Positions 1-64,000 of a DNA stretch of 64,000 nt are shown one piece after another. The DNA is taken from assembly GCA_034416335.1 (NCBI GenBank), contig DAOULV010000018.1, forward strand, positions 38,788 through 102,787, given 5' to 3'. This stretch comes from Dehalococcoidales bacterium (lineage in GTDB: Bacteria > Chloroflexota > Dehalococcoidia > Dehalococcoidales > UBA2162). Within the stretch, counting starts at the first letter, position 1; every line of letters starts with the position of its first letter. The notes under the pieces are model-generated. The model was not told where the DNA came from. It saw nothing but the letters and a program-made list of their open reading frames with translations, and searched no databases. The translations under genes were made by a program, and so were the position numbers.

Positions 1-45
1 GGGGTGAGTACAATAACAACCAAAACCGAATAATACCATAAGTAG

Positions 46-81
46 GGAATAAAACGGGGGCTGGTGGTATCACCAGCCCCC
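46..81 (-). terminator. Intrinsic terminator downstream of trpB2
   Basis: GC hairpin gggggctggtg/gtat/caccagccccc at 56-81, followed on the minus strand by TTTTATT. It lies about 25 nt after the trpB2 stop. Confidence 0.6.
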
Positions 82-104
82 GTAATGTCCTGAAAGGGAA
101 TTTA

Positions 105-1469
105 TTATTCAGGTATTTCAGGCAGAGAAGCCAGCGCTTCCTTTACCTTCTCTTCGGGGTAGGCATAATCGGTGAGTTTTCCGGAAAGATAGGCTTCATA
201 AGCCGCCATATCGAAATGACCGTGACCGCTGTGTGCCAGAAGAATAACTTTGGACTCGCCTGACTCTTTGCACTTCAGGGCTTCGTCTATGGTCACTCTT
301 ATCGCGTGGTTGGTCTCAGGAGCGCTTATGATACCCTCGGTACGGGCGAACTGTACGCCGGCTTCGAATGTCGCTACCTGGGGTACGGCAACCGCTTCGA
401 CAAAGCCGAGTTTGTGGAGGTGGCAGATGAGCGGCGCCATACCGTGATACCTCAGGCCTCCGGCATGTACCGGCGGGGGCATAAAGGTGTGGCCGAGTGT
501 GAACATCTTGGCGATGGGAGCCATTCCGGCGACATCACCGTAGTCGTAGGCATAGAGCCCTTTGGTGAGGGTAGGACAACTCTCCGGCTCGACATTGATA
601 ATTCGCAGGTCGGGCTTGCTGCCGCTGAGTTTATCCTTGATGAACGGCAGGAACATACCGGCGAAGTTTGAGCCGCCGCCGACGCACCCGACGATGATAT
701 CGGGATAATATCCGGCCATTTCCATCTGTTTCATTGCTTCCTGGCCGATTACCGTCTGATGAAGTAATACGTGGCTGACAACGCTGCCCAGCGAGTAGTG
801 TGTATCGTCTCTCATCATACAGTCTTCTACCGCTTCACTGATGGCAAGACCGAGGCTGCCGGGACAGTCCGGGTCCTGGGCAAGCATGTCGCGTCCTGCC
901 TTGGTATCCTGGCTGGGACTGGGAATGCAGGTAGCACCCCAGGTCTCCATCATCAACCGGCGGTAGGGTTTCTGGTTATAGCTGACTTTGACCATGTAAA
1001 CCTTGAGTTCAATGTCGAAGAGCATGCAGCCGAAAGCAAGAGAACTGCCCCACTGGCCGGCTCCTGTTTCGGTGGTAAGCCGTTTGATGCCTTCTTTCTT
1101 ATTGTAATAAGCCTGGGCTACCGCTGTGTTCGGTTTGTGGCTTCCGGCCTGGCTGGTACCTTCGTATTTGTAAAAAATCTTGGCGGGGGTATCCAGAGCC
1201 TTTTCCAGGTTGTAGGCACGGTGCAATACCGTCGGTCGCCACGTAGCGTAGATCTCCTGGATTTCTTCCGGGATGTCTATGTAGCGTTCCTGGCTTACTT
1301 CCTGCATAATCAATTCCATCGGGAAGAGGGGTGCCAGGTCGGGTGGGGTCAGGGGTTCCTTTGTCATCGGATGAAGCATAGGTGGCAGCGGTTCAGGCAA
1401 ATCTGCCTGGACGTTATACCACCGGGTAGGCATATCCTTCTGTTCAAGGAAAAACCTTCTTGTGTCCAT
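105..1469 (-). CDS. trpB: Tryptophan synthase beta chain, TrpB2-type (PLP-dependent)
   Basis: 454 aa ORF. The N-terminus ([16 protein letters not shown]) and the long form are typical of TrpB2, with a GGGSN PLP-phosphate loop and a GHGHFD motif. AAGGAGG RBS before the ATG. Confidence 0.9.
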
Positions 1470-1550
1470 ATATCCTCCTTACATTATTTTCGGTGTATGT
1501 TTCTATCCGGTTTACCCGGGGCTGGTATCAAGGGTATTTACCATCCCCTT

Positions 1551-1860
1551 AAAATAAAATCCCCCACCCTAAAAGGGGCGGGGGTTTACTTCCGCGGTGC
1601 CACCCTCCTTAGCCGAACCAGTTATCCGGACCGGCTATCTTTTGCGGGTACAGAGATTATACAACCGATATTAAGGTACTCGATACCTCGGGATCTGATA
1701 ACGCTTCCCAAGCGGCAAAGCCTACTTGCACCGGATACTCTGGGCTTTCGGTTTGCGGCTCCCAGGTCCATTCACCTCCCGCGCCGACATCGGTTCACAC
1801 CCGAGTGCTCCATCATCACTGCTTTCCCGACTCTCTGAGACTCGCTTTGGAGGCTACTAG
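1551..1860 (-). promoter_or_regulatory. T-box riboswitch leader, Trp-specific (UGG specifier), with terminator
   Basis: The minus-strand RNA shows stem-I AGAGAG (plus 1831-1836) and a specifier loop GUGAA-UGG-A (UGG = plus 1768-1770). The T-box core AGGGUGGCACCGCGG is at plus 1592-1607. It is followed by a CCCCCGCCC/GGGUGGGGG hairpin plus AUUUUAUUUU (plus 1551-1585), upstream of the trpB2 RBS. Confidence 0.8.
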
Positions 1861-1946
1861 TCCTGTTCACAGCCTCTGGCTTTATTCGATTGTCATTGAT
1901 TCTACTTTACCGCTTAGTGTTTGTCAATACGCGGCAGTTGTAAGGG

Positions 1947-2432
1947 TTATTCTTTACTCCAGTCGGACACAACTCCTATCGAGTCCATATCCTTGTAGAC
2001 GGCACAGTATATCAGGCACTCACCTGTTTTGTCGTCTACTTCGAGCCCGGCTGAATAGGTAGTCATGTAATTCAGTTTGGTGATAATCTGCTCCGATATC
2101 ATATTGGCTAAGGGGCACATATAGGGGTCTATACCGCTTTGCTTGAGTTTGGCTTCCTTGGGCAGGTGAATGCAGCCTTTCATATTTAGTTTAAGCAGGA
2201 TACCCTTCCCGCCTACTTTCCCCGTCATATCCTGGACGAAACCGTCCTTCTTTATTTCCGCGACGCAGTTTTCGACCAGTTCCTCAATAGTATTGCCCTG
2301 TATATTTTTGTCATTGAGATAGTCTGAGCCGATAAGCTCTACCTTGCACCGGGCATTAATCTGGGATAATTCGTGGAAAAAGATTTCTTCGAATCTGAAT
2401 AATAAATCATTTGTATATTCTATATTGTTCAT
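1947..2432 (-). CDS. Hypothetical protein, possibly V4R-like small-molecule-binding domain
   Basis: 161 aa ORF abutting the downstream nitroreductase gene (stop/start adjacent). Spaced Cys/Gly residues (GCIHLP..MCPLANM) resemble a V4R domain. The function call is weak. Confidence 0.55.
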   Translation of the reverse strand: MNNIEYTNDLLFRFEEIFFHELSQINARCKVELIGSDYLNDKNIQGNTIEELVENCVAEIKKDGFVQDMTGKVGGKGILLKLNMKGCIHLPKEAKLKQSGIDPYMCPLANMISEQIITKLNYMTTYSAGLEVDDKTGECLIYCAVYKDMDSIGVVSDWSKE

Positions 2433-3089
2433 TTAAGCCCTCTTCCTGTTCCCGAATTTTTCCCAGTGCACGAACTCCGAAGAATCTTTCCTGCCCTGGG
2501 GGTGACTGCGTCGTCCCGAAGGCCAGCCTATCGAAACGATAGCCAGCATCTTATAGTCGGCTAAGCCGGTGGGGATGCCGAGAAGCTCTTTTATCTTCTT
2601 CACTATGCGCGGATATACCGCCGGTCCGTGGACCCAGCAGGCGCCCAATCCCAACGAATGTGCTTCAAGAATGGCGTTCTCGATGGCGGCAGACAGGTCA
2701 TAAGGGGTATCCATCATTCCCTTGAGTTCTCCGATTACGACCATGACCAGCGGAGCGTTAGCCGGGAAGTACGAGACCATTCCGCTGTAATAGAATTCAG
2801 CTACCCTGGCTCTTTCCACCGGATCTTCGTATATATCGAACCTGTGGTCTTCACCGAGGCAGTGTTCGGCCGTGCCGCGCTGGCCGGTACCGACTTTACA
2901 GAGGTTTCCTATTTTCTCCCGGGTTTCGGGATCCTTTACCATGATGAAATGCCACGGCTGCTCATTTTCGCCGCTCGGTGCCCACCTGGCAGCCTCGACA
3001 ATTTTATCTATCATTTCATCGGGTATCGGCTCATCGGTATACTTGCGTATACTCTGCCGGCTGGTTATGACGTCAAGAATATCAGCCAT
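2433..3089 (-). CDS. Nitroreductase family protein (FMN-dependent)
   Basis: 218 aa. The RQSIRKYTDEPIP..AARWAPSGENEQPWHF signature is typical of the nitroreductase fold. Confidence 0.85.
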   Translation of the reverse strand: MADILDVITSRQSIRKYTDEPIPDEMIDKIVEAARWAPSGENEQPWHFIMVKDPETREKIGNLCKVGTGQRGTAEHCLGEDHRFDIYEDPVERARVAEFYYSGMVSYFPANAPLVMVVIGELKGMMDTPYDLSAAIENAILEAHSLGLGACWVHGPAVYPRIVKKIKELLGIPTGLADYKMLAIVSIGWPSGRRSHPQGRKDSSEFVHWEKFGNRKRA

Positions 3090-3204
3090 TTTTTCTCTCC
3101 CTAATTTTACTTTAACTCGGTCTTCTCCCTGTAATCCGTGTTATCAGGGAAACAATTTAGTAGGAGATGATTTAATACTCCCTACTCCACAATCACCCTT
3201 ATTA

Positions 3205-4131
3205 TCATTTGGTATCGAAGACTGCCTCTGCAGACTTTCCCATTACCATATCCAGCTCCTCGGTAGTGAACTCAATATTTGTTTGCGGCTCCTTGATAGC
3301 CTTCACCCACTCAGCTTCGGGAGTCAATACATTCGGATTGGGGAAACCACTACCGAACATTATCTTCTCAGGACCGCAGGCATCTATAGCATCGCGCAGC
3401 CACCGATAAAAATAATCAGGTTGCAGGTGCCAAAAACCCTGGTACTCTGAAAAGTCCATATAGACGTTAGGTACTATACTGGCTTCTATGGCTTCTCTCC
3501 TGTATATTCTTGTACCAGCGTGTCCGATAACTACTTTAAGCTCGGGGTACATGAGGCCTACATTGGCGATCCTGAACGGATGACAATAGTCCCAGTGAGC
3601 TATTTCCTTCCCGGAATGGATAATCACAGGCACTTTCCAGTCGATACATTTTTCATAGATGGGGTAACAAATCGGATCATCCGGTCGAAATCCCGTAGCT
3701 GGCATGAAGTAGAACCCCTTCATTCCCCAATCTTCAATGGCCTCCCTGGCAATGTCAAGAGCATCCCCCCTCGTGGGATTAAGAGCACACACCGGTACGA
3801 ATCGGCCCTTATGCTTTTTCGCCGCATCGGCATGGGCCTTATTCTGCTCTCTTACCGGAACTTTTGGCGGTCCGGTTACAGCCTCCCAATCCACAGGGAA
3901 AATAACAGCCTTGTCAACTCCTGCTTTGTCCATCAATTCGATCACGCCATCGCCCTCAGGGTCAACCACTGACGGCTTCATAGCTGTCAACATATCTTTA
4001 AAATCATCAATGGACTTGTTTGTATGATGCACCCGATTATACTCGGTAATGTACATTTTCCATACAAATCGTAAATACTTACCCCTTACCCAACCAGTCC
4101 CACTAAGATGCATGTGAGCATCAATAATCAT
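3205..4131 (-). CDS. Amidohydrolase-2 family metal-dependent hydrolase
   Basis: 308 aa. N-terminal IIDAHMHL metal-binding motif, with later HSG and HAG motifs typical of TIM-barrel amidohydrolases. Confidence 0.8.
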   Translation of the reverse strand: MIIDAHMHLSGTGWVRGKYLRFVWKMYITEYNRVHHTNKSIDDFKDMLTAMKPSVVDPEGDGVIELMDKAGVDKAVIFPVDWEAVTGPPKVPVREQNKAHADAAKKHKGRFVPVCALNPTRGDALDIAREAIEDWGMKGFYFMPATGFRPDDPICYPIYEKCIDWKVPVIIHSGKEIAHWDYCHPFRIANVGLMYPELKVVIGHAGTRIYRREAIEASIVPNVYMDFSEYQGFWHLQPDYFYRWLRDAIDACGPEKIMFGSGFPNPNVLTPEAEWVKAIKEPQTNIEFTTEELDMVMGKSAEAVFDTK

Positions 4132-4328
4132 AAAAATACTCCTTCCTAAGTATTGAAATCATAGTAATATTGCAGACAGATTTTATTAATTCGTGATAAA
4201 AACCAGTGGTGATACCAGTATATTGTCTGGATATTTCAATGTCAATGATAATGCCCTTTCGTTGAGTGCTGCAGGATACTATCGGTTTTGGTTGTGATTT
4301 TTGGGTTCACCCCCTTTCTCCCCCTCAA

Positions 4329-4957
4329 GGCGTTGCCCTATAAATGGTACTTGCCTTAAAAGTAAGGTAGTTGCCTCAAAAGTATCTGATTATGGGAGGT
4401 ATTATTAATGCTTCCTGTAATCAGGATAAAAGTATTCCATTATCTCAAGATATATGTGTTTGTATTATTGATATATACTACCTTACTCTGGGTACTGACT
4501 AGATTCCCTATAAACGATTCATCATTTCGTGTAATAGCCACTATCGGATACTATTTGGTATATATTGGTTTAGCATCTATCGCAATAGCTTTACTCGCTG
4601 TTCTTAAAAGACTTTATAAGTATAAAAAAGAAGATAGCAAAGATAAGAATAGCGATAAATCCATCGCTGATTTGGCTATTGATTTGGGTAGTATCTGTAA
4701 TTCCTTCACTAATAAGCTTTCTTTGATATTCAATAAGATTAATCACGTCATAAATTTTATACACAATAACTCCGAGAGAAAATAAAGATGCTAGACCTTT
4801 ACTAATATTATTACCCAATGCAACAATACCTCCAAGTGATAGTTTGAACATTATATGGAATAGATGCAGATATGTATATAGTTATTAACAGACTTTTAAG
4901 GCAAAATAGGGTGTTGCCCCAAAAGTAAGGAGAAAATAAGACTTTTAAGGCAACGTC
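4329..4957. mobile_element. MITE-like non-autonomous insertion (629 bp) with imperfect terminal inverted repeats and 9-bp target-site duplication
   Basis: The flanks 4283-4328 and 4958-5012 together reconstitute the intact REP element seen at 38053-38141. ccccctcaa is duplicated at 4320-4328 and 4958-4966. The ends read GGCGTTGCCCTATAAAT and, on the reverse complement, GACGTTGCCTTAAAAGT. The interior is AT-rich and has no transposase. Confidence 0.7.
4408..4785 (+). CDS. Small 2-TM membrane protein carried inside the MITE-like element
   Basis: 125 aa ORF with a GGGAGG RBS 8 nt upstream. It has two hydrophobic helices followed by a Lys/Asp-rich tail. No recognisable family. Confidence 0.5.
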   Translation: MLPVIRIKVFHYLKIYVFVLLIYTTLLWVLTRFPINDSSFRVIATIGYYLVYIGLASIAIALLAVLKRLYKYKKEDSKDKNSDKSIADLAIDLGSICNSFTNKLSLIFNKINHVINFIHNNSERK

Positions 4958-5215
4958 CCCCCTCAAACAGTTGCTATATTCAGCAGAGGTATTTCGATTG
5001 TTTGATGGGGTAAGGTATATATAAGTAACCAGAGGTAAACAGAACCTGATGCGAACGTTGTTGACAGCGAATTGGCTCTGTGTCAAAATAAGTCGGTTAT
5101 TAGCTGCATCAGTAAATTTTTTTCTGCATTTTACCCTGCATCATTCGGACCCCTCGAATGAATTAACGTCGGGGTAACGATTGTAAAAAAGATACCGTAG
5201 TAAGGAGGTCGTATT

Positions 5216-6442
5216 ATGCCTTTTGAATTATCACCGGCGGAGGAAATGGCACGAAAAATTGCCCGCGAATATTGTGAGAAATACATCATTCCCCGCCGTA
5301 AGGAGTTGATGACCAACGACCAGGATATGTGGGATGAAGAAGCCCGCAGGCAGACCAGGGCAGGTCTCCATCTTCATATCGTCCCCCGCGAGGAAGGCGG
5401 GACCGGGATAGGATATGTCGCAAGCTGTATTACCATTGAAGAATTATGCGCAGCCTGGCCCGACCTTGCCATGGCTATCTACGGTGAATTTGCTTATTAC
5501 TTTGCCAATGCTACCGGAGGAGTGGTAGCGGAAAAATTTATGCCGGGTATCATCAGCGGCGACATCCTGGCTACTCCCGCCATCACCGAACCCAGCGGAG
5601 GTTCCGATATGCTGGGGCTCCAGGCTAACGCCAAGAAAGTAGACGGCGGCTGGGTACTTAACGGCAGAAAAGTCTTCCAGAGTGAAGGACATTATGCGGA
5701 TTTCGTAATGACCCTGGTTAAGACCGGAGATCCCAACGATCCCAGGACTCCCGGCGCCCGGTCGCTTACAGCGTTTATCGTTGAAAGAGAGTTCGACGGT
5801 TTCCGCGTCGGCAGACTTGAAAATACTCTGGGCAGGAAAGGCGACCTTACCGAGTTTGTTTTCGATAACTGTTTCGTACCGGACAGTCACGTAGTCGGCG
5901 GAGAAGCGGGAATCGGCCGCGGTCTCGGACCGGTTTTCGCGGCAGTCGGAGATATCGGACGCCTGACTATCTGCGGGATGCTTACCGGCATTTCACTCGG
6001 AGCGTATCGCACCGCAATGATGTATGCCAAGGAACGGAACCTTTACGGACGTCCGATATCGGAACTGCAGATGATACAAGCGCGCGTTGCCAAAATGGCT
6101 GTGGACCTCGAAGCCTCGCGCGCCCTCACCTACCGTGCCGCTTGGTTGCGGACAAGAGGGAAAAGGTGTGATGCCGAACAGGCGACCGCTAAGAATTTCG
6201 CCGAACAGGCAGCTATAAGGTGCGCCGAACACTGCGTAAAAATCCACGGCGCCTATGGCGTTCTCGAAGACTATATGCCACATCACTATTACAGGCACGT
6301 ACCCCTGAGATTCAGCGCCGGCGGTACCGAGGAATCCCTGGGTATAATGATAGCCAATGCCGCTTTTCGTAATGAAGCTAATCCCGACCTCAGCAGTAAT
6401 TCGATGGAAACAGCAGGCTGGTGGGGAAGGATGGAATGGTAA
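5216..6442 (+). CDS. Acyl-CoA dehydrogenase
   Basis: 408 aa. AAGGAGG RBS. ACAD motifs are present (TEPSGGSD, C-terminal IHGAYG), and the etfBA genes lie immediately downstream. Confidence 0.9.
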   Translation: MPFELSPAEEMARKIAREYCEKYIIPRRKELMTNDQDMWDEEARRQTRAGLHLHIVPREEGGTGIGYVASCITIEELCAAWPDLAMAIYGEFAYYFANATGGVVAEKFMPGIISGDILATPAITEPSGGSDMLGLQANAKKVDGGWVLNGRKVFQSEGHYADFVMTLVKTGDPNDPRTPGARSLTAFIVEREFDGFRVGRLENTLGRKGDLTEFVFDNCFVPDSHVVGGEAGIGRGLGPVFAAVGDIGRLTICGMLTGISLGAYRTAMMYAKERNLYGRPISELQMIQARVAKMAVDLEASRALTYRAAWLRTRGKRCDAEQATAKNFAEQAAIRCAEHCVKIHGAYGVLEDYMPHHYYRHVPLRFSAGGTEESLGIMIANAAFRNEANPDLSSNSMETAGWWGRMEW

Positions 6443-6481
6443 TGAATACTGCGGGATTAATAATAGGCGAGGAGTATTAGT

Positions 6482-7294
6482 ATGAAGCCATTGAATATAG
6501 TAGTCTGCGTCAAGCCTGTTCCCGACTCGCGATACTGGGACAGACTCAGCCTTGACACTAATACAAAACTGCTTCGGCGCGAGGGTATACCCATCATTAT
6601 GAACCCCCTGGATAAAAATGCAATCGAGGAAGCGCTGAAGATAAAAGAAGAACGCGGGGGAAAAGTAACCGTGATAAGTATGGGGCCGGACAGTACGCTC
6701 GACGTCCTTGCCTGGGCATATGCCCTGGGAGTCGATGATGCGGTCTTGCTTTCGGACAGGGCTTTCGCCGGAGCCGATACGCTGGCAACGGCCTATGTAA
6801 TCGCTACCGGTGTCAAGAAAATCGGTGACGTGGATATGGTTATCCTCGGTAATGAGAGTCTGGACGGAAGTACCGCTCAGGTCGGTCCCCAGGTAGCGGA
6901 GTTCCTCGGTATGCCCCACCTGACAAATGTAGAAGAAATAAATTTCGTCGACGATGATACCGTACACGTAAAATGTAAGATAGAGAGCGGACATATGCTG
7001 GTAGAAGCCAAACTGCCGGTAACCCTGGCGGTCAACAGCGAGATAAACGATCCCAGGATTCCTCCGGTTTTCGGCGCTCTCTGGGCTACGGAGAAAGAAA
7101 GCACCAAATACACCGCTGGCGACATGGATGTAGACGAGAATAAAATCGGTCTTGCCGGTTCACCTTCTTACGTTCCCGAGGTTTCCAACATAGAAACGCA
7201 GCGAAAGGGTGAGGTTATCAGCGGCGACCCTGCCGACATTGCCCGGCAGCTGGTAGAAAAACTTAAAGCCGACGGAGTACTTCCCGAGGTATAA
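6482..7294 (+). CDS. etfB: Electron transfer flavoprotein beta subunit
   Basis: 270 aa. The N-terminus NIVVCVKPVPD is typical of EtfB, and the gene is adjacent to etfA. Confidence 0.9.
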   Translation: MKPLNIVVCVKPVPDSRYWDRLSLDTNTKLLRREGIPIIMNPLDKNAIEEALKIKEERGGKVTVISMGPDSTLDVLAWAYALGVDDAVLLSDRAFAGADTLATAYVIATGVKKIGDVDMVILGNESLDGSTAQVGPQVAEFLGMPHLTNVEEINFVDDDTVHVKCKIESGHMLVEAKLPVTLAVNSEINDPRIPPVFGALWATEKESTKYTAGDMDVDENKIGLAGSPSYVPEVSNIETQRKGEVISGDPADIARQLVEKLKADGVLPEV

Positions 7295-7308
7295 AACATC
7301 TGGAGGGT

Positions 7309-8313
7309 ATGATGACGGATACATATAGCGGAATCTGGATTTACGCGGAGCAGAGAAACGGGAAGTTACTGGATTCGGGACCGGAACTGCTCGGTGAAGC
7401 CCGTAAAATAGCCGATAAACGAGGACAGGAACTGGCTGCAGTGGTAATGGGAAGCAAAATCGCCGGTCTTGCCGACGAGCTGGCGGCATACGGAGCGGAT
7501 AAAGTCTACGTTGCCGATTCTCCGGTTCTCGAAAACTACCGGTGCGAAGCTTACGCCCCGATACTCGAAGAAATGATAAACAAATACAAGCCGGAGGTTT
7601 TCGTTATCGGCGGAAGCAGTATCGGCATGGACCTTGCTCCCAGGGTTGCGGCAAAGGTGAATACGGGGCTTGCCGCTCATGCGGTAGGACTCGACGTTGA
7701 TGACAACGGATGCCTTAAAGCCTTTGTACCGTCATTCGGCGGCAGTATTATGGCATCGATTACCTGCGCGGTCCACCGGCCTCAGATGGCCACCATTCCT
7801 CCCGGATTTCTTCAGAAACCGGAGAAACAGGAAGGCAGGAAGACTGAGGTTGTAAACGTTGAAGTAAAGATAATCGAGAAAGACCTCAGCACCAGGGTGC
7901 TGGAAGTCAAAACAACCGAATCAAAGGTCAAGCCGTTGGAATCCGCCGAAACGGTTATCGCCGGTGGTTACGGTATCGGCAGCAAAGAGAACTGGAAGAT
8001 GGTGGAAGATCTCGCCGCATCAATCGGCGGCAGTGTGGGTGCGACCCGGCCGGCCTGCGACGAAGGCTGGGCGGTACAGGAAGAGCAGATGATAGGACAG
8101 AGCGGCAAGACCGTCCATCCAAACCTTTATATAGGCGTAGGCGTATCCGGTATTATCCATCACCTTATAGGAATTCAGGACTCCAAGAAAATCGTGGCAA
8201 TCAACCGGGACGCCGACGCCCCGATTATGAAAGCGGCCGACTATGCCATAGTTGCCGATTATAAGGAAGTAGTACCGGCGCTTATAGAGGAATTCAAGAA
8301 GCTGAAGGTATAG
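7309..8313 (+). CDS. etfA: Electron transfer flavoprotein alpha subunit
   Basis: 334 aa. The C-terminal FAD-binding signature GQSGKTVHPNLYIGVGVSG is present. Confidence 0.9.
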   Translation: MMTDTYSGIWIYAEQRNGKLLDSGPELLGEARKIADKRGQELAAVVMGSKIAGLADELAAYGADKVYVADSPVLENYRCEAYAPILEEMINKYKPEVFVIGGSSIGMDLAPRVAAKVNTGLAAHAVGLDVDDNGCLKAFVPSFGGSIMASITCAVHRPQMATIPPGFLQKPEKQEGRKTEVVNVEVKIIEKDLSTRVLEVKTTESKVKPLESAETVIAGGYGIGSKENWKMVEDLAASIGGSVGATRPACDEGWAVQEEQMIGQSGKTVHPNLYIGVGVSGIIHHLIGIQDSKKIVAINRDADAPIMKAADYAIVADYKEVVPALIEEFKKLKV

Positions 8314-8521
8314 TCTTCATCAGAAAATACAGAGGACTAAGAGGGGAGAGTATTTACTCTCCCCTTCGCTACATTCGCGGTGATACCTATTCGCATCCGT
8401 CGCCCTCAAAGAAGATAAAGAGGGGCATTTGCTCCTCTTTATAAAACCTCCCGGATCTTGATAACGATAATATAAACGTCATCACGAATCAGGTTAGAAG
8501 AATGGAGTATAATACTAACCT

Positions 8522-8695
8522 ATGGAACATAAAGAAGCAATGAATATCCTGCTGGAGCTTGTGAAAAAGGGGACGCTGACCGACAAGGAAAGAGAAGCGG
8601 TTACCACGGCAATCGGTATACTGAGCTGGACTACTCTTTCTAAGGGCGTGGTGAAAGCCCGGAAAGCTAAACGGGATAAGAGCCTGGAATGGTAA
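8522..8695 (+). CDS. Small hypothetical protein (57 aa)
   Basis: ATG-to-TAA ORF below the length cut-off of the supplied track (MEHKEAMNILLELVKKGTLTDKEREAV...). It sits in an otherwise empty gap. There is no family assignment. Confidence 0.3.
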   Translation: MEHKEAMNILLELVKKGTLTDKEREAVTTAIGILSWTTLSKGVVKARKAKRDKSLEW

Positions 8696-9088
8696 TTACT
8701 TCTCCAGCAGTTCTATAAGCACACCGCTCATCGACTTGGGGTGGATGAAGGCTACCATCCCTTCGATACCCTGTCTCGGCTCGGTGTCTATGAGTCTGAT
8801 ACCCTTGTCGGCTAGGTCGGCAAGGGTCTTTTTTATATCATCCACCTCGATACAGAGGTGATGGATGCCTTCGCCGCGACTTTCGATGAATTTGCCGATA
8901 ACGCCGCCTTCACCGACAGGTTCTATCAACTCCAGCATATCTTCGCCGGCAGAAATCATCGCGGCTCTCATTCCCGATTCCGGGGCATCGTGAATTTCTC
9001 CCAGTTCCGCCCCCAGAGACTGATATGTTTTTACCGCTTCATCAAGATTCTTTACCGCTATGCCGGTATGGCTTATTCCCTTTAGCAT
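8696..9088 (-). CDS. mce: Methylmalonyl-CoA epimerase (VOC/glyoxalase fold)
   Basis: 130 aa. The ISHTGIAV..LELIEP..GEGIHHLCIEVDDI pattern is characteristic, and the gene is clustered with acyl-CoA mutase genes. Confidence 0.85.
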   Translation of the reverse strand: MLKGISHTGIAVKNLDEAVKTYQSLGAELGEIHDAPESGMRAAMISAGEDMLELIEPVGEGGVIGKFIESRGEGIHHLCIEVDDIKKTLADLADKGIRLIDTEPRQGIEGMVAFIHPKSMSGVLIELLEK

Positions 9089-9169
9089 TATAATAAAACC
9101 TCCTGTTAACGAGAGAGCAGGCTGGTTACCAATCTACAACCTGCTCTAATTATCCCTCATTACATTTAA

Positions 9170-9365
9170 CCATCTCAACTGTCATTGCGGGAGTGAAGCC
9201 CATAATCCGTTTATTAGATTCCCGCCTGCGCGGGAATGACGGAAAGGACGGATCTCAACCGCCATTGCGAGGAGTCCGCCTGCGGCGGACGACGTGGCAA
9301 TCTATAAGATTTATATAGATTGCTTCGGTTCGCCTGTTGATGGCGAATCTCGCAATGACAATGTT
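9170..9365. repeat. Cluster of interspersed REP-like elements (gtcattgcgag / tctcgcaatgac family)
   Basis: Inverted copies of the cattgcgag motif plus tatagattgc. The same motifs recur at 20395-20500, 26017-26385, 31190-31460, 39940-40060 and 41150-41185. Confidence 0.7.
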
Positions 9366-9371
9366 ATTCAG

Positions 9372-10589
9372 TTAAAAGGCTTTACTCATTATACAGACGC
9401 CGTTGTTTCCGGCATAACCGTAGCTCTGGGCAAGTCCGACCGTGGGATTGTTGGTAATCTGCCTTGGACCGAGGTCGCCGCGCAGCTGGTAGGCTACCTC
9501 GATGCACTGCCAGAGCCCCTGGGCAACGGTAGCTTCACCGAAAGCTCCGAACCCGCCGCTGGGACAGACCGGTACCTTCCCGTCCGGGATGTTGAAATAG
9601 CCATCCCTGAGGAGCTGGTCGGAACCGCCGTAAGGCAGCTGGAGAATCATATCCATATAGGTAAGATAATGCCACGAACTGTTATCGGGCAGTTCCACCA
9701 AATCGATATCATCGGGAGTTCGCCCCGCCTGCTTATAGGCGGCGGCGAGGGCATTCCGACTTTCACTCCATCCGAGAGTACCGACATCCGCCTGGGGATA
9801 TGAACTCAGGTAAGTCAGGGGAATACAGGGATCGCCGAATGAAGGCGAACCGACGGCGAGTCCTTCGATGAGGATAGGTTTATCCGTATATTTCTCCGCC
9901 ATATCCATCGGAACGACGATCATAGCCGACGCCGAATCGCTGGTGGCACATATCTCATACAGGCGAAGAGGGTCACAGACCATCGGTGATTCGAGCACTT
10001 CTTCCAGCGTATATTCCTTGCGGTATCGTGCATTGGGATTATGAACGCCGCCTTTGCTGGTAATAACTTTTACCATTGCCATATCTTCTTCGGTCGTGCC
10101 GCAGTCATGTATTCTACGGCGCATTTCCATCGCCCAGTAGCCCGGATTGGTCTCACCTACCATCGCGTAACGCATCCAGTCGTTATCGAACGCGGTGTCC
10201 CTGGACTGAGGTCTGAAGAAGCCGCCGGCCGATTTGTCCGAGCCTACGGCAATAGCGATGTCGTGTTCGCCGCTGGCTACGGCAAGGCAGGCTTCCCTCA
10301 GAATGGACTGCCCGGTAGCGCAGGCGTTAACGATATTCGCACAGGGTATGCCTGTTCCGCCCATCATAGTGGAGATAGAAGTACCGAGGAGCAGCGAAGG
10401 AACGCCGCCCTGGTCTGAAATCCACATATAGGCTCCGCAGGCCATGGTCTCGATATCACGCCATTTCATATGGGCGTCTTCCAGGGCCTGACTGATAGCA
10501 TAGCAGCCCAGTTCAGCCATCGATTTTTCAGGCCATTTCCCGTAGGGATGAACACCAAGGCCAACTATTGCAATTTCTCTGTTTTTCAT
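9372..10589 (-). CDS. Thiolase-like protein (SCP-x/nonspecific lipid-transfer type)
   Basis: 405 aa. Thiolase fold with an active-site Cys region (NACATGQ) and a C-terminal GG..G motif. It is paired with a DUF35 gene. Confidence 0.8.
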   Translation of the reverse strand: MKNREIAIVGLGVHPYGKWPEKSMAELGCYAISQALEDAHMKWRDIETMACGAYMWISDQGGVPSLLLGTSISTMMGGTGIPCANIVNACATGQSILREACLAVASGEHDIAIAVGSDKSAGGFFRPQSRDTAFDNDWMRYAMVGETNPGYWAMEMRRRIHDCGTTEEDMAMVKVITSKGGVHNPNARYRKEYTLEEVLESPMVCDPLRLYEICATSDSASAMIVVPMDMAEKYTDKPILIEGLAVGSPSFGDPCIPLTYLSSYPQADVGTLGWSESRNALAAAYKQAGRTPDDIDLVELPDNSSWHYLTYMDMILQLPYGGSDQLLRDGYFNIPDGKVPVCPSGGFGAFGEATVAQGLWQCIEVAYQLRGDLGPRQITNNPTVGLAQSYGYAGNNGVCIMSKAF

Positions 10590-10609
10590 TTTATCTTAGC
10601 TCCTCTCCC

Positions 10610-11026
10610 TTACTTTACCGGCTTCCAGGCCCAGGTAATGTATTCGTTCTCATCATCCGAGTAGAGTGTCCGGGTTGTCATTTCCATTTCCATACCGATT
10701 TCTACCTGGTCCGTAGTAAGCATTCCGAGTATCCTGAGTCCCTCGGGAAAATCGAGCATCCCGAGCGGGAAAGGTTCGAAAGGTTCCATTTTAAACGGTT
10801 CAGGCATCGGGTAAGCCTGCACGGCATAAGTGTAGAGTGTTGCCCTGTTGCTGAGTTCGATTTCCTCTACATTTTCCGTTTTCTTTTCGCAGTCAGGATT
10901 GGTGCAGTAAGGTGATTTCGGGAAAGCCGGTGTTCCGCATACCTTGCATTTACTGCCAATCAGTTTCGGCTGATCGGAAGGCCAGGTGAAAAGGCCTTCA
11001 GCCAGTGGTACTTTGTTCTTGGGCAT
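10610..11026 (-). CDS. DUF35 Zn-ribbon/OB-fold protein (thiolase partner)
   Basis: 138 aa. CKVCG..(x)..CTNPDC rubredoxin-like zinc ribbon followed by an OB fold, in the canonical pairing with the upstream thiolase-like gene. Confidence 0.8.
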   Translation of the reverse strand: MPKNKVPLAEGLFTWPSDQPKLIGSKCKVCGTPAFPKSPYCTNPDCEKKTENVEEIELSNRATLYTYAVQAYPMPEPFKMEPFEPFPLGMLDFPEGLRILGMLTTDQVEIGMEMEMTTRTLYSDDENEYITWAWKPVK

Positions 11027-11089
11027 TATTTATCCTCCTTACATTAACTGAATTATTGTACCTTTATACCTGCGGTAGTGCAGTGTGGT

Positions 11090-11485
11090 CTATACTTTTT
11101 CGCGGATGTATTCTGATAACTCTTTAATAGAGGTACCCGGGCCGAAAACGGCGCTTATACCCTTTTCCTTGAGATAGGGTACATCCTCATCCGGTATGAT
11201 GCCGCCGCCGATAACCAGGACGTCTTTCATATCATGTTTTTTCAGTTCTTCTACTACACGCGGGAAGAGCGACTGATGAGCACCCGAAAGGCAGCTTAAC
11301 GCTATCGCGTCCGGCTGCTCTTCCAGCGCTGCCCGGGCTATCATTTCAGGGGTCTGCCTTAGTCCGGTATAGATTACTTCCATTCCGGCTTCTCTCAGGC
11401 CCATGGTGATTACCTTGGCGCCCCGGTCATGGCCATCCAGGCCGGGTTTTGCTACCAGTACCTTGATTTTCTTTTTATCATTCAC
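11090..11485 (-). CDS. Acyl-CoA mutase B12-binding subunit
   Basis: 131 aa. Contains the cobalamin-binding motif [11 protein letters not shown] (DxHxxG). Confidence 0.9.
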
Positions 11486-11520
11486 TTTAAGGATTCACTC
11501 CTGTATTGTTATCAGGTTTA

Positions 11521-13281
11521 CTAAATCTTACCATATCCGGAATATTCACCAAATACTTTTCTCAGCGTCCCGGTTATTTCACCGATGGTTGCATAAGCCT
11601 TCACAGCTTCGACTGTCAGCGGCATTATATTGGCTTTCTCATCGGCTGCCGTTTCTTCCAGCTTTGCCAGTATCGACTTGACTTTGTCGTTATCTCTTTC
11701 CGCTTTTACTTTAGCCAGCCTTTGAAGCTGCTTCTTTTCCGCTTCGGCGCGCTTGGTTGCGTCGTATGGGTAGGGTATCAGCCGGTTGGGCAGGACTTCC
11801 AGTTCCTGCTCATCTGTGAAAGCGTTAACGCCTACCACGATTTCTTCGCCGGTCTCCAGTTTTTTCTGGTACTCGTAGGCACTCTGGGCGACGGCGCGCT
11901 GCATAAAACCGTTTTCGATAGCACCCTGAGAACCTCCCATTTCTTCTATCTGACGAATCAACGCCCAGGATTCTTCCTCAATCTTGTTGGTCGTTGCTTC
12001 GACATAATAGGAGCCTGCCAGCGGGTCGGTGACTTTACTCAGCTTGGATTCCCAGTAGAGGATTTTGGCGGCATCTTCCGAAAGCTGCTGCGCTTCGATA
12101 CTCCAGCCGAGTCCCAGCGGCTCGTCATAGGGAGGTTCCGCCGAGGGAATGTAACCGGCAAGAGCCCCGGCGACACCGCCGATAACGGCACGGGTCAGGT
12201 TGTTTAGCGGTCGCTGGCTTGTCGATGTCCAGGCACCGGTGAGGAATCCACCGGCTTCCCTGAGAATCCAGTTTCTCGGGTTCTTGCTGTTGAACTTATC
12301 TCTCATTATCTTCGCCCACATACGGCGGCTTGCCCTGCGGGTACAGATTTCCGGCAGGATTTCCATACTGCCGCTGAGGGTGTTGAAGGTGAACCGGTTG
12401 ACGAATGAATCGACATCGAGTCCGCCGTCAATTCCGCACTGCACGTAGGCTGAGGCATTTGCCAGCGTGAAAGCCAGTGCCTGCACTCTGCTGGCTCCGG
12501 CTTCTCTCATGTGGTAGCCGGAAATGCTTATCGTGTTCAGCAGCGGCAGGTCTTCAGTGCAGTATACGAGGATATCTCTCGTAATCCTGAGAGATTCTTT
12601 TGGAGGAAAGATGTACGTGCCGCGTGCGACATATTCCTTGATGATATCGTTCTGGGGCGTTCCTCGCAGCTTTGCGGGAGAAATTCCTCTCTTTTCAGCA
12701 AGAGCCACATAAGCGGCTACTATGACATTTACCGGGGCATTGATAGTCCAGTTCGAAGCGATACTGTCAAGGTTATTCTCACCCTGAAAAGGTTCGTATA
12801 TGGTCTCGAAATCGGCAAGTGTATCGAAAGCTACCCCCGCTTTACCTACTTCACCTTCAGCCATCGGATCGTCTGAATCCAGACCTATCTGCGTGGGAAG
12901 GTCGAAAGCAATATTAGGACCGCCCGTTCTTCCTCGAACGATCTCACTCTGGTAATAGTCCCTGGTATCTTCGGCGGTACCGTATCCGAGATAGCGTCCG
13001 GCTCTGACAAGACCTCCTCCGCCGCCGATGTGGTATCCGCCGGTTACCGGACCGCTGCCGGGAACCTGACAGGGATATACTCCGGCGGTGAAAGGGTATT
13101 CACCGGGAAAACCTACCTGCTCAAGGAAATCGAATCCTTCGACGTCAGCCGGAGTATAGAATTCGTTCGGACTTTCGGTAGTACCGAACCTGTCGAGGGA
13201 TTTCTTTAGCGTGCCGTTTTCCCATTCCTGTCTTTTTTGCTTGATTTTATGAATGTCTTTTTCATCGAATGTTCCGGACAT
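11521..13281 (-). CDS. Methylmalonyl-CoA mutase family catalytic (large) subunit
   Basis: 586 aa. Mutase TIM-barrel signatures are present (FPGEYPFT, SISGYHMREAG). Confidence 0.9.
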   Translation of the reverse strand: MSGTFDEKDIHKIKQKRQEWENGTLKKSLDRFGTTESPNEFYTPADVEGFDFLEQVGFPGEYPFTAGVYPCQVPGSGPVTGGYHIGGGGGLVRAGRYLGYGTAEDTRDYYQSEIVRGRTGGPNIAFDLPTQIGLDSDDPMAEGEVGKAGVAFDTLADFETIYEPFQGENNLDSIASNWTINAPVNVIVAAYVALAEKRGISPAKLRGTPQNDIIKEYVARGTYIFPPKESLRITRDILVYCTEDLPLLNTISISGYHMREAGASRVQALAFTLANASAYVQCGIDGGLDVDSFVNRFTFNTLSGSMEILPEICTRRASRRMWAKIMRDKFNSKNPRNWILREAGGFLTGAWTSTSQRPLNNLTRAVIGGVAGALAGYIPSAEPPYDEPLGLGWSIEAQQLSEDAAKILYWESKLSKVTDPLAGSYYVEATTNKIEEESWALIRQIEEMGGSQGAIENGFMQRAVAQSAYEYQKKLETGEEIVVGVNAFTDEQELEVLPNRLIPYPYDATKRAEAEKKQLQRLAKVKAERDNDKVKSILAKLEETAADEKANIMPLTVEAVKAYATIGEITGTLRKVFGEYSGYGKI

Positions 13282-13422
13282 AATACATTCTCCTGTTTTT
13301 ATGGGGTATTAAAGACGGTGGATTTATGCGTCTATTGTATATCAAACCCCCACTGATTTCCAGTATCGGACTCATCATATTCGGACATACGAGAATATCT
13401 GTTATAATAGAAAACCATTCTT

Positions 13423-14238
13423 ATGAAATTTATCAATTCAGTTAAAATGGGCACATTTTTCAGGACCAAGATACGCATCCATTATACCTGGCTGCTGGTT
13501 TTCCTCCTCATTCCCTGGACTGTAAGCACCCAGTATTCCACGGAGACTTCGCTGGTCATTAGAGTGGTATTGGGTCTGGTCACCTCTCTGCTTTACTTCG
13601 GTACGGTGTTTTTACGTGAAATTGCTCTTCTGATGCTTGCCGTTTATAAGGGTATAGTGGTTAAGACCGTTACCATATTCGCCTTCGGGGGACTGATTCA
13701 GCCTGACTATGATACAGCGTCGCCGTCACTCGAAATACTTCTGGCCGTATCCGGGATGCTGCTGAATTTTTTAATTACGGGAATCTTTTACTTTGCCCAC
13801 CTGTTTTTCCTGAATATTCATCAGGATATGGTGGTTATTCCCCTAAAGTGGCTGGCATTCTTCTATTTCACACTCAGTCTGTTCCACTTTATTCCGGCTT
13901 TTCCTCTCGAAGGCGGCAGAATTTTTCACGGTATACTCTGGAAAACCACCGATAATATCAGACGGGCGACACGTATTGCGGGATTCAGCGGCTGGATAAT
14001 GGGTTTTCTCGTAATGGTCGGAGGAATACTGCTGGCGGTGTTTACGACGGAATTGTTTACGGGGCTGTTCTTCGCCGGCCTGGGGCTGATAATACAGAAT
14101 GCTGCCACCCATGGCATCAGGCAAATGAGGCAGATTCCCGGAATACCTCCTCCGGGACCACCTCTATCGCCGCCTGAAGAAAGTGACCGGTTTACTGAGT
14201 CTCCTGTGGAGGAGATTCCGGCTCAACAGACTGAATAA
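13423..14238 (+). CDS. Peptidase M50 (site-2 protease)-like membrane protein with degenerate active site
   Basis: 271 aa polytopic protein. The NxxPxxPLDGGR-type motif reads FIPAFPLEGGR. The position expected for HExxH reads REIAL. Confidence 0.75.
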   Translation: MKFINSVKMGTFFRTKIRIHYTWLLVFLLIPWTVSTQYSTETSLVIRVVLGLVTSLLYFGTVFLREIALLMLAVYKGIVVKTVTIFAFGGLIQPDYDTASPSLEILLAVSGMLLNFLITGIFYFAHLFFLNIHQDMVVIPLKWLAFFYFTLSLFHFIPAFPLEGGRIFHGILWKTTDNIRRATRIAGFSGWIMGFLVMVGGILLAVFTTELFTGLFFAGLGLIIQNAATHGIRQMRQIPGIPPPGPPLSPPEESDRFTESPVEEIPAQQTE

Positions 14239-15667
14239 CTTTCACGGGGATGTCGTCGATTACGCTTACGTACCTGTATTCTTTCTTGTATGTCGTCCAT
14301 TTTGCTTCAAACCACCTGAAGGGACTCTGGGCTTGAGAACGTATCCATATCACGGGATTCAAGGGGTCATCCTTCCACCAGCGTACGTCTACAATACTTG
14401 CCAGGGGAGTACCTCTTGTAATTTCTATATCGTAAAAAGAGCGGGGGGTTTCTTCGGGGAGTAATCCTGCCCTGAATACGCTCCACTCTACTTCAACCGT
14501 TGTCAGAGGGGCAGCAGAAGTGGTAACTTTCAGCCTGCAGTCGCTGGCGTTGTCGGAGTCCATCCAGCTGGCGTCCTTTATAGAGGTAATCAGAGGGACC
14601 GATGACAGGTGTATATGGCTGTACGACCTTTCATTTTCCGGTTCACATTCTCCTATGATATCTTCCCACTGCTGCCACTTATAAAAAGAAGAGTTTTTAT
14701 GGGTGATAGTCCCGTTTCCTGTGGTGGTACCTCCGACGATGTCCGACCATTGATCAGTTCCCAGCAGCCAGTCTGCTTCATGTTCGATAACGCCGCTTCG
14801 AGCCGGTACGGAAAATTCCATGTAGTAACCGAAAATGTAAAACAGTATATTATTCGCCAGGAACCGGGACGTATTATCTTTCGCACCGACTTCACTGTGC
14901 TGGTGTTCTCCGTAATAAATGACGTCAGCTCCTTCGGAGAACTGAGCCGAAAGCGGTACTACCCCGTCATCCATATTCCTCGGCCATACGTCCACGCCAC
15001 TCTGATTATACTGGGTACTGAGCGGGGATGTTTCCGCCGATACGAAAGCAAGCCAGTGTTTTTCCCGGCTGATTTTCAGACCGTCAGCTCTACTGTCGTA
15101 AAAAGCTACGGAATTACAGACTCCTTCATCGGAACCCAGCAGAGTGGTCCTGCAGTAATCAGCCATCGGTCCGCCGCCCGGCACATAGTAATCATTCAGT
15201 TTTTTTATGGGGCTGTTGATGGTTATTACAGCAGCTACCCTGTCCGAAATATTGCCGACATTACGAGCCGTGGCATATAAGGCTGTTTTACCTCCCATAC
15301 TGTGACCGACCAGTATCAGATTGTCTTTATCGGCAAAGTGCTTATTGATACTTTCGGCGATGTTGTTCGCCCAGGTGTTAATATCGACGTAACCTGGATA
15401 ACACCTGTCGAGCATGTTAACTTCGATTTGAATGCCCGGATTTTTCTCCCGGTAACGGTCGATGAAGTAAGGGAGAAGATCGTTTATCTGGTCGGCGATG
15501 TTCTGGAAAGCACAGGGATCCCCTCCCATACCATGACAGAAAACGAAGTTCAGCTCCTTAACTGCTTCGGGTGTATCCTGCGCCTTTGCCGGCTGATAGA
15601 CCGCGAACTGAAAACACAGGATCACTAAAATCGAAAACAGTAATAATCCGGTTTTAATACGATACAT
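14192..15667 (-). CDS. Secreted alpha/beta-hydrolase (lipase/esterase-like) with C-terminal domain of unknown function
   Basis: Start moved to the internal ATG (MYRIKTGLLLFSILV..AKAQ signal peptide). GHSMGG nucleophile elbow. About 200 aa of C-terminal extension. Confidence 0.75.
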   Translation of the reverse strand: MYRIKTGLLLFSILVILCFQFAVYQPAKAQDTPEAVKELNFVFCHGMGGDPCAFQNIADQINDLLPYFIDRYREKNPGIQIEVNMLDRCYPGYVDINTWANNIAESINKHFADKDNLILVGHSMGGKTALYATARNVGNISDRVAAVITINSPIKKLNDYYVPGGGPMADYCRTTLLGSDEGVCNSVAFYDSRADGLKISREKHWLAFVSAETSPLSTQYNQSGVDVWPRNMDDGVVPLSAQFSEGADVIYYGEHQHSEVGAKDNTSRFLANNILFYIFGYYMEFSVPARSGVIEHEADWLLGTDQWSDIVGGTTTGNGTITHKNSSFYKWQQWEDIIGECEPENERSYSHIHLSSVPLITSIKDASWMDSDNASDCRLKVTTSAAPLTTVEVEWSVFRAGLLPEETPRSFYDIEITRGTPLASIVDVRWWKDDPLNPVIWIRSQAQSPFRWFEAKWTTYKKEYRYVSVIDDIPVKVIQSVEPESPPQETQ

Positions 15668-15798
15668 TTTAACTCTTACAGAAATTTTATCGTGCCTGCT
15701 AATTTTACAGTAGTGGTAAACCAGCTTCAAGAGGACACGTAATCTCTTGTTCAGTAATTTGAACGGAACTAACCAAGAATGATAAAATTTAATAGAGG

Positions 15799-16779
15799 AT
15801 GAGCCGTTCCGTTATTCGAGAGAGTTTTGACAGCCTTAAATCACTCCGGGAGAAGTCCGATACGTACTTGACCTGGGAACCTGTATTTGTCTCTCCTATA
15901 TGGCTCGAAGTCTGGTGGAACGTTTTCGGTGACGACAGCGAACTGTACTTGAATTCTATAAGAGAAGACGAGAATTTAACGGGTATCGCACCCCTGATGG
16001 TCAAGGATGGGGCAGCTTCGATTATCGGCAGCGTCGATGTCTGCGACTACCTTGATTTTATTGTTGTTCCTGGCAGAAGCCAGGTTTTCTTTAATACGCT
16101 TCTCGATGATTTGAAGCAGAAAGGTATCAGTCAGTTAAAACTTGAATCCCTGAGACCGGATTCGAACATACTCTCGGATTTCGCCGATATAGCGTTGAAT
16201 CGCGGCTGCGAGGTGACTATTACCCCGAGTGATGTAACGGTGGAAATGGAATTACCGGCGACCTGGGATGAATACCTGATGATGCTGAATACAAAACAAA
16301 GGCACGAGGTCAGGCGAAAGCTGAGAAGGCTGGAAGAAGCCGGAAGATTCGAATACAGTTCGGTCAGTGATAATGAATCGGTTACGGAAGCACTCGATAC
16401 CTTTCTCAGGATGTTTACCGAAAGCAGGGAGGACAAAGCTGATTTTCTGACCGAAAAACGGGAGTCGTTTTTCAGGTCTATGACCGAAGCGATGTCGAAT
16501 GCGGGAATTATTAAACTGGGAACACTCGAGATTGAAGGAGTTCCCGCTGCCATGATAATGTATTTCGACTATAATGACAGTATATACCTGTATAACAGCG
16601 GTTTTGAAAAAGAATATATCTCACTCAGCGCGGGATTACTGAGTAAGGTACTCTGTATTAAAGAGAGTATCGAGTCAGGGAAGAAGGTCTTCGATTTTCT
16701 GAAAGGCGACGAAGTATATAAGTCACGTCTGGGAGGAATCGAGAAGCAGTTATCGGATTGCCGGATAACGATTAATTAA
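15799..16779 (+). CDS. GNAT-fold acyltransferase, CelD/BioF2/FemAB-like
   Basis: 326 aa. The C-terminal half has the motifs LYNSGF..FDFLKGDE.YK typical of the CelD-like GNAT family. Confidence 0.6.
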   Translation: MSRSVIRESFDSLKSLREKSDTYLTWEPVFVSPIWLEVWWNVFGDDSELYLNSIREDENLTGIAPLMVKDGAASIIGSVDVCDYLDFIVVPGRSQVFFNTLLDDLKQKGISQLKLESLRPDSNILSDFADIALNRGCEVTITPSDVTVEMELPATWDEYLMMLNTKQRHEVRRKLRRLEEAGRFEYSSVSDNESVTEALDTFLRMFTESREDKADFLTEKRESFFRSMTEAMSNAGIIKLGTLEIEGVPAAMIMYFDYNDSIYLYNSGFEKEYISLSAGLLSKVLCIKESIESGKKVFDFLKGDEVYKSRLGGIEKQLSDCRITIN

Positions 16780-16797
16780 CGGCGGGAAGAGGAGTGT

Positions 16798-18030
16798 ATG
16801 GAGGAAGAACGATTACGAATAGCCATAATAAGTGCTCATAGCTGCCCGGTAGGGACTCTGGGGACTAAAGATACCGGCGGAATGAGCGTTTATATAGTCG
16901 AACTTGCCCGGGAACTGGGCAAACTGGGACATACTGTGGACGCCTATACCCGCGTCCACGATCCGGCGGACCCGATAATAGTTGAACTGGGTGATAACGC
17001 CCGACTTATCCACATCGAAGCCGGAGAAATGGAACAGATACACAAGCTTGCCGTTTATTCCTATCTTCCGGATTTTGCCTGTGGTCTCGAAGCATACCGG
17101 AAACAGAATAACCTCGAGTATGATATCGTTTTCAGTCACTACTGGCTTTCTGCCTGGATTGGAGAGTATCTCCAGCATTGGTGGGAAGTTCCTCATGTAA
17201 CGATGTTCCATACCCTGGGCGTGGTTAAAAACTCCATCGGTATCGGAAGAACCGAACCGGAACTCCGCATCGCCACCGAAGGAGAACTGGCGAGAAGCAG
17301 TACCCACATTATTGCACCCACGGAAAGAGAAAAAGCCGAATTAATCAACCAGTACGGAGTTACCCCGGAGAGAATAGGTGTTGTCCCGTGCGGCGTAAAT
17401 CCGGAACTCTTCAAACCGATAAACAGGGACGAAGCCCGCAGAGAAACCGGATTTGATAACGGGAAAATCATTCTTTACGTCGGAAGAATCGATCCTCTTA
17501 AAGGGATTGCCAACCTGATTAAAGCAATTCCTATGCTTGAAGATAACCGTGATATTAAACTGGCTATTATCGGCGGCGGCGAAAGCAGCCGCGAAGAAAC
17601 CGCCCACCTCAGAACGCTTGCTCAGGAACTGGGTGTAGGAGACAGAATCATCTTTACCGGGCCGGTGAAGCAGGACAGGATGCCGTATTACTACAGCGCC
17701 GCCGATGTGTGTGTAATTCCATCGTTTTATGAGAGTTTCGGGCTGGTAGCTCTTGAGTCTCTCTCCTGCGGTACGCCTATCGTCGCCAATGATGTCGGTG
17801 ATCTCAGGAATATTGTCCGGGAAGGAGAGACAGGGTACGTAATCGACAGTAATACATCCAGTCTGCTGGCAGAAAAAATAGATTTACTTCTCAACAAACC
17901 GTCCGATGAAAAAACACCACCTGAGGTTATAAGAGAGTCAGTGATGGGATTCGCCTGGGTAAATATCGCAATGGCGCTGGCCGATGAGTTCAAGAGGGTT
18001 CTGGATAATTACTGTATTCCGGTATCTTAG
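16798..18030 (+). CDS. GT4 glycosyltransferase, MshA/BshA-like
   Basis: 410 aa. The N-terminal ISAHSCPVGTLGTKDTGGMSVYIVELAREL resembles MshA-type GT4 enzymes. C-terminal E..G....E motif. Confidence 0.75.
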   Translation: MEEERLRIAIISAHSCPVGTLGTKDTGGMSVYIVELARELGKLGHTVDAYTRVHDPADPIIVELGDNARLIHIEAGEMEQIHKLAVYSYLPDFACGLEAYRKQNNLEYDIVFSHYWLSAWIGEYLQHWWEVPHVTMFHTLGVVKNSIGIGRTEPELRIATEGELARSSTHIIAPTEREKAELINQYGVTPERIGVVPCGVNPELFKPINRDEARRETGFDNGKIILYVGRIDPLKGIANLIKAIPMLEDNRDIKLAIIGGGESSREETAHLRTLAQELGVGDRIIFTGPVKQDRMPYYYSAADVCVIPSFYESFGLVALESLSCGTPIVANDVGDLRNIVREGETGYVIDSNTSSLLAEKIDLLLNKPSDEKTPPEVIRESVMGFAWVNIAMALADEFKRVLDNYCIPVS

Positions 18031-18932
18031 CTGAGAATCTTCTCATACCACAGGGTGCTGCCCTGTTCCTCAAAACCTATTGAACGATAAAGTTCGTAAG
18101 CTATCTTGTTTTCGCTGTCTACCGATAGACTGACGGTTGTTATCCCTTTGTTTTTCAGATAGGCCAAGCCGGCAAACAATACTTTTTTACCGAGTCCCTG
18201 ACCGCGGTACTCAGGGTCTGTCCCTATCATATATATTATTCCCTGTTTTTCTTCACCGGAGTCCGCTGCAGCGTTTATTATCTCAGTCCAGCAGTAGCCG
18301 TTGATGGATTCTTCCCGGCAGGTAACAACGACATCCTCAGGCGAACGGTTGTTTGAGTTGACGTCGTAGGCGATTGTTTCCGGAGTATTGGGATTATATC
18401 CCCAGTGATTGGCGAAAGCCCGATTCTGTATCTCCGCCAATTTTGTTTCTTCACCGGGCTGTAGCTGCCTGCATCCTTTTCCGGCTTCTTCCAGGTCTTT
18501 ATGTGAAAGCTTGTTTATATCCAGTTTAAGTTCAAGGTAGCGACGGATGTATTTAAAACCCAGCTTGGGCAGTTCATTTCTGGCAATACTGTTGTTCGAA
18601 GAAATATCGACGTGGACAGCTCCGGCTTTTAGCTCTTCCGCACGCTGGATAACCCGGTTTACCAGTTCTCTGGCAACTCCCTTTCGTCGATATTCGGGAT
18701 GTACCCAGCACTGAAGGATTACTCTTCCGATAGACAGTTCAGGTTGGGCTTGAGAAAACCCGACCAACCGGTTTTTATATTCGGCGACAAAGAAATCCTT
18801 TTCGGGTATAAGACCCGGACGGTTTAGCCGGTCGGCTGCGGATTCATTTGTGTTTGCTTCTTCGAGCAATCCGGAGAATGCTTCCAAATCAGATTCATTG
18901 TAGGGCCTGATAATGTATTCCGATTTGCTCAT
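18027..18932 (-). CDS. Tandem-GNAT acetyltransferase (MshD-like architecture)
   Basis: 301 aa with two GNAT acetyl-CoA-binding motifs (RRKGVARELV and RGQGLGKKVL). Confidence 0.7.
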   Translation of the reverse strand: MSKSEYIIRPYNESDLEAFSGLLEEANTNESAADRLNRPGLIPEKDFFVAEYKNRLVGFSQAQPELSIGRVILQCWVHPEYRRKGVARELVNRVIQRAEELKAGAVHVDISSNNSIARNELPKLGFKYIRRYLELKLDINKLSHKDLEEAGKGCRQLQPGEETKLAEIQNRAFANHWGYNPNTPETIAYDVNSNNRSPEDVVVTCREESINGYCWTEIINAAADSGEEKQGIIYMIGTDPEYRGQGLGKKVLFAGLAYLKNKGITTVSLSVDSENKIAYELYRSIGFEEQGSTLWYEKILS

Positions 18933-19025
18933 TTCAGGTTAATGCTGCCTCCGGTTAAATTGTATCAGGCTGGTGAATGTTATACAATTTAGCTGAGCAC
19001 ATTTGATTGAGGAGGCCCTGTAATT

Positions 19026-19721
19026 ATGCCCGAAACGGCTGATGTGATGGTTATTTCACCCCATGCTGATGATGCCGAAGGAGGCTGCGGCGGAACCGTG
19101 GCGCGGTGGATAAAAGAAGGAAAAAGCGTTGTATACGTTTTATGTACAAATGGTGATAAAGGCACGAGCGACCCCGCGATAAAACCGGAAGAACTGGCAG
19201 CTACCAGGGAGAAAGAGCAGCTTGCGGCTGCCGAAGTCCTTGGGGTGAGAGAGGTTATTTTCCTGAGACATCCCGACCAGGAACTCGAAGATACTCCGGA
19301 ATTCAGAAAAGAGCTGGTACGCCTGATACGGATGTACCGACCCGACATCGTGATAACGGTCGATCCTTACAGAAAATATATCTGGCACCGGGACCACCGG
19401 ATAACCGGGCAGGTAGTGCTGGATGCGGTATTCCCTTACGCCAGGGACCTCTATGCTTATCCCGACCTTAACAATGAAGGTCTTGAACCTTTCAAAGTTA
19501 AAGAAGTCCTGCTGTGGGCTTCCGAGGACCCGAATTATAAAGTTGACATAACAGATACTTTCGATATGAAAGTTACTGCTCTGCGCTGTCACGTAAGCCA
19601 GGTCGGCGCTGCCCCTCTTGCCGAGATGGAAGAGCGTGTAAAAGAAAGAAGCCGGATGCACGCCGAAGGGGAAGACTTCGAACTGGCGGAGTCATTCCAC
19701 CGGGTGGAAATGTTCCGGTAG
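19026..19721 (+). CDS. PIG-L/LmbE family N-acetylglucosaminyl deacetylase (MshB/BshB-like)
   Basis: 231 aa. Contains the PHADDAE..GG motif and the later HRDH metal-binding motif. Confidence 0.85.
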   Translation: MPETADVMVISPHADDAEGGCGGTVARWIKEGKSVVYVLCTNGDKGTSDPAIKPEELAATREKEQLAAAEVLGVREVIFLRHPDQELEDTPEFRKELVRLIRMYRPDIVITVDPYRKYIWHRDHRITGQVVLDAVFPYARDLYAYPDLNNEGLEPFKVKEVLLWASEDPNYKVDITDTFDMKVTALRCHVSQVGAAPLAEMEERVKERSRMHAEGEDFELAESFHRVEMFR

Positions 19722-20226
19722 CACTTTAGTTGTATTATTCAGAGGCTGCCAGGGTACTCGAAGAAGCTGCGTATTCTACTGGTAAGGTGCAAAAACAGGG
19801 TAAAACTGTTTCAGTGTACGCGAAGCGGTACTCACGCCACGGGGCTGTGAGGGACTGCAATCAGTCCGGGAACCGTTGAAGCGGGCGTTCCGTCGCCGTT
19901 CCGAAGAAATGTGTTTTTATCATGCCCTTCCACCGGTTTCCGGTGGTGTACGGACACTTTCGGGGCGGAGAAACGACATATTCATCCTTTACTGGACCGT
20001 ACCGGACTTTCCCGGTCCTCTCGTTGTCCGACGCCCTGAACCACTACCATAAGGGGTTAAGGGGGCAGTTGTCCGAAACAGACGCCCATCGTTGCCGCCT
20101 TTCCGATGCTATTTCCGGAAGCGTTTCCGGTTCTTCCGGCTTAGTGATCCCGGCGGTGAAGACCTCCCGGAGGGTTATGCGGCTACCCTCAAAACGTAAG
20201 GTTATTGTAAGGGAGAAGACGAGGAG

Positions 20227-20254
20227 ACGGCAAGGTTATTTTGTCGTTTTTTTT
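20227..20254 (+). terminator. Intrinsic terminator ending a ~530-nt non-coding plus-strand region
   Basis: Stem acggcaa / ttgtcgt (one G-U pair) with a 7-nt loop, followed by T8 at 20247-20254. Confidence 0.5.
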
Positions 20255-20394
20255 ATCTCTTCTAAGTTCAACGACAGGTTCATATTAGGTTTTTGTTTTT
20301 ATCTCTTCCCCTGTTACGAAAGACCCCCTTCTCTTATAAATAAAAGACGGGGGTTTTCGAAAATAGGCTTGTTTGATTTCAAGGATTTCCTATT

Positions 20395-20500
20395 AGTGGC
20401 ATGGGCGGTTGCCAGAGCGAGTGAGGGGTCGAGGGAAGGAATTGATATAGATTGCTACACTTTCCGCCTCGGGCGGATTGACGCCGAGTCTCGCAATGAC
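20395..20500. repeat. REP-like element (tatagattgc...gacgccgagtctcgcaatgac family)
   Basis: Near-identical to segments at 26017-26070 and 26262-26320. Confidence 0.7.
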
Positions 20501-20540
20501 AGCGAGGGCAACCGGGCGACGCCGTGGAGGGCTTTTGATG

Positions 20541-21167
20541 CTATTTCCCGGTGTCGAAGAGCCAATAGAACCGGGTAAGAACACGGGAGGTAGTCTTAGC
20601 TCCTTCGAACCAGGCTCCCCGAAGAGCCTGGTTCATGATCCTGGTCCTGGCGTCAGCGGTATTATTCAGCATGGAGATATCAAGGCTGGCAAGGGAGCTT
20701 TCGAGCCGAACCCGCGCGGAATCGAGTATCTGAGCCTGTATGCGGAGTTTTTCGAGGGCTATACCGGCGCATCTTTTCATTTCCGCACCGCGGGTGTACG
20801 GGCAGATACCGAGCAGGTAATCACGAATGGCGAAGGTCTCGGTAGTGACGGATTTGCGTTTCGGATCGCCCCGGTAGAGGAACTTGAATTCGTCGAGGCG
20901 GGCGGGCAGCACCTGGCGGAGGAACTCGCAGGTTTCGGAATACCATCGCTGGTAGGATGAGGAGAAGCGGCCACAGCGGCGGTTCCTCAGGTTCCGACCG
21001 GCGAGAGTGTCTTCCATATCGAGGCAGAGGTCCCGTGAAACCTCCACCAGCCTGTCCAGGTCCGCCTGTAACTTATCGCTGTTCGGGAAGGAGATATCGC
21101 GGGAATCCTCGGCGATACGTTTCAGTAATTCAAACGATTTACGAAACTCAGTATTTTTAGCGTCCAT
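20541..21167 (-). CDS. Hypothetical protein
   Basis: 208 aa ORF with host-like GC. No motif recognised. It lies downstream of, and co-directional with, the AT-rich defence island. Confidence 0.5.
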   Translation of the reverse strand: MDAKNTEFRKSFELLKRIAEDSRDISFPNSDKLQADLDRLVEVSRDLCLDMEDTLAGRNLRNRRCGRFSSSYQRWYSETCEFLRQVLPARLDEFKFLYRGDPKRKSVTTETFAIRDYLLGICPYTRGAEMKRCAGIALEKLRIQAQILDSARVRLESSLASLDISMLNNTADARTRIMNQALRGAWFEGAKTTSRVLTRFYWLFDTGK

Positions 21168-21343
21168 AAGAATAATAATAAAGCAGCGGGTGAGGAAGGT
21201 AAAGAGAGTTGTGTCGTTTGGTGCAGTTGATAACCGGGAAGCGATAGGGATTCTTGGGAGAGGGTGGGGAATCTTTACCTAAAAGTGTAATTGAGGTTGG
21301 TTTAACGAAGAAAGCGATATTTTCGCACCTGAATCAAAAAAAG

Positions 21344-21709
21344 TTAAGATAATTTCTTCTTTAAATTATTCCAAGTCCACGCTACTACCTCTCCAGCACC
21401 TTCGATCCTCTGAGGATTATGTCTTTTCTCGCGAAGTTGGAATCTTCTTTTGTTCAATTGTCGAGCCATTTTGACTTCGCGCAATACACCAGTGGCTTGG
21501 TGTGTGTTTTCTCTTAATAGAACAACAAACACGTTGCAGTTATTAATCGCCTCTCTTGCTCTTTGTTGCCAATTTGGTATTCGACCTTCTAGTGACATAT
21601 CTTTTACAGAAAACGGTGAATCTTGTCGTTCGGATTGAGCAATAAAATTGTTTTTCATGTCTAGATCATGTTCGTAATCGAAACTCAAAAATACTTTGGT
21701 TTTTGACAT
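21344..21709 (-). CDS. TIR-like protein (DUF1863 / ThsB-like)
   Basis: Start taken at the internal ATG (MSKTKVFLSFDYEHD...). The FLSFDYE N-terminal strand, the NCNVFVVLL strand and the GVLREVKMA helix with a conserved Glu match the ThsB/MTH538 TIR-like pattern. AT-rich. Confidence 0.7.
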   Translation of the reverse strand: MSKTKVFLSFDYEHDLDMKNNFIAQSERQDSPFSVKDMSLEGRIPNWQQRAREAINNCNVFVVLLRENTHQATGVLREVKMARQLNKRRFQLREKRHNPQRIEGAGEVVAWTWNNLKKKLS

Positions 21710-21734
21710 CTTAATTAATGAATGATTAGTTAAT

Positions 21735-22628
21735 CTATGGGGTATCCCTCCTAGCTCTCCATTGTGTATGTTCTCTTGAAAATGCGTTTTCAGCATCACC
21801 TACAAATTTTGAAAATTCTTTTTCATCTTTGATTTCCGAATGCGCCGCTCGTACAATACTAATCTCATGGGCTGTAAAAATGTATGAAGTAGCCAAATCT
21901 TGAAAACGTTTTGCTTGTATCCAAGCTACAACAGATGCTGCTAATGTTGAGAATATACCTGTGGGGTAATATAGCCATTCAGGAACAAAGATTCTTATAA
22001 TAGCAGAAGATATCGCACATATCTGAAAAGCGATCATGACATAGAACCAAATATTGCCTCTATGTTTATTTTTAGAAGACGTGTTCGTATACCAAGCTCT
22101 TTGATGGTCAATTCTATTAGTAAGATAGATGTTTTTTCTTTGTTCAAAATCAAGTTCTCTGATATAATCCATAGATTCAGTTATTTGTTCACGGTCAGAA
22201 GAACCGTTATTGAAATATTTACAAATATCGCTTACTTCTCCGAGTATTCTTTTTAATTCGCTTAATAATAGTGCTCTTGCCGTATCATCATCATACGGTT
22301 CTGCTTTCATCATATATCTCCAGCAAATAGTTTTTATTGATTCAGTAGCAGACCTGGCAAGATACCACAATCTGTCATATCTTTTTAACACTAGTATATA
22401 AGAATATATAGGTACGATTAGCAGTATAGTAGCTGTGATTATAGACAAGGTTATTACATCACTAGGGAAGATAGAGAATATGGCTGCTAACGATAGTAAA
22501 ATCAGGATGGAACCTATCCCGATATAATGGTATCTTTGTGTAATCTTTGAAACATGACTAGTTTCTTTATATAAGGCTGGATATACTGAAGAATCTAATT
22601 TCAAATCATTCATGTTCATTCTTCTCAA
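21735..22628 (-). CDS. Double SLATT / DUF4231-like 4-TM membrane protein (putative effector)
   Basis: 297 aa. Two 2-TM hairpins (about aa 35-85 and 195-245) are each followed by an amphipathic helix (W..ARSATESIK..WRY and RFQDLATSYIFTAHEI). The start overlaps the upstream gene's stop (ATGAATGA). Alternative ATG starts at 22619 and 22613. Confidence 0.65.
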   Translation of the reverse strand: MRRMNMNDLKLDSSVYPALYKETSHVSKITQRYHYIGIGSILILLSLAAIFSIFPSDVITLSIITATILLIVPIYSYILVLKRYDRLWYLARSATESIKTICWRYMMKAEPYDDDTARALLLSELKRILGEVSDICKYFNNGSSDREQITESMDYIRELDFEQRKNIYLTNRIDHQRAWYTNTSSKNKHRGNIWFYVMIAFQICAISSAIIRIFVPEWLYYPTGIFSTLAASVVAWIQAKRFQDLATSYIFTAHEISIVRAAHSEIKDEKEFSKFVGDAENAFSREHTQWRARRDTP

Positions 22629-24738
22629 ATAATATTACATCATAATTTTCTTTTAATTCTGTAGAAGCCTTTTGGCGAAAACAGGAAATCACCTCATTGG
22701 CAAAATTGAACAAGGTTTTAGTTATTTCAGTACAGCTATATTCAGGAGAATATATAAATAGATCAGGAAAATTTACAGCGAGATATTCTAAAGGTGTGTG
22801 TAATAAGTTATGTGAAAAGCGTAACAGATCTGCTATCTTAACCATTGTTTCAAGTGTTCGCTCAGGTAATCTATAAAATGAGGGCGATTCGAAAATATTA
22901 AATATGTCTATTAAACATTCATCATATTTATTGGGAGTTTTCCCCATACAAAGAGCAACTCGCCTTATAATGCATGGAAGGCAATCTCCATCGTGAATAC
23001 CTTGATAATCAAAGATATCTAACCTCTTGGCTAATATTTTTACTCTAGAGTAGTTATAACATGAACTTGTAAATGGAATAATAACTCTAGATAATCTTTT
23101 GTTTGCAATATATTTAACGATTTGACCTTTAGTTTTATATTTATAAGGATTCGAGATTGAAATATTAAGGTCAAATACCGAATTTATAGTAGATTGATAC
23201 GTTTCAATGAATTTAGGGTGAACAGTATGGGTGTTTACATGAGATTCTGACATAAGTGGATTAATAGCTATGGGTCCATTCTCAAACATAAATATATTAG
23301 TATTTCCTACCTCGACTGAGACTGCATAAGCTATTGATAAATAAAAGAATGACCTTAAATGTTGGAGAAATAAATCTCTATGGTAACCTTTTAACTTATA
23401 GGAACCCTTCTTCTTCCTTGAAGGTTGCCAAGATACTTTCAAATGAGGTAGATCTGTATTCATTACATGGTTCATCTGGTCTAATAACCTTGTCTGAATC
23501 CCTGATAAATTACCGGAGGCATAACTAATTAGACTAGGTGAATATCCTTTACTTATTGCCCATATTATTCCAGCAGCGCTATCTATGCCGCCTGAAAATA
23601 GGCAACTGCATCCATTTTCCACTTTAGTGAATTTGATATTTTCAACTTTCGGTTCGTTATTAGCGGAAAAATATAGATTAATAGTATCTCTTGAGAGATA
23701 CGATATTGTTTTTGATAACGATGATTTTTGACTTTGCCAAATTTCCGGGTGACGAACTGGTATATATACATCAAGTTCTCGATAATAGTCAATATCCCTG
23801 TCTATGTATAAATCAGATATATATATAACAAAAGCTATCTCTAATAAATCACGCGTTAGGGAGTTTAAGGGGTGTCCTACGAAAGATTCAATATCTGATA
23901 AATCGAATGATACGTTTTTATCTTTGCCATTGAGGATTATTCTAATGGCGTTATCATCTACAATATAATCTTCGGAAAGTTTTTTTATAGGAATTTTCCC
24001 AACGATAACATTAATTCTAGTTTTTTGATTTCTTTTTCCTGAATTATCATCACGCCAACTAAGGAAAGGGAGTTTCTCCTTAAATCCAGTAGAAATTCGT
24101 TTAATTTTCGAGTTAATGCGACCTTTTGCTTGAGAATCAATGAAATATGGTACAAGTGATTTGGCTATATCATTACATTTACTAAATATAGCTTGTCTTA
24201 AAATATTTTGTTCATCTGTACTAACAAGTTTACCGTTAAGGAATTGGTATGAATATCCGAAATCCGTGCTGCCCTGAGATTTCCCACGAAGAATAGTCAT
24301 ACTTTGGTTAAAAAGAAAGTATGAAAGGAAAGTTTCAAATATAGTGGTTAGATTAATGTCTTTAGATAATGAATAAATCTCTTTAATAAACTGAATATTA
24401 CTAAAATTTTGTCCCTGTTTATCAGGGAATAATCTGGGGGAATCTAATAGTGTTAATGATATTGTTTGCTTAAAAGATCGTTCAATAATGTCACCAAGAG
24501 GAAATGTATATAGACTTGGATTATCTCTGGTAACGATATCATATATTAAATCGGAGAACGAATAAGGCTCGAGTTTAATTTCATCAGAGAAATCATCTTC
24601 ATTAACAAATGCAGAAAAACGTTCTTCGTGTAAACAGCGCAGTAAAGCATTTAAACTTACGGCACATATATATAATTTTTTGGAAGTATCATTTATCTTA
24701 TATGAAGCAAAAGCTTGTGTTAGCAAATAATCAATCAT
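22606..24738 (-). CDS. Large QueC-like PP-loop ATP-pyrophosphatase fusion protein (N-terminal ~290 aa unknown)
   Basis: 710 aa. PP-loop LFSGGIDS at aa 380-387 (plus 23578-23595). The pre-PP-loop segment DLLEIAFVIYISD..IPV is similar to QatC-type proteins. C-terminal Cys cluster C560/C586xxC589/C597. Confidence 0.7.
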   Translation of the reverse strand: MIDYLLTQAFASYKINDTSKKLYICAVSLNALLRCLHEERFSAFVNEDDFSDEIKLEPYSFSDLIYDIVTRDNPSLYTFPLGDIIERSFKQTISLTLLDSPRLFPDKQGQNFSNIQFIKEIYSLSKDINLTTIFETFLSYFLFNQSMTILRGKSQGSTDFGYSYQFLNGKLVSTDEQNILRQAIFSKCNDIAKSLVPYFIDSQAKGRINSKIKRISTGFKEKLPFLSWRDDNSGKRNQKTRINVIVGKIPIKKLSEDYIVDDNAIRIILNGKDKNVSFDLSDIESFVGHPLNSLTRDLLEIAFVIYISDLYIDRDIDYYRELDVYIPVRHPEIWQSQKSSLSKTISYLSRDTINLYFSANNEPKVENIKFTKVENGCSCLFSGGIDSAAGIIWAISKGYSPSLISYASGNLSGIQTRLLDQMNHVMNTDLPHLKVSWQPSRKKKGSYKLKGYHRDLFLQHLRSFFYLSIAYAVSVEVGNTNIFMFENGPIAINPLMSESHVNTHTVHPKFIETYQSTINSVFDLNISISNPYKYKTKGQIVKYIANKRLSRVIIPFTSSCYNYSRVKILAKRLDIFDYQGIHDGDCLPCIIRRVALCMGKTPNKYDECLIDIFNIFESPSFYRLPERTLETMVKIADLLRFSHNLLHTPLEYLAVNFPDLFIYSPEYSCTEITKTLFNFANEVISCFRQKASTELKENYDVILFEKNEHE

Positions 24739-24780
24739 AAGGCAATCCTAAAATATTGAAAATGGATTATCGGGGTATGT

Positions 24781-25389
24781 CTAGCCACTTACTCCACGCC
24801 TTCTCTCAATTTGTTTTGTCCTTTTACTTAAGACTTTAGCAAATTCTGCATCGGGGTCTTCTAACCAATCTTGTAAAGCAGCAAAGTCAGGATTGTAAGC
24901 GATGTCTTCTTGCCACGATTCCTGTGTAGTAAAAGGACCTTCGGAAGCTAGTTTATAGTATTCACTTATTGTATTTTCCGAATTTGATTTGGGTTTTCTT
25001 ATAGCATTGACTATATTCTTAGTATTCCATTTTACCTGGTGGTTAAAAACCTGTAGTTCTCGTGGTAGTCTTTGCGATCCATGTGGACTTACTACAATTA
25101 TGTTTTTATCCATCTCAAGTGCAATTTCTATTTCTTTATGAATCCATTTACGATGTTTGGTATACATACCAGCGATAATTAAAACAGATTTAGCAGGACG
25201 TATTTGCCTTCTTAAAGAAGCTTCGAGTTGTGATTCACTCTTCCTAGCGAACCTACGATCTTGGGGGACACTATAATTCCGAAATTTAAAACGCTTGTGA
25301 TCTGATAACAATTCAGAAAGGCGTTCGTAATCACTACTACGACTCCATACATGACTTATGAAAATAGGATAACTTTTTAACTTTGGCAT
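24781..25389 (-). CDS. TIR-like protein (DUF1863 / ThsB-like) with C-terminal extension
   Basis: 202 aa. YPIFISHVW..DY N-terminal strand, the SVLIIAG strand, and WIHKEIEIA with a conserved Glu. First gene of the operon. Confidence 0.7.
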   Translation of the reverse strand: MPKLKSYPIFISHVWSRSSDYERLSELLSDHKRFKFRNYSVPQDRRFARKSESQLEASLRRQIRPAKSVLIIAGMYTKHRKWIHKEIEIALEMDKNIIVVSPHGSQRLPRELQVFNHQVKWNTKNIVNAIRKPKSNSENTISEYYKLASEGPFTTQESWQEDIAYNPDFAALQDWLEDPDAEFAKVLSKRTKQIERRRGVSG

Positions 25390-25418
25390 ATAATATTCTT
25401 GTATGATTATTTATGGGA

Positions 25419-25447
25419 ATAATAATGCTCATATACAAATTTGTCAA
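25419..25447 (-). promoter_or_regulatory. Sigma70-type promoter of the TIR/QueC-like/SLATT/TIR operon
   Basis: The minus strand reads TTGACA (25447-25442), a 17-nt spacer, then TATTAT (25424-25419). This is about 30 nt upstream of the ATG at 25389. Confidence 0.45.
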
Positions 25448-25754
25448 CATATTAAAATAGTCGCGTACTTAAGAGATAAATTGCTAACCGGTTTGGAATA
25501 ACGGCTAACATTCTACGGACATTCATACACGAAATACAAGTCAGTAATGATCTGACCGTTATCAACCCATCCCTTTTCCGTCTCTCCCGATTTTCATGCG
25601 GGATATGGTCTTTCCCTTGATAAGGGAAGGGAGAGACTTACAAATAGAACTCGTATTTAGTTGCGGCGATTACTGTTATTATAATTCCGTTCGCCCCCGT
25701 ATCAAGTACGGGGCAGGTTCTGAGCTTGTCGAAGGGCGCCGTTGTGGTTCGACA

Positions 25755-25912
25755 GGCTCACCACGAACGGCTGACTATGGACGGCTCACCACGAATGGCT
25801 AACTATGGACGGTTCATCACGAACGGCTAACTATGGACGGCTCACCACGAACGGCTAACTATGGACGGTTCATCACGAACGGCTGACTATGGACGGTTCA
25901 TCACGAACGGCT
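25755..25912. repeat. 28-bp tandem repeat, about 5.6 copies
   Basis: ggctcaccacgaacggctRactatggac repeats with an exact 28-bp period (unit starts at 25755, 25783, 25811, 25839, 25867, 25895). There are no spacers. Confidence 0.9.
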
Positions 25913-26009
25913 TGATTATCATACTTTTCTGTGCAACCAGGTACTCGTGCCGGTAAAATTCCACTTATTGATGGTATGGGGCGGTCGCCAGGGCAAGCAA
26001 GAGGTCGAG

Positions 26010-26445
26010 GGAAGGAATTTATATAGATTGCCACGTCTCGGCTATTGACGCCGAGTCTCGCAATGACAGTGGGGAACGGATTGGCATCCGCCTGCGGCGG
26101 ACCTGTTGACGGCGGACCTCGCAATGACCCGCCTATGCCAACCCACCTACGTTAAAACTTCGGCGGACAAGGGCTTCGGCGGGCAGGCAGGAGATGGGTT
26201 CATCCTTCGACAAGCTCAGGACGAACGGGATAAAGTGTAGTCTCGCAATGACTTGAGGGTGTTATTTATAGAGATTGCCACGTCTCGGCTATTGACGCCG
26301 AGTCTCGCAATGACAGTGGGGAACGGATTGGCATCCGCCTGCGGCGGACCTGTTGGCGGCGGACCTCGCAATGACCCGCCTGCGTCAGGGCTTCGGCGGG
26401 CAGGCAGGAGATGGGTTCATCCTTCGACAGGCTCAGGACGAACGG
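26010..26445. repeat. Segmental duplication of composite REP elements (about 115 bp core x2)
   Basis: 26017-26135 and 26262-26385 are near-identical (tatagattgccacgtctcggctattgacgccgagtctcgcaatgacagtggggaacgg...). Both are followed by gggcttcggcgggcaggcaggagatgggttcatccttcgaca. Confidence 0.85.
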
Positions 26446-26825
26446 GAGAGGGTCAGGGTGAGGGGGCTAGGCGCAAATCGTTACTTTTCACCCTCACCTA
26501 ACCTCTCCCGTCAAGGGAGAGGAATGTCCTGATTGATATTAAGTGATGTTGATCGGAGGTTTCTTATCAAGGGAGAGGGTCAGGGTGAGGGGGCTAGGCG
26601 CAAATCGTTGTTTTTCACCCTCACCTAACCTCTCCCGTCAAGGGAGAGGAATATCCTGGTCGATATTAAGAGATGTTAATCAGAGGTTTTTTATCAAGGG
26701 AGAGGGTCAGGGTGAGGGGCTAGGCGCAAATCGTTACTTTTCACCCTCACCTAACCTCTCCCGTCAAGGGAGAGGAATGACTTGATCAATAGAGGGAGAG
26801 GAATATCCTGATAGATATTCGAGTT
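26444..26825. repeat. 127-bp tandem repeat x3, each unit a nested hairpin element
   Basis: gggagagggtcagggtgaggg starts at 26444, 26571 and 26698. Each unit contains the palindromes gggtgaggg..caccctcacc and cctctcccgtcaagggagagg. Confidence 0.9.
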
Positions 26826-26843
26826 TAGAGCTTCTCGACCATT

Positions 26844-27485
26844 TCAGGATGTAAGCCAGACGATATCACCGCATAAATCGGATCCGTGGGATTTCGAAGC
26901 GAATACGGCATACTTGTCCTTTTCTTGTTTCAGTACCGTAGACTCACCGTGCCCCGGAAATATCTGTGTATCGTCGGGCAGACTGAAAATCTTTGTAGCT
27001 ATGGACTCTATTATCTGTTTGAGAGCCTCAGGTGACATCGTTTTCCCGGGCCCGTCTTTGAAAATAGTATCTCCGGCAAGCAGGTATCCGTCAACATAGA
27101 AACACAGGCAGCCGGGAGTATGCCCCGGCGTGTGCAAGACCTTGATTTCAAGGTTTCCGATAGAAAGGACATCTCCATCCGAAAGAAACATGTCCGCTTT
27201 GACCGGCAGGTTCCCGGCGTCGGCTTCGTGAGCGGCTACCGGTACACTCAGTTTTGAACGCAATTCGGACAGGGCGCCGGTATGGTCCATGTGATTATGG
27301 GTCATAAGTATGTGCCTGGCGTCGGTACCGCTCAACGCTTTAGTTACCGTATCCGCTTCGCCCGGTGCATCGATAACCGCACTCTCTTTCGTCTCAAGAC
27401 AGGTTAAAATATAAGTGTTCGTTCCGAACGGTCCGAGCGACAGCTTCTCAATCTGCAGGTTGTCATCCCTGGCTGCAATCGTCAT
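26844..27485 (-). CDS. MBL-fold metallo-hydrolase (glyoxalase II-like)
   Basis: 213 aa. Contains the THNHMDHTG (HxHxDH) motif and a later HTPGHTPG. Confidence 0.85.
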   Translation of the reverse strand: MTIAARDDNLQIEKLSLGPFGTNTYILTCLETKESAVIDAPGEADTVTKALSGTDARHILMTHNHMDHTGALSELRSKLSVPVAAHEADAGNLPVKADMFLSDGDVLSIGNLEIKVLHTPGHTPGCLCFYVDGYLLAGDTIFKDGPGKTMSPEALKQIIESIATKIFSLPDDTQIFPGHGESTVLKQEKDKYAVFASKSHGSDLCGDIVWLTS

Positions 27486-27620
27486 TTTTCTCCTCCAGCG
27501 CTTGATTTCTGATACGTTTTGGTATTATACCACGTAATAATAATATAGCCGGAAATACCGGCGATATGGTTGACTCAGCCTGCTATAATATAGGCTAACC
27601 GGTTACTCCAAAGTAATATT

Positions 27621-28094
27621 ATGAAATCATCCAGTAAATGGCTCCTTGGTTTCGGTACGGCCATCGGTATTCTGGTCATCCTGGCTGTCGTTCTTGTCCT
27701 GGTTATGCCGGAAAACAACGAGATTGAGCTGCTTCCGGAAAACACTCCCGACGGTGTGGTACAAAGGTATGTGAACGCAATTAGAAACAGGGATTATGAA
27801 GAAGCCTATGGATATCTGTCATCTTCTGCGCTGGAAGATGAGCCCCGATACAACACGTTCGAGCAATGGTCAGGGATGTTTCTGAATCGCGGGCAGGTCG
27901 ATGCCTGGAGGGCTGAAATCGGTGAACCTGAAATTCACGATAATAAGGCAGTGGTGATGGTAACCGTTGAAGTTTTCGATCCTGATAGTGTTTTCGGAGA
28001 CCCGGTAGACACCATGTATTATCAATTTATACTTGAGAAACAGGACGGTGTATGGAAAATCACCTCGCCCCTGTATAACAAAATCATATACTGA
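27621..28094 (+). CDS. Membrane-anchored hypothetical protein (NTF2-like fold suspected)
   Basis: 157 aa with an N-terminal TM anchor. Co-directional with, and 18 nt upstream of, the next membrane protein gene. Confidence 0.6.
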   Translation: MKSSSKWLLGFGTAIGILVILAVVLVLVMPENNEIELLPENTPDGVVQRYVNAIRNRDYEEAYGYLSSSALEDEPRYNTFEQWSGMFLNRGQVDAWRAEIGEPEIHDNKAVVMVTVEVFDPDSVFGDPVDTMYYQFILEKQDGVWKITSPLYNKIIY

Positions 28095-28112
28095 CGGGCA
28101 GGAGAAAAGACG

Positions 28113-29798
28113 ATGAGCACGGTAAAAAGGCTTTTTCTATATGCACTGGCGATAGTTAACCTCGGTATATTCGCAGGCGGGGTGAATACGCTGCTGACAC
28201 TGGTCTTCGACCTGATTTTCGGAGGAGAAGGCTGGCGTTCTTACGCCCAGGTCCAGCTCAGTATGGGACTGGCGATGCTTATTATCGCCGGTACTCTCTG
28301 GTTCCTGTTCTGGAGAATAATTCGGAGAGAAGTAGAAAAAGATACCAGCGAGACGGGTTCGGGGATTCGCAAACTGTATCTTAATCTGATCCTGACAGTG
28401 ACTGCGATTACCGGACTGAGCAATACTGCAGTTACCCTGAGATGGATACTGTCGGGAGTACCGGTCGATGAATTCCCATCGACTGCCGTATCGCTGGTGA
28501 TAGTTTCCGGTTGTTTGTGGTTATTTCATAGAAGTGTTGAAGAAAACGAGGGACAGCCTTCTCCCGAAGCAAAGACTCTCAGACGCTGGTATGTCTATAT
28601 ACTGGTTGCTGTCGGACTGTCATGGCTGACAAACGGCATAGTTCAATTACTTAACGCTTCATCTTTCTACCTGCCGCTGTGGGGCGGATATACCGCGCAG
28701 GGAAACATCTGGGTAAATGTCCTTAGCGGTAATATAAGCTGGGTACTGACCGGCGGTCTAGCCTGGTGGTACTACTGGTTCCGGATGGCGAAGGATGATT
28801 ATCAGTCCGTTCTCCGGCAGGTCTATCTTTACCTGATGACCATTGCCGGAAGTGCGGTTGCCGGGCTTGCCGCACTGATAATCGTTTTATACAGGTTACT
28901 CAACCTGCTTTTCGGCGGTACCGCCGGCAACGAGCTTTATTTCAGGTTCACAGGGTGGACTATCCCCGTCATCATAGTGACGGCAGCTATCTGGTCATAT
29001 CACCGGAGGAAGGTCCAGGAAGAAGCCGAGCAGCTTGGCGGCGCGAACCGTTTATCTCCACGCAGGCTTTACTTATACCTGATGGCATTTATCGGTCTGG
29101 GAACCATGCTTTCCGGAATCGTCTATTTACTCAGCGTACTGTTCGACAGGTTGTTTGGCCTTTTCAGCACTGCCGAGGTCTTCTCAGCCGGATGGTGGGG
29201 CGGGCAGCTCAGCCTGTCACTTGCCTTATTGCTGGTGGGCGTGCCTATCTGGATGTATTACTGGCGAAGAATCATACGTATGGCGGATGAAGGGGGAGTT
29301 GCCGAACGCGGGGCGCGGTCGCGCCGGGTATTTATCTACGCCGTTCTCGGTTTTTCGATTATTGCCGCTGTTACTACTCTGGTGATAATCGTTTACCAGG
29401 TAATCAGCAGCATACTCCAGGGCAATTTCGATACGGAATTTATGCGGAATATGGTCTGGAATCTGTCCGGATTACTGGCTGCTTTACCGGTACTGGTCTA
29501 TCACTGGAGAGTCCTTCGCGAAGACCAGAGTCTGGGGGCGGAAAAATCACTGCGCCGTAAACGGATAAACGTTGTTGCCGGAGAAGAAGCCGGGGAATTG
29601 ATTGACCTTATCGAGGAGAAACTCGGATACCGCGTCAGGCGGCTTAAATATACGGGTGAACCGGCCGCAACAGCGCCCGAACTTACCGATGGTGAAATGG
29701 AAAAACTTGTCGATGACATCGGGCAAGCCGAGGGCGAGGGTATTATTCTAGATATTACCGGAGGCAACGTGAAACTGCTTCCTTACGGGGAGAAATAG
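28113..29798 (+). CDS. Polytopic membrane protein built from six repeated 2-TM modules
   Basis: 561 aa. The module pattern R-x-x-[YF]-[LVI]-Y ... W-x-[YF]-[HW]-[WR]-R recurs six times at roughly 90-aa spacing. Confidence 0.7.
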   Translation: MSTVKRLFLYALAIVNLGIFAGGVNTLLTLVFDLIFGGEGWRSYAQVQLSMGLAMLIIAGTLWFLFWRIIRREVEKDTSETGSGIRKLYLNLILTVTAITGLSNTAVTLRWILSGVPVDEFPSTAVSLVIVSGCLWLFHRSVEENEGQPSPEAKTLRRWYVYILVAVGLSWLTNGIVQLLNASSFYLPLWGGYTAQGNIWVNVLSGNISWVLTGGLAWWYYWFRMAKDDYQSVLRQVYLYLMTIAGSAVAGLAALIIVLYRLLNLLFGGTAGNELYFRFTGWTIPVIIVTAAIWSYHRRKVQEEAEQLGGANRLSPRRLYLYLMAFIGLGTMLSGIVYLLSVLFDRLFGLFSTAEVFSAGWWGGQLSLSLALLLVGVPIWMYYWRRIIRMADEGGVAERGARSRRVFIYAVLGFSIIAAVTTLVIIVYQVISSILQGNFDTEFMRNMVWNLSGLLAALPVLVYHWRVLREDQSLGAEKSLRRKRINVVAGEEAGELIDLIEEKLGYRVRRLKYTGEPAATAPELTDGEMEKLVDDIGQAEGEGIILDITGGNVKLLPYGEK

Positions 29799-29800
29799 CT

Positions 29801-30298
29801 TTGAAATACCGGATTATCGATACCGCATTCGGCTATGTCGGGATTATGACCTCCGAGAAAGGTCTAACGGCGATAACACTTCCCTGTGTTACCGAAGAAG
29901 AAACGCTTATTTTACTCGGCGATAAAGCCGGCAACGGTGATTTAACTTCCGACCTTTTACCGGACCTTACAAAGCGCCTGGTCGATTATTTCAGAGGTAA
30001 AGAAGTATTATTTCCGGATGCGCTCGATCTGTCATCGGCTTCCGAGTTTCAAAGGAAAGTATGGCATGCAACGCGTTTAATCCCGTACGGTGAGACGCGC
30101 AGTTATATATGGGTGGCTGAACGGGCGGGAAATCCCAGAGCGTCGCGAGCGGCAGGTCAGGCACTGGGACGAAACCCATTTCCGATTATAATTCCCTGCC
30201 ACAGGGTTATTGCCGGAAACGGCGGTATGGGAGGTTTCACCGGCGGTATAGAGATGAAAATGCGGCTTCTTGCCCTTGAATCATCGAACGGCGGGTAA
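29801..30298 (+). CDS. ogt: Methylated-DNA--protein-cysteine methyltransferase
   Basis: 165 aa. Active-site IIPCHRVI motif. TTG start 2 nt after the upstream stop. Confidence 0.85.
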   Translation: MKYRIIDTAFGYVGIMTSEKGLTAITLPCVTEEETLILLGDKAGNGDLTSDLLPDLTKRLVDYFRGKEVLFPDALDLSSASEFQRKVWHATRLIPYGETRSYIWVAERAGNPRASRAAGQALGRNPFPIIIPCHRVIAGNGGMGGFTGGIEMKMRLLALESSNGG

Positions 30299-30304
30299 TG
30301 CCGA

Positions 30305-31111
30305 TTATTCACTCCACGGCAGTTCGTGAGAAGGAAGGTTCTCACGGGTTTTATCCTGCCCGGTTCCGGCAGCCCCTCTTATTTTAAGCCCGAGGAAGTC
30401 CGCTTCGTATTTATCAATCAGCCCCTGTCCGGCAAAACTGAAATACCTGTTATCGCCGATGACAATGTGGTCCAGCACCTTGATCTGTACCGTATTCGCC
30501 GCGTATACCAGGTCACGGGTTAATTCCCTGTCGCTCCGGCTGGGCTCCGGGTTACCCGAGGGGTGATTGTGCGCGAAGATAAGGGAAACGGCGTTCTGCC
30601 TGATAGCATTCTCTATCACCTCCCGTGGAGAGACGGCACTGCTGTTGACCGTGCCGTGAAACAGGTCTTCCGTCTCGATAATCTGGTTCTGGCTGTTCAG
30701 GTACACTACCTTGAATACCTCTTTCTTGAGGTCACGCATCGAGTGGTACAGGTAGTCGAATACTTCATCGGCCGATTTGTAGACCGGTTTATCGATAATT
30801 CTTTCCTTGAGAAATTCCCTGGCTACTTCCTGGATCAGCTTGATACCGAAGGTGTTATGCGGTCCGACTCCCTTTATTGCCTGAAGTTCTTCGGGCGGGG
30901 CTTCCAGAACACCCCTTAGAGTCTTGAATTTCCTGATGGCTTCTTTCGCCTGCTGCTTGCAGTCGCGCCGCGGTGTACCCAGGCTCAACAGCAGCTCGAT
31001 GATTTCATAGTCCTGAAACCCGGCAAGACCCGCCTTTATAAACTTCTCGCGGAGTCTTCTCCTGTGCCCGGCCTGTGTCTGTTCTTTTTTGTTATCGGGG
31101 GTGTCATTCAT
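30305..31111 (-). CDS. radC: RadC-like JAB/MPN domain protein
   Basis: 268 aa. N-terminal HhH region (GYEIIELLL-type) and the JAMM motif HNHPSG. Confidence 0.85.
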   Translation of the reverse strand: MNDTPDNKKEQTQAGHRRRLREKFIKAGLAGFQDYEIIELLLSLGTPRRDCKQQAKEAIRKFKTLRGVLEAPPEELQAIKGVGPHNTFGIKLIQEVAREFLKERIIDKPVYKSADEVFDYLYHSMRDLKKEVFKVVYLNSQNQIIETEDLFHGTVNSSAVSPREVIENAIRQNAVSLIFAHNHPSGNPEPSRSDRELTRDLVYAANTVQIKVLDHIVIGDNRYFSFAGQGLIDKYEADFLGLKIRGAAGTGQDKTRENLPSHELPWSE

Positions 31112-31189
31112 CGCTGATGTATTCTAGCACGACAGCAAGAAAATGTCTCGCGCAGAAATAAATGTTTCTGTTTGCATCTGGTTTCTCTT

Positions 31190-31700
31190 GTTGTCATTGC
31201 GAGTCCCTGATTTTTGCAGGCGAACCACTACAACCGGTACCTTCCCCCTTGATGGGGGAAGGTCAGGGCCTGCCCCGTACTTGATACGGGGATGAGGGTG
31301 ACATAAACCTAATTTTCACCCTCACCTTAATCCTCTCCCATCAAGGGAGAGGAAACAAGAAGTATGTTATTCGATAAATTATGCATTACCTGGTACTGGA
31401 GACTGCCATTCGCCTTCGGCGAACCTTCGGCGGACTCCTCGCAATGATCCGCCTGCGCTAAAGCTACGGCAGGCAGGGGATGGATTCGTCCTTCGACAGG
31501 CTCAGGACGAACGGGAAAAGGCGATAAGCTCAGGACGAACGGGAGCGGGATCTCGTAATAACGAAGAAGGAACGGATTAACATGGGCTTCGTCCCTCTCT
31601 CAAACTCTTTCCCCCTCGAATATATGGAAACATTTCGGCTGGAGAAGGCAACTATTTGAGGGGGATAAAGGCCTGCCCGCCATACAAGACTTCGGCAGGC
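31190..31700. repeat. Cluster of interspersed REP-like elements (several families)
   Basis: Contains copies of the caccctcacc..cctctcccatcaagggagagg element, the ttcgacaggctcaggacgaacgg element, and the ccccctc..tttgaggggg hairpin element seen elsewhere in the window. Confidence 0.75.
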
Positions 31701-31745
31701 GGGGGGTGAATTAATAATCACAACCAATAATAATGCCAAATAAAA

Positions 31746-32630
31746 TTATACCTGTAATCCCGGTACTTTATTTCCCCTGAAGGCGATATAAATTCCTCCG
31801 AGAATCAGGATACCGCCGCCGATTTCGATAAGAGCCGGTGCTTCATCCAGTATGAGGAATGCGAGCCCGGTGGCAAGTATGGGTTCACCCAGTACGGCGA
31901 TGGTAACCATCGTTGCCGGCATGAAACGAAGCGACCAGTTAAGGGAGGAATGCCCCAGCAGTTGCGGTACCAGTGCCAGAAGGACGAACATGAGATAAGT
32001 GTTCCCGGAATAGCCGGTGAGTTCATATCCCGATACAAGCGCCGTAATTAACAGCAGAACTGCCGCCGAGCTGTATGTAACGAACGAATAACTCAGGATA
32101 CCAACAGACCTGCGGACCCTGCGGCCTATCAGAAAATATCCGGCTACCGCCACCGCTCCAAGCAGCGACAGGACGGCGCCGAGTAACGGACTTGTCCCGA
32201 TACTCCAGTTGCCGTAACCGATAAGTACGGAGCCGGCAATCGATATTGTTATACCAAGAATTATCTTCCGTGTGATTTCCTCTTTAAACAGGATATATGA
32301 AGCGATAGACACGAATATCGGGGTTGCGGTGACCAGTATTACGGATGTAGCAACCGAGGTAAGGCTGAGAGAGGTTATCCAGAGTCCGAAATGAAGGGCC
32401 AGAAAGGCTCCTGCGACCAGCATCATAACCAGGTCCTTTCCGGATATATGCCGCAGTTCGTTTCCGGAGAGTTTTATTGCAAAGGGAGCAAGTATCAGGG
32501 CGGCCAGGCACATCCGGTAGGCTGCGATAACCAGTGAAGGAGCATCGGCCAGGCGGATGAAAACCGCGGCGAAAGATACGGATATCACACCGATTGCCAG
32601 GACCGAATACTGCCGTTTCATAATTGTCAA
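31746..32630 (-). CDS. EamA/DMT family transporter
   Basis: 294 aa, 10 predicted TM segments, with the typical two-EamA-repeat organisation. Confidence 0.8.
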   Translation of the reverse strand: MTIMKRQYSVLAIGVISVSFAAVFIRLADAPSLVIAAYRMCLAALILAPFAIKLSGNELRHISGKDLVMMLVAGAFLALHFGLWITSLSLTSVATSVILVTATPIFVSIASYILFKEEITRKIILGITISIAGSVLIGYGNWSIGTSPLLGAVLSLLGAVAVAGYFLIGRRVRRSVGILSYSFVTYSSAAVLLLITALVSGYELTGYSGNTYLMFVLLALVPQLLGHSSLNWSLRFMPATMVTIAVLGEPILATGLAFLILDEAPALIEIGGGILILGGIYIAFRGNKVPGLQV

Positions 32631-33064
32631 TACTATACACTTTCACATGGATGAATGCGAGGGGTGTTTGAGAGCAAACACATTATCAACCCATACCCCT
32701 CCCATCTCCCTCACCTGCATAGGTAGTAACAGACGGGATCATATTGTTTGCTTTTTAAATCTCACCTCTTCCTTCGTTTGATTTGACGAACTACGGTGGA
32801 CTTTCAGCCTGTTACGAATAATCCCCTCTCCTTAAAAAGGAAAGGGGATTTTCGAAAATAACGCTATCTGCGGTCAGGCTATTTTTTCTTATTGGTGGAG
32901 ACATTTGGCAGAGTGGTTTAAGAGCAGAGGAAGGAAATTTGGATTTAACGGCTATCAATGGCAGACTCTTTTATCATTCCAGCGAAGGCTGGAATCCAGA
33001 GATTCTTGGTGTGATATACTTGTCTTGATTATCGGCGATATGTTTAAAGGGGTTGGCCTGATTA

Positions 33065-33772
33065 GTGGATACGTCCCAATTAGCAGACGAAATAAAGACC
33101 ATTCTTAAATCGGAAGGTGCCGGCATAGTCGACTTTGCGGATTTACAGGACCTGCCTGCCGATGTCCGAGACGGATTTCCTTATGGCGTCTCGATCGTTG
33201 TTGCTTTGAATCCGCGTATTATTAAAGAAATAATAGACGGCCCGAACAATGAGTATTATCAGGAATATAAACGCGCCAACGAACTCCTGGATGCACTCGG
33301 CACGGAGGCTGCAGGTTTCCTTGAGGGACTGGGATATCGGGCGAAGAGTTTTTCCGCTACCAACACAGGAATCGATCCGGATACACTTTCCACGATACTT
33401 CCTCACAAGACCGTAGCAACCCGGGCAGGTCTGGGCTGGATAGGAAAATGCGCCCTGCTTATTACACCTGAATATGGTTCGGCTGGCCGGCTAACCAGCG
33501 TACTTACCGATGCTGTCTTACCTCTGGCTAATCCTAAAGACAACTCCGATTGCGGCGATTGTCATGCCTGCGTCGATATATGTCCCGGCAAGGCTGTTAC
33601 CGGCAGGGAGTGGGAAGCGGGTATTTCACGTGATTTATTATACGATCCGTTTAAGTGCCGTGACGTTGCTCAGGGATGGGAACGTAAACGTGAAGGGGTA
33701 CGGGATAACATATGCGGAATGTGTATTGCCGCGTGCCCCTGGACTCAGAAATATTTGGATAAAGCGGGATAG
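33065..33772 (+). CDS. QueG/reductive-dehalogenase-superfamily 4Fe-4S protein (short form)
   Basis: 235 aa, GTG start. HKTVATRAGLGWIGKCALLI motif as in epoxyqueuosine reductase. Two ferredoxin-type Cys motifs (CGDCHACVDICP and CGMCIAACP). Confidence 0.6.
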   Translation: MDTSQLADEIKTILKSEGAGIVDFADLQDLPADVRDGFPYGVSIVVALNPRIIKEIIDGPNNEYYQEYKRANELLDALGTEAAGFLEGLGYRAKSFSATNTGIDPDTLSTILPHKTVATRAGLGWIGKCALLITPEYGSAGRLTSVLTDAVLPLANPKDNSDCGDCHACVDICPGKAVTGREWEAGISRDLLYDPFKCRDVAQGWERKREGVRDNICGMCIAACPWTQKYLDKAG

Positions 33773-33789
33773 CCGTCTTATCTGTTGAT

Positions 33790-34404
33790 TTATGGTTTCT
33801 TGGCTATGATGCTGTTTCCCGCGTGTACGTGCCTTGGACCATCAGGGTGCTCGTGTTCGAATTTATAGGTTTTCGTATCTAAAATCTCCCAGCCTTCATA
33901 ATAGCTGAAAAGTTCACCTTCTTTAAAAAGACTGACCATCAGACCTCTCTGGTCTTCGGGTTCCGGGGCTTCATCGGTAAACACCCCCGTTATATGATAT
34001 CCGCCGCTGGTGGTATGTTCTTTCATCCGGGCGATGACCGGCTGCCATTCCTCACGTTTTATCAGGTGGAGGCATCCCTGGCAGACTATCAGGTCGAAGC
34101 TATGAGGGAACCGGTATTCACGCATATCGCATACGGATGAATCGATATCAACACCTATTTCAACGGCAACGGAGTTGAGCTTAGCGATACCGGATTGCGA
34201 AATATCGGTTGCGGAAGTAATAAAACCGAGGGAAGCAAGATACAGCGCATTCCGCCCTTCTCCGCATCCCAGGTCGAGCGCTTTCAGGCCGGGCTGCATT
34301 TTTTCGACTACAGCCACTACTTCCTGACTCGGTTTACCGCCTCCGAAAGTATCGAGTTTCCCTGGTCTCTTGTAGCTCTCTTCCCAGAACGGTTTCTTTG
34401 TCAT
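33790..34404 (-). CDS. Class I SAM-dependent methyltransferase (TehB-like)
   Basis: 204 aa. Contains the SAM motif I ALDLGCGEGRN. Confidence 0.8.
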   Translation of the reverse strand: MTKKPFWEESYKRPGKLDTFGGGKPSQEVVAVVEKMQPGLKALDLGCGEGRNALYLASLGFITSATDISQSGIAKLNSVAVEIGVDIDSSVCDMREYRFPHSFDLIVCQGCLHLIKREEWQPVIARMKEHTTSGGYHITGVFTDEAPEPEDQRGLMVSLFKEGELFSYYEGWEILDTKTYKFEHEHPDGPRHVHAGNSIIAKKP

Positions 34405-34414
34405 AACCGGACTA

Positions 34415-37400
34415 TCAACCTTCCGTCTCTACCCTGACTCCTTCCTCGCCCATCAGTTCGGTAAGCTGGCGGTACATTTCATCGCAGTAGCCGGTAGTAT
34501 GCGGCAGTTTGACCACATCTATCTTGGTGCCGTTCTCCAGCCGAAGAATTACTTCGTCCTCGCCGGAATAGTCTCCGATTATGTCCCTGATACGGCTGAG
34601 TTTGCTGGTGTCGCTTTCCGCGTCGTCGGTCGGTCTTATATCTATAACAACCCTGCAGGCGGCGCTGACAGCTTCTTCTTCCGGAACCTCTTCTGCGTCG
34701 GGAATGCCGTTTGTACTATTGGTAGAAGCGGTTTTATCTTTAGTGACAGCGGTCATCTGGAAGTAATCGGCGTCATTGACACTGAGCTGTACTTCTTCAT
34801 CCCTTACTCTAACTCTGACATTGAGTTTCAGCAGGTTGCCTTCCTGCCACAAATCATGCGTAGCTTCATATTCACGCGGCCATACCGCGACTTCAACACC
34901 TCCGGTTACGTCCTCTAACACAGCTTTGACGAACTGCCGTGAGTCTTTTCGGGTCATCAGATGGGTTACACTCGCAATTTCACCGATTACCGTAATATTT
35001 TCACCGTCCATCTCGGTGTCTATTTCGGCGCAATAGGTGGCATCCGGATTAAATTGTTTCGGGTCCACCAGCTTTCGGGAAAAGGGGACTCCCATCAGTT
35101 CTTTTTCCCAGGCAGCCATCTCCCTGTCGCTTACGCCGGCATATTCCATTTCAAGACTCGGCATCGGCAGGGAAGTGGTATCGCCCCAGAGGTCGAACAT
35201 TGTGGTCTGTCCTGTTTCCCTGAGACGCTGCTCTCTCTGGGCAAGCGAAATGATATCGTTGATGTTATGAAGAAGGGTTCCTCTCTCGCCGAACGAATCG
35301 AATGCTCCGGCTTTAATCAGGCTTTCCATCGCTCTCCGGTTGATTCCGTGAAGGTCGCAGCGGCGGCAGAAGTCCTCGATAGATTTGAAAGGACCGTTTT
35401 CTTCTCTTTCGGTAACTATCGACTCGATGGCTCCAAGCCCCACATTCTTGATGCTGGTAAGTCCGAAACGTATTACCGGCTTCCCTTCTTCACCGGTTTC
35501 TATGGAGAACCTGTCTTTACTGTGCTGGACGTCGGGCTGCTTGAGGTCTATGTTCAGACGTCTGCATTCAGCCACGGCGTTGATTACTTTTTCAGTTTGC
35601 CCGGCGTTTGCCGTCAGGAAGGCACAGATATATTCCACCGGATAGTTCGCCTTGAGATAAGCGGTCTGGTAGGCGATAAGCGCGTAACTGAAGGCGTGGG
35701 CTTTGTTAAATGCGTAGCCGGAAAAAGGTTCGATAAGGGCGAATATATCCTCCGCTTCCTTTTCGGTGAAGCCTTTGTTAACGGCTCCATCGATAAAATT
35801 CTTCTTTTCCTGCCGCATTTTCTCGGCAATTTTCTTACCCATTGCCTTACGGAAAACATCGGCTTTACCGAGGGTGTAATCGGCAATAGCCCGGACGATA
35901 AACAGTACCTGTTCCTGGTAGACGATAACGCCGTATGTTTCCTTGAGAATGTCGGCAAGCGCCGGATGAGGATAACGGATTTCTTCTTTACCGTGTTTAG
36001 CCCTGATATAAGTAGGGATATGGTCCATCGGTCCGGGTCGGAAGAGGGCGACTATCACGGCTATGTCACTGAAAGTGTTTGGCTTTAGCTGCATCCCTGT
36101 CTTTCTCATCCCGGAGCCTTCAAGCTGGAAAATACCGGTGGTCTCACCGGAAGCAATAAGCTCGAATGTTTTCGGATCATCCTTGGGGATATTGGGCAGG
36201 TCGATGTCGATATCCTGGCTTTCTTTTATGGTTTCTATTGCTTTACCCAGTATTGAAAGGTTAGCCAGTCCGAGGAAGTCCATTTTCAGCAGACCTATCT
36301 GGGCGATCTCATCCATGCTGTACTGTGTCATTACCGTCGCATCGTCATCGGCCCTGCTGGCTCTCTGAAGCGGGACGTAACCGGTAAGAGGCTCCCTGGC
36401 TATGACAACTCCGGCGGCGTGGGTACTGGCATGTCGTGCCGTACCTTCGAGCCGCTGGGCGGAATCGATTAGATAGCGTATTATTTTATCCTGGAGATAA
36501 ACACTCTTCAGTTCGGAGTTTTCCTCCATCGCTTTACGCAACGTCATATGAGGGGCAAACGGGACAAGCTTGGCGACCCTGTCTACCTCGGCGTAGGGCA
36601 TGCCGAGCGCCCTGCCGACGTCTCTCAGTGCGGCACGCGCTCCGAGGGTTCCGAAAGTAATAATCTGGGCAACGTGGTCCTGTCCGTACTTCCGGGTTAC
36701 GTAAGCGATAACCTCTTCGCGGCGGTCGTCCTGGAAATCAAGGTCTATATCGGGCATTTCGATCCGCTCTTCGTTGAGAAACCTTTCGAATACCAGTTCT
36801 GTTTCTATCGGGTCTACCTCCGTGATGCCGAGGCAGTGGAGGACGATGCTCGATGCGGCGCTGCCCCTTACTCCGAAGAGGATATTGTTTTCCCGGACGA
36901 ACGAAATGATGTCCCATACCACGAGTATGTAATTGGCGAACTGTGTCTGCTCTATTACCTTTAGTTCGTGTTCCAGCCGTTCTCTTATCTCAGGCGAGGG
37001 GTCTGGATAATATTTCGTCAGGCTTTCTTCGCAGAGAGCAGCCAGGTACTGGTCGGGAGTTTTCCCTTCCGGGATAGTAATCTCCGGGAGGAGCAGGCGG
37101 TCGAATTCGAGGTTCAGGTTGCACATATCCGCGATGCGTCCGGTATTTTCCAGGGCCTGGGGAATATCGCGGTACATCTCAGCCATCTCCTCCGGACTCT
37201 TGAGGTAAAGGAAATCACCCTCCATCTTCATTCGTTTCTCGTCGTTGATGGTGGTGTTGGTGCCGATGCACAGCAGCAGGTCATGGGCCGAAGCGTCCTC
37301 CTGATTGACATAATGAACATCGTTGGTGGCTACAAGGGGGATATCGAGTTCTTTACCGATGGCAATCAGTTCCTGATTGATGCGCTCCAGTTCGGTGACC

Positions 37401-37921
37401 GGCTGTCTCTGTATTTCCAGGTAGAAATCTTCGAGGTTGTCCCTGTACCACCGGGCGGACTGCCGGGCTTCGTCCATGCGGTTCTGTTCTATCAGGGAAG
37501 GGAGTTCACCGCCCCGGCATGCCGAGAGTCCGATAAGACCCTCGCTGTACTGAGAAAGCAGCTCTTTATCGATTCGCGGCTTATAATAAAAACCTTCGAG
37601 ATTGGCTTTGGTGATAAGCTGAATCAGGTTGCGGTATCCGGTTAGATTCTTGGCCAGCAGGACGAGGTGGTAGCTCTGTTTGTCGGCGCTGGTCCGGCTG
37701 GTACGGCTTTCAAGGGCTACATAGGTTTCGCAGCCGATAATGGGTTTTATACCTGCTTCCACAGCCGCATTATAAAACTGGACGGCGCCGTACATAACTC
37801 CGTGGTCGGTAATTGCCAGGCTGTCCATACCCATCTCTTTCGCCCGGCCAACAAGTTGATCAATCCGGCTCATCCCGTCAAGCAGACTGTACTCGGTATG
37901 AACGTGAAGATGGCTAAACAT
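34415..37921 (-). CDS. dnaE: DNA polymerase III alpha subunit
   Basis: 1168 aa. N-terminal PHP domain (FSHLHVHTEYSLLDG), polymerase core, and a C-terminal OB fold. Confidence 0.95.
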   Translation of the reverse strand: MFSHLHVHTEYSLLDGMSRIDQLVGRAKEMGMDSLAITDHGVMYGAVQFYNAAVEAGIKPIIGCETYVALESRTSRTSADKQSYHLVLLAKNLTGYRNLIQLITKANLEGFYYKPRIDKELLSQYSEGLIGLSACRGGELPSLIEQNRMDEARQSARWYRDNLEDFYLEIQRQPVTELERINQELIAIGKELDIPLVATNDVHYVNQEDASAHDLLLCIGTNTTINDEKRMKMEGDFLYLKSPEEMAEMYRDIPQALENTGRIADMCNLNLEFDRLLLPEITIPEGKTPDQYLAALCEESLTKYYPDPSPEIRERLEHELKVIEQTQFANYILVVWDIISFVRENNILFGVRGSAASSIVLHCLGITEVDPIETELVFERFLNEERIEMPDIDLDFQDDRREEVIAYVTRKYGQDHVAQIITFGTLGARAALRDVGRALGMPYAEVDRVAKLVPFAPHMTLRKAMEENSELKSVYLQDKIIRYLIDSAQRLEGTARHASTHAAGVVIAREPLTGYVPLQRASRADDDATVMTQYSMDEIAQIGLLKMDFLGLANLSILGKAIETIKESQDIDIDLPNIPKDDPKTFELIASGETTGIFQLEGSGMRKTGMQLKPNTFSDIAVIVALFRPGPMDHIPTYIRAKHGKEEIRYPHPALADILKETYGVIVYQEQVLFIVRAIADYTLGKADVFRKAMGKKIAEKMRQEKKNFIDGAVNKGFTEKEAEDIFALIEPFSGYAFNKAHAFSYALIAYQTAYLKANYPVEYICAFLTANAGQTEKVINAVAECRRLNIDLKQPDVQHSKDRFSIETGEEGKPVIRFGLTSIKNVGLGAIESIVTEREENGPFKSIEDFCRRCDLHGINRRAMESLIKAGAFDSFGERGTLLHNINDIISLAQREQRLRETGQTTMFDLWGDTTSLPMPSLEMEYAGVSDREMAAWEKELMGVPFSRKLVDPKQFNPDATYCAEIDTEMDGENITVIGEIASVTHLMTRKDSRQFVKAVLEDVTGGVEVAVWPREYEATHDLWQEGNLLKLNVRVRVRDEEVQLSVNDADYFQMTAVTKDKTASTNSTNGIPDAEEVPEEEAVSAACRVVIDIRPTDDAESDTSKLSRIRDIIGDYSGEDEVILRLENGTKIDVVKLPHTTGYCDEMYRQLTELMGEEGVRVETEG

Positions 37922-38052
37922 CGTTCTTCCCGGCGAGGATTTGCATGGAATAATTATAACACAGCGACCTGTAAATTTGTCATTTCAGCGTCTATTTCGT
38001 CATTCTCTTGTAGGAGTGAACATTGTTATTTTTCATGAAAAAAGTGCTATCG

Positions 38053-38141
38053 ATTTTGGTTGTGATTTTCGGTTCATCCCCTTTATCCCCCTCAAACAGT
38101 TGGAGTATTCAGCAGAAATATTTCGATTGTTTGAGGGGGAA
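38053..38141. repeat. Intact copy of the hairpin REP element that is interrupted at 4283-5012
   Basis: cgattttggttgtgattttcggttcatcccctttatccccctcaaacagttggagtattcagcagaaatatttcgattgtttgaggggg. The ccctcaaacag / ctgtttgaggg-type inverted repeat forms the hairpin. Confidence 0.85.
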
Positions 38142-38520
38142 AGAGTTTGAGAGAGGGGCGAAGCCCCTCTCTCTTGTTTACTCCCCCTTTCTGGCCTGGA
38201 AAGTCCTCCAGCCACCAACGATGGTTCTGACCGGAAAGGGGGCAGGGGGGTAAGGTGAGTATAAACAGCCAGATGCAAACAAAACCATAAAAAATGCAGG
38301 ATTTTCTTGGCTGGAGAAGGGATTTAAGAATTAGGAGGGGGCATTACAAAGCCCCCTCCTAAGGACCTTCCCCCTATCATACTGGACGGATAACTCTACA
38401 ATATGGTGGTTTTGTATGAGAGGGGGACCAAGGGGGTGAGTATATTTAAAATCACGCCGGATAATGTAGATAATACTGAAACCTAGTGCCAAGCAGCGCT
38501 TAATTATTCGGAATAACACG

Positions 38521-38650
38521 CTTTTTGTTTCCTCTCCCTTGACGGGAGAGGATTAAGGTGAGGGTGAGAACTGGATTTATATCACCCTCATCCCCGTATC
38601 AAGTACGGGGCAGGCTCTGCCCTTCCCCCATCAAGGGGGAAGGGACTAGT
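38521..38650. repeat. REP element (caccctcacc/cctctccc family), inverted orientation
   Basis: Reverse complement of the element at 40845-40960. Confidence 0.85.
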
Positions 38651-38690
38651 TGTAGAACTGGCTTCAGACAATTTTTAATGCTACAGCGCA

Positions 38691-39242
38691 CTAGACCTTG
38701 AGATATTCTAATATCTGGGCGGTCATTATTTCGGCACTCAGCAGCTGTTCAAACCTGACTAACCGGCACGGTAGTGTTTTCATCCATTCTTCGTGGAGCG
38801 CCCTGCTTCGCATTTCCGTTCCGGCGGTGTCGTACTGTGCCGCCCATTCCATAAAGCCAGCGTGGTTTTCATGAAACCATCCTCCCGGCGCCAGGGCTGC
38901 TTCGCCGAACCGTTTCAGTTCCCTCTCCCTGAGCCTTGAGAGACGCAGGTCCTGAGGTATCCAGAGAAACACCACCATGGTAAACATCGGGATTGAGAAG
39001 TCACCCCATCCGCAGAGAGAACCGGACAGCACCCACGAAGGATATTTCTCAAGATCGGGCTTCAACAACTCAACCCGCTGTTCCGGCTCTCTTTTTTCCG
39101 TGTAAGGGATCTCGGTTTTCACCCAGTAATAGTCATCGGTGTCCAGGTGAGGAATGCCGAGACGTTCGGCAAGTGCTTTACCGAGGGTAGTTGTCCCCGA
39201 ACCAGCAGACCCGAATATGTGTATCCTGTTATTCATGCCCAT
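38691..39242 (-). CDS. P-loop NTPase, adenylate/shikimate-kinase-like
   Basis: 183 aa. Walker A motif GSAGSGTTTLG. Confidence 0.7.
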   Translation of the reverse strand: MGMNNRIHIFGSAGSGTTTLGKALAERLGIPHLDTDDYYWVKTEIPYTEKREPEQRVELLKPDLEKYPSWVLSGSLCGWGDFSIPMFTMVVFLWIPQDLRLSRLRERELKRFGEAALAPGGWFHENHAGFMEWAAQYDTAGTEMRSRALHEEWMKTLPCRLVRFEQLLSAEIMTAQILEYLKV

Positions 39243-39861
39243 AAACAGCTTGGTACAGCAGGGTCGGTGGTTCTTCTCTCACGCGCAGGTCGTCGATGTC
39301 CAAATCCCTGCTCAGGTCGAACAACTCTTTTTCACGCTTTTTCGCTTCTTCTACGCTGGCTGCGGATTTTTCCAGCTCGACCATCAGCGGATACTTTAAT
39401 GCCGGACATGACATCAGCTTGATATCTACGTTTAACGGTTCGTAATAGCCGTAGGCATCTTCACCCTGAAACGACATAAACTCGTAGTGCCCCAAGCGGT
39501 TAAGCTCTTTAATTACCTCATCAAGACTCCCTGAATTTTCTTTTCCACCGAGTCGTTTAAGTATGTCACTTCCGGTAATTCCATCCGAGATTATTTCTTC
39601 GATTTCCTGTCTGATATTGGCGAAACTGCCGATATCGGGACCTTTCAGGCAAAGAAAATATACCGGTTTGTCACCGGTATACAATACACCGATTCTGAGG
39701 AGTTGCCCTGATTCAAAAAGCGCCCGGCCGTAGATTCTGCTGTCCCAGGTTTTTTTGTCTTTAAGGCGATCGTTCAGGAAGGGAATTTTGTTGCAGGCTT
39801 CCTCGTAATTATCGAATTTATATCTGATTTCTACTTCATAGGGTGGTTGAGGATTCGGCAT
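39229..39861 (-). CDS. Hypothetical protein, tentatively CYTH-like
   Basis: 210 aa. The N-terminal YEVEIRYKF resembles the CYTH ExExK strand. Weak call. Confidence 0.5.
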   Translation of the reverse strand: MPNPQPPYEVEIRYKFDNYEEACNKIPFLNDRLKDKKTWDSRIYGRALFESGQLLRIGVLYTGDKPVYFLCLKGPDIGSFANIRQEIEEIISDGITGSDILKRLGGKENSGSLDEVIKELNRLGHYEFMSFQGEDAYGYYEPLNVDIKLMSCPALKYPLMVELEKSAASVEEAKKREKELFDLSRDLDIDDLRVREEPPTLLYQAVYGHE

Positions 39862-40117
39862 ATGTTGTCCTTTTCCGTTCGTTTATTATACACCAATCTC
39901 AACTGTAAAAACGGTACTATTCGGTTTTAGTGGGTAAAGATCTATAGAGATTGCTTTTCCTTCCGCTCTTCCTTCGACAGGCTCAGGATGAGCGGAAGGA
40001 TCTCGTAAGGCTCAGGATGAGCGGAATGGTCTCGTAATGACCCGCCTCAGGCGGGAACTAATCAAATGCAAACGGAACCGTAAAAACTGTTAATTCCGGT
40101 ATGGCCGTTGTACAATC

Positions 40118-40813
40118 TTGAATAGAATGAAACTGAAAATAATGCGGATTATCGCCAGAGTAGTCTTTATTGCCTGTATTCCCTTTATTCTGTTCACCGC
40201 CAGTATAGCCGTTGCAGTAAACTGCGTTTCGCTGTATGAATATGGGTTCGATAAGTATAACGTCACTGATACCAGCGGTCTTGCCAGGACGGAACTGGTG
40301 AAATCGGCTGAAACCCTTATTTCGTACTTCAATTCCGGCGACGAATACGTCGACCTCACGGTAGAAAAAAACGGCGTCGAATTCGAGTTGTTTACCCGTG
40401 AGGAGTCCATTCATATGAAGGATGTGAAAGGGTTAATAAGGCTGGACTACGGTATACTGCCGGGGACTATTGTTTACGTTCTCGGTTATGCCGGGGTATG
40501 TATTTACAGGCGGAAGTACGGACGGCATATCGCCTGGAACATAGTTATCGGCAGCGGCGTTACACTTGTCCTGATGCTGGCGTTATGGCTTGGCTCATTA
40601 TGGGATTTCGATGCGATATTTCTCCGGTTTCACCTGATAGCTTTCTCCAACGATTTCTGGTCGGCTAAAGGGTACATGCTTAAACTTTTCCCCGGAGATT
40701 TCTGGTATGATGCGACGCTGTTCTGCGCGCTGGGGATGGCGGCTGCGGCAGCCCTGGCAGGGATATCAGCCGGTATTTACTTATATTATAAAAAAGGTAC
40801 CAGTCGTTTGTGA
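40118..40813 (+). CDS. Integral membrane protein, TIGR01906/DUF1461 (Lit-like) family
   Basis: 231 aa. N-terminal TM, a periplasmic segment with YEYGFDKYNV and HMKDVKGL motifs, then 3-4 TM segments. Confidence 0.55.
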   Translation: MNRMKLKIMRIIARVVFIACIPFILFTASIAVAVNCVSLYEYGFDKYNVTDTSGLARTELVKSAETLISYFNSGDEYVDLTVEKNGVEFELFTREESIHMKDVKGLIRLDYGILPGTIVYVLGYAGVCIYRRKYGRHIAWNIVIGSGVTLVLMLALWLGSLWDFDAIFLRFHLIAFSNDFWSAKGYMLKLFPGDFWYDATLFCALGMAAAAALAGISAGIYLYYKKGTSRL

Positions 40814-40844
40814 CTCTGGTATTCGGTACTCCCCATAACATACA

Positions 40845-41172
40845 ATGGGGAAGGGCAGAGCCTGCTCCGTACTTGATACGGGGATGAGGGTGATATAAAT
40901 CTAATTTTCACCCTCACCTTAATCCTCTCCCGTCAAGGGAGAGGAAACAAATAGTGTGTTATCCTGAAAAATTATGCATTACCTGGTACCGGGTTTTCAC
41001 CCTCACCTTAATCCTCTCCCGTTAAGGGAGAGGAAATAAAAAGTGTATTATTCCGAAAAATTATGCATTACCTGGTACCGGATTTTCACCCTCACCTTAG
41101 TCCTCTCCCGTCAAGGGAGAGGAGACAAAAAGTGTGTTATCGTCCGCCCTTCGGCAGACTCCTTGCAATGAC
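40845..41172. repeat. REP element followed by 89-bp tandem repeat x3
   Basis: ttttcaccctcacctta starts at 40905, 40994 and 41083. Each unit includes cctctcccgtcaagggagagg and aaattatgcattacctggtac. Confidence 0.9.
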
Positions 41173-41357
41173 GAAGGAGGGACGGATTGTCAGGGCCTTC
41201 GCCCCTCTCAAACTCTGTAGATGTCAAGGACTTGCGTTGACAACAAGAGAAACCAGGTGAAAACAGAACCATAAAAAATAATACTTGCATTTTTACAGGT
41301 AAATGTCATAATAAATTAATCTTCCGGTAATATTACCGGCATACAGGAGATAGATAT

Positions 41358-42152
41358 ATGAAAAAAGCCCTGAGTGCGATTGTACCGGTTATTCTGCTTG
41401 TTGCCATTCTGCTGTTGCCGGGATGTAAAGATGTAATAGGCACCGGTGAAGTAATCACCGAAAAGAAAGACTTTACCAATTTTACCTCCCTCGATATCGG
41501 AAGTGCCTTTGAAGTTAACATAACCAAAGCCGACACTTTCAGCGTGGTTATCAGTGCCGATGAGAGTCTGTTCGACTATGTCGAAGTTACCCAGACGGGT
41601 ACCAAACTGAAAGTATACCTGAGTCCCCGCCATATTTTCACCGATTTCACTCTCGGTAAAAGAGTGCTGAAAGCCGAGATCACGATGCCATCTCTTCATG
41701 AGCTGGAGATTTCAGGAGCCAGTAAAGGAACTATGACCGGATTTCAGTCGGCGTCTCCACTCAAGCTGGGTATTTCCGGTGCGACAACCCTGAAACTGGT
41801 CAATACGAAAGCAGGCGATACCGAGTGCGAGATATCCGGGGCAAGTAAATTATCCGGTAATCTGACGGCTGTCGACGTTGATTTCAACATATCAGGAGCC
41901 AGCAGTATGGAGGTCTCGGGTTCTGCAAATGATCTGAAGTTAGAGGTATCAGGTGCCAGCCGGGCGGACCTTACGGACTTTAAGGCGGAAAATGCCGGCG
42001 TAGACCTGAGCGGTGCCAGCGAGGCTACGATATACGTGCATGAAACACTTGATGTCGAGGTCAGCGGAGCCTCAAGACTGTATTTCCTGGGAAACCCGAA
42101 GCTGGGTGAAACCGATGTATCCGGTGCTTCCACCATCAAGCATAAAGACTAA
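41358..42152 (+). CDS. Lipoprotein with DUF2807/GIN (head domain of trimeric-autotransporter-like beta-helix) repeats
   Basis: 264 aa. Lipobox LLPGC. Eight SGA[ST] repeats. The N-terminal GTGEVITEKKDFTNF pattern is typical of DUF2807. Confidence 0.7.
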   Translation: MKKALSAIVPVILLVAILLLPGCKDVIGTGEVITEKKDFTNFTSLDIGSAFEVNITKADTFSVVISADESLFDYVEVTQTGTKLKVYLSPRHIFTDFTLGKRVLKAEITMPSLHELEISGASKGTMTGFQSASPLKLGISGATTLKLVNTKAGDTECEISGASKLSGNLTAVDVDFNISGASSMEVSGSANDLKLEVSGASRADLTDFKAENAGVDLSGASEATIYVHETLDVEVSGASRLYFLGNPKLGETDVSGASTIKHKD

Positions 42153-42196
42153 ACAGTTGATAAGAGTGTAAGATCCTTCGTCTGCCTGCGGCGGGT

Positions 42197-42949
42197 TCAG
42201 GATGACGACCGTTCTTCAATTCTCTGCCTGAAGGCAGCGTGCATAACGAGCGCGGCGGCAACCGAAGCATTCAGTGAATTTATTTTCCCCTTCATCGGGA
42301 TATACGCAACCGTATCGCAGTGTTTCCTGACCAGCGGCGACAGTCCCTTCCCTTCGCCGCCGATAACGATGGCTGAAGGCAGTGTGAAATCGATACCGGC
42401 AAAGTCGGTTTTACCGGTCGTTTCTATTCCCGTTATCCAGATATTGTTCTTTTTCAGGGTTTCTATTGCCTGTGAAATGTTGGCTACCCTGGCTACCGGG
42501 ACATATTCGATAGCTCCTGCCGACGTCTTGGCGACCGACGAAGTCAGTCCGACGGCGCGGCGCGACCTGATAATAATGCCGTGGACACCGGTTGCCCCGG
42601 CCGTTCTCAGGATTGCCCCCAGGTTAGCCGGGTCCTCGATACCGTCCAGGACGCAGAAAAGCGCCGGTTCACCTGTTTTCTCGGGTATCGCCAGCAGTTC
42701 ATCAAGGGTGGCGTATTCACGGGCGGCGGTAATTGCGATGATGCCCCGGCTGCTGCCTTTTAGACTCTGCCGGTCAAGTGTATATCGTTCGACATACTCG
42801 ACCGGTATGTGCCTGTTCTTTGCCTGCTCAAGAATTTCCGATACCGCGGCGTCTTTTTTCAGACCTTTTGCCAGCAGGATTTTGTTTACCGGTCTGCCCG
42901 ACTTCAGGGCTTCGAGGACCGGGTTCTTACCTTCTATCGTGTCAGGCAT
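42197..42949 (-). CDS. rlmB: 23S rRNA (guanosine-2'-O)-methyltransferase RlmB (SpoU/TrmH)
   Basis: 250 aa. N-terminal SpoU substrate-binding domain (GKNPVLEAL) and SPOUT motifs (GNEGKG-like GGEGKGL, and SLNASVA). Confidence 0.85.
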   Translation of the reverse strand: MPDTIEGKNPVLEALKSGRPVNKILLAKGLKKDAAVSEILEQAKNRHIPVEYVERYTLDRQSLKGSSRGIIAITAAREYATLDELLAIPEKTGEPALFCVLDGIEDPANLGAILRTAGATGVHGIIIRSRRAVGLTSSVAKTSAGAIEYVPVARVANISQAIETLKKNNIWITGIETTGKTDFAGIDFTLPSAIVIGGEGKGLSPLVRKHCDTVAYIPMKGKINSLNASVAAALVMHAAFRQRIEERSSS

Positions 42950-44039
42950 TTCTTTCTCTTGTCAGCCTGCCGAGCCGGTTTTCAGCGTTTCTTTTCTCGC
43001 CGGGGGCGATTTTACTCCTGCCGATGGCTTTTCTCAGCAGCTCTATCGACCGGTCGTAGGTTTCGCGGTCGACCGGGTAGGGTATGCCGTCTTTTCCGCC
43101 ATGGGCGAAACTGTACCGGGCGGGGTCGCGGTAACTCGGCGCCACGCCGTGAACGAGTTCCGATATCAGGCTTAAGGCGCGGATCGTTTTGGCGCCTACA
43201 CCAGGCAGACCGAGAAGTTCCTTGAAATTTCCCGGCTGCCTTTCGTAGGTACTCAGAATAATTTTCTTCAGGCTGTCCGGGTGCAGGTCCTCCGTCCTGA
43301 TATCGTGACGGGCCGGCAGACTCAGGGTTTTTATCTTTTTCAGGTCCAGGAGTATTTCTTCCGGTTTCTGGCTGGAAACAATTTCGGCGATGGTGTTTCT
43401 GGCAGGGTCGCTTTCGCCGGCTACCAGGTTTAGCGTTTTCCCCCTGGTCTCGGAGAGGATGGCTGAATGGGGTTCGTTGACGAAATCGGTAACCTCTCTG
43501 CCCAGCCAGTGATAGCGCCGGGCATACCGGGCCGACTCGTTCATTCCCTGCTGGACAACCGCCCAGGAGCCGTTTTTGGTGAAGATGAATGAATGGTGAT
43601 ATATCTGATACCCGTCCTGGACGGCGGCGCTGTCTACCTTAGCGGACATGCGGCTGGCATAGATGAGAGGATCCGGGTTTATGGAAATGGTCTCACCCCA
43701 TTTTATGAGCTCCGACGGGGTTTTACGGGAAGTAGCACCCTTACCTCCGGCGACGAACAATCCGAGGTCGCGTTCCATTCCCCTGATGCCTTCTTTAAGG
43801 GCGCCACAGAGGGTGGTGGTTACGCCGCTCGAATGCCAGTCGAAACCCAGGATGCAGCCGAAAGCCTGGAACCAGTAGGGATGGGAGAGACGGTTCAGCA
43901 TCTCTTCGGGACCGTAATCGGAGACGATAGCGATGGTAATCTCGTGAGCGAGCTTTACCATGCGCTGGAAAAGCCACCTGGGCGCTTTACCTCCGTGGAG
44001 AGGGAGGTTGGCGATACCGGTTCTGGCGGGACCAGGCAT
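42942..44039 (-). CDS. DUF763 family protein
   Basis: 365 aa. The LPLHGGKAPRWLFQRM..PYWFQAFGCILGFDWHSSGVTTT motif block is recalled as DUF763. The 3' end overlaps the rlmB start by 8 nt. Confidence 0.6.
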   Translation of the reverse strand: MPGPARTGIANLPLHGGKAPRWLFQRMVKLAHEITIAIVSDYGPEEMLNRLSHPYWFQAFGCILGFDWHSSGVTTTLCGALKEGIRGMERDLGLFVAGGKGATSRKTPSELIKWGETISINPDPLIYASRMSAKVDSAAVQDGYQIYHHSFIFTKNGSWAVVQQGMNESARYARRYHWLGREVTDFVNEPHSAILSETRGKTLNLVAGESDPARNTIAEIVSSQKPEEILLDLKKIKTLSLPARHDIRTEDLHPDSLKKIILSTYERQPGNFKELLGLPGVGAKTIRALSLISELVHGVAPSYRDPARYSFAHGGKDGIPYPVDRETYDRSIELLRKAIGRSKIAPGEKRNAENRLGRLTRERNA

Positions 44040-44052
44040 TATATAACTCCGG

Positions 44053-44289
44053 CTAACTGGCGCAGGTGGTGCAGCTCCCGGAGGAACAGCTTGCGCAGGA
44101 ATGTCCTCCGCCGGCTACTGCCGTAGTCATTCCGCTTTCATCGGATGAGAAGCAGGCGAACGTGGACAGTGCCCGTTCGGCTTCATGCTTGCAGTGCGGA
44201 CACTCGGCTCCTTCGTCCGCTTTACTCATCGAGCGGAGCATCTCGAACTTCGTGTCGCAGCTTGAACATACATACTCGTATATCGGCAT
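44053..44289 (-). CDS. FmdB-family zinc-ribbon protein
   Basis: 78 aa. N-terminal MPIYEYVCSSC...CPHC, with a Cys/Ser-rich tail. Confidence 0.8.
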   Translation of the reverse strand: MPIYEYVCSSCDTKFEMLRSMSKADEGAECPHCKHEAERALSTFACFSSDESGMTTAVAGGGHSCASCSSGSCTTCAS

Positions 44290-44459
44290 CTTTTCTCTCC
44301 TAAGATTAGTTTAAGCACTGGCAACGGGGAAGTCAAGATGAATTGTTAAATCATAAATCCGAAACACTAAATACTAAACAAATACGAATAACAAAATACA
44401 AATGTTTTAAAATTTGGAATTGTTTAGAGTTTAGAAATTAGAGATTAGAACTTAAACTT

Positions 44460-46010
44460 TTATCTTTCCCAAACCACTTCGCCGCCGATTAGGGTCTTCT
44501 CAACCCGGATATCCTTTATCTGTTCGGGCGGTACCGAAAGCGGACTGTTGCTCAGCAGTACCATATCCGCCAGTTTTCCTCTGCTAATGGTACCCTTTTC
44601 GTTTTCTTCAAAAGATGCATAGGCCGCGTTCCGGGTATACATTTCGAGGGCTTTTTCAGGCGAAATCCGTTCTTCAGGCAGGACTTCCTGGCCGAATTCG
44701 GTCAGCCTGGTCACGGCGCCGAACATCCCAACCAGAGGATTATCATCGACTATCGGTGAGTCAGAACTTCCGGCAACAGTTATTCCGGCGTCCATCATTG
44801 AGCTTATACGGTAGAGCCACTTCTGCCTATCGGGTGGTACCGTCGCCAGATACCTTTCACCGCTGTAATAGAGAAACGGCGGCTGGGTCACCACGGTAAT
44901 TCCCAGCTTCTTTATTACTTCCAGCAGGGAAGGGGGGCATTCGGAGCAGTGTTCTATCCTGTGGCGGTGGTTATCCCGCGGTATTTGAGTAAGGGCGTAT
45001 TCTATCGCGTTTACCGCGGCTTCAACCGTTTCGTACCTGATGGCGTGAATGGCAGCCGGGAACCCTTTCCGGTGGATATCCAGTACCATTTTATTCAGTT
45101 CTTCCCGGGCGGGATGGATGCCTTTATCTCTCGTTTCCGAGGGCGTAATCTTGACCGTGCCGAGCCTTAAATGAGAATCGCCGGAACCGAATGATAATCC
45201 GGCTTCTATGAATTCATCCAGATATTCCGTTCCCGGCATATAGTAGAGTCGTGACTTCAGCAACCCCTTTTCTTTGAACCGGCGGAATTTTCCCAAGCGG
45301 GCATAGTCGTTAACCACCGTGGCGTCCTGCAGCGATGTAATCCCCTGTGAGAGGTAATGTTCACCGGCAAGCCCGATTCCTTTTTCCAGCTCCGTTTCCG
45401 GTATGGACGGCATCACTTCTTCCCTGATGTAGCCCAGCATTTCAAGCAGCAGTCCGCTGGGTTCGCCGGTGTCCAGCTCTCTTTCGATATACCCACCCGG
45501 CGGTTCCTCGGTCTCGCGGGTGATACCGGCAAGGGAAAGTGCTTTGCTGTTAAGGACGCAGGCATGGAGAGAACGATGGGAAAGAACAACGGGATGGTCG
45601 GGAGCGACCTCATCGATATCTCTCCGGTTCGGATGGCGTTTCTCGGCAATATAAAAATCGTTGTAGTCCGTACCCGATATCCACTCTCCCGGCGGCGTAT
45701 TTTCCGCCTTTCTTTTAATTGCCGCCTTGATATCGTCTATCGACCTGACGACTTTTTCCGAAAGGTCGACGCTTATCAGCTTGCGCAGGAAGGAGAAAAT
45801 GTGGCAGTGGGCGTCATTGAATCCGGGAACCACCGTGCTGCTCTGACAGTCGATTATCCTCGTTTCCGGACCTGCGACCGAACCCGCGTCTTGGCTGCTT
45901 CCGGCAAACAGTATCCTGCCGTCTTTTACAGCGACCGATTCCGCAACTGGGTTTTCGGGGTCGAGTGTAAGTACGTTTCCGCTTTTCAGTATCAGGTCGG
46001 CTTTCGCCAT
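44460..46010 (-). CDS. Amidohydrolase-3 family (YtcJ-like) metal-dependent hydrolase
   Basis: 516 aa. Contains PGFNDAHCH and the C-terminal GSDSP and GKLAD motifs. Confidence 0.85.
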   Translation of the reverse strand: MAKADLILKSGNVLTLDPENPVAESVAVKDGRILFAGSSQDAGSVAGPETRIIDCQSSTVVPGFNDAHCHIFSFLRKLISVDLSEKVVRSIDDIKAAIKRKAENTPPGEWISGTDYNDFYIAEKRHPNRRDIDEVAPDHPVVLSHRSLHACVLNSKALSLAGITRETEEPPGGYIERELDTGEPSGLLLEMLGYIREEVMPSIPETELEKGIGLAGEHYLSQGITSLQDATVVNDYARLGKFRRFKEKGLLKSRLYYMPGTEYLDEFIEAGLSFGSGDSHLRLGTVKITPSETRDKGIHPAREELNKMVLDIHRKGFPAAIHAIRYETVEAAVNAIEYALTQIPRDNHRHRIEHCSECPPSLLEVIKKLGITVVTQPPFLYYSGERYLATVPPDRQKWLYRISSMMDAGITVAGSSDSPIVDDNPLVGMFGAVTRLTEFGQEVLPEERISPEKALEMYTRNAAYASFEENEKGTISRGKLADMVLLSNSPLSVPPEQIKDIRVEKTLIGGEVVWER

Positions 46011-46263
46011 CGTCTCACCATTAACCGCTTGAACTGTAGGCTAGTATACTACCGGAAAATCCTTCCGGACAAATGGAGGACACGGATAAAATAACATCGA
46101 ACTTGCTGAAATACCGAGTTCGTGGACCGGTAAGAAGGTAAACGACGGCCGGATATAGAGTCCGTAATGTTTCGATACTGTTTTCTCCGTATTTTTACCC
46201 GTTCTTATTCTCATATCGCAGGCACTTTAATCCTGTCTTTATCCGGTGCTATAATAGATAGGA

Positions 46264-48453
46264 ATGGATATCCTTACGAACCTGAACCCGGCTCAGAGAG
46301 AAGCCGTGGAGGCAATCAGTGGACCGGTACTTATTTTAGCCGGTCCCGGCAGCGGAAAGACCAGAGTAATTACCCACCGTGTAGCTTATCTCATAAGGAC
46401 CTGCGGGGTAAGTCCCCGCAACATTATGGCGGTTACCTTCACCAACAAAGCCGCCAGAGAGATGGAAGAGCGGCTCAACGGCCTGATAAGCAGTTCGGTG
46501 CAGGACCTGACTCTCGGTACCTTCCACGCTATATGCGTTCGCATCCTCCGCACCAGCGGAAGCGCTGCCAATATCGACCCACAGTTCGTGATATACGACC
46601 GCGAAGACCAGCTGTCCGTGGTTAAGCGCGGTATCCAGGAAGCCGATTTCGATCCCAAGCAGTACGCTCCCGGAGCGATAATTTCAGCGATATCCTCAGC
46701 CAAGAGCCGGATGCTTTCTCCTGCAGAATTCGTCAAGACCGAGCGAAATTACTTCGACGAAGTGGTCAGCCGGGTCTATGAGAACTACCAGCGCATGCTC
46801 GAAGATAGCAACGCCCTCGACTTCGACGACCTCCTGATGAAGACGGTGCTGCTTTTCCGCAACCATCCCGATATCCTGGCGCGATACCAGTCGCGTTACG
46901 TTCACCTGATGGTGGATGAATTCCAGGATACCAACCTGGTACAGTACGAGCTTATCAAGCAGATCGGCGGCAAGTACCGGAATATATGCGTAGTCGGCGA
47001 CCCCGACCAGTCGATATATTCCTGGCGGTTTGCCGACGTCCGCAATATCCTGAATTTCGAGAAGGACTATCCCGATGCCAAGGTCGTGATGCTGGAGGAG
47101 AATTACCGGTCGACCAAGACGATCCTCGAAACGGCGTCCTGCATTATTTCGGCAAACCAGCAGCGCAAGCCGGTGAATCTCTGGACGCAGAACGACGAGG
47201 GTGCTTCGGCCGTGGTGGTGGAGACGTATACCGAGCAGGAAGAAGCCCAGTTCGTGGTAAGTGAAATCGAGCGACTGGTAGAGCAGGGCGACTACAGCCT
47301 GGGCGACTGCGCCGTGATGTACCGCACCAATGCCCAGTCGCGCGTTCTCGAAGAAGCCTTCGTCCGCTATGGAATGCCCTACAAACTGGTGGCAGGGACC
47401 AGGTTCTACGAAAGACGTGAAGTCAAGGACATTATAGCCTACCTCAGGCTGATACAGAATCCTCACGACAGCGTCAGCCTGATGAGAGTAATCAACGTCC
47501 CCCAGAGGGGAATCGGCCAGCAGACCCAGCTTAAACTGGCTGCCTGGGCGAAGTCGATGGGAATATCCCAGTTCGAAGCGCTGCGGCTGTTGAACGGTGA
47601 ATCGACCGACGATCTTAAATTGCCCTTCAATTCCCACATCAGCCGGGTGCTGAAGGCTTTTTCCGAGTTGATGGAAGACCTTATCGCACGCAGTAAAGAA
47701 TTGAAGCTGGTGGAGCTGTTCGACCTAGTGGTAGAACGGTCGGGTTATAAGGAATATATTCAGAACGAAGCCAACGGTGACGGGCAGGAGCGATGGGAAA
47801 ATATCCTGGAACTGCGCTCTGTCGCCCAGAAGGACTATGGCGACCTTTCTCCACAGGAGTGCCTGGCGTCTTTCCTGGAAGAGGTTACGCTGGTATCCGA
47901 CGTCGACGGACTGGAGGAAGGTCTTACCGCCGTTACCCTAATTACGCTGCACCAGGCCAAAGGACTGGAATTTCCGGTGGTCTTCATTGCCGGTATGGAA
48001 GACGGCCTGCTTCCTCATTTCAGGACATTCGACGATCCTACCCAGATGGAGGAGGAGCGTCGACTCTGCTACGTAGGCGTTACCCGTGCCAAGCAGCTGG
48101 TCTACCTGGTCAGGGCTTTCCGCCGCAGCCTGATGGGTCGGAGCCAGGTAAGCGAGCCGTCGCGGTTCCTCAACGATATACCCAAACACCTGATTTCGAC
48201 CGGCGACTGGAAAGACGGTAGCGAAAACGATGTATTTCCGTCGATTCAGGCCTGGAATAAACCTGCCGTTGCCGCGTCCGTTACTACGGCTTCCGAATAC
48301 CAGGCAGGCGACCATGTATACCACGCCCAGTTCGGCAAGGGGGTGGTTGTCAGCTGCCAGTCGGTGAAGAACGATGCCGAGATAGTTATCGCCTTCAACG
48401 GCGCCGTCAAGAAACTTCTGCTCAGTTTCGCCAATCTGGAAAAAACGGACTAG
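46264..48453 (+). CDS. pcrA: ATP-dependent DNA helicase PcrA/UvrD
   Basis: 729 aa. SF1 helicase motifs are present (AGPGSGKT, DEFQDTN, VGDPDQSIY). Confidence 0.95.
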   Translation: MDILTNLNPAQREAVEAISGPVLILAGPGSGKTRVITHRVAYLIRTCGVSPRNIMAVTFTNKAAREMEERLNGLISSSVQDLTLGTFHAICVRILRTSGSAANIDPQFVIYDREDQLSVVKRGIQEADFDPKQYAPGAIISAISSAKSRMLSPAEFVKTERNYFDEVVSRVYENYQRMLEDSNALDFDDLLMKTVLLFRNHPDILARYQSRYVHLMVDEFQDTNLVQYELIKQIGGKYRNICVVGDPDQSIYSWRFADVRNILNFEKDYPDAKVVMLEENYRSTKTILETASCIISANQQRKPVNLWTQNDEGASAVVVETYTEQEEAQFVVSEIERLVEQGDYSLGDCAVMYRTNAQSRVLEEAFVRYGMPYKLVAGTRFYERREVKDIIAYLRLIQNPHDSVSLMRVINVPQRGIGQQTQLKLAAWAKSMGISQFEALRLLNGESTDDLKLPFNSHISRVLKAFSELMEDLIARSKELKLVELFDLVVERSGYKEYIQNEANGDGQERWENILELRSVAQKDYGDLSPQECLASFLEEVTLVSDVDGLEEGLTAVTLITLHQAKGLEFPVVFIAGMEDGLLPHFRTFDDPTQMEEERRLCYVGVTRAKQLVYLVRAFRRSLMGRSQVSEPSRFLNDIPKHLISTGDWKDGSENDVFPSIQAWNKPAVAASVTTASEYQAGDHVYHAQFGKGVVVSCQSVKNDAEIVIAFNGAVKKLLLSFANLEKTD

Positions 48454-48468
48454 GCTGGAAAAAATCCC

Positions 48469-48497
48469 TTGACATTTTACACGGAAACGTGTAAAAT
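48469..48497 (+). promoter_or_regulatory. Consensus-like sigma70 promoter with embedded palindrome, driving RM cassette 1
   Basis: TTGACA (48469-48474), a 17-nt spacer, then TAAAAT (48492-48497). The palindrome TACACG-gaaa-CGTGTA (48478-48493) overlaps the -10 element. Confidence 0.55.
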
Positions 48498-48555
48498 TCT
48501 GTTGATGGACATTTTTGAGCTTTTGGCCTACAATAAGTCAAACGAGGTCAATATT

Positions 48556-49437
48556 ATGACTTGCGAACCCCAAAAAACTCTTTTCCAGATAGTAATTGGT
48601 GATTGTTTGCAACATCTCAGAGATGATGAAGTGAACGGTATTTCTTTGTCATTTGTCGACCCACCGTTTCGCCAAGGGAAAAGTTACAGGTTATTTGATG
48701 ATGACCTTCCGGAATGGAAGTACTGGGATTGGATGAAAGACGTGTTATTCGAGATTAATCGTGTGACGGTAGATGGTGGTGCGGTGTACTTTATGCAAAG
48801 AGAAAAAAATACCGAACAGGTACTTCAAGTTTTACGAGATACCGGATGGACTTATCAAAATCTTATAATATGGCAGAAGAAGACGTCTGCAGTACCTTGT
48901 ACATTTAGATACGCAAAGCACTATCAGATAATAGTATTTGCCACAAAGGGTAAAAAACCGAGAACTTTTAATAAACTGCGCATTGATTTACCTCTGTCGC
49001 CGGGACACAAGTATAATCGAGCCAACGGAGTGTACCTGACCGACGTTTGGAATGATATCAGAGAGTTAACCTCCGGTTATTTCGCAGGGAACGAGGCAAT
49101 TCGAGAATTAAACGGTGATAGGGCACATGTGCAGCAATCGCCGGTAGCTTTGTTACTCAGGATCATACTCTCGTCATCGATGCCCGGAGATGTCGTCCTC
49201 GATCCATTTGCAGGGACGGGCACTACACTCATTGTTTCCGAGCAATTGGGTCGAAAGTCGATAGGGATCGAAGTAGACTCAAAAAATGTAGATATTATTG
49301 AGCAGAGACTGAAGCAGATTAGACAGGCAGATGATGTTTCCAAATTGCGAGAATATTATCGATTTACCAAGAATCTATCTTCCGTATGGCCTGTGGTAGT
49401 GCAGCAAAGCGAAAAGGGACAGATGGCAAATGTTTGA
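48556..49437 (+). CDS. Beta-class DNA methyltransferase (N6-adenine or N4-cytosine)
   Basis: Start moved to the ATG preceded by GAGG. Motif IV FVDPPF near the N-terminus and motif I DPFAGTGTT near the C-terminus give the beta permutation. AT-rich. Confidence 0.85.
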   Translation: MTCEPQKTLFQIVIGDCLQHLRDDEVNGISLSFVDPPFRQGKSYRLFDDDLPEWKYWDWMKDVLFEINRVTVDGGAVYFMQREKNTEQVLQVLRDTGWTYQNLIIWQKKTSAVPCTFRYAKHYQIIVFATKGKKPRTFNKLRIDLPLSPGHKYNRANGVYLTDVWNDIRELTSGYFAGNEAIRELNGDRAHVQQSPVALLLRIILSSSMPGDVVLDPFAGTGTTLIVSEQLGRKSIGIEVDSKNVDIIEQRLKQIRQADDVSKLREYYRFTKNLSSVWPVVVQQSEKGQMANV

Positions 49438-50392
49438 ATTTATAGACGTGGCGGATTTCTATATATCGTTAATTAATAATCTAAAAAAGGGTACGGTTAC
49501 CCTTGAGTCTTCGCTGGACAGGATAGTTCTCGGTGTATATTTTGAGCAACTTGCCTATGTGGATAATCGTAAAGAAGCGAAGAATAAGGGGTATGACTTC
49601 TGGAAAGGAATTGATATTGCTTCGTTATCCGGGAAAGCCATAGGTAAAAACCAACTCTACTCCGAATCGCAGAAGTTCCCCGATTTTGTATTCAGAGCTA
49701 GAGAGTACGATGGAAAACTTGTATGTGGCAGTTTGCTTGAAACAAAAGATACTGGTGGCGGAAGTATATCTTCGTTCAATTCAACGATTCCAACCGGAAC
49801 AAAGAATATGAATGAAGTCGATGTAATCAACAATGGGGAAATAGTTTCAAAAATTGCATCCATAAAGGATGGAGAATTAGCTGAGAATACCGAATATTAT
49901 ACGTACCAGCGAAAATGTTTTTATTTAATAAGAACTCATCGAGGAAGTGATAAGACAAAAACATCTCTGATAGACGGCTCGTTTTTTGAGACTGTTCCTA
50001 AAAATTATCTGATTTCCCAGATGTTCATTAATATTCTGGAAAAGCATCGTAGTAATAAAAAGTTAGATATCTCGGCAGAGAAATTCGACGAAGTAAAGAA
50101 ATTGTTAGCCCAGGTTACTGACCAAACAATTATTGCAGGCTCACAGTCTATAGACAAAGCATCGGTTAAACCAAGACTAAGGATAATGGCTGAAGTCAAT
50201 CCCGAAGGTAATCCTCATAGTCAGCATTACCCTGAAATTAAGAGTAATGCGGTTAATTTTATATTGCCTGATAAAATGAGTACAAAAGAACTGCAGTCTC
50301 ACTTAACTGATAATGTGCCCGAACTCTCTCAATTCACATTGCAGCATAAGCGTAACGGAAAATACATAGTATTTGAGTATAAAGCTGGGTAA
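49430..50392 (+). CDS. Putative Type II restriction endonuclease (PD-ExK)
   Basis: 320 aa. The start overlaps the MTase stop (ATGTTTGA). Candidate catalytic motif FPDF...(x22)...LLETKD. AT-rich. Confidence 0.6.
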   Translation: MFEFIDVADFYISLINNLKKGTVTLESSLDRIVLGVYFEQLAYVDNRKEAKNKGYDFWKGIDIASLSGKAIGKNQLYSESQKFPDFVFRAREYDGKLVCGSLLETKDTGGGSISSFNSTIPTGTKNMNEVDVINNGEIVSKIASIKDGELAENTEYYTYQRKCFYLIRTHRGSDKTKTSLIDGSFFETVPKNYLISQMFINILEKHRSNKKLDISAEKFDEVKKLLAQVTDQTIIAGSQSIDKASVKPRLRIMAEVNPEGNPHSQHYPEIKSNAVNFILPDKMSTKELQSHLTDNVPELSQFTLQHKRNGKYIVFEYKAG

Positions 50393-50410
50393 GGTTTATT
50401 GACGTCTGTT

Positions 50411-52147
50411 ATGCCTATCAGAGTTCTCGACCATGAAATGGTGTCGCGTATTGCCGCCGGCGAGGTAATCGAAAGACCGGCTTCGGTGGTGAAGGAGCTG
50501 GTGGAGAACTCGCTGGACGCCGGATCTACCCAGATTTCGGTGGAAACATCCGGCGGGGGTATCGGCATGATACGCGTTACCGACAACGGCACCGGGATTC
50601 CATCGGACGAACTGGAGCTCGCTTTTCAGCGACATGCCACCAGCAAAGTGAGTAGTCCGGTCGACCTTGAATCGATCGGCAGTCTCGGTTTCCGAGGAGA
50701 AGCCCTTCCCAGCATTGCCGCGGTATCTAAGATAGAGGTCGTTACCTGTGCTGAAGGTGAGACGACCGGCAGCTTTCTGCTGCTTAATGAAGGAAACACC
50801 GTCGATTCCGGGAGTCGGGGAAGGTCGCAGGGGACAACTATCACCATCCGTGACCTGCTTCGGAACGTGCCGGCGCGACTGAAATTCCTGAAATCCACCT
50901 CGACCGAGAACAGCCACATCGCCAATGTTGTTACCCAGTACGCCCTTGCCTGCCCCGGCGTGAAATTCAGCCTGACGGTGGACAGCCGGAATACGCTGCG
51001 GACACCGGGTACGGGCGGGCTGTCCGACACTGTGCTGGAAATCTACGGGGCTGAAACAGCACGGAGCATGTGCAAACTGGGTGACGGCGAGGACGGGTGG
51101 AAATCCGATTCTGCGCAGTCTCCGGTCAGGGTCGACGGCATGGTGGGGTCTCCCTCAATCAGCCGGGCTAACCGCAATTATATGAGTTTCTTTGTCAACC
51201 GGCGCTGGATAAACAGTCGGGTGCTTTCCTACGCGGTCGAGGAAGCCTATCACGGAATGCTTATGCAGGGCAGGCATCCGATATCGGTGATAAACATCAC
51301 CGTTCCGCCGGGAGACGTGGACGTTAATATTCATCCGACCAAGACCGAGGTCAAGTTCAGGGACGACCGTCCTGTGTTCAGCGCCGTCCAGAAAGCGGTG
51401 CGACAGGCTGTCCTCGAGCAGTCACCCGTTCCCGCAATCGAAGAAGTTTCCCCCGATTACGGCGGGAAGCCGTCCCGGGAACAATCGTTGTTCAGTTCAC
51501 CTCCTCAACCAGTTCATCACGGTACCGGTCAATCTGCTACAGTGCCCCTGTCGGGTGAACGTTTCACTCCTTCACAGTCACTTCCGGCGCTGCGGCTGGT
51601 AGGCCAGGTTGCCGGCACGTATATAATCGGAGAGGGGCCTGAAGGACTTTACATTATCGACCAGCATGCCGCCCACGAAAGGATTCTGTTCGAGCAGATA
51701 CGTAAACAGAGCAGGCTGCACCAGGTGGAGGTCCAGGGGCTGCTGGAACCGGCGACCCTCGAGGTTTCTCCCGGGCAGGATGAAGTCCTTAAAACCTGTT
51801 ATTCCGAGCTGTCGGAATTCGGTTTTACCATCGAACCATTCGGCGACCGTTCCTACCTCGTCAGGGCGGTACCGGTAATGCTGAACGGTAAAGACTGGTC
51901 GGCAACACTGCGAGAGCTGCTGGACAGTACTGAAGCGGGGAAGGGTGCCGACTGGCGGGAAGAGCTGGCGATTTCCTTCGCCTGTCACGGAGCCATCAAG
52001 GCAGGTCAGGTGCTTACCGACGAGGAAATGCGGGAACTGCTGCGCCAGCTTGAGCAGACCGCCGCACCGAATACCTGCCCTCACGGCAGGCCGACTATCA
52101 TCCGACTGAGCACGTCCCAGCTTGAGAAAGAATTCCGCCGGACATAA
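50411..52147 (+). CDS. mutL: DNA mismatch repair protein MutL
   Basis: GHKL ATPase motifs are present (IAAGEVIERP, ELVENSLDAG) with a C-terminal dimerisation domain. Start set at the ATG (MPIRVL). Confidence 0.95.
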   Translation: MPIRVLDHEMVSRIAAGEVIERPASVVKELVENSLDAGSTQISVETSGGGIGMIRVTDNGTGIPSDELELAFQRHATSKVSSPVDLESIGSLGFRGEALPSIAAVSKIEVVTCAEGETTGSFLLLNEGNTVDSGSRGRSQGTTITIRDLLRNVPARLKFLKSTSTENSHIANVVTQYALACPGVKFSLTVDSRNTLRTPGTGGLSDTVLEIYGAETARSMCKLGDGEDGWKSDSAQSPVRVDGMVGSPSISRANRNYMSFFVNRRWINSRVLSYAVEEAYHGMLMQGRHPISVINITVPPGDVDVNIHPTKTEVKFRDDRPVFSAVQKAVRQAVLEQSPVPAIEEVSPDYGGKPSREQSLFSSPPQPVHHGTGQSATVPLSGERFTPSQSLPALRLVGQVAGTYIIGEGPEGLYIIDQHAAHERILFEQIRKQSRLHQVEVQGLLEPATLEVSPGQDEVLKTCYSELSEFGFTIEPFGDRSYLVRAVPVMLNGKDWSATLRELLDSTEAGKGADWREELAISFACHGAIKAGQVLTDEEMRELLRQLEQTAAPNTCPHGRPTIIRLSTSQLEKEFRRT

Positions 52148-52233
52148 ATATTATGTTTTAATTTATATATTTATAATATATTATTGATATTATATTACTT
52201 GACAACATATATTTTAAATGATATATATGAAAT

Positions 52234-52395
52234 ATGTCGTACAGAGTGGAAAAAACAGCCATATTTTTTCATTGCCTTCGTTGTGATTACGAATGGTATC
52301 CTAATGACCCTGATAAAGAACCAACGGCTTGTCCTAAGTGCCATAGTCCGTATTGGAACAAACCGAGAGTTAGGAAGATCCGCCAGCCGAAATAA
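52234..52395 (+). CDS. Small zinc-ribbon protein (53 aa), first gene of RM cassette 2
   Basis: ATG..TAA ORF below the track cut-off: MSYRVEKTAIFFHCLRCDYEWYPN..CPKCHSPYW (CxxC...CxxC). Preceded by TTGACA (52199-52204), 17 nt, then TATATA. Confidence 0.5.
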   Translation: MSYRVEKTAIFFHCLRCDYEWYPNDPDKEPTACPKCHSPYWNKPRVRKIRQPK

Positions 52396-52475
52396 ATTTT
52401 TAAATAACGTTGGTTATTTTTATGATAACGTGCTTGTTTGCTTTTAATAAGTTATTGATTTAGGGAGCGGAGTTG

Positions 52476-53351
52476 ATGACAATTTCAGAAAAGATGGTAA
52501 GTAATACTGGAGAAGGTATGGACACCGGTACTGTCAATGAAGTCGGCACCGATAACACTCCTTTACAGATTGACCGGATTTATTCTGGTGATTGTATAGA
52601 GTTGATGAAAAGAATTGATGCAGATAGTGTTGACTTGGTAGTTACGAGTCCACCATACGATAATCTCAGAAATTACAATGGTTTTTCGTTCACTTTCGAG
52701 CGGATAGTTGAAGGTCTGCATCGAGTAATGAAACCTACTGGGATTATAGTATGGGTGGTTGGTGACAAAATCGAAAACGGAAATAAAAGCCTCACTAGTT
52801 TCAGACAGGCGATTTATTTTCAAGAGCATGGATTCAAGGTACATGATGTAATGATTTACGAAAAGAAGAATACTCCGTTTATGCGTTCAAATGCATACAC
52901 AAATTGCTATGAATTGATGATTATTTTAACCAAGAATAGACCCGAAACTTTCAATCCTCTCATGGTTGGAACTAAACGCAGAGGTTATGAAATGCTTCCG
53001 CATAATAAACTAGCCGATGGTATCAATAAAAAAAAGCTAGGTAAGCTAAAAGAGAATAAGGTCAGAAATAACGTTTGGCAATATGCAGTTGGTCTAGGGG
53101 GGACTACAAGAGATAAAATTGCCTTTGGCCATCCTGCCGTGTTCCCTGAGCGACTTGCAGAAGACCACATTTTGTCTTGGACGAATGAAGGTGACCTCGT
53201 TCTAGACCCTATGTGTGGAAGTGGGACAACCTGTAAGATGGCTTTTGTTAATAACCGCCATTATATTGGAATTGATATTAGTGAAGAGTATTGCGAGATA
53301 GCGAGAGAAAGACTTCGTACAACTTCACAAAGGTTACGAAGGCAGTTATGA
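52476..53351 (+). CDS. Beta-class DNA methyltransferase (SPPY type, N4-cytosine/N6-adenine)
   Basis: Motif IV TSPPY comes early and motif I DPMCGSGTT comes late. ATG after a GGGAGCGGAG RBS. Confidence 0.85.
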   Translation: MTISEKMVSNTGEGMDTGTVNEVGTDNTPLQIDRIYSGDCIELMKRIDADSVDLVVTSPPYDNLRNYNGFSFTFERIVEGLHRVMKPTGIIVWVVGDKIENGNKSLTSFRQAIYFQEHGFKVHDVMIYEKKNTPFMRSNAYTNCYELMIILTKNRPETFNPLMVGTKRRGYEMLPHNKLADGINKKKLGKLKENKVRNNVWQYAVGLGGTTRDKIAFGHPAVFPERLAEDHILSWTNEGDLVLDPMCGSGTTCKMAFVNNRHYIGIDISEEYCEIARERLRTTSQRLRRQL

Positions 53352-54266
53352 CGACAAGCGAAGACATAGGTTACACGGAATCGCCCGTAAATGGGACTGG
53401 AATAAAACGTTCTAGGACAACCAAGTTAATAAGGGCTTGGCAATTCGAACGCTCTTCGGCAACTCTAAAAGCTTTGGATGACGAATTAGGAAACACGGAC
53501 TATCCGGGATTATATCTGTTATTTGAAGGTGATAAGAAGGTATATATTGGTGAAGCAAAATCTATCTACAAGCGTCTCGATACACATAATAAGTCACCTG
53601 AGGACAAGATAAAAGATTGGGATACAGTACTTTGTTTTAGGTCGTCCGGCTACGCAGTCGGACTTTAACGATGAAGTTGTAAGAAAATCTTTAGAATTAT
53701 ATCTAATTGACCTCTTTAGAACTAATAAATATACAGTGGTTGCTCAAGGAGAGGTACAAAATCTGAATCCTTCTCAAAAACAACTCGTAGACTCGTTAAA
53801 AATCGAACTTCTCTATTTCTTCAGGAAGGCTAATCGTATTGAGAAGGACATCGAGAGCAGAGAAGAGCGTGAGATATTTTCTGATGAAGTCCGCAGTATT
53901 CTGAAAAAACACAATATAACTGTTAACCAATGGAAGGAAAAAGATGCCATTATCAATGGTGAAACGACTTTCGTCAGGCAGGGCAGCAAAAAATCAAAAG
54001 GCTATCAAATAACCATTCGTGGTGGAAAATCAGGCAGTTTTATAGATTGTTTAAAATCACGAAAAGGTCAATTACTAGTGCGAAGGGATGGGCTTCTATT
54101 GATTCCCTTGTCAAAGATTCGTGACATTATAAATGATGGCTCGGTATTAGAGCATGACACCGTTGATATCTGGATAAATTTTAAAGACGACAAGGTGTTC
54201 CTCAGCTATCGGTCAAATGATGAAGATGTAACTGAATATAGGGTATCTACAACTTCATCTTCGTAG
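53348..54266 (+). pseudogene. GIY-YIG-type restriction endonuclease, disrupted by a frameshift
   Basis: The first ORF (53348-53668) carries GLYLLFEGDKKVYIGEAKSIYKRLDTH (GIY-YIG). The reading frame continues in a second frame that is open from 53613 (..RKSLELYLIDLF.. to 54266). The shift lies in or near the T-rich tract ctttgtttt at about 53630-53640. Confidence 0.65.
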
Positions 54267-54426
54267 AAATAAAACTATTACTTTCGATACAATTTCCCTA
54301 CTTTTTATACAATATGAACTTTTAATGCAATTCCCCCTTCTATTCAGGACTTATTTTTAAGTGGGCGACCAGGTATTTCAGGTTGGGGTTCTGTTCGTCC
54401 GGGACTGGATAATCGCAGCCGGTTTA

Positions 54427-55407
54427 TCATGTGGATTCAACGGATAGTTCGGCCCTTTTCAGTATCCTGCAAGCCAGGAAAGTTATCCACGGCGACGGTT
54501 CTTTCTTCTGTCCGAAGCCCCATTCGCTCCAGGCTTTCCATATCGACTCCGGAGTAAAACGCTGGCGGGAATCGGCTTTCTCCCTGACTATATCCAGCAT
54601 TTCGTTCAGCCGCGGGTCATCCAGCGCCCGGGGAAACTCAGCCAGCACGTCCAGCGCGTGCAGGATATCATACCAGATAAGCGGTGCTTTCAGTTTCCTG
54701 AAATCGGTCCCCATCGCGAACAGGAAGGGTCGGCGTTCTTTACGCTGTTCCCATAATCCGAGAAGGGTTTCGATACCATTCCGGCAGACTTCACTTTCTC
54801 TCCATTCCGGTATTTCGTGTAGTGCCTTCAGTGAAATCAGGGTAGCATAAGGACAGGGATCATCTTTCCTGCCCGGCCCTTTGAACCTGCCCATCTCCGG
54901 TGATACCGCACAGGGCCAGCCGTTGTCTCGACCGTACCCGACCAGGTGGTCGACGGCACCTTCCATCCCGGGTACGGCTGCACCCATTTTCAGCAGGGAA
55001 TACAGGACTGACGGCGTATCGCACAGCATCCATACCCAAAGGTCCTCGCCGGAACCGCCGAAGCTGCGAGGGGTATTTGCCAGAATTTGAAAGATACCTT
55101 CCTCCGACCGGTGTGCGAGGATTCGGTCGATTACCCGATTCATCCCCGGGTCGTCGGCCTTGACTCCGATATCCGCCAGAAAAACGAGTTTATGTATCAT
55201 ATGGTTTGCGTCGTTATGGCGCTTCAGGGGGTGTCCTGGCCATTCGGAAAGCGAGGAAATCAACGACTTTACCTGCGGGTGATCGAGCATCGATTTTCTG
55301 GCCGCCGCAACCTCCGGTGAGTCTTCCGGCTGTTCCAGCAGGTCTATCCGGGTGCGGTATTCCACCCAGGGAGGGCTTTCCAGCAGCCACCGGAATGGTT
55401 CGTTCAT
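54427..55407 (-). CDS. Hypothetical protein, possibly alpha/alpha-toroid (prenyltransferase/terpene-cyclase-like) fold
   Basis: 326 aa, Trp-rich and helical. No firm motif. Confidence 0.5.
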   Translation of the reverse strand: MNEPFRWLLESPPWVEYRTRIDLLEQPEDSPEVAAARKSMLDHPQVKSLISSLSEWPGHPLKRHNDANHMIHKLVFLADIGVKADDPGMNRVIDRILAHRSEEGIFQILANTPRSFGGSGEDLWVWMLCDTPSVLYSLLKMGAAVPGMEGAVDHLVGYGRDNGWPCAVSPEMGRFKGPGRKDDPCPYATLISLKALHEIPEWRESEVCRNGIETLLGLWEQRKERRPFLFAMGTDFRKLKAPLIWYDILHALDVLAEFPRALDDPRLNEMLDIVREKADSRQRFTPESIWKAWSEWGFGQKKEPSPWITFLACRILKRAELSVEST

Positions 55408-55461
55408 ATCGTTACCTCCGGCCGATTGTTTTCCAATTCCATATAGGAAAACGCAGCCCCG

Positions 55462-56100
55462 TTACTTCCTGAAGAATATCTTCAAGTTCTTTACCCGTTT
55501 CACGCCCTTGAGTGAGTTTGCCATTGCCATCAGGACGCTGGTGATTATATCACCGGGAAATGAGCTGAGCGTCATCAGTTCGTCATTGACATAAAATGAT
55601 AGATGACTATCCTGCGACTTTATGAATTCTTCCTCTATGAAATCGGCGATACTCCGCGGGTCGTCGATTGAGAACTGCCTCAGTCCGGTTTCCAGCGGTT
55701 CGTCTGTGGCTATGGCTACCAGGTTGATTATGTTTTCAAGGGGAGGTCCGACCTCCCGGCGGTGGACCTCTATCTTTGGATAAATGCCCTGCTTGAATCC
55801 TTCGGTTATTATGATGTCGTAGTCTTCGCCGAGCAGCCTGGCCATTTCCTCGACGGTCGAGCCGGACTTTACCGGCTTGATGAGGACGATACGCCTGTCG
55901 GAGCCGATAGCGGTAGCCCTGCTTCCCGCTTTAAGGTGCCGCCAGGTGTCCTTGCCGGGAGTGTCCAGGGTGGCTTCTTCGGAGGTATGCTTGATGGTGG
56001 CGACCCTGTATTTCCTCGATGTCAGTTCGCCGATAACCTTCTCTATCAGGGTGGTTTTACCGGAGTGCGAAATGCCGACAAACGATATTATTGCAGCCAT
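55462..56100 (-). CDS. mobB: Molybdopterin-guanine dinucleotide biosynthesis adapter MobB with C-terminal extension
   Basis: 212 aa. P-loop GISHSGKTTL and the MobB pattern IKH..., plus about 45 extra C-terminal residues. Confidence 0.8.
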   Translation of the reverse strand: MAAIISFVGISHSGKTTLIEKVIGELTSRKYRVATIKHTSEEATLDTPGKDTWRHLKAGSRATAIGSDRRIVLIKPVKSGSTVEEMARLLGEDYDIIITEGFKQGIYPKIEVHRREVGPPLENIINLVAIATDEPLETGLRQFSIDDPRSIADFIEEEFIKSQDSHLSFYVNDELMTLSSFPGDIITSVLMAMANSLKGVKRVKNLKIFFRK

Positions 56101-56130
56101 TGTATTTATCTCCTTGCCTTATGAGACGGG

Positions 56131-56793
56131 TCAGTACTTCCTCTCGCCGAATATGATACTACCTAATCTTACGATATTTGCGCCCTCTTCGACAGCTATC
56201 CGATACGAGTTCGTCATTCCCATCGAGAGGTATTTCATCTCCACGCCGGGGATGTCGAGCGACTTTACCCGCTCGAAGACCCGTTTCGTTTCGATAAAAT
56301 ACGGTCTTGCTTCTTCGGGGTCACCCACGGCCGGCCCCATCGTCATCAGTCCTGCTATCCGGATGTTTTCGCAGGCTGAAATCTCCCGGATAAGGCGTTC
56401 CGCGTCTTCCGGCATAATCCCGGCTTTTTGCGGTTCCCGACCGCTGTTGACCTCGATAAGCACCGGCATTACCTTTCCCGCCTGTTCGCTTCGCCTGTCG
56501 AGCAGGGCGGCTATTTCCGGGGAATCGACGGTCTCTATCAGGTCGAACAACTGCGCGGCTTTCTTTACCTTGTTCTTCTGGAGGTGTCCGATAAAGTGCC
56601 ATGCTGCCCGGCTGCCGACAATCTCATACGCTTTTTCCGCTTCCTGGATGTAGTTCTCGCCCAGGATTTTCACGCCGGCTTCCACGGCTTCCAGGATTTC
56701 TTCGGGCTGGCGCGACTTCACGGCGGCGACCAGTTCCACCCCGTCCGACAGTTCGTCCAGTATGCGTTTTACGTTTTCCGTAATCTGTGACAT
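56131..56793 (-). CDS. yggS: YggS/PLPBP family pyridoxal-phosphate homeostasis protein
   Basis: 220 aa. Contains LVAAVKSR (PLP Lys), GENYIQE, WHFIGHLQKNK and SMGMT motifs. Confidence 0.9.
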   Translation of the reverse strand: MSQITENVKRILDELSDGVELVAAVKSRQPEEILEAVEAGVKILGENYIQEAEKAYEIVGSRAAWHFIGHLQKNKVKKAAQLFDLIETVDSPEIAALLDRRSEQAGKVMPVLIEVNSGREPQKAGIMPEDAERLIREISACENIRIAGLMTMGPAVGDPEEARPYFIETKRVFERVKSLDIPGVEMKYLSMGMTNSYRIAVEEGANIVRLGSIIFGERKY

Positions 56794-57050
56794 TGAGCCT
56801 TTCCGTTACAGGATGATTCCAGTACTTAGTTTTAAACAGGTATACAAATGATTCCGCTCGCCCTGAGCCTGTCGAAGGGCGCCGTTATGGTTCAACAGGC
56901 TCACCACGAACGGCGCGCATAAGACGGAATAATTATACAACTAAGTACTAGCAGTATTATAGTATGTTTTTCATACCGGGAAAGCTTCTCTTGACTTGGA
57001 GGCGGCAATGTATGAAAATGTACCTGTTGCTGTTGAAGCACGGTGAAAAT

Positions 57051-57127
57051 CGGGGTGTAGCGCAGCCAGGTAGCGCACCTGAATGGGGTTCAGGTGGTCG
57101 GAGGTTCAAATCCTCTCACCCCGACCA
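57051..57127 (+). tRNA. tRNA-Pro (anticodon GGG), CCA encoded
   Basis: Cloverleaf read by hand. Acceptor CGGGGTG/CACCCCG, D arm GCGC-AGCCAGGTA-GCGC, anticodon stem CCTGA/TCAGG. The anticodon loop is A-T-GGG-G-T. T arm GGAGG-TTCAAAT-CCTCT, followed by ACCA. Confidence 0.9.
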
Positions 57128-57177
57128 GTAAATCAAGCTTGTATCTAGGGAGTATTTTATAGGCGCTGTCTCAGTCC

Positions 57178-57840
57178 TTAATCCGCTGGATGTTTAGGGT
57201 AGGCTTTACCATCACGAATTTCAATATAATTTACGACGGCCATTTCATCCAGCATCAGTGATACATTCAACTCATATATAGGCGGATATATCTCCTCCCG
57301 TTCGAATCTGCTGTATTTTTTCAGTATTTCATTAACCGTCATACCAGGTTGTTCTTTGACCTTATCCAGGATACTCATTGCGCGGTTATAGTGTGTGAGC
57401 ATGTCACCGCCGTTAGCAATATCGACCGGTTCACAAATAAAATAGGCACCCGTCCGTGTATCATCGCAGACAAAACCACGCTGTCTTTTTATCAGGTTTT
57501 CGGGGGGTTCGGCGGAGATACTTCTGAGATACTTCGGGTCAGCGCCTTCGGGGGCTTTTTTAAGGGGGCGAAAACCGACGCCGTCATACTTTTTCATACT
57601 CGGGTCACGGGCACTGAGGCCTGAATACAGATAAACCATCCGGTCATAGTCTCCCTGACCATAGAAAACGGTATTCCATATTACCGATGCCATATTTTTC
57701 AATAAGCCGTTGCAGATTTTTCCTTCGAATTTTTCACCGTCATAATAGAACTCATCACCAATTTTATAATCGAAATGACAGGGGAAATTATCAGGATCGC
57801 CCGTAAACGAGACCAGCTTGCATCTTACTTTAAACGGCAT
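57178..57840 (-). CDS. TIGR04076-like domain protein with C-terminal extension (AOR-associated paralogue 1)
   Basis: 220 aa. The N-terminal FKVRCKLVSF..FPCHFDYKIGDEFYYDGEKFEGKIC block is paralogous to 59804-60589. Confidence 0.6.
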   Translation of the reverse strand: MPFKVRCKLVSFTGDPDNFPCHFDYKIGDEFYYDGEKFEGKICNGLLKNMASVIWNTVFYGQGDYDRMVYLYSGLSARDPSMKKYDGVGFRPLKKAPEGADPKYLRSISAEPPENLIKRQRGFVCDDTRTGAYFICEPVDIANGGDMLTHYNRAMSILDKVKEQPGMTVNEILKKYSRFEREEIYPPIYELNVSLMLDEMAVVNYIEIRDGKAYPKHPAD

Positions 57841-57862
57841 ATCCAGTTTCCTCCTTGGTTTA

Positions 57863-59761
57863 CTACTGTTCCGGAATCATATCAGCCATCCCAAGGGAAG
57901 ATAATGTCTCAGGCAGGGGTATACCGGTGTTCTTATCCCATCCCCTGAGGTAGTAATACTCTCTCAGCATATCGGTGAATTTATCTCTGTCAAGGACGTT
58001 ACCTGTGACATTAACCGACTCGTCACCCGGCCCGGGAACCAGCAAAGGACGTGCTGATTTCAGCGGTTCGGTGAAGTTAAATTCCGGTGGGAAATCGTCA
58101 TGCGGCAGTTTCCTGCCTTCCCGTATCATTATCATCCTCTGAACGTTCATGATTCGTTCCGCACAGCGATCGATTTCCTTACTGTCAACTCCGGTGACTG
58201 CAGTGAATATTTCAGCTTCAAGATCAGGGTCTCCAACCGGGTCAGGCTTGCTGAATGAGTAGACAATCGGCCAGCCGGAATCACACAGACCGAGGCTGTC
58301 TTCGGTGTATGCCCGGTTCTGTATTTTAACGGCTGCCAGCGCTTTACCTTCATAGCTGGAGACATTCGCCGCGGCGGCGCTGCCCCAGAATGCTTCAGCT
58401 ATCCTCCTGAAAACTTCGGAAGTTACGGGACTCACATCCGGGTTCATCAGGTTAGCCGCCCAGGCTGCCCTGGCAAAACCGCCGTGAACGAGGGGACGGC
58501 TCATCCGGGGTTCCATAGGATCGAGGAGTGAGTGGACGACCGATGAACGGGGCAGATTGGCGTCGTTTTCCCCGACCGGCACCACTCCGGGGTTAAGCAG
58601 CTCCCGGGCTTTTTGGGGAGCCTTTGCGGCGGCTCTGAACAGACCTTCGGCAAGCAGTTCACCGAAGCCTTCACGATAAGCTATCGAATGCAGCAGTCGT
58701 TCTAAAAATTCAGCAGTGCCTATTTTTGAAAGCGGCAGACCGGTCTCTTCCTCGGTGAGTACGTTCGCCTGATAGCAGTCATAAAGCCAGTTAATCATGC
58801 TGCGGAGTTCGAAGGTGCATATGGAGTAATCATTCGCCAGGACAGGCGCGTTATAAAAGGTATCCACCGGTTCATCTTCACGGGAATACTTCCAGGGCAT
58901 GTAGTATTCCATTGCCTCACAACGGCGGTAATCTTCAAGGTCGGACCTGTCTCCGTATCGGTATTTATTCCTGATACAGGTCAATCCGCACTGGTAGCAG
59001 CCGCCTTTACCGATAGCTTTCAGCAAATGACCGTGACCGCTCATCGTCACGTCGGGAGGAATGGTCAGATCAAGGCGTTTGCTTATCTGGATGGTGTACC
59101 GGTTGAGTTCTTTCAGTTTTGCTGAGTCAAACACCGAAGGTCTGCCGGTGCCTTTTACAGCCACGGCTTTCAGATTTTTCGAAGCCATAACTGCGCCGAA
59201 ACCAGCGGTTGAAGTGGACTGGTGTGAACCGAAAATGATTGCGCTTCTAACCCGGTTTTCACCGGCGACACCCGTAGTCAGGAATTTTGTCCTGTCTCCG
59301 TGGGTCTGGAGAAGAATATCTCCGACGTGGTACGTCCCTTCTCCCCGGAGTGACGAAGCATCAAGCAACTCTACGCTGTCATCATCAATCATCAGATAAA
59401 CCGGCTGTGAAGCACGTCCGGTAACAACTATACCGTCGAATCCAGCCTTTTTAAGTTCCGCCGGGAAAAATCCTCCGATATTGCCGTAGCAGTACTGTTC
59501 CGGATAAGCCATCGGTGACTTACCCGTAACCGCCATACGGGTGGCTCCCTGGGCGCCGGTGGCTACCAGCGGTCCGGTCATAAATATCAGGTGATTTGCA
59601 GCGTCAAAGGCATCAATCTCCGGTCTTACCGTTTCCCAGTAAAGCCTTGAAGCGATACCGCGTCCGCCGAGATATTTTTCAGCATATGGTTGCGTCGAGA
59701 AATCTGAGATCTTGGATGAGGTCAGGTCGACGTGCAGAATTTTACCCATCCATCCGTGCAT
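57863..59761 (-). CDS. Aldehyde:ferredoxin oxidoreductase (AOR) family tungsto/molybdopterin enzyme
   Basis: 632 aa. N-terminal GKILHVDLTS..YLGGRGIASRL is typical of AOR, with pterin- and 4Fe-4S-binding Cys motifs. Confidence 0.9.
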   Translation of the reverse strand: MHGWMGKILHVDLTSSKISDFSTQPYAEKYLGGRGIASRLYWETVRPEIDAFDAANHLIFMTGPLVATGAQGATRMAVTGKSPMAYPEQYCYGNIGGFFPAELKKAGFDGIVVTGRASQPVYLMIDDDSVELLDASSLRGEGTYHVGDILLQTHGDRTKFLTTGVAGENRVRSAIIFGSHQSTSTAGFGAVMASKNLKAVAVKGTGRPSVFDSAKLKELNRYTIQISKRLDLTIPPDVTMSGHGHLLKAIGKGGCYQCGLTCIRNKYRYGDRSDLEDYRRCEAMEYYMPWKYSREDEPVDTFYNAPVLANDYSICTFELRSMINWLYDCYQANVLTEEETGLPLSKIGTAEFLERLLHSIAYREGFGELLAEGLFRAAAKAPQKARELLNPGVVPVGENDANLPRSSVVHSLLDPMEPRMSRPLVHGGFARAAWAANLMNPDVSPVTSEVFRRIAEAFWGSAAAANVSSYEGKALAAVKIQNRAYTEDSLGLCDSGWPIVYSFSKPDPVGDPDLEAEIFTAVTGVDSKEIDRCAERIMNVQRMIMIREGRKLPHDDFPPEFNFTEPLKSARPLLVPGPGDESVNVTGNVLDRDKFTDMLREYYYLRGWDKNTGIPLPETLSSLGMADMIPEQ

Positions 59762-59803
59762 AATAACACCTCAAATAATTGATGGATTATATAGTGTCCA
59801 GAA

Positions 59804-60589
59804 TCACATTCTCAGGGCTTCTTTTTCTTCTGCTGACAGGCTGGAGATAAAATCTGCCAGCTTGTCTTTACCTTGACTGGTTATGGTTACCTTGCCTTCT
59901 CTATCGCCTTCAAGCTTGACATAATCCAGGACAGCGAGTTCGCCTACGAGCGTCCAGATGATATTCTGCCCGAGGGTGGGATATATATTATCTCTTTCGT
60001 CATCGTCATATTCTTCTATTATCCTGTTAACGGCAATACCGGGTTTTTTAGATATCTTGTTCAGCATTCCCAAAGCCCTTCGGGTATAGGGAAGGCCGTC
60101 GCCATAATCCACCAAGTCGAAGGCTTCCAGTTCCATCCGCATCAGGGTGTGACTATCTCCGCAGACCAGAGTCTCTTTTTGCCTGATACCGGTGCCCGGA
60201 CCTCCGAGTAATTCGGCCCCGCCCGGCGGGTCATCGAATAAAGTAACATCGGGAATGTATTTATAGTTCTGCTCCGGTCTTTCAAGGGTCGGTCTGAAAC
60301 CCACTCCGTCATACTTCTTGTATGCAGGGTCATATACGCTGTACGGCGAATGAAAAAAAGGCACGTAAGAGTTTGGCAGTTCACCCTCTTTGTGCCTTCC
60401 GCCGGATACGTATAAAATACTCACCTTATCGGCGAAAGGGCGCAGGATGGAGGGACAGATGCGACCGATGAATTTTTCACCGTCCCAGACGACAGTATCT
60501 CCTATTTTATACTGGAAATGGCAGGGATGTTTTTCTTCATCATTATCGAATCCCAGAACAGTCGCTCTTACTTTAAACATTCGTCTCAC
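59804..60589 (-). CDS. TIGR04076-like domain protein with C-terminal extension (AOR-associated paralogue 2)
   Basis: 261 aa. The FKVRATVLGF..HPCHFQYKIGDTVVWDGEKFIGRIC block and the shared YDGVGFRP motif match 57178-57840. Confidence 0.6.
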   Translation of the reverse strand: MRRMFKVRATVLGFDNDEEKHPCHFQYKIGDTVVWDGEKFIGRICPSILRPFADKVSILYVSGGRHKEGELPNSYVPFFHSPYSVYDPAYKKYDGVGFRPTLERPEQNYKYIPDVTLFDDPPGGAELLGGPGTGIRQKETLVCGDSHTLMRMELEAFDLVDYGDGLPYTRRALGMLNKISKKPGIAVNRIIEEYDDDERDNIYPTLGQNIIWTLVGELAVLDYVKLEGDREGKVTITSQGKDKLADFISSLSAEEKEALRM

Positions 60590-60790
60590 TCCTTTATTAT
60601 TAACGGATACAGGATACGGGATATAAAGATTGTTATCGGTTATAATAGTCTACCCGACCGATAAACGCAAAGATGTAATATCATTTGATGTCAACTATAG
60701 CAGAATGAAAAAAAGAATTCTAAAATATAGACCCGGTCGTGTACGTATATCCTGGCACAGACTGAGGGGTGGTGCCGGGAGATATGACTT

Positions 60791-61753
60791 ATGAACATTG
60801 ATATGGAGAAAAAGGTGAAACTGGTATTTCATAATATTCATAATCATGGCACGGATATAGCCGAGTTGTGGATGAATGAATTAGAAAGTCGTTCCGAAGG
60901 CAGAGTAAGTTTCAGAAAAACCGAAGGTAATGAACAAAAACTGATTAACGATGCAGATATTGTACGGGACGTTCCGGCTTCAGACAGCAGTTATCCGCTG
61001 CTGAACCTTGTCCAGATACCTTTTATCTTCCCCAGCTCATCTGTCGGTAGCAGAGTTATCGCTCAGCTTTATGCCGAATTTCCGGAATTGAGAAGGGAAC
61101 TGAATGATAATAAGGTATTAGGGCTTGGTACAGGTGCGTTAATGGCTGTATTTTCTAACAAATCTAAAGGACCAATCCGCACTCTGGAAGATTTTAAGGG
61201 AGCCAGGATAAGGTCACTCTCTTTAATGGACAGTATTTTCATGGCTCTGGGTGCAACACCGGTAGGAGTGGGATGGTTCGATATGGATCGAATGCTGGGC
61301 GCGGGAGAGATTGACGCAGTTTTTCTGGGTATCATGCCGTCATTTGTGTTTAAACTGGCGGAAGGATCGGCACCTTACTGTACCATTACCGGCAGCAAGT
61401 CCATATCGATGCATCCGATGCGCATATATATGAAATGGGATATCTGGAACAGCCTGCCTCCCGATATACGGGACATTATCGGCGGACTTGGTCCTTCCGG
61501 TGCCGATTGCTGGTACGCCGTACAGAACGGGGGTGATTCCGATAATCATTTGAAAGAAGCACTGGAATATATAAGGCAGAATGGTGAAATAATTGAAGTG
61601 CGTGAGGAAGAAATACGAAGGTGGGACAAGGTAATTCAGGCTGAAGTTGAAGCGATAATAGACGGAGTAGAAAACAGGGGGCTGCCTGCCCGTCGATTTT
61701 ATACCAGGATGCTTGAATTAGTACGGGAGTGCGACACCGCAGCTAAGGAATAA
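60791..61753 (+). CDS. DctP-like (TRAP solute-binding protein fold) protein lacking a signal peptide
   Basis: 320 aa. DctP-type motifs are present (LGATPVGV..GEIDAV). No hydrophobic N-terminus and no adjacent DctQ/M genes. Confidence 0.55.
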   Translation: MNIDMEKKVKLVFHNIHNHGTDIAELWMNELESRSEGRVSFRKTEGNEQKLINDADIVRDVPASDSSYPLLNLVQIPFIFPSSSVGSRVIAQLYAEFPELRRELNDNKVLGLGTGALMAVFSNKSKGPIRTLEDFKGARIRSLSLMDSIFMALGATPVGVGWFDMDRMLGAGEIDAVFLGIMPSFVFKLAEGSAPYCTITGSKSISMHPMRIYMKWDIWNSLPPDIRDIIGGLGPSGADCWYAVQNGGDSDNHLKEALEYIRQNGEIIEVREEEIRRWDKVIQAEVEAIIDGVENRGLPARRFYTRMLELVRECDTAAKE

Positions 61754-61776
61754 ACTCACAGGAAGAGGAAAGTAAA

Positions 61777-62499
61777 ATGGACCTGAAATTGACAGATAAA
61801 GTAGCACTGGTGACCGGTACGGGAAGCCGGATAGGATATGGCAGGGCTATTGCTGTGACCCTGGCGCGGGAGGGATGCGATGTTATCTCAGCAGATATCG
61901 ACCTTGACGGGGCGATGGAAACGGCGGTAGAAATCAGGAAAGAGGGACGTAGAGCACTGGCGGTTAAGGTTGATGTCAGGAACCGGGGTGAAGTGGACAC
62001 GATGGTTAAAAAGAGTCTGGATGAATTCGGCAGGATCGATATACTGATAAACAATGCCGGCGTCAGCAGCAGGTGGAAACCGTTCCTTGAGATGAGCAGG
62101 GAAGACTGGGACTACGATATCGGCGTTAACCTTTACGGACAGATGAATGTGGCCCAGGCGGTACTTCCGCATATGATATCGCAAAAGTCCGGAAGGATAA
62201 TCAATACCTCGGGAGGACAGGGTATCCCCGGGATTTCTCTGTACGGGGCATCCAAAGGCGCGGTTGTACAGTGGACAAAAGCGCTGGCAAGAGAAGTCGC
62301 TCAATACGGGGTGATAGTCTCAGCTTATTCTCCCGGCCTCGGGGCTACGGGACTTACTGCGGATGACCCGCGGGAGATGGAAAACCTGGCAAAGGACAAC
62401 CTTCTCGGAAGGCTTTGCACTCCCGAGGACGTTGGTACGCTGGTGGCGTTTATGGCTTCCGAAATCAGCAGTTACTTTGCCTCTTCATTCAGCAATTAA
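61777..62499 (+). CDS. SDR family oxidoreductase (FabG-like)
   Basis: 240 aa. Contains TGTGSRIGYG (TGxxxGxG), NNAG and YxxxK (YGASK). Confidence 0.9.
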   Translation: MDLKLTDKVALVTGTGSRIGYGRAIAVTLAREGCDVISADIDLDGAMETAVEIRKEGRRALAVKVDVRNRGEVDTMVKKSLDEFGRIDILINNAGVSSRWKPFLEMSREDWDYDIGVNLYGQMNVAQAVLPHMISQKSGRIINTSGGQGIPGISLYGASKGAVVQWTKALAREVAQYGVIVSAYSPGLGATGLTADDPREMENLAKDNLLGRLCTPEDVGTLVAFMASEISSYFASSFSN

Positions 62500-62530
62500 A
62501 AAAATTAAACCTGAAGGAGGTGTTGTCGTT

Positions 62531-63250
62531 ATGACTGAGAAAAATGTCAGGTGTATCTGCCCTTATTGTGAGGAGGAATTCGATACAATCCTTGCTTTGC
62601 AGGAACACCTCGAAGGCAACCACCTGACTGGCACGGAAACACAACAGATATGGGGAAGAGAGATTTATCCCCAGCCGGGTGGCGTGGCATTTATCGATTC
62701 GGATGTGATGAAATGCGTGGGATGCGGTTTATGTGCCGAAGCCTGCTCGATTCAGCACTTCGGCGTTATTAACAAGGACTACGCCCGGATTTACGTACGA
62801 AAGTATCTCCTGCCTTTGCCCAAGGCAATCGTGGTGACGTGCTGCCAGTGCCAGGAAGAAGAAAGGCGGTGTGAACAAGCCTGCCCTGTAACACCGCCGG
62901 CGATTTACTTTGATAATAATACGCTACATATGGTGGTTGATAAAGAGAGGTGCACAGGATGCCTATTGTGCAGAGATGCCTGTGGAACCGAGGCTGTAAG
63001 GAGCAATCCGGAAATATCCGATAAGCCTTTTGTCTGTGACCTCTGCGACACTGATAATAACGGCGAGAGGAATCCACAATGTGTGGAGATATGCCCGATG
63101 ACCGCACTATATTTCCACGACCAGAATGAGCGCGGTCGACCCCTCAGGGATAGTTTTCGGAAGAGTTCCGACGAAAAAGCGGAGATGGTTGCCAGAAGAC
63201 TATATCCACTGACCAGGGACAGCCTGGCTTTCCCTGTCTGGAAACCGTAA
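62531..63250 (+). CDS. 4Fe-4S dicluster ferredoxin-domain protein with N-terminal C2H2-like zinc finger
   Basis: Start at the ATG after a GAAGGAGG RBS. CICPYCEEEF..H..H zinc-finger-like N-terminus. Cys motifs CVGCGLCAEAC, CTGCLLCRDAC and CDLCD..C..CP. Confidence 0.8.
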   Translation: MTEKNVRCICPYCEEEFDTILALQEHLEGNHLTGTETQQIWGREIYPQPGGVAFIDSDVMKCVGCGLCAEACSIQHFGVINKDYARIYVRKYLLPLPKAIVVTCCQCQEEERRCEQACPVTPPAIYFDNNTLHMVVDKERCTGCLLCRDACGTEAVRSNPEISDKPFVCDLCDTDNNGERNPQCVEICPMTALYFHDQNERGRPLRDSFRKSSDEKAEMVARRLYPLTRDSLAFPVWKP

Positions 63251-63271
63251 TCCGTAAACAGGAGATTTTAG

Positions 63272-64000
63272 ATGGAAGAGATAAGATTTAACCTGCTTGA
63301 AGTGAATTTATCCACCGGAGACAGCCGGGTGCTGGATGTGACGGAGGACGTAAAAACATACCTGGGAGGAAATGGCCTCGGCAATAAATTGATATGGGAC
63401 CTGGTTCCACCGGGGACCGACCCTTTCAGCCCTGAAAACGTCCTCCATATCGGCGTCGGGCCGATTACAGGTCTGGTCGGTACTAAAGTGAGTTGCTCGT
63501 TTATATCGCCACTGACCGGCTGGGCGGGTGAAGCCACGGTATCAGGCTATCTCGGTGACGAGATAATGAGGTCAGGTTTTAACACCGGAATCCTGATAAG
63601 AGGTAAAGCCAGTCAACCGGTCTATCTGATGGTCTATAACGATAAAGTGGAAATCAGGGAAGCTTCCGATTTGTGGGGTCAGTACCTGGTCAAGACGGAA
63701 AACACCCTGCGCGACAGATTATACCGGGAGACAGGTCAGGAATTCGGTACGCTGTGTATCGGACCTGCCGGTGAAAATCTGGTAAGGTTTGCCAGCGTGT
63801 CCACTGAAAACGTACACAGTGCGGCGAAGAACGGTGTCGGAGCTGTATTCGGTTCGAAGAACCTTAAAGCCGTAGCAGTTAAGGGTACGAGGACGCCCCC
63901 GTATGCCGACCACCGGAAAGTCTGGGAACTCAGGAAAAAATACACGATGCACCAGGCTACGGCGGTACAAAAAAACCCCGGTTGGGCAAGGTACGGTGCC
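63272..64000 (+). CDS. Second AOR-family oxidoreductase (5' partial, runs off window)
   Basis: Open frame from the ATG at 63272 to the window end. MEEIRFNLLEVNLSTG..YLGGNGLGNKLIW.. and GPAGENLVRFA..NGVGAVFGSKNLKAVAV match the AOR N-terminal domain. Confidence 0.85.
   Translation, partial: MEEIRFNLLEVNLSTGDSRVLDVTEDVKTYLGGNGLGNKLIWDLVPPGTDPFSPENVLHIGVGPITGLVGTKVSCSFISPLTGWAGEATVSGYLGDEIMRSGFNTGILIRGKASQPVYLMVYNDKVEIREASDLWGQYLVKTENTLRDRLYRETGQEFGTLCIGPAGENLVRFASVSTENVHSAAKNGVGAVFGSKNLKAVAVKGTRTPPYADHRKVWELRKKYTMHQATAVQKNPGWARYGA

Follow-up and report, generated by a model that had tools for sequence, protein, structure and literature searches.

The spacer between an amidohydrolase gene and an acyl-CoA dehydrogenase gene measures 1084 bp in the window (the whole 64-kb stretch of DNA analysed here). 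It holds an intergenic repeat of the host, ~89 bp in size, which is split at 4283-5012 by an insert of 629 bp (4329-4957). The insert is AT-rich (GC content of 0.323 against 0.484 for the window) and contains repeated 13-bp sites at both ends and a small open reading frame (ORF). The features of this locus and of the two other copies of the repeat are as follows:

4283-4328, plus strand: left part of the interrupted REP-like repeat, 90% over 50 nt to 38053-38095
4320-4328, no strand: left copy of the 9-bp target-site duplication CCCCCTCAA, equal to 4958-4966 and single in the intact copies
4329-4957, plus strand: very probably a non-autonomous transposon, 629 bp, delimited by the empty-site alignment and the family terminus
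4329-4383, plus strand: left end, with the terminus GGCGTTGCC and three direct 13-bp sites at 4333-4345 (degenerate), 4351-4363, and 4371-4383
4395-4400, plus strand: Shine-Dalgarno-like GGGAGG, 7 nt before the ATG, read from the sequence
4408-4785, plus strand: passenger ORF of 125 aa with two predicted transmembrane helices and a C-terminal helix, based on the ORF list, homologues, and hydropathy
4892-4957, minus strand: right end, with the terminus GACGTTGCC read inward from 4957 and sites at 4941-4953 (minus), 4914-4926 (plus, inverted), and 4892-4904 (minus)
4958-4966, no strand: right copy of the 9-bp target-site duplication, identical to 4320-4328
4958-5012, plus strand: right part of the host repeat, an inverted repeat with the full hairpin kept, 88.7% identity to 38087-38139
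31584-31727, minus strand: third copy of the host repeat, uninterrupted at 31656-31664, with a 32-bp hairpin insert of its own
38053-38141, plus strand: intact host repeat, i.e., the empty site, with a single CCCCCTCAA at 38087-38095; folds as a hairpin

The interrupted repeat and the history of the locus

The boundaries of the insert were taken from the alignment with the empty site and are concordant with the terminus GGCTTTGCC of a transposon family, as aligned over 35 + 11 loci. The flanks (4270-4328 and 4958-5025) match the continuous copy at 38040-38150 end to end, and they overlap in this alignment solely in the 9-mer CCCCCTCAA, which is found as a perfect (9/9) duplicate to the left (4320-4328) and to the right (4958-4966) of the insert. 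The same 9-mer is single in the intact copy (38087-38095) and in the third copy of the repeat, too (31656-31664). This indicates that the duplication is due to the insertion and is not a part of the repeat consensus. An earlier note on this DNA had considered the copy at 38053-38141 continuous and the AT-rich 629-bp insert to be flanked by a 9-bp target-site duplication, with the reservation that the 9-mer might belong to the repeat itself. These observations were reproduced: the continuous copy serves as the empty site within the same window, the alignment of 4283-4328 and 4958-5012 to 38053-38141 overlaps only in CCCCCTCAA, and the reservation falls with the one 9-mer in each of 38053-38141 and 31584-31727. 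The latter copy had been missed and was revealed by a relaxed search.

The intact repeat forms a hairpin with a stem of 24 bp (z = -6.5), at the base of whose 5' arm the target 9-mer is located. With Rfam at gathering thresholds, the tRNA-Pro at 57051 was the sole hit in the entire window, in accordance with the tRNA scan. A known RNA or tRNA at the insertion site was thus rejected, and the host repeat matches no family described in Rfam.

The junctions are identical in the window, in GCA_964464295.1, and in the Logan assembly of SRR14802572, and the two other records with the 125-aa ORF represent the same locus (99.99% identity). The 629-bp element occurs once in the 64 kb and is known as a single copy in all. 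Look-ups of identical flanking proteins for polymorphism in its presence or absence returned the occupied locus only.

The acyl-CoA dehydrogenase beside the insertion has orthologues in three Chloroflexi with 94%, 90%, and 88% identity, the second of which belongs to "Chloroflexi bacterium RBG_13_46_14." All three orthologous loci share the gene order, i.e., nitroreductase, amidohydrolase, and then the divergent acyl-CoA dehydrogenase and electron-transfer flavoprotein genes. The spacer between amidohydrolase and acyl-CoA dehydrogenase is 325-364 bp in these relatives, compared with the 1084 bp of the window. As the alignment showed, neither the 629-bp element nor the host repeat is present in any of the three, which indicates a nested history with the repeat first and the element later into the repeat. 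Two promoter-proximal blocks are conserved across the intergenic regions of the window and the three relatives. Promoter-like sites are located at 4245-4217 (minus) and 5061-5089 (plus), based on the sigma-70 consensus, which may not apply to this phylum. The repeat came to lie in the nonconserved spacer between two divergent promoters, and the element was inserted into it afterwards. Since relatives with an 88-94% identical acyl-CoA dehydrogenase are free of the insertion, it is recent on that scale. The insertion site between the two promoters is probably neutral, and the effect on the host genome seems little, other than the addition of one small membrane-protein gene.

Ends of the element and the family that shares them

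Both ends contain CGTTGCC[CT]TA[TA]AA in inverted orientation, as had been stated in the earlier note, but the comparison with the family places the true termini two bases farther outward, i.e., GGCGTTGCC at 4329 and GACGTTGCC at 4957 (read inward). The right terminus begins with GAC and not with GGC, and positions 1-2 of that end are variable in other members as well. The six subterminal copies of a motif that had been reported were all recovered. In detail, five are exact copies of TTGCCNNAAAAGT (plus strand at 4351, 4371, and 4914; minus strand at 4892 and 4941), and the sixth, TTGCCCTATAAAT at 4333, has two mismatches. Every exact copy of the 64-kb window falls within the 629-bp element. 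With one mismatch or less, the window has 7 matches against 1.47 ± 1.21 in shuffled sequences, and none of the 100 shuffles reaches 7.

Related ends were searched with two 13-bp motifs at the observed 20-bp spacing in one genome per prokaryotic species. The scan yielded 35 genomic loci, compared with an estimate of ~0.07 expected by chance, and one viral locus (contig). When aligned on the motif pair, most of the loci show the terminus GGCTTTGCC and three direct sites at +5, +23, and +43, with the positions of terminus and sites kept to the exact base. A metagenome scan for the terminus variant of the window, GGCGTTGCC, provided 11 more loci.

Complete elements were defined by a search for inward-facing termini. 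Eleven were found, with sizes of 86, 106, 106, 516, 629, 1107, 1566, 1871, 4401, 4487, and 4544 bp; the smallest are those of loci L037 (86 bp) and L017 and L030 (106 bp each). The left sites at +5, +23, and +43 are present in all of these members. The opposite end has a terminal site at +5 and an inverted site at +32, to which the Dehalococcoidia clade adds a direct site at +54. The right end of the window element follows exactly this layout (+5, +32 inverted, +54), shared with L020 and the autonomous L027. The same end architecture is found with a DDE transposase in versions of 3-4.5 kb and without a transposase in versions of 86-1566 bp. The flanking 9-bp duplications are perfect in 10 of the 11 complete elements, with eight of nine positions matching in the eleventh. 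All the duplicated 9-mers are different, which is an indication of transposition and not of site-specific recombination.

The internal sites vary by lineage, yet they agree between both ends of one element. For instance, L019 has TTGACC.ATAAAGT at both. This covariation, combined with the fixed positions, is as expected of cognate transposase-binding sites. The suggestion of the earlier note that the motifs look like binding sites for a transposase is thereby strengthened as a prediction. It had also been allowed that related termini might exist nowhere else and that the similarity of the flanks might be spurious; the family loci and the flank alignment speak against both.

Transposase and passenger genes

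The autonomous elements are 3.3-6.7 kb long and carry passenger genes, often of restriction-modification. Those of 4.4-4.5 kb encode a transposase of 418-448 aa, in which Pfam recognizes an N-terminal SWIM zinc finger and, downstream of it, DDE_Tnp_1. Among the NCBIfam models, IS5_2 fits best, with scores of 120.6, 136.3, and 95.4 bits, all below its 140-bit cutoff. Of the annotated relatives, IS903B and ISVpa3 from plasmids are the nearest, with ~24% identity in the catalytic region only. When the L027 transposase is aligned with IS903B, its catalytic triad D207, D282, and E348 does not vary, nor do Y341, R344, and K355, which together with E348 make up the signature Y-(2)-R-(3)-E-(6)-K.

As determined by tblastn, the transposase adjoins the family ends in L027, L008, L033, L006, L019, L005, L013, and L004, and C-terminal remnants of it are found in the short elements L015 and L053. 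No transposase homologue was detected by tblastn in the 629-bp element or in the remaining 64-kb window, in agreement with the absence of a transposase that had been noted for the insert. The element should therefore move only in trans.

Matches to the transposase comprise at least 7,994 protein clusters at E <= 1e-10, named in their sources simply as "transposase" or else as "predicted nucleic acid-binding Zn finger protein." A literature search for works linking SWIM to IS5, IS903, DDE_Tnp_1, or ISfinder, or pairing both Pfam accessions, returned nothing relevant, with ISfinder itself outside its coverage. The family is apparently a large, unnamed relative of the IS903 group.

A transposable phage was also considered, since left-end-like sites adjoin a capsid gene cluster in the viral contig L038. 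Full-length transposases are present in seven viral contigs, three of which showed both termini. In each of these three cases the termini delimit a compact element of 3.3-6.7 kb, and thus the transposable-phage reading is not supported.

The 125-aa ORF of the window element conforms to the small 2-TM protein with a preceding ribosome-binding site described in the earlier note, based on GGGAGG at 4395-4400 and on two hydrophobic segments (approximately residues 9-32 and 42-68 by hydropathy). Its AlphaFold model is of low confidence (pLDDT 64, pTM 0.30) and predicts helices at residues 4-32, 38-76, and 83-124. A HMMER search of 1.84 billion representatives retrieved four distant homologues of full length (118-126 aa, 28-32% identity) with conserved positions throughout; a word-indexed search of 5.8 billion proteins gave no match beyond the ORF itself. 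Judged from these homologues, the ORF is a member of a real gene family. In L042-L044, the homologues are preceded by GGAGG/GGGAGG at the same spacing as in the window. Their short sediment contigs (<1.1 kb) showed no 13-bp sites, which indicates a gene that also occurs independently of this transposon and was picked up by it. A scan with the sigma-70 consensus, which may not apply to this phylum, detected no promoter of the ORF within the left end.

The only Pfam match of the ORF is a sub-threshold one to SieB (E = 0.0042, 17 bits against a cutoff of 26), and no PHROG or PADLOC matches were found. Small two-helix membrane proteins are also located directly after the left end in L020 and L021, two short Dehalococcoidia elements. 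A cargo family common to these proteins and the window ORF was rejected (hhalign probability of 0.7%).

Cargo in other members includes a fused HSDR_N/N6-methylase/specificity protein (L027 and L008), HsdS with an N6 methylase (L031), an HsdS-like protein (L003), an MT-A70 methylase (L009), a PD-Lambda-5_A/PDC-M38A-like protein (L019), and helix-turn-helix regulators (L006). Because defence-related cargo is found across the family, a role of the window ORF in defence or exclusion is a reasonable guess, by analogy, but only a guess.

Interpretation and relation to known elements

The window element is very probably non-autonomous and internally replaced, derived from a family of cut-and-paste DDE transposons with a distant relationship to the IS903 group (IS5 family). 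We infer, from the sequences, that it is mobilised in trans by the transposase of an L027-like element. This agrees with the view of the earlier note, i.e., a non-autonomous element moved in trans with a passenger membrane protein, which is favoured by relatives that have the same ends and encode a transposase and by the homologues of the ORF. The term "MITE-like" used there holds only in part: the lack of a transposase, the family ends, and the target-site duplication fit it, but the size of 629 bp and the coding capacity do not, and a single copy is known. "Caught in the act" goes beyond the records with the element, all of which show the same occupied locus. Non-autonomous cargo transposon is a better name than MITE.

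A mechanism may be proposed by analogy with the DDE transposases of the IS903 type. The transposase would bind the 13-bp TTGCCNNAAAAGT sites, probably through its SWIM N-terminal region, with three direct sites at the left end and, at the right, one terminal site, one inverted site, and one direct site. It would then pair the two unlike ends and cleave at the GGC termini. The ends would be joined to target cuts staggered by 9 bp, and repair of the gaps would produce the duplication of CCCCCTCAA. The window copy would thus have been inserted by a transposase supplied in trans from an L027-like element, with the gene of the small two-helix membrane protein carried as cargo, and it could be remobilised only likewise. 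In the inverted repeat of IS903, transposase binding takes place at the inner part, whereas the outer bases have their role in catalysis. The repeated 13-bp unit is the counterpart of the inner part, in keeping with the view of the units as binding sites.

The features of the locus were also weighed against other explanations. The arm-like repeats in mixed orientation resemble the arm sites of integrases, and GTTGC is common to the junction and the target, as might be seen in a site-specific integrative element whose 9-bp repeat is the att crossover core of a tyrosine or serine recombinase and whose 13-bp repeats are arm-type sites. This is highly improbable, because the flanking 9-mers differ in all 11 complete members and leave no conserved att core, no integrase or recombinase gene was found in or near the elements, and the family ends travel with a DDE transposase. 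We give just as little credence to a locus without any insertion, in which the short copies would have arisen by deletion from an ancestral long repeat, or in which an assembly chimera is at hand. All three assemblies with the element may originate from a single sample, and nothing specific otherwise favours it. However, a deletion that removes exactly one copy of the duplication along with an element bearing the inverted termini typical of the family is implausible, two independent short copies and orthologous loci without the element exist, and the same junctions recur in the three assemblies.

The remaining two explanations concern the state of the element and of its ORF. A dead relic, i.e., a single insertion that is immobile for want of a compatible transposase in the genome and has intact ends because it is young, is rather unlikely, although less so than the explanations above. 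There is one known copy, the transposase is absent from the 64-kb window, and a comparison by eye gives ~78% identity between the ends of the window element and those of L027, which is the closest autonomous element seen. Against this, the duplication is perfect and the six sites intact, the insertion is recent with regard to the relatives of 88-94% identity in acyl-CoA dehydrogenase, and the GGCGTTGCC variant at 11 other loci shows that matching elements exist in nature. It is still less likely, though by no means far-fetched, that the ORF is of advantage to its element or to the host, e.g., as an effector of phage exclusion or abortive infection that acts on the membrane, or as a toxin. The frequency of defence-related cargo (restriction-modification in five loci and the PD-Lambda-5_A/PDC-M38A-like protein of L019), the weak similarity to SieB, and the small two-helix proteins of L020 and L021 point in this direction. 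On the other hand, the ORF has no PADLOC or PHROG match, it is unrelated to the L020 and L021 proteins, its model is of low confidence, and the contigs of its homologues are too short to show their context.

The window element, read as a non-autonomous derivative, has its closest known counterparts in the IS903 group (IS903B, ISVpa3, and ISAba12). The transposase of the autonomous relatives shares the DDE core with Y-R-E-K, and the 9-bp target duplication is present in the window and in ten further complete elements. Termini are of the GGCTTTG type, with GGCTTTGCC in the family, GGCGTTGCC and GACGTTGCC in the window, and GGCTTTGTTG in IS903B, whose end from a Klebsiella plasmid reads GGCTTTGTTGAATAAATC. 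In both, the transposase gene is directed toward one of the ends, with its stop within ~10-65 bp of that end. On the contrary, identity is only ~24%, the IS5_2 score stays under its 140-bit cutoff, and the family transposase has an additional N-terminal SWIM zinc finger of ~90 aa. Each family end has at least three sites instead of a single inverted repeat of ~18 bp, and the elements are 3-7 kb with passengers instead of ~1 kb with one ORF. By the type of its terminus (GGCTTTG), the length of its target duplication (9 bp), and its catalytic signature, the family thus belongs beside the IS903 group, whereas the SWIM domain, the multisite ends, and the cargo set it apart.

Non-autonomous derivatives with comparable ends are known. 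ISAba12 and its 113-bp derivative MITEAba12 have the ends GGCTTTGTTGCACAAA and 9-bp duplications (PMC6382973). Similarly to MITEAba12 and to bacterial MITEs as defined (PMC9330008), the window element is non-autonomous and AT-rich, with IS903-type ends, a 9-bp duplication, and presumed mobilisation in trans (PMC6382973); it differs in its 629 bp, compared with the usual size below ~300-500 bp, in a conserved 125-aa protein, and in its single known copy. In transporter IS (tIS), which are IS derivatives, passenger genes are enclosed by IS-type ends (PMC9330008). The autonomous L027, L019, and L006 are like them, as passengers and transposase are held between the ends, whereas the window element has a passenger without a transposase.

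Resemblance in the end architecture extends to more distant systems. The ends of Tn7 (bound by TnsB) and Mu (bound by MuA) have several subterminal binding sites, arranged differently at the two ends. The family ends also have multiple, asymmetric, subterminal putative binding sites. Tn7 and Mu differ in their transposase of the retroviral-integrase type, compared with the IS4/IS5-type DDE_Tnp_1 of the family, in duplications of 5 bp instead of 9 bp, and in their need for accessory proteins, for which the family elements have no genes.

The kind of element is well known and the present case a clear but fairly ordinary one, while the variant architecture of the family appears not to have been named. 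As a tentative reading of the whole, which we hold with somewhat less than even confidence, a very large, apparently undescribed IS903-related clade may have its smallest cargo-bearing member in the window element. The transposase of this clade would have acquired an N-terminal SWIM zinc finger, and its ends would have expanded to asymmetric site arrays similar to those of Tn7 and Mu. Such a clade would move genes of restriction-modification, defence, and small membrane proteins in hosts that include Chloroflexi, Acidobacteria, Planctomycetes, Proteobacteria, and DPANN/Thermoplasmatota archaea. In the same tentative reading, it would prefer the tips of REP-like hairpins in Dehalococcoidia and repeatedly re-use the same 9-bp target beside resident copies.

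The family is abundant in uncultured Chloroflexi, Acidobacteria, and archaea, in which the databases say only "transposase." With a name for the family and a definition of its ends, mobile DNA and the flow of defence genes would be better annotated in these lineages. The compact ends (86-106 bp in the smallest members) and the single transposase would also provide a simple test system for the effects of the SWIM domain and of extra sites on an IS5-type transposase.

With regard to target choice, IS1397 and ISKpn1 are insertion sequences of the IS3 family which target palindromic intergenic repeats (REP). The insertions in question similarly lie within palindromic intergenic repeats, and those of L020, L021, L027, and L037 are at the hairpin tip. 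The differences are that the elements are of the IS5 type, that the preference was seen only in Dehalococcoidia-type hosts (acidobacterial and archaeal members show none), and that the target in the window is at the stem base. This preference may reflect the specificity of the transposase or merely the places where insertions are tolerated. The reconstructed empty sites of the four loci form a C-rich/G-rich hairpin with the duplication across the loop (z from -2.5 to -3.3). The target of the window is also a hairpin-forming repeat, but it is the stem base of the 5' arm and not the loop that was used, and its 9-mer lies outside the hairpin-tip pattern CCYTNNNARG of the other Dehalococcoidia-type insertions. 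The left-end flanks of other Dehalococcoidia-type loci have the same context, ...CCCCTCTCC-TTNNAGG.

Gene content around the 125-aa ORF and its homologues

After the 125-aa ORF of the 629-bp transposon comes a short stretch (window 4786-4885) with the sequence agatatgtatatag or one resembling it, which is conserved downstream of the homologues in three short contigs (L041, L042, and L044). Beyond this stretch, L042 and L044 carry a second ORF, and in the window it is the right end of the transposon that occupies the respective position. The transposon may thus have taken up just one part of what was originally a pair of genes. The 762-bp contig L041, which contains the homologue P0123, begins with ~125 bases that reappear in reverse complement as its last ~125. 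These inverted ends are a hairpin-type artefact of the assembly or, alternatively, long terminal inverted repeats that enclose the homologous gene.

Insertion and spread of the transposon family

Adjoining copies of the family have their ends separated by exactly 9 bp at two junctions of locus L019 (877/887 and 5373/5383) and likewise at one of locus L006 (7272/7282). The 9 bp between the abutting ends are equal to the flanking duplication, that is, acccctatg in L019 and agcctacgg in L006. Successive insertions have thus re-used the same 9-bp target next to a resident end.

The elements of loci L027 and L008 share a fused restriction-modification cargo of ~890 aa, and their transposases are 76% identical. 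The two MAGs are assigned to different phyla (L027 to Dehalococcoidales and L008 to a 'delta proteobacterium'), and the likeness of the elements suggests either that a transfer between phyla took place recently or that a MAG was binned wrongly. Opposite the transposase genes of both elements, there are long antisense ORFs of 510-532 aa (in L027 at 5119-6717, minus strand), with length conserved between the two loci. These ORFs are probably spurious.

Both termini were identified in three of seven viral contigs with a full transposase (L038, described next, is not among the seven), and these three hold compact elements of 3.3-6.7 kb. The IMG/VR viral contig L038 contains a left-end-like triple site (4889-5238) with a phage capsid gene cluster directly after it, and no transposase was found within 8 kb of the site. 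On its opposite side, ORFs resembling a methyltransferase and a sugar epimerase are placed, as judged from sequence alone. One possibility is that the triple site is a solo end, another that it marks an insertion at the border of a prophage.

Host repeat and AT-rich island of the window

The host repeat interrupted by the transposon is found three times in 64 kb (4283-5012; 31584-31727, minus strand; and 38053-38180), the minus-strand copy carrying an extra 32-bp hairpin. It is missing from the orthologous intergenic region in all three relatives. The repeat appears to be dispersed, or itself mobile. A second hairpin module, GAGAGAGGGGCGAAGCCCCTCTCTC, is located after the 38-kb copy (region 38053-38180), and similar modules are also close to family insertions in L027 and in locus L016.

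Elsewhere in the window, an AT-rich island (21735-25389, minus strand; GC 0.32-0.37) encodes the following proteins:

Within 21735-25389, minus strand: SLATT_1/SLATT_3 two-helix membrane effector, 297 aa
Within 21735-25389, minus strand: protein with a QueC-like domain, 710 aa
Within 21735-25389, minus strand: ThsB-type TIR protein, 202 aa

The region looks like a defence island with no relation to the 629-bp element.

What the first reader, a model, noticed from the sequence alone, without database searches (positions are those of the whole stretch)
21344..25447. Four-gene AT-rich operon (TIR-like / giant QueC-like PP-loop protein / double-SLATT membrane protein / TIR-like): candidate undescribed Thoeris-Qat hybrid defence system
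**Seen in sequence**
- Four tightly packed minus-strand genes are clearly more AT-rich than the ~50% GC flanks. Stop and start overlap at the QueC-like/SLATT junction.
- A near-consensus TTGACA-17-TATTAT promoter sits upstream, and REP-repeat clusters flank the locus.
- The outer two proteins carry the DUF1863/ThsB-type TIR-like pattern: FISH/FLSFDYE strand, a central hydrophobic strand, and W/V..E(I/V)..A with a Glu.
- The third gene has two 2-TM hairpins, each followed by a SLATT/DUF4231-like helix.
- The 710-aa protein has an SGGIDS PP-loop and a C-terminal Cys cluster like QueC/QatC.

**Established knowledge**
- ThsB TIR proteins make nucleotide signals in Thoeris.
- SLATT domains are predicted nucleotide-gated membrane effectors.
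- QueC-like proteins occur in Qat and in type IV CBASS.

**Inference**
- I am not aware of this particular combination as a described system. It has no SIR2/SLOG/Macro ThsA, no QatA/B/D and no CD-NTase.
- It could be an abortive-infection module in which TIR signalling and/or QueC-like chemistry controls a pore-forming SLATT protein.
Basis: partly seen in the sequence, partly recalled or inferred. Interest (0 to 1): 0.9.

Follow-up and report, generated by a model that had tools for sequence, protein, structure and literature searches.

The report
Thoeris system with fused QatB–QatC enzyme
This AT-rich four-gene operon looks like a TIR-plus-membrane-pore (Thoeris type VII-like) anti-phage system with an added, rare QatB–QatC fusion enzyme, which always sits next to a TIR protein carrying a special glycine-ended tail and so probably modifies that TIR.

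Summary
**Observation.** It is confirmed. Four packed minus-strand genes (33% GC against about 49–51% in the flanks) encode:
- a 202-aa ThsB-type TIR;
- a 710-aa QueC-family protein;
- a SLATT_3+SLATT_1 four-TM protein;
- a 121-aa ThsB-type TIR.

**What is already known.**
- TIR+SLATT is now a named kind, type VII Thoeris (Yirmiya et al., preprint, 2025). The large TIR is 37% identical to a validated type VII ThsB.
- That preprint also noted Thoeris operons carrying a QueC-family helper (Cap9/10/11).

**What appears new.**
- The 710-aa protein is a fusion of a QatB-like helical domain and a QatC-type PP-loop ATPase. The QatB-like domain has lost the MGTS acceptor tail.
- The family is rare: about 45 clusters among 1.84 billion representatives.
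- In 8 of 11 loci with readable context it lies directly downstream of one TIR subtype. That subtype alone carries a roughly 65-aa C-terminal extension ending in (E/D/K)RRRGxSG.
- The effector next to this pair varies: double SLATT, single SLATT, caspase plus a SLOG-like protein, or none.

**Proposed mechanism (inferred).** The fusion enzyme uses ATP to modify or prime the TIR through its glycine tail. The TIR's signal then opens the SLATT pore.

**Verdict.** New variant of a known kind. Interest 0.65.

The parts
25419..25447 (-). Promoter-like site TTGACA-17-TATTAT, 30 nt upstream of the first gene
   Evidence: 11 of 12 consensus positions. The count of promoter-like sites in the region is not above its shuffles, so function is not shown.
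24781..25389 (-). thsB1: 202-aa ThsB-type TIR protein. The TIR domain is about aa 8-133 and the catalytic Glu is E86.
   Evidence: Pfam ThsB_TIR E 1.9e-17; PADLOC ThsB E 6.6e-16. E86 is invariant in 7 orthologues. 37% identical (E 5e-23) to the validated type VII Thoeris ThsB of Pseudohongiella nitratireducens.
24784..24987 (-). C-terminal extension of ThsB1 (aa 135-202): a variable linker, then conserved W159, P167-D-F169, L172, W175 and P179, then the terminal ERRRGVSG-COOH
   Evidence: RRRG.SG ends all 7 aligned sequences, and all 12 full-length homologues seen end (E/D/K)RRRGxSG or, in L096, TRRGGMSG. The extension is absent from the 45-54%-identical short relatives, which in the two contexts I could read are not next to the fusion enzyme. 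Sequence checked.
22606..24738 (-). 710-aa QatB-like/QatC fusion protein (the 'giant')
   Evidence: AF2 model pLDDT 87, pTM 0.89. Best PDB fold match is the QatC chain 9y01_B (E 7e-14, TMt 0.73). 29 word-index homologues and about 45 clusters at 50% identity in the exhaustive search.
24034..24738 (-). N-terminal all-helical domain (aa 1-235), homologous to QatB-like MGTS-tailed partner proteins but lacking their N-terminal tail
   Evidence: The profile search finds standalone 254-270-aa proteins starting MGTS, aligned from their residue 35-54 onward (E 5e-15 to 6e-8). hhalign gives probability 99.5%, E 1e-22. Foldseek against the PDB finds nothing, and the curated QatB models do not hit.
22609..24027 (-). 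QatC-type PP-loop ATPase part (aa 238-710): QatC N-extension, QueC core, Zn site, helical C-extension
   Evidence: NCBIfam QatC E 1.8e-50 (172 bits, below the equivalog cut-off of 280). PDB QatC 9vlk_A E 9e-50. 34% identical to the start of a split QatC-like gene that follows an MGTS partner gene in L102. The QatC-type T-x-T motif (T503, T505) is invariant.
23578..23595 (-). PP-loop SGGIDS (aa 382-387), the ATP pyrophosphate-binding motif
   Evidence: translation. S382, G383, G384, D386 and S387 are invariant in 21 homologues.
21735..22619 (-). SLATT_3 + SLATT_1 membrane protein (294 aa from the ATG at 22619): the presumed ThsH-like effector
   Evidence: Pfam SLATT_1 E 2.5e-36, SLATT_3 E 4.7e-26, DUF4231 E 2e-15; NCBIfam scores above cut-off. 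Hydrophobic segments at aa 30-79 and 189-213. Orthologues sit in the same position in L008 and L009/L010.
21344..21709 (-). thsB2: 121-aa minimal ThsB-type TIR with conserved Glu E78
   Evidence: Pfam ThsB_TIR E 2.3e-5 (25.1 bits against a cut-off of 21.2). 71% identical to its orthologue in L008 and about 32% to the small TIR upstream of the caspase gene in L006 and L011. E78 is invariant.
20395..20510 (.). Left copy of a direct repeat of about 110 nt that brackets the AT-rich island
   Evidence: 86-94% identical to 25970-26075. The 26-nt core occurs only 3 times in 64 kb; 0 are expected by chance.
25970..26075 (.). Right copy of the bracketing repeat; a further copy lies at 26264-26381

Best explanation
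The operon is a Thoeris-family abortive-infection system of the TIR+SLATT kind (type VII-like), extended by a dedicated protein-modifying enzyme.

**Shown by homology**
- Two ThsB-type TIR proteins both keep the catalytic Glu.
- A four-TM double-SLATT protein is present.
- A 710-aa fusion joins a QatB-like scaffold domain, without its MGTS acceptor tail, to a QatC-type PP-loop ATPase. The ATPase has an intact ATP site, Zn site and T-x-T motif.

**Inferred from characterised relatives**
- On infection the TIRs convert NAD+ into a cyclic-ADPR-type signal. Canonical cADPR is the best guess, given 37% identity to a validated type VII ThsB.
- The SLATT protein binds that signal, oligomerises and breaches the membrane.

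**Inferred from co-occurrence**
- The fusion enzyme works on ThsB1, not on a nucleoside. It is encoded directly after a ThsB1-type TIR in most loci, while the effectors around the pair are swapped.
- Only these TIRs carry the C-terminal extension ending in RRRGxSG-COOH.

**Most likely mechanism**
- The flexible glycine-ended tail of ThsB1 replaces the lost QatB N-terminal tail as the peptide that enters the QatC active site.
- The enzyme covalently modifies it using ATP. This could be adenylation of the terminal carboxylate followed by amidation or ligation, or attachment of a still-unknown QatC substrate.
- That modification would prime or gate TIR signalling, as Cap9 (N-terminal NDG) and Cap2 (C-terminal adenylation) do for CD-NTases in CBASS.
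For: **Domains.**

**TIRs.**
- The catalytic Glu is invariant in both.
- ThsB1 is 37% identical to a validated type VII ThsB.
- Type VII biology (SLATT effector, cADPR) comes from 10.64898/2025.12.03.692087.

**The giant is QatC-clade.**
- PDB QatC E 9e-50.
- Foldseek 9y01_B E 7e-14, covering nearly the whole of QatC.
- SGGxDS, the Zn ligands and NTxTxHP are invariant.

**The giant is a fusion.**

**Tailed TIR directly upstream of the giant.**
- Window/L001, L003, L008, L009, L011, L006, L013 and L096, spanning 35-54% giant identity.
- Effectors differ between these loci: double SLATT, single SLATT_1, caspase plus SLOG-like, or none/ASCH.

**The tail is specific to giant-linked TIRs.**
- All full-length homologues end RRRGxSG (L096: RRGGMSG).
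- The short relatives lack the extension yet share the MPxLK N-terminus, so the N-terminus is not the coupled feature.

**CPR loci.** The TIR is replaced by small proteins that also end in Gly/Ser tails (…GSGSGG) directly upstream of the giant.

**Coupled expression.** The stop and start codons of the giant and SLATT genes overlap.

**Precedents from papers.**
- The QatB N-terminal tail sits in the QatC active site, and QatC's first (AMPylated) substrate is unknown (PMC13279940, PMC13376578, PMC13639016).
- Thoeris operons with Cap2/3 (TIR C-terminal glycine tail) and with Cap9/10/11 have been reported.
Against: - There is no experimental or structural-complex evidence. I could not model the TIR-giant complex because the structure jobs were exhausted.
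- Polarity is reversed relative to the only known QueC-family protein modifications, which target an N-terminal Gly amine. No PP-loop enzyme is known to me to adenylate a protein C-terminus.
- Three giant loci lack a TIR altogether (L095, L015, L016). The Gly-rich tails in the CPR loci lie in low-complexity proteins, where a terminal Gly is unsurprising.
- Two loci have the TIR+giant pair with no recognisable effector (L013, L096), so the TIR could itself be an NAD+-depleting effector.
- SLATT homology to ThsH was tested only at Pfam level.
- The N-terminal domain is not recognised by curated QatB models or by Foldseek against the solved QatB.
- Only about 11 loci had readable context.
Confidence: 0.55

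Rival explanations
1. The system is a self-contained Qat-like system in which the TIR is the effector, not a signal generator. The QatB-like/QatC fusion senses infection and switches on the tailed TIR as an NAD+-depleting enzyme. SLATT, caspase and the small TIR are add-on or neighbouring modules.
For: - TIR+giant pairs occur without SLATT or caspase in L013 and L096.
- QatBC alone suffices for defence against some phages (PMC13279940).
- Yirmiya et al. caution that some TIRs in unverified configurations may be NADase effectors.
Against: - ThsB1's TIR domain groups with signal-producing ThsB proteins: 37% identity to a validated cADPR-producing type VII ThsB. Its closest short relatives sit in two-gene TIR+membrane-protein operons.
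- Five of the eight tailed-TIR loci carry a known Thoeris-type effector in the same gene string, and here its start overlaps the giant's stop.
Confidence: 0.2
2. The QueC-family enzyme makes or activates a small molecule, such as a deazapurine-like base or another carboxylate. The TIR then joins that molecule to ADP-ribose by base exchange, as type II Thoeris makes His-ADPR, giving a novel signal for SLATT. The TIR tail only tethers the two enzymes.
For: - PP-loop enzymes usually activate small-molecule carboxyl or keto groups (PMC13376578).
- TIRs can conjugate ADPR to other moieties (type II His-ADPR).
- ASCH (PUA-like) proteins, whose relatives act on modified bases (my own knowledge), recur next to this enzyme family.
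Against: - The CDG-recognising Tyr/Asp pair of QueC/Cap9 is replaced by the QatC-type T-x-T.
- QatC showed no activity with CDG or other deazaguanines.
- The fused QatB-like domain and the terminal-glycine tail both point to a protein substrate.
- No other 7-deazaguanine biosynthesis genes are in the operon.
Confidence: 0.12
3. The arrangement is a chance or defence-island juxtaposition of two independent systems: a type VII (or type IV) Thoeris and a degenerate Qat-like gene, with no functional link.
For: - Defence genes cluster.
- The small TIR plus SLATT, or the small TIR plus caspase, could each be a complete Thoeris system on its own.
Against: - The tailed TIR and the giant are adjacent, in the same order and orientation, in 8 loci whose giants are only 35-54% identical, in unrelated flanking contexts.
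- The tail co-occurs with the giant.
- L009, L010 and L003 have no second TIR, so there SLATT's only TIR partner is the tailed one.
- The giant and SLATT genes overlap.
Confidence: 0.05
4. The operon is not a defence system. It would be a housekeeping or metabolic QueC paralogue (queuosine or archaeosine-type chemistry) with membrane and regulatory partners.
For: - Some sources annotate homologues as '7-cyano-7-deazaguanine synthase'.
Against: - The QueC substrate-recognition residues are missing.
- The protein is closest to the defence protein QatC.
- TIR, SLATT, caspase, restriction-modification and NACHT genes are its neighbours.
- It sits in a horizontally acquired AT-rich islet flanked by repeats.
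- It is extremely patchy in distribution.
Confidence: 0.03

Closest known systems
Type VII Thoeris (ThsB TIR + ThsH SLATT effector; canonical cADPR signal), Yirmiya et al., bioRxiv 10.64898/2025.12.03.692087
   Same: - A ThsB-type TIR with catalytic Glu and a SLATT-domain membrane protein sit in one operon.
- ThsB1 is 37% identical to a validated type VII ThsB.
   Different: - The described core has two genes.
- Here a 710-aa QatB-like/QatC fusion enzyme lies between TIR and SLATT.
- ThsB1 carries a 65-aa tail ending RRRGxSG.
- A second minimal TIR follows.
- The SLATT protein is a SLATT_3+SLATT_1 tandem; its homology to ThsH itself was not tested.
- The signal molecule is unknown.
QatABCD, core QatB-QatC complex (PMC13279940, PMC13376578, PMC13639016)
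   Same: - The QueC-family PP-loop ATPase has QatC-specific N- and C-extensions, the T-x-T motif and a Zn site.
- A QatB-like helical partner packs against it.
- The best sequence and fold matches in the PDB are QatC.
   Different: - The partner is fused to the enzyme and lacks the essential MGTS N-terminal acceptor tail.
- There is no QatA (KAP NTPase) and no QatD (TatD).
- The score is below the NCBIfam QatC equivalog cut-off.
- The apparent client is a TIR protein with a C-terminal, not N-terminal, glycine tail.
Type IV CBASS (CD-NTase + Cap9 QueC-like + Cap10 TGT + Cap11), and the Thoeris operons with cap9/cap10/cap11 noted by Yirmiya et al. (their Fig. 6G)
   Same: - A QueC-family enzyme serves as an ancillary protein of a nucleotide-signalling defence system.
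- It presumably modifies a flexible Gly-rich terminus of the signal-making enzyme.
   Different: - The enzyme is of the QatC clade (T-x-T instead of the Tyr/Asp CDG site) and is about 500 residues larger than Cap9.
- There is no Cap10 or Cap11.
- The signalling enzyme lacks the M(G/S)G(G/S)GG N-terminus.
- The conserved tail is C-terminal.
Type II CBASS, and Thoeris operons with Cap2/Cap3 (E1/E2-like conjugation of the C-terminal glycine of the signalling enzyme)
   Same: - The signalling enzyme carries a conserved C-terminal tail ending in glycine.
- An ATP-using ancillary enzyme is encoded next to it.
   Different: - No E1/E2 (Cap2) or JAB (Cap3) genes are present.
- The adjacent ATP-using enzyme is a PP-loop ATPase, an unrelated fold.
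Type IV Thoeris (TIR + caspase-like protease; N7-cADPR)
   Same: - Sister loci L006 (Dehalococcoides mccartyi) and L011/L012 place the tailed-TIR/giant pair directly after a small TIR, a Peptidase_C14 protein and a SLOG-like gene.
   Different: - This architecture is not present in the window.
- It shows that the pair is a module that attaches to different Thoeris effectors.

Membership tests
Thoeris (type VII) | ThsB: TIR-domain protein with the catalytic glutamate | tested here: met
   - Pfam PF08937 above cut-off for both TIRs.
- E86 and E78 are invariant.
- 37% identity to a validated type VII ThsB.
Thoeris (type VII) | SLATT-domain transmembrane effector (ThsH) encoded in the same operon as the TIR | tested here: met
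   - SLATT_3+SLATT_1 above the Pfam and NCBIfam cut-offs.
- Hydrophobic segments.
- Same strand, with overlapping or 25-nt junctions.
- Direct homology to ThsH sequences was not tested because no ThsH sequence was available.
Thoeris (type VII) | Phage-triggered production of canonical cADPR by the TIR, and effector activation by it | not testable with these tools
   Needs LC-MS and toxicity assays.
QatABCD | QatC: QueC-family PP-loop ATPase with QatC-specific extensions, SGGxDS, a Zn site and the invariant T-x-T in place of Tyr/Asp | tested here: met
   -.
- However, the NCBIfam equivalog score of 172 is below the cut-off of 280, so it is a QatC-clade relative, not an equivalog.
QatABCD | Separate QatB protein with a long disordered N-terminal tail starting MGTS (essential Gly2) | tested here: not met
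   - A QatB-like domain is fused at the N-terminus of the enzyme and starts MIDYLL.
- It aligns to MGTS-tailed partners only from their residue 35-54 onward.
- No operon protein starts MG.
QatABCD | QatA (KAP-family NTPase) and QatD (TatD nuclease) in the operon | tested here: not met
   - The four genes are TIR, giant, SLATT and TIR.
- Neighbouring genes are PIG-L, acetyltransferase, glycosyltransferase and MBL-fold genes.
Type IV CBASS | CD-NTase with an M(G/S)G(G/S)GG N-terminus, plus Cap9 (Tyr/Asp CDG site), Cap10 (TGT) and Cap11 | tested here: not met
   - No CD-NTase, TGT or Cap11 hit in the operon or its flanks.
- The CDG-binding residues are replaced by T503/T505.
- Cap9 is only a weak match (PDB 9nto_B E 0.066 by sequence, 1e-2 by fold).
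Thoeris with Cap2/Cap3 (C-terminal conjugation) | TIR with a C-terminal glycine tail, plus an E1/E2-like Cap2 and a JAB Cap3 | tested here: not met
   - The tail ending in Gly is present.
- No Cap2 or Cap3 genes appear in any of the loci examined.

The most novel reading that the evidence does not exclude
A QueC/QatC-type PP-loop ATPase, made self-sufficient by fusion to its QatB-like scaffold, activates the C-terminal glycine carboxylate of a TIR signalling enzyme by adenylation. It then amidates the carboxylate or ligates it to a target. That would be ubiquitin-E1-like chemistry carried out by an unrelated fold, used to license Thoeris signalling. It would also point to a protein or peptide carboxylate as the long-sought 'first substrate' of QatC enzymes.
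Probability: 0.25. Interest if true: 0.85.

Novelty: new variant of a known kind. Interest (0 to 1): 0.65.

Why it matters
**An open question in the Qat field.** Three 2026 structural papers could not identify the reaction QatC catalyses or its first substrate.

**What this family offers.**
- It is a natural experiment: the QatB acceptor tail is gone, the scaffold is fused to the enzyme, and a new client appears.
- That client is a TIR with an invariant RRRGxSG-COOH tail and a known, assayable enzymatic output.
- The partner and the probable modification site are therefore explicit. They can be tested by mass spectrometry and point mutants.

**Wider implication.**
- Ancillary 'priming' enzymes seem to move between the CBASS, Qat and Thoeris signalling systems as modules.
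- The same TIR+enzyme pair is found plugged into SLATT or caspase effectors.

**If the modification is C-terminal.** It would be a new protein-activation chemistry for PP-loop ATPases.

Tried and rejected
**Searches that found nothing or could not run**
- Foldseek of the isolated N-terminal domain model against the PDB gave no significant hit, and the solved QatB was not recovered.
- hhalign of the N-domain against classical proteobacterial QatB gave nothing (probability 0.7%). Curated QatB models do not hit the MGTS-tailed relatives either. I therefore say 'QatB-like' on the basis of position, motif and partner, not 'QatB'.
- A search with the ThsB1 tail alone found nothing because of the word-index limit.
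- No giants or tailed TIRs are in IMG/VR.

**Hypotheses rejected**
- N-terminal modification of ThsB1 (Pro2), by analogy with QatB and CdnD. The MPxLK N-terminus is shared by short relatives that in the two readable contexts are not giant-linked, and it is only about 6 residues long.
- Other long (620-712 aa) QatC-like ORFs are not fusions of this kind.
- The 985-aa family members carry only Ala-rich insertions and no extra domain.
- The window holds no ASCH, SLOG-like or caspase genes.
- Rfam found no RNA family in or around the locus.
- The 208-aa ORF at 20541-21167 (55-58% GC, no family hit) is not part of the operon.

**Limits**
- The organism of the window could not be named. It is a MAG, GCA_964464295.1.

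Full report
**1. What is in the sequence.**
- Window 21344-25389 carries four minus-strand ORFs of 202, 710, about 294 and 121-151 aa.
- Their GC content is 33.3%, against 48.8% and 50.9% for the flanks.
- Gaps between genes are 42 nt and 25 nt. The TGA of the 710-aa gene overlaps the ATG of the next gene.
- The last gene most likely starts at the ATG at 21709, giving 121 aa. Its 71%-identical orthologue in L008 is 121 aa.
- A TTGACA-17-TATTAT match lies 30 nt upstream of the first ATG. The region as a whole holds no more promoter-like sites than its shuffles.
- The islet is bracketed by a direct repeat of about 110 nt, present only three times in the 64-kb window (20395-20510, 25970-26075, 26264-26381). 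Tandem arrays lie on the right.
- Rfam recognises none of these repeats. 'REP' is therefore a guess, but 'flanked by repeats' is correct.

**2. Domain identities.**
- Gene 1 matches Pfam ThsB_TIR at E 1.9e-17, and gene 4 at E 2.3e-5. Both are above the gathering score.
- Gene 3 is SLATT_3 (aa 14-162) plus SLATT_1 (aa 165-287). It also matches DUF4231, and the NCBIfam scores are above cut-off.
- Gene 2 matches QatC over aa 292-602: NCBIfam E 1.8e-50, PADLOC E 3e-45. Its 172 bits are below the equivalog cut-off of 280.
- The SLATT protein has hydrophobic segments at aa 30-79 and 189-213.

**3. The 710-aa protein is a QatB-like/QatC fusion.**
- *Model and best matches.* An AlphaFold2 model built on 21 homologues is confident (pLDDT 87, pTM 0.89).
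  - aa 1-225 are all-helical, aa 240-360 are α/β, aa 376-600 form the QueC core and aa 612-703 are helical.
  - Its best solved-structure match is the QatC chain of the QatB-QatC complex (9y01_B, E 7e-14, TMt 0.73, 490 columns). QueC and Cap9 follow far behind.
  - By sequence profile the best match is QatC 9vlk_A, E 9e-50.
- *Conserved motifs.* Across the family the following are invariant:
  - SGGxDS (382-387), ENGPxAxNP, and N502-T503-x-T505-x-H507-P508;
  - C560, H582, C586 and C589.
  - The T-x-T pair aligns with the QatC threonines. In QatC these replace the Tyr/Asp that bind 7-carboxy-7-deazaguanine in QueC and Cap9 (PMC13279940; alignment).
- *N-terminal domain.* A profile of aa 1-235, searched exhaustively against 1.84 billion representatives, found 73 clusters.
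  - About 45 are 670-800-aa giants.
  - Several are standalone 254-270-aa proteins that begin MGTS, the hallmark N-terminus of QatB. They align only from their residue 35-54 onward (E 5e-15 to 6e-8).
  - hhalign of the giant's N-domain against these proteins gives probability 99.5%, E 1e-22 over 200 columns.
  - They in turn match a second partner family, which starts MGH and lies upstream of 620-aa QatC-like genes, at probability 97.4%.
- *Split gene pair.* On metagenome contig L102 one MGTS protein is followed at once by a QatC-like gene. The first 150 residues of that gene align to giant residues 242-387 at 34% identity, E 4e-22.
- *Conclusion and caveats.* The giant equals that split gene pair fused, minus the partner's N-terminal tail.
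  - Classical proteobacterial QatB is not detectably similar beyond the MGTS tail.
  - Curated QatB models and Foldseek against the solved QatB give nothing.

**4. Conservation of the neighbourhood.**
- The giant family is rare: 29 word-index hits among 5.8 billion proteins. Only two full-length members were found in 185,579 species genomes, both Candidatus Nealsonbacteria. None were found in IMG/VR.
- In eight loci with readable context a 197-219-aa ThsB-type TIR lies directly upstream, in the same orientation. The giants in these loci are 35-54% identical.
  - TIR + giant + double SLATT + small TIR: the window/L001/L002, and L008. L008 adds a HEPN-like gene.
  - TIR + giant + double SLATT: L009/L010.
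  - TIR + giant + single SLATT_1: L003-L005.
  - Small TIR + Peptidase_C14 + SLOG-like + TIR + giant, with or without ASCH: L006/L007 (Dehalococcoides mccartyi) and L011/L012.
  - TIR + giant with no recognised effector: L013/L014 (giant truncated) and L096 (plus ASCH).
- Flanking genes are unrelated from locus to locus: PEPCK, ClpB, a type III-like restriction system, an integrase, a NACHT protein.
- Three giant loci have no TIR: L095, L015 and L016.
- The invariant unit is therefore the tailed TIR plus giant pair, and the effector is exchangeable.

**5. The tail.**
- An alignment of seven giant-linked TIRs shows four parts:
  - a conserved TIR domain with invariant E86;
  - a variable linker at about aa 135-158;
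  - a conserved block (W159, P167-D-F169, L172, W175, P179);
  - an invariant C-terminus, ERRRG(V/T/M)SG.
- Five more full-length homologues end (E/D/K)RRRGVSG. L096 ends TRRGGMSG.
- The nearest shorter relatives are 130-143 aa and 45-54% identical in the TIR domain. They stop right after the TIR domain.
  - Where context could be read they sit in a two-gene operon with an 8xMP protein, or in a prophage-like region. Neither is next to a giant.
  - They share the MPxLK N-terminus. The N-terminus is therefore a lineage trait, and the C-terminal extension is the giant-coupled feature.
- In the two CPR loci the genes directly upstream of the giant encode small proteins. These also end in flexible Gly/Ser tails: …GGGSGSGSGG, …KRSGSGG and …SGSGSGG. 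This evidence is weaker because those proteins are low-complexity.

**6. Comparison with what is known.**
- *Thoeris.* Yirmiya et al. (bioRxiv 10.64898/2025.12.03.692087) define type VII Thoeris as ThsB plus a SLATT effector (ThsH) signalling through canonical cADPR. They define type IV as TIR plus a caspase-like protease.
  - They note Thoeris operons with Cap2/Cap3, where the TIR has a C-terminal glycine tail, and with cap9/cap10/cap11.
  - The TIR-domain sequence of a validated type VII ThsB (Pseudohongiella nitratireducens, their Table S1) is 37% identical to ThsB1 (E 5e-23).
- *QueC-family enzymes.*
  - Wassarman et al. showed that Cap9 joins 7-amido-7-deazaguanine to Gly2 of the CD-NTase.
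  - Three QatBC structure papers show the QatB MGTS tail inserted in the QatC active site. They found Gly2 essential, no activity with CDG, and the AMPylated first substrate still unknown.
  - A 2026 survey of the QueC family mentions no TIR or SLATT context.
- *This configuration.* I found no description of a QatB-like/QatC fusion, or of its pairing with a tailed TIR, in the searchable library. PADLOC 2.0 has no system-level match beyond the individual ThsB and QatC models.

**7. Mechanism.**
- *Shown by homology.*
  - Two catalytically competent-looking ThsB TIRs are present.
  - A SLATT membrane effector is present.
  - The QatC-type ATPase has intact ATP and Zn sites, is fused to its scaffold, and lacks the usual acceptor tail.
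- *Inferred from characterised relatives.* The TIRs make a cADPR-type signal on infection. The SLATT protein responds by permeabilising the membrane, giving abortive infection.
- *Inferred from co-occurrence.* The fusion enzyme's client is ThsB1, engaged through its glycine-ended tail.
- *Chemistry, speculative.* PP-loop enzymes adenylate a carboxyl or keto oxygen and then accept an N or S nucleophile (PMC13376578).
  - A terminal Gly carboxylate is a chemically reasonable first substrate, which would parallel Cap2's adenylation of the CD-NTase C-terminus.
  - From my own knowledge, the TtuA/TtuB pair is a structural precedent: the C-terminal GG tail of TtuB enters the active site of the PP-loop ATPase TtuA.
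  - Alternatively the tail only docks the TIR, or it receives an unknown QatC adduct.
- *Rivals.* These are set out in the Rival explanations section with the tests that separate them:
  - the TIR as an NADase effector of a Qat-like core;
  - a small-molecule product used by the TIR;
  - mere juxtaposition;
  - a non-defence role.

**8. Verdict.**
- The system belongs functionally with Thoeris (type VII-like), so it is not categorically new.
- It fails the membership tests for QatABCD and for type IV CBASS.
- What appears new is the fusion enzyme, its strict pairing with a C-terminally tailed ThsB across changing effectors, and the implied protein-terminus chemistry.
- That chemistry bears directly on the unsolved QatC reaction.
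- I rate it a new variant of a known kind, with interest 0.65.

Noticed in passing
L006:7880-8308, L096:3068-3475, L095:4815-5600, L015:9087-9491(-), L016:8939-9343(-), L103:1281-1760, L028:5686-6039: ASCH (PUA-like) domain proteins recur next to this QatC subfamily. They sit beside giants without SLATT, beside the split MGTS-partner locus L103, and beside one classical-size QatC (L028). None is in the window. ASCH may be a further, undescribed component, for example a reader or remover of the modification.
   Followed up: partly
L015:6189-6975 and L016:6255-6779: In two Candidatus Nealsonbacteria (CPR) genomes the giant is preceded not by a TIR but by small low-complexity proteins ending in Gly/Ser tails (…GSGSGG, …KRSGSGG).
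   Followed up: partly
Loci L030, L033, L036, L039, L046, L054, L056, L060, L063, L064, L068, L069, L071, L073, L076, L081, L092, L097: A second, mostly alphaproteobacterial class of 617-668-aa QatC-like proteins is always preceded by a 256-267-aa partner (240 aa in L097) starting MGH(x)(R/H)LG. This partner is distinct from MGTS QatB but homologous to the giant's N-domain family (hhalign 97% to the MGTS-tailed standalone proteins). I do not know whether this class has a name.
   Followed up: partly
L006:3170-4998 and L011:3458-5310: The type IV Thoeris-like cluster upstream of the TIR+giant pair contains a third gene of 161-169 aa with weak SLOG/YpsA similarity (GITGHQ…GKGGTADIV; Pfam E 0.005). 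L006 also has a DUF2188 gene, a putative Thoeris effector according to Yirmiya et al.
   Followed up: no
window 20395-20510, 25970-26075, 26264-26381: A direct repeat of about 110 nt occurs only at these three places in 64 kb and brackets the AT-rich operon, together with a GC-rich stretch carrying an unassigned 208-aa ORF. It could mark the borders of an inserted islet or a local repeat family.
   Followed up: partly
window 25727-25940 and 26444-26823: Two tandem arrays lie just upstream of the operon: a 14/28-nt unit (GGCTCACCACGAACGGCTAACTATGGAC…) and three copies of a 127-nt unit. Translation artefacts such as 'SPSPNLSRQGRG' come from these arrays. Rfam finds no match.
   Followed up: no
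L008:9396-9986: The only other locus with the same four genes adds a fifth, 196-aa gene with an N-terminal hydrophobic segment and a weak HEPN (RiboL-PSP) match (E 4.6e-4).
   Followed up: no
L059:10039-10479(-): A Longimicrobiales locus with a classical MGTS QatB and a 460-aa QatC also has a ThsB1-like TIR (34% identical over aa 4-141) about 2 kb away on the opposite strand.
   Followed up: no
L006:5664-6001: The Dehalococcoides mccartyi giant is annotated at 609 aa, with a 336-nt gap after the TIR gene. A 711-aa member of the same 90% cluster exists (P0115), so the deposited start is probably miscalled or the gene is disrupted.
   Followed up: no

Follow-up and report, generated by a model that had tools for sequence, protein, structure and literature searches.

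The window analysed here, a 64,000-nucleotide stretch of Dehalococcoidales DNA, contains a 4-kb AT-rich island in which four genes lie on one strand with tight or overlapping junctions, in the order TIR protein (202 aa), 710-aa fusion protein, SLATT protein and small TIR-like protein (Table 1). The TIR and SLATT partners that an earlier note had placed around the fusion gene were recovered with Pfam and PADLOC. The 202-aa protein is of the ThsB type (Pfam ThsB_TIR, PF08937, 1.9e-17; PADLOC ThsB, 6.6e-16) and shares 37% identity (E 5e-23) with the validated type VII Thoeris TIR of Pseudohongiella. The SLATT gene begins within the 3' end of the fusion gene, and its product has TM-like segments at about residues 33-82 and 192-216 by hydropathy. 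Neither CD-NTase nor TGT-like genes were found in the window neighbourhood of the fusion.

Table 1. Positions of the genes, domains and motifs in the window.
Feature	Residues	Position (nt)	Strand	Basis or remark
Promoter-like TTGACA-17-TATTAT		25419..25447	-	Consensus match only
Upstream ThsB-type TIR protein	202 aa	24781-25389	-	Pfam, PADLOC
TIR domain, invariant WIxKEI (E86)	8-134	24988..25368	-	Pfam/PADLOC
C-terminal tail of 202-aa TIR	135-202	24784..24987	-	Alignment of tailed TIRs
Fusion gene	710 aa	22606..24738	-	Single uninterrupted ORF, ATG start
QatB-like all-helical body	1-225	24064..24738	-	AF2, profile search, hhalign
QatC N-terminal alpha/beta extension (Var1)	236-372	23623..24033	-	PADLOC, BLAST, AF2
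QueC-family PP-loop Rossmann core	373-600	22939..23622	-	PDB QatC matches, Foldseek
PP-loop LFSGGIDS, ATP pyrophosphate-binding motif	380-387	23578..23601	-	Alignment
NTHTVHP with TxT pair	502-508	23215..23235	-	Aligned to E. coli QatC sTRTTHP
Metal-site region C560 … H582-D583-G-D-C586-L-P-C589	560-589	22972..23061	-	Alignments
C-terminal helical extension (QatC Var4 equivalent)	601-710	22609..22938	-	AF2, Foldseek
SLATT_3+SLATT_1 membrane effector	297 aa	21735..22628	-	Pfam SLATT_1 2.6e-36, SLATT_3 4.9e-26
Small TIR-like protein	121 aa	21344..21709	-	From ATG at 21709; Pfam ThsB_TIR 4.2e-5

The 710-aa reading frame is real and lies on the minus strand, which the earlier note had not given. 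A mis-merged gene or hidden frameshift, which had been raised as a possible objection, was ruled out because about 70 collinear homologues occur among the 1.84 billion representative proteins searched. Twenty full-length homologues align with the fusion from end to end at 26-50% identity, and an exhaustive profile search found the N-terminal module at the N-terminus of proteins of ~670-800 aa. In this protein, which is a natural fusion, a tail-less QatB-like helical body (residues 1-225) is joined to a complete QatC-type PP-loop enzyme (residues ~236-710).

By sequence and by predicted model, residues ~236-710 are a complete QatC that includes both SGGxDS and the QatC-specific TxT pair. The Pfam and PADLOC matches of the fusion are to the QueC and QatC families only: Pfam QueC at residues 507-596 (E 3e-7) and PADLOC QatC at residues 291-601, corresponding to profile positions 56-367 of 453 (E 3e-45), which bears out the earlier assignment to a QatC-type enzyme rather than a biosynthetic QueC. 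QatC structures were also matched in the PDB (9vlk_A, E 1.7e-24; 9zee_B, E 1e-20), and a Foldseek alignment with QatC 9y01_B covered the whole of QatC (E 9e-15, target TM-score 0.71, 493 aligned columns). Other PP-loop families, once considered as possible better fits, gave E ≥0.1 in the same comparison (ThiI, ArgG, LarE and NAD synthetase). The QatC-like module had been thought to begin at about residue 290, but the homology starts earlier, at ~236-242: residue 242 aligns in BLAST with residue 7 of the 448-aa stand-alone L132 QatC, which is covered from residue 7 to 443, and strands 240-278 fold confidently in the full-length AF2 model only. The extra module is therefore confined to residues 1-~225.

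In fold and layout, this half corresponds to the QatC of QatABCD (PDB 9y01/9y02, 9vlk/9vll, 9zee/9zef), with Var1, the PP-loop core and the C-terminal helical extension in the same order. The segment LTRDLLEIAFVIYISDLY…IPVRHPEIW, picked out earlier as a pre-PP-loop feature, is present at residues ~294-334 within Var1, where D297, D309, R314, R320, P327-V328 and W334 are invariant and R329/H330 are family-specific in a group comparison with canonical QatCs. The C-terminal extension, modelled by AF2 as helices at 612-709, has its own family-specific residues by group comparison (D637, R640, F641, P658 and D659). In the PP-loop, whose reported position was confirmed in the translation, L380, S382, G383, G384, D386 and S387 do not vary among the 30 family members and 47 canonical QatCs compared. 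Indeed, every residue common to these 47 QatCs is invariant in the fusion family, including SGGxDS, T503/T505, K537 and R462. T503 and T505 form the TxT pair, a QatC feature described together with its role there (PMC13279940; PMC13639016), and occupy the positions of the CDG-binding Tyr/Asp residues of QueC and Cap9. This conserved pocket suggests that the fusion may use the same small-molecule substrate as canonical QatC.

Canonical QueC, the preQ0 synthase, resembles the fusion in its PP-loop ATP pyrophosphatase core and in its C-terminal metal site, which is rich in Cys. Nevertheless, QueC is a protein of ~220 aa with an N-terminal PP-loop, whereas the fusion is three times longer, has its PP-loop at residue 380 and sits in a defence context. 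CDG is recognized in QueC through the motifs YxQxHxxE, VPxRN and YPDC (PMC13329287); at the Tyr/Asp positions, the only ones compared, the fusion has T503/T505 instead. Source annotations as '7-cyano-7-deazaguanine synthase', together with the Pfam QueC match, would suit an ordinary queuosine/preQ0 biosynthetic enzyme with an accessory domain. We give this next to no credence, given the replaced Tyr/Asp pair, the surrounding defence island with TIR and SLATT genes, the absence of queD, queE and queF next to the fusion gene, and the failure of QatC to complement a ΔqueC strain (PMC13329287). The canonical metal site binds Zn through four cysteines (C…CxxCxxC; PMC13376578). Of the cysteines listed in the earlier note, C560, C586 and C589 occur in the 710-aa protein and are invariant across its family, but C597, although it too occurs there, is not conserved among homologues. 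The first cysteine of the canonical CxxCxxC, also a Zn ligand in QatC, is Asp583 in the fusion and Cys in 5/20 homologues; the neighbouring H582 is invariant.

The N-terminal region had been described as matching nothing recognizable. It is now identified, by chained profile comparisons, as a tail-less QatB-like module homologous to the helical body of QatB. Residues 1-225 are all-helical in AF2 models (pLDDT ~85-95, alone and within the full-length model), with a conserved YPLG(D/E)xxERSxK motif and with P80, G82, E86, R87 and R151 invariant in the 20-homologue alignment. Stand-alone proteins matched in the profile search begin with MGTS (P0074, 1.5e-15; P0078, 1.2e-12). The module aligns with these MGTS QatB-like proteins (hhalign 99.5%, E 2e-22, 215 columns), and they align in turn with canonical QatB (hhalign 86.7%, E 4e-6); a direct comparison of the fused module with canonical QatB gave no signal. 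The P0078 gene lies directly upstream of, and adjoins, that of a 448-aa stand-alone QatC, which is the closest unfused relative of the QatC half of the fusion (E 7e-58 versus ≤1.6e-37 for the others).

Both the fusion and canonical QatC work with a QatB-type helical body, but there are differences in how it is supplied. The first is covalent linkage. In canonical Qat systems QatB is a separate protein, whereas here the QatB-like body is fused at the N-terminus and no separate QatB is present. The second is the acceptor tail. QatB has a long unstructured N-terminal tail that starts with MGTS, and this glycine tail enters the QatC active site; the fusion starts with MIDYLL…, is already helical there and aligns to about residue 33 of the QatB-like proteins, the MGTS tail being absent in that alignment. 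Since QatB docks onto QatC in canonical systems, the extension is plausibly a docking module. Thus, the docking role suggested in the earlier note for a sensor or partner-docking extension stands, but its length is ~225 aa rather than ~290 aa. Neither QatA ATPase nor QatD TatD nuclease genes accompany the fusion in the window, and none of these types was found at the family loci.

A further difference from QatABCD lies in the operon partner: whether this is a TIR or some other small protein, its glycine tail is at the C-terminus, not the N-terminus. At 23/23 distinct family loci, the upstream gene product ends in a C-terminal Gly on a flexible tail. All 14 tailed TIRs end in Gly with the pattern …RRRGxSG, and ten unrelated small non-TIR upstream proteins likewise end in Gly. 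Against a background of 9.9% of ORFs with a C-terminal Gly, the naive P for this rule is ~9e-12, a value that has to be read in the light of the non-TIR partners, whose ORF calls are mechanical and many of which have Gly-rich low-complexity tails that raise the chance of a terminal Gly. In 32 canonical loci taken as a control, the QatBs begin with MGTS and a terminal Gly occurs in 5/32. In the TIR tail, a variable linker leads to the conserved W159…PDF..L..W175 element and on to the invariant terminal E-R-R-R-G-V-S-G-stop (nt 24784-24807). The nearest TIR relatives (45-54% identical) are proteins of 130-143 aa that lack the tail and have the N-terminal MPxLK in common with the tailed TIRs, which means that the specific adaptation does not lie in the N-terminus; the tail, on this comparison, is a specific add-on. 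The Gly-tailed partners suggest that the fusion acts on the tail end of its target rather than on the front end, and the loss of the MGTS tail together with the invariant C-terminal Gly of the partners suggests that the substrate is engaged with a different polarity.

A C-terminal Gly next to a PP-loop enzyme whose metal cluster has three Cys also brings to mind sulfur relay, in which the partner glycine would be a (thio)carboxylate carrier docking into the enzyme, as in TtuA–TtuB or Ncs6–Urm1. Some PP-loop enzymes do take up a C-terminal Gly tail, TtuA–TtuB (5gha) is among the weak Foldseek matches, and most family members have only three metal-site cysteines, with Asp583 at the fourth position. 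However, we consider this very improbable, as the TtuA-type matches are insignificant (E ≥0.5), the fold and sequence are those of QatC, whose Cys site binds structural Zn, and none of the partners is a beta-grasp carrier, all being TIRs or low-complexity proteins. Moreover, rhodanese and cysteine desulfurase genes were not found in the family loci, and ThiF/E1, E2 and JAB domains were not found in either the window operon or the family loci.

The order of genes at the family loci bears on whether the fusion and the effector belong to one system. A fusion followed by SLATT also occurs in L003, L093, L095 and L099, and effectors interchange between SLATT and caspase across the family. L009 and L104 comprise TIR, fusion and an ASCH protein with no SLATT immediately adjacent, L104 having a caspase set upstream; the link between fusion and effector is therefore not universal. 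Two systems may lie side by side: the Gly-tailed TIR and the fusion (often with ASCH) as a self-contained module, with the TIR or another Gly-tailed cargo as effector or conjugated tag, and SLATT or caspase plus the small TIR as an independent two-gene Thoeris. This arrangement would agree with the replacement of the TIR by non-TIR partners in ten families, with L009, which has TIR, fusion and ASCH only, and with the tail-less TIR relatives, which occur in two-gene units with a membrane protein. It would also agree with the second small TIR beside the effector in the window and in the caspase-type variants L005 and L103/104, where the small TIRs are homologous. Nevertheless, we regard it as improbable. 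In L003 and L093 the stop codon of the fusion overlaps the start codon of the SLATT gene behind it and a second TIR is lacking, the window genes share a strand, an AT-rich island and tight or overlapping junctions, and it is the tailed TIR that resembles the validated type VII TIRs, whereas the small TIR does not (E 0.013).

The reading that we tentatively prefer, although it falls a little short of evenly balanced, is that the fusion modifies proteins as the ancillary enzyme of an abortive-infection operon of Thoeris-like type: it would engage the C-terminal Gly of its partner and probably adenylate it. The ThsB-type TIR would be the signal generator and, being type VII-like, probably makes a cADPR-type signal, while the SLATT protein would be the membrane-disrupting effector. 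Type VII Thoeris, which signals through cADPR, likewise combines a ThsB TIR with an adjacent SLATT effector (ThsH); here, however, the TIR has an extra 65-residue Gly-terminated tail, TIR and SLATT are separated by the QatB–QatC fusion, and the operon goes on to a second small TIR. With ATP bound through SGGxDS, the fusion would engage the TIR via this added tail. We infer that the invariant terminal Gly enters the QatC peptide cleft, where its carboxylate would most likely be adenylated in the generic PP-loop/QueC reaction. The activated carboxylate would then combine with an amine, presumably giving an amide-linked conjugate or cap, and the modification may license or tune TIR signalling, by analogy with the action of Cap2 on the C-termini of CD-NTases in type II CBASS and that of Cap9 on N-termini in type IV CBASS. 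To our knowledge, there is no precedent for a QueC-family enzyme that adenylates the C-terminus of a protein.

In the published chemistry of QatC and Cap9, the N-terminal amine of a protein is the nucleophile and a small carboxylate (CDG/NDG) is the activated substrate. This, like the TxT pocket shared with canonical QatC, counts against the C-terminal reading. The earlier note proposed a transfer of a 7-deazaguanine-type carboxylate onto a target, which follows this N-terminal Gly model but fits less well with the lost MGTS tail and the C-terminally Gly-tailed partners. The same chemistry with new docking would place a small carboxylate (CDG or the QatC substrate) on a partner amine, either Pro2 after Met removal or a lysine, and the Gly tail would only dock or position the partner. 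The catalytic and TxT residues of the fusion are identical to those of canonical QatC, an NDG-modified QatB N-terminal peptide has been detected by LC-MS/MS, the N-terminal MP(K/R)xK is invariant in the TIR partners, and Thoeris operons with Cap9/10/11 are published precedents. We nevertheless judge this somewhat unlikely. The MPxLK N-terminus is kept in tail-less TIR relatives lacking a QatC partner, no N-terminal motif is common to the ten non-TIR partner families (an MG start occurs in one only), the TIR N-terminus reaches only ~7 residues ahead of strand 1, compared with QatB tails of 30-90 aa, and it is specifically the acceptor tail that the fused QatB-like body has lost. Even so, such chemistry would still extend Qat-type modification into Thoeris, and QatB would gain a role in docking and a family whose divergence can be traced.

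Returning to C-terminal activation, a bolder version is possible but more doubtful: a QueC-family PP-loop enzyme with a QatB-derived docking body would be an E1-like activator of the C-terminal Gly on TIRs and other Gly-tailed immune proteins, joining the carboxylate to an amine of a protein, nucleobase or small molecule and thereby priming Thoeris signalling. If true, ubiquitin-like or C-terminal-capping conjugation would exist on a non-E1 scaffold, and the QatB/QatC machinery would work with either peptide polarity. Two known systems are close in logic. Cap9 of type IV CBASS (PDB 9nto) is likewise a QueC-family ancillary modifier of a signal-generating enzyme in abortive-infection signalling, and protein modification by this family in immunity was shown only recently, with Cap9. 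Unlike the fusion, Cap9 has ~185 aa, keeps the CDG-binding Tyr/Asp, modifies an N-terminal Gly (N-terminal deazaguanylation of a CD-NTase that begins with MGGS) and acts together with Cap10 and Cap11. Cap2/Cap3 in type II CBASS and Thoeris also pair a flexible, conserved-Gly C-terminal tail with an ATP-dependent activating enzyme, and Thoeris operons with Cap2/3 carry a glycine-tailed ThsB (bioRxiv 10.64898/2025.12.03.692087). In contrast, the enzyme here is of the PP-loop QueC family rather than an E1/E2 fusion, a JAB/Cap3-type peptidase is lacking and an ASCH-domain accessory gene recurs.

The QatC reaction was not reconstituted in three 2026 structural papers. The fusion clade is a natural experiment on it: QatB and QatC form one chain that has lost the N-terminal acceptor tail, and the handle for the substrate is now at the C-terminal end of a different protein, the partner. 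In the window that partner is a TIR of Thoeris, which offers a well-defined readout in the form of an NAD-derived signal and of killing by SLATT. Should the C-terminal Gly be adenylated, this would be a new, E1-independent activation of protein C-termini, and bacterial signalling immunity would have, besides Cap2 and Cap9, a third type of priming machinery.

Two minor features of the operon ends may be added. The small TIR ORF, as called mechanically, reaches a GTG at 21799, and the promoter-like element has 11/12 consensus matches and lies 30 nt upstream of the TIR start codon.

The 710-aa protein is encoded by a single gene in a 4 kb island of about 32% G+C that lies inside flanks of about 49% G+C, all four island genes being on the minus strand. 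A word-indexed search returned 26 homologues of about 520–800 aa, mostly ~700 aa, with identities of 28–54%; 20 of them align end to end, and P80, G82, E86, R87, R151, G247 and N275 of the N-terminal region are invariant. An exhaustive search of 1.84 billion representatives with a profile of aa 1–232 gave only 72 matches, nearly all of which are the N-termini of 670–800-aa proteins, and AlphaFold2 on the family alignment predicted a single compact chain (pLDDT 86, pTM 0.88). A mis-merged gene or hidden frameshift, raised in an earlier note on this DNA, is therefore ruled out. Homologues are present in Candidatus Nealsonbacteria MAGs and in Dehalococcoides mccartyi; the query of the metagenome scan was aa 238–352 of the fusion.

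Features of the island and its surroundings (positions in the window)
Feature	Position	Strand	Remark
710-aa fusion gene	22606..24738	-	One unbroken ORF, ATG start, 710 codons
ThsB-type TIR, 202 aa	24781-25389	-	Island gene
SLATT_3+SLATT_1 protein	21735-22628	-	Start overlaps 3' end of 710-aa gene
Small TIR-like protein	21344-21709	-	Island gene
208-aa ORF	20541-21167	-	GC-rich; no family matches
~105-nt direct repeats	20403-20507 and 25979-26074 (also 26291-26321)		86-94% identical, 5.57 kb apart
14/28-nt repeat unit	25727-25940		Nine in-register copies
127-nt units	26444-26823		Three in tandem
118-nt pair	26017-26134 and 26264-26381		98% identical
tRNA-Pro (GGG)	57051-57127		Far from island

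The ~105-nt direct repeats flank the AT-rich island plus the 208-aa ORF and may be the boundary of an insertion or a recombination event. Further repeats, including those of the 14/28-nt unit (GGCTCACCACGAACGGCTAACTATGGAC…), crowd the DNA upstream of the operon, and no ORF with a family match lies between 25400 and 26840. The tRNA gene is the sole Rfam/ARAGORN match in the 64-kb window.

The C-terminal two thirds of the fusion are a complete QatC. Pfam yields only a partial QueC match (aa 507–596, E = 3e-7), and the PADLOC QatC model covers aa 291–601 (E = 3.2e-45); among solved QatC chains, 9vlk_A and 9zee_B match in sequence at E = 1.7e-24 and 1e-20. The best Foldseek match of the model is 9y01_B, the QatC of a QatB–QatC complex (E = 9e-15, 493 columns, target TM-score 0.71), with QueC and Cap9 as runners-up (E ~1.5e-3). 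A better fit to another PP-loop family was not found: ThiI, ArgG (argininosuccinate synthetase), LarE, NAD synthetase and TtuA were rejected, since their fold matches are insignificant (E ≥ 0.1). When 30 family members were compared with 47 canonical QatCs taken from genome loci, all residues conserved in canonical QatC proved invariant in the fusion family (D297, D309, R314, R320, SGGxDS, Q415, R462, E486-N-G, T503, T505, H507-P, K537, C560, C586 and C589). T503 and T505 are the counterpart of the QatC-specific Thr pair, which stands where QueC and Cap9 have the 7-carboxy-7-deazaguanine-binding Tyr/Asp and is essential for Qat defence (PMC13279940; PMC13639016). These results bear out the QatC-type nature proposed in the earlier note, the observation in which is confirmed as a whole: LFSGGIDS is at aa 380–387, the pre-PP-loop stretch LTRDLLEIAF…IPVRHPEIW at aa 294–334, and cysteines 560, 586, 589 and 597 are all present. 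Their pattern had been remarked to fit the QueC zinc site only partly; the metal site is a variant in which Asp583 replaces the first Cys of CxxCxxC (Cys in 5/20 members) and C597 is unconserved across the family. In two members of 985–986 aa (P0037 and P0042), the Cys metal-site loop carries Ala/Lys/Val-rich low-complexity insertions of ~250 residues, and a further insertion lies beyond the PP-loop region.

A distinct N-terminal region had also been recognized correctly, but in the BLAST alignment with a stand-alone QatC of 448 aa, fusion residue 242 falls opposite residue 7, which places the start of the QatC part at about aa 236–242 rather than ~290. In the predicted structure, aa 1–225 form a confident all-helical domain. 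Direct identification of aa 1–293 gave no match in PDB sequences, Pfam or the PADLOC run on all members; Foldseek of the N-terminal region reached E = 1.4 at best against the PDB, QatB chains included, and returned nothing from BFVD, and hhalign against 32 canonical QatBs gave a probability below 1%. The QatB link surfaced only via the exhaustive profile search, which retrieved stand-alone proteins of 254–270 aa (P0074, E = 1.5e-15; P0078, E = 1.2e-12; P0082; P0084). These start with the QatB signature MGTS, followed by a tail of 30–50 residues and then a body corresponding to profile positions ~20–224; PADLOC does not recognize this divergent MGTS branch. In profile–profile comparison, the module matches the MGTS QatB-like proteins with 99.5% probability (E = 2e-22, 215 columns), and these in turn match canonical QatB with 86.7% (E = 4e-6). 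The P0078 gene is directly upstream of a 448-aa QueC-family gene, and the QatC adjacent to P0078 is the nearest unfused relative of the QatC half (E = 7e-58; others ≤1.6e-37). Homology to the MGTS proteins, together with this closest QatC, identifies the 710-aa protein as a QatB-body–QatC fusion from the P0078 branch. The region that had been said to match nothing can indeed be regarded as a docking module, but its QatB identity was overlooked. The fusion begins at a point that corresponds to about residue 33 in the QatB-like proteins and has therefore lost the N-terminal glycine tail. [quoted passage not shown] The locus of P0078 (L132, 3997–7153) is a divergent Qat-like operon encoding a FokI-cleavage-domain protein (330 aa), P0078 itself (268 aa) and the 448-aa QatC.

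In the first five loci, the gene directly upstream of the fusion encodes a TIR of ~200 aa, the variable tail of which contains a conserved W…PDF..L..W element before an invariant …ERRRGxSG-stop. A C-terminal glycine is found on the upstream protein in 23/23 distinct family loci, these being all that were fetched with a readable upstream gene. TIR partners account for 14 loci and end in …RRRG(V/T/M)SG, …RRRGMHG, …KRHGVSG or …RR(G/S)GMSG; in nine loci the upstream genes are non-TIR and give ten BLAST-unrelated small proteins (ends …SMGSGG, …RSGSGG, …SGSGG, …YRMGGGG, …KGGGSSG, …GGGGGQG, …SGGGGG, …LPGMPG and …VPGGGGGG). All 11 BLAST-unrelated partner families thus have a terminal glycine, against a background of 9.9% of mechanical ORFs (naive P ~9e-12, with Gly-rich tails as non-independent trials). 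Among the canonical QatBs that served as the control, 32/32 start with MGTS and 5/32 end in glycine. The interpretation in the earlier note therefore holds for the QatC type and the docking module, but it missed, besides the QatB identity, that the partners carry reversed polarity. At L007 (5782–6998) and L010 (5189–5975), non-TIR partners are preceded or joined by proteins with extreme low-complexity tails (poly-Asp/Glu, Gly/Ser); at L010, two successive Gly-terminated small ORFs lie upstream of the fusion gene, one of which also starts with MG.

The nearest relatives of the tailed TIR (45–54% identical) are tail-less TIRs of 130–143 aa that are paired with a small membrane protein and have the same N-terminal MPxLK…FISH. 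The adaptation that goes with the fusion enzyme is therefore the Gly-terminated tail of 65 residues rather than the N-terminus. The proposal that Pro2 at the N-terminus of the TIR is a specific acceptor is weakened because the tail-less relatives also carry MPxLK. At four loci (L134–L137), tail-less relatives of 130–136 aa form two-gene units with a 147–159-aa PF24838 (8xMP) protein, probably a minimal Thoeris-like system; the L137 unit adjoins type I restriction and GmrSD genes.

PP-loop enzymes adenylate their first substrate on an oxygen, after which an amine attacks. For QueC, Cap9, NAD synthetase and enzymes of the asparagine synthetase type, this substrate is a carboxylate. Cap9 attaches CDG to a CD-NTase at its N-terminal glycine. 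In QatC, Gly2 of QatB is positioned beside the ATP alpha-phosphate; an NDG-modified form of QatB has been seen in traces, and QatC activity has so far not been reconstituted. With the acceptor tail deleted and a flexible tail on each partner that offers a terminal glycine carboxylate, the fusion enzyme would, most likely, take the partner tail into the cleft used by the canonical QatB tail and adenylate the carboxylate, which would then be attacked by an amine. By analogy with Cap2 acting on CD-NTases, the outcome would be regulation of the TIR. The main alternative, which we consider less likely, is that the QatC chemistry is unchanged and acts on an amine of the partner, the tail serving only as a dock. 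Charged positions specific to the family could be determinants for a basic tail with a terminal carboxylate: R329/H330 (canonical QatC: variable/Asp), E498 in the active-site loop (canonical QatC: Arg/Pro), D637, R640 and D659. We class the fusion with QueC-family protein modification in immunity, and there is a substantial chance that its system hides new chemistry.

The tailed TIR is 37% identical to an experimentally validated type VII Thoeris TIR (E = 5e-23), WIxKEI included; the validated system consists of a TIR and a SLATT effector with a cADPR signal. The third component varies across family loci, being SLATT in the window, L003, L093, L095 and L099; in L005, L103/104, L107 and P0016 its place is taken by a caspase-like Peptidase_C14, accompanied by a small TIR and a 169-aa protein. 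Signalling defence systems typically exchange effectors around a constant core. An ASCH-domain protein recurs with TIR and non-TIR partners alike (L007, L009, L010, L011, L104, L106 and L114). Its role as a YqfB-type amidohydrolase, or acyl-nucleobase 'eraser', is unsupported, since Glu replaces the Thr nucleophile and the classic GxKxxExR motif is present. A Thoeris survey describes operons with Cap9/10/11 and others with Cap2/Cap3, in which ThsB has a glycine tail at its C-terminus, and reports no QatC-type partner (bioRxiv 10.64898/2025.12.03.692087). Three QatBC structure papers and a PF06508 survey mention neither fusions nor a TIR association, and we found no description of QatB–QatC fusions or QatC–Thoeris operons in the papers searched.

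The PP-loop is in the canonical position (~aa 152–160) in a separate QatC subfamily of ~620 aa (L117–L130 and L008; P0027 family), which also has a long C-terminal extension. The upstream partners of this subfamily (252–261 aa) start with MGH(Q/I/N)RLG(K/R)LP; they resemble QatB in the N-terminal glycine but differ in motif. An ADP-ribosylglycohydrolase gene is downstream at L008. In a further QatC variant (L069, L070, L077, L131 and L061), the upstream partner of 195–223 aa has MPDGDKF… in place of MGTS, and Pro would become N-terminal once Met is removed.
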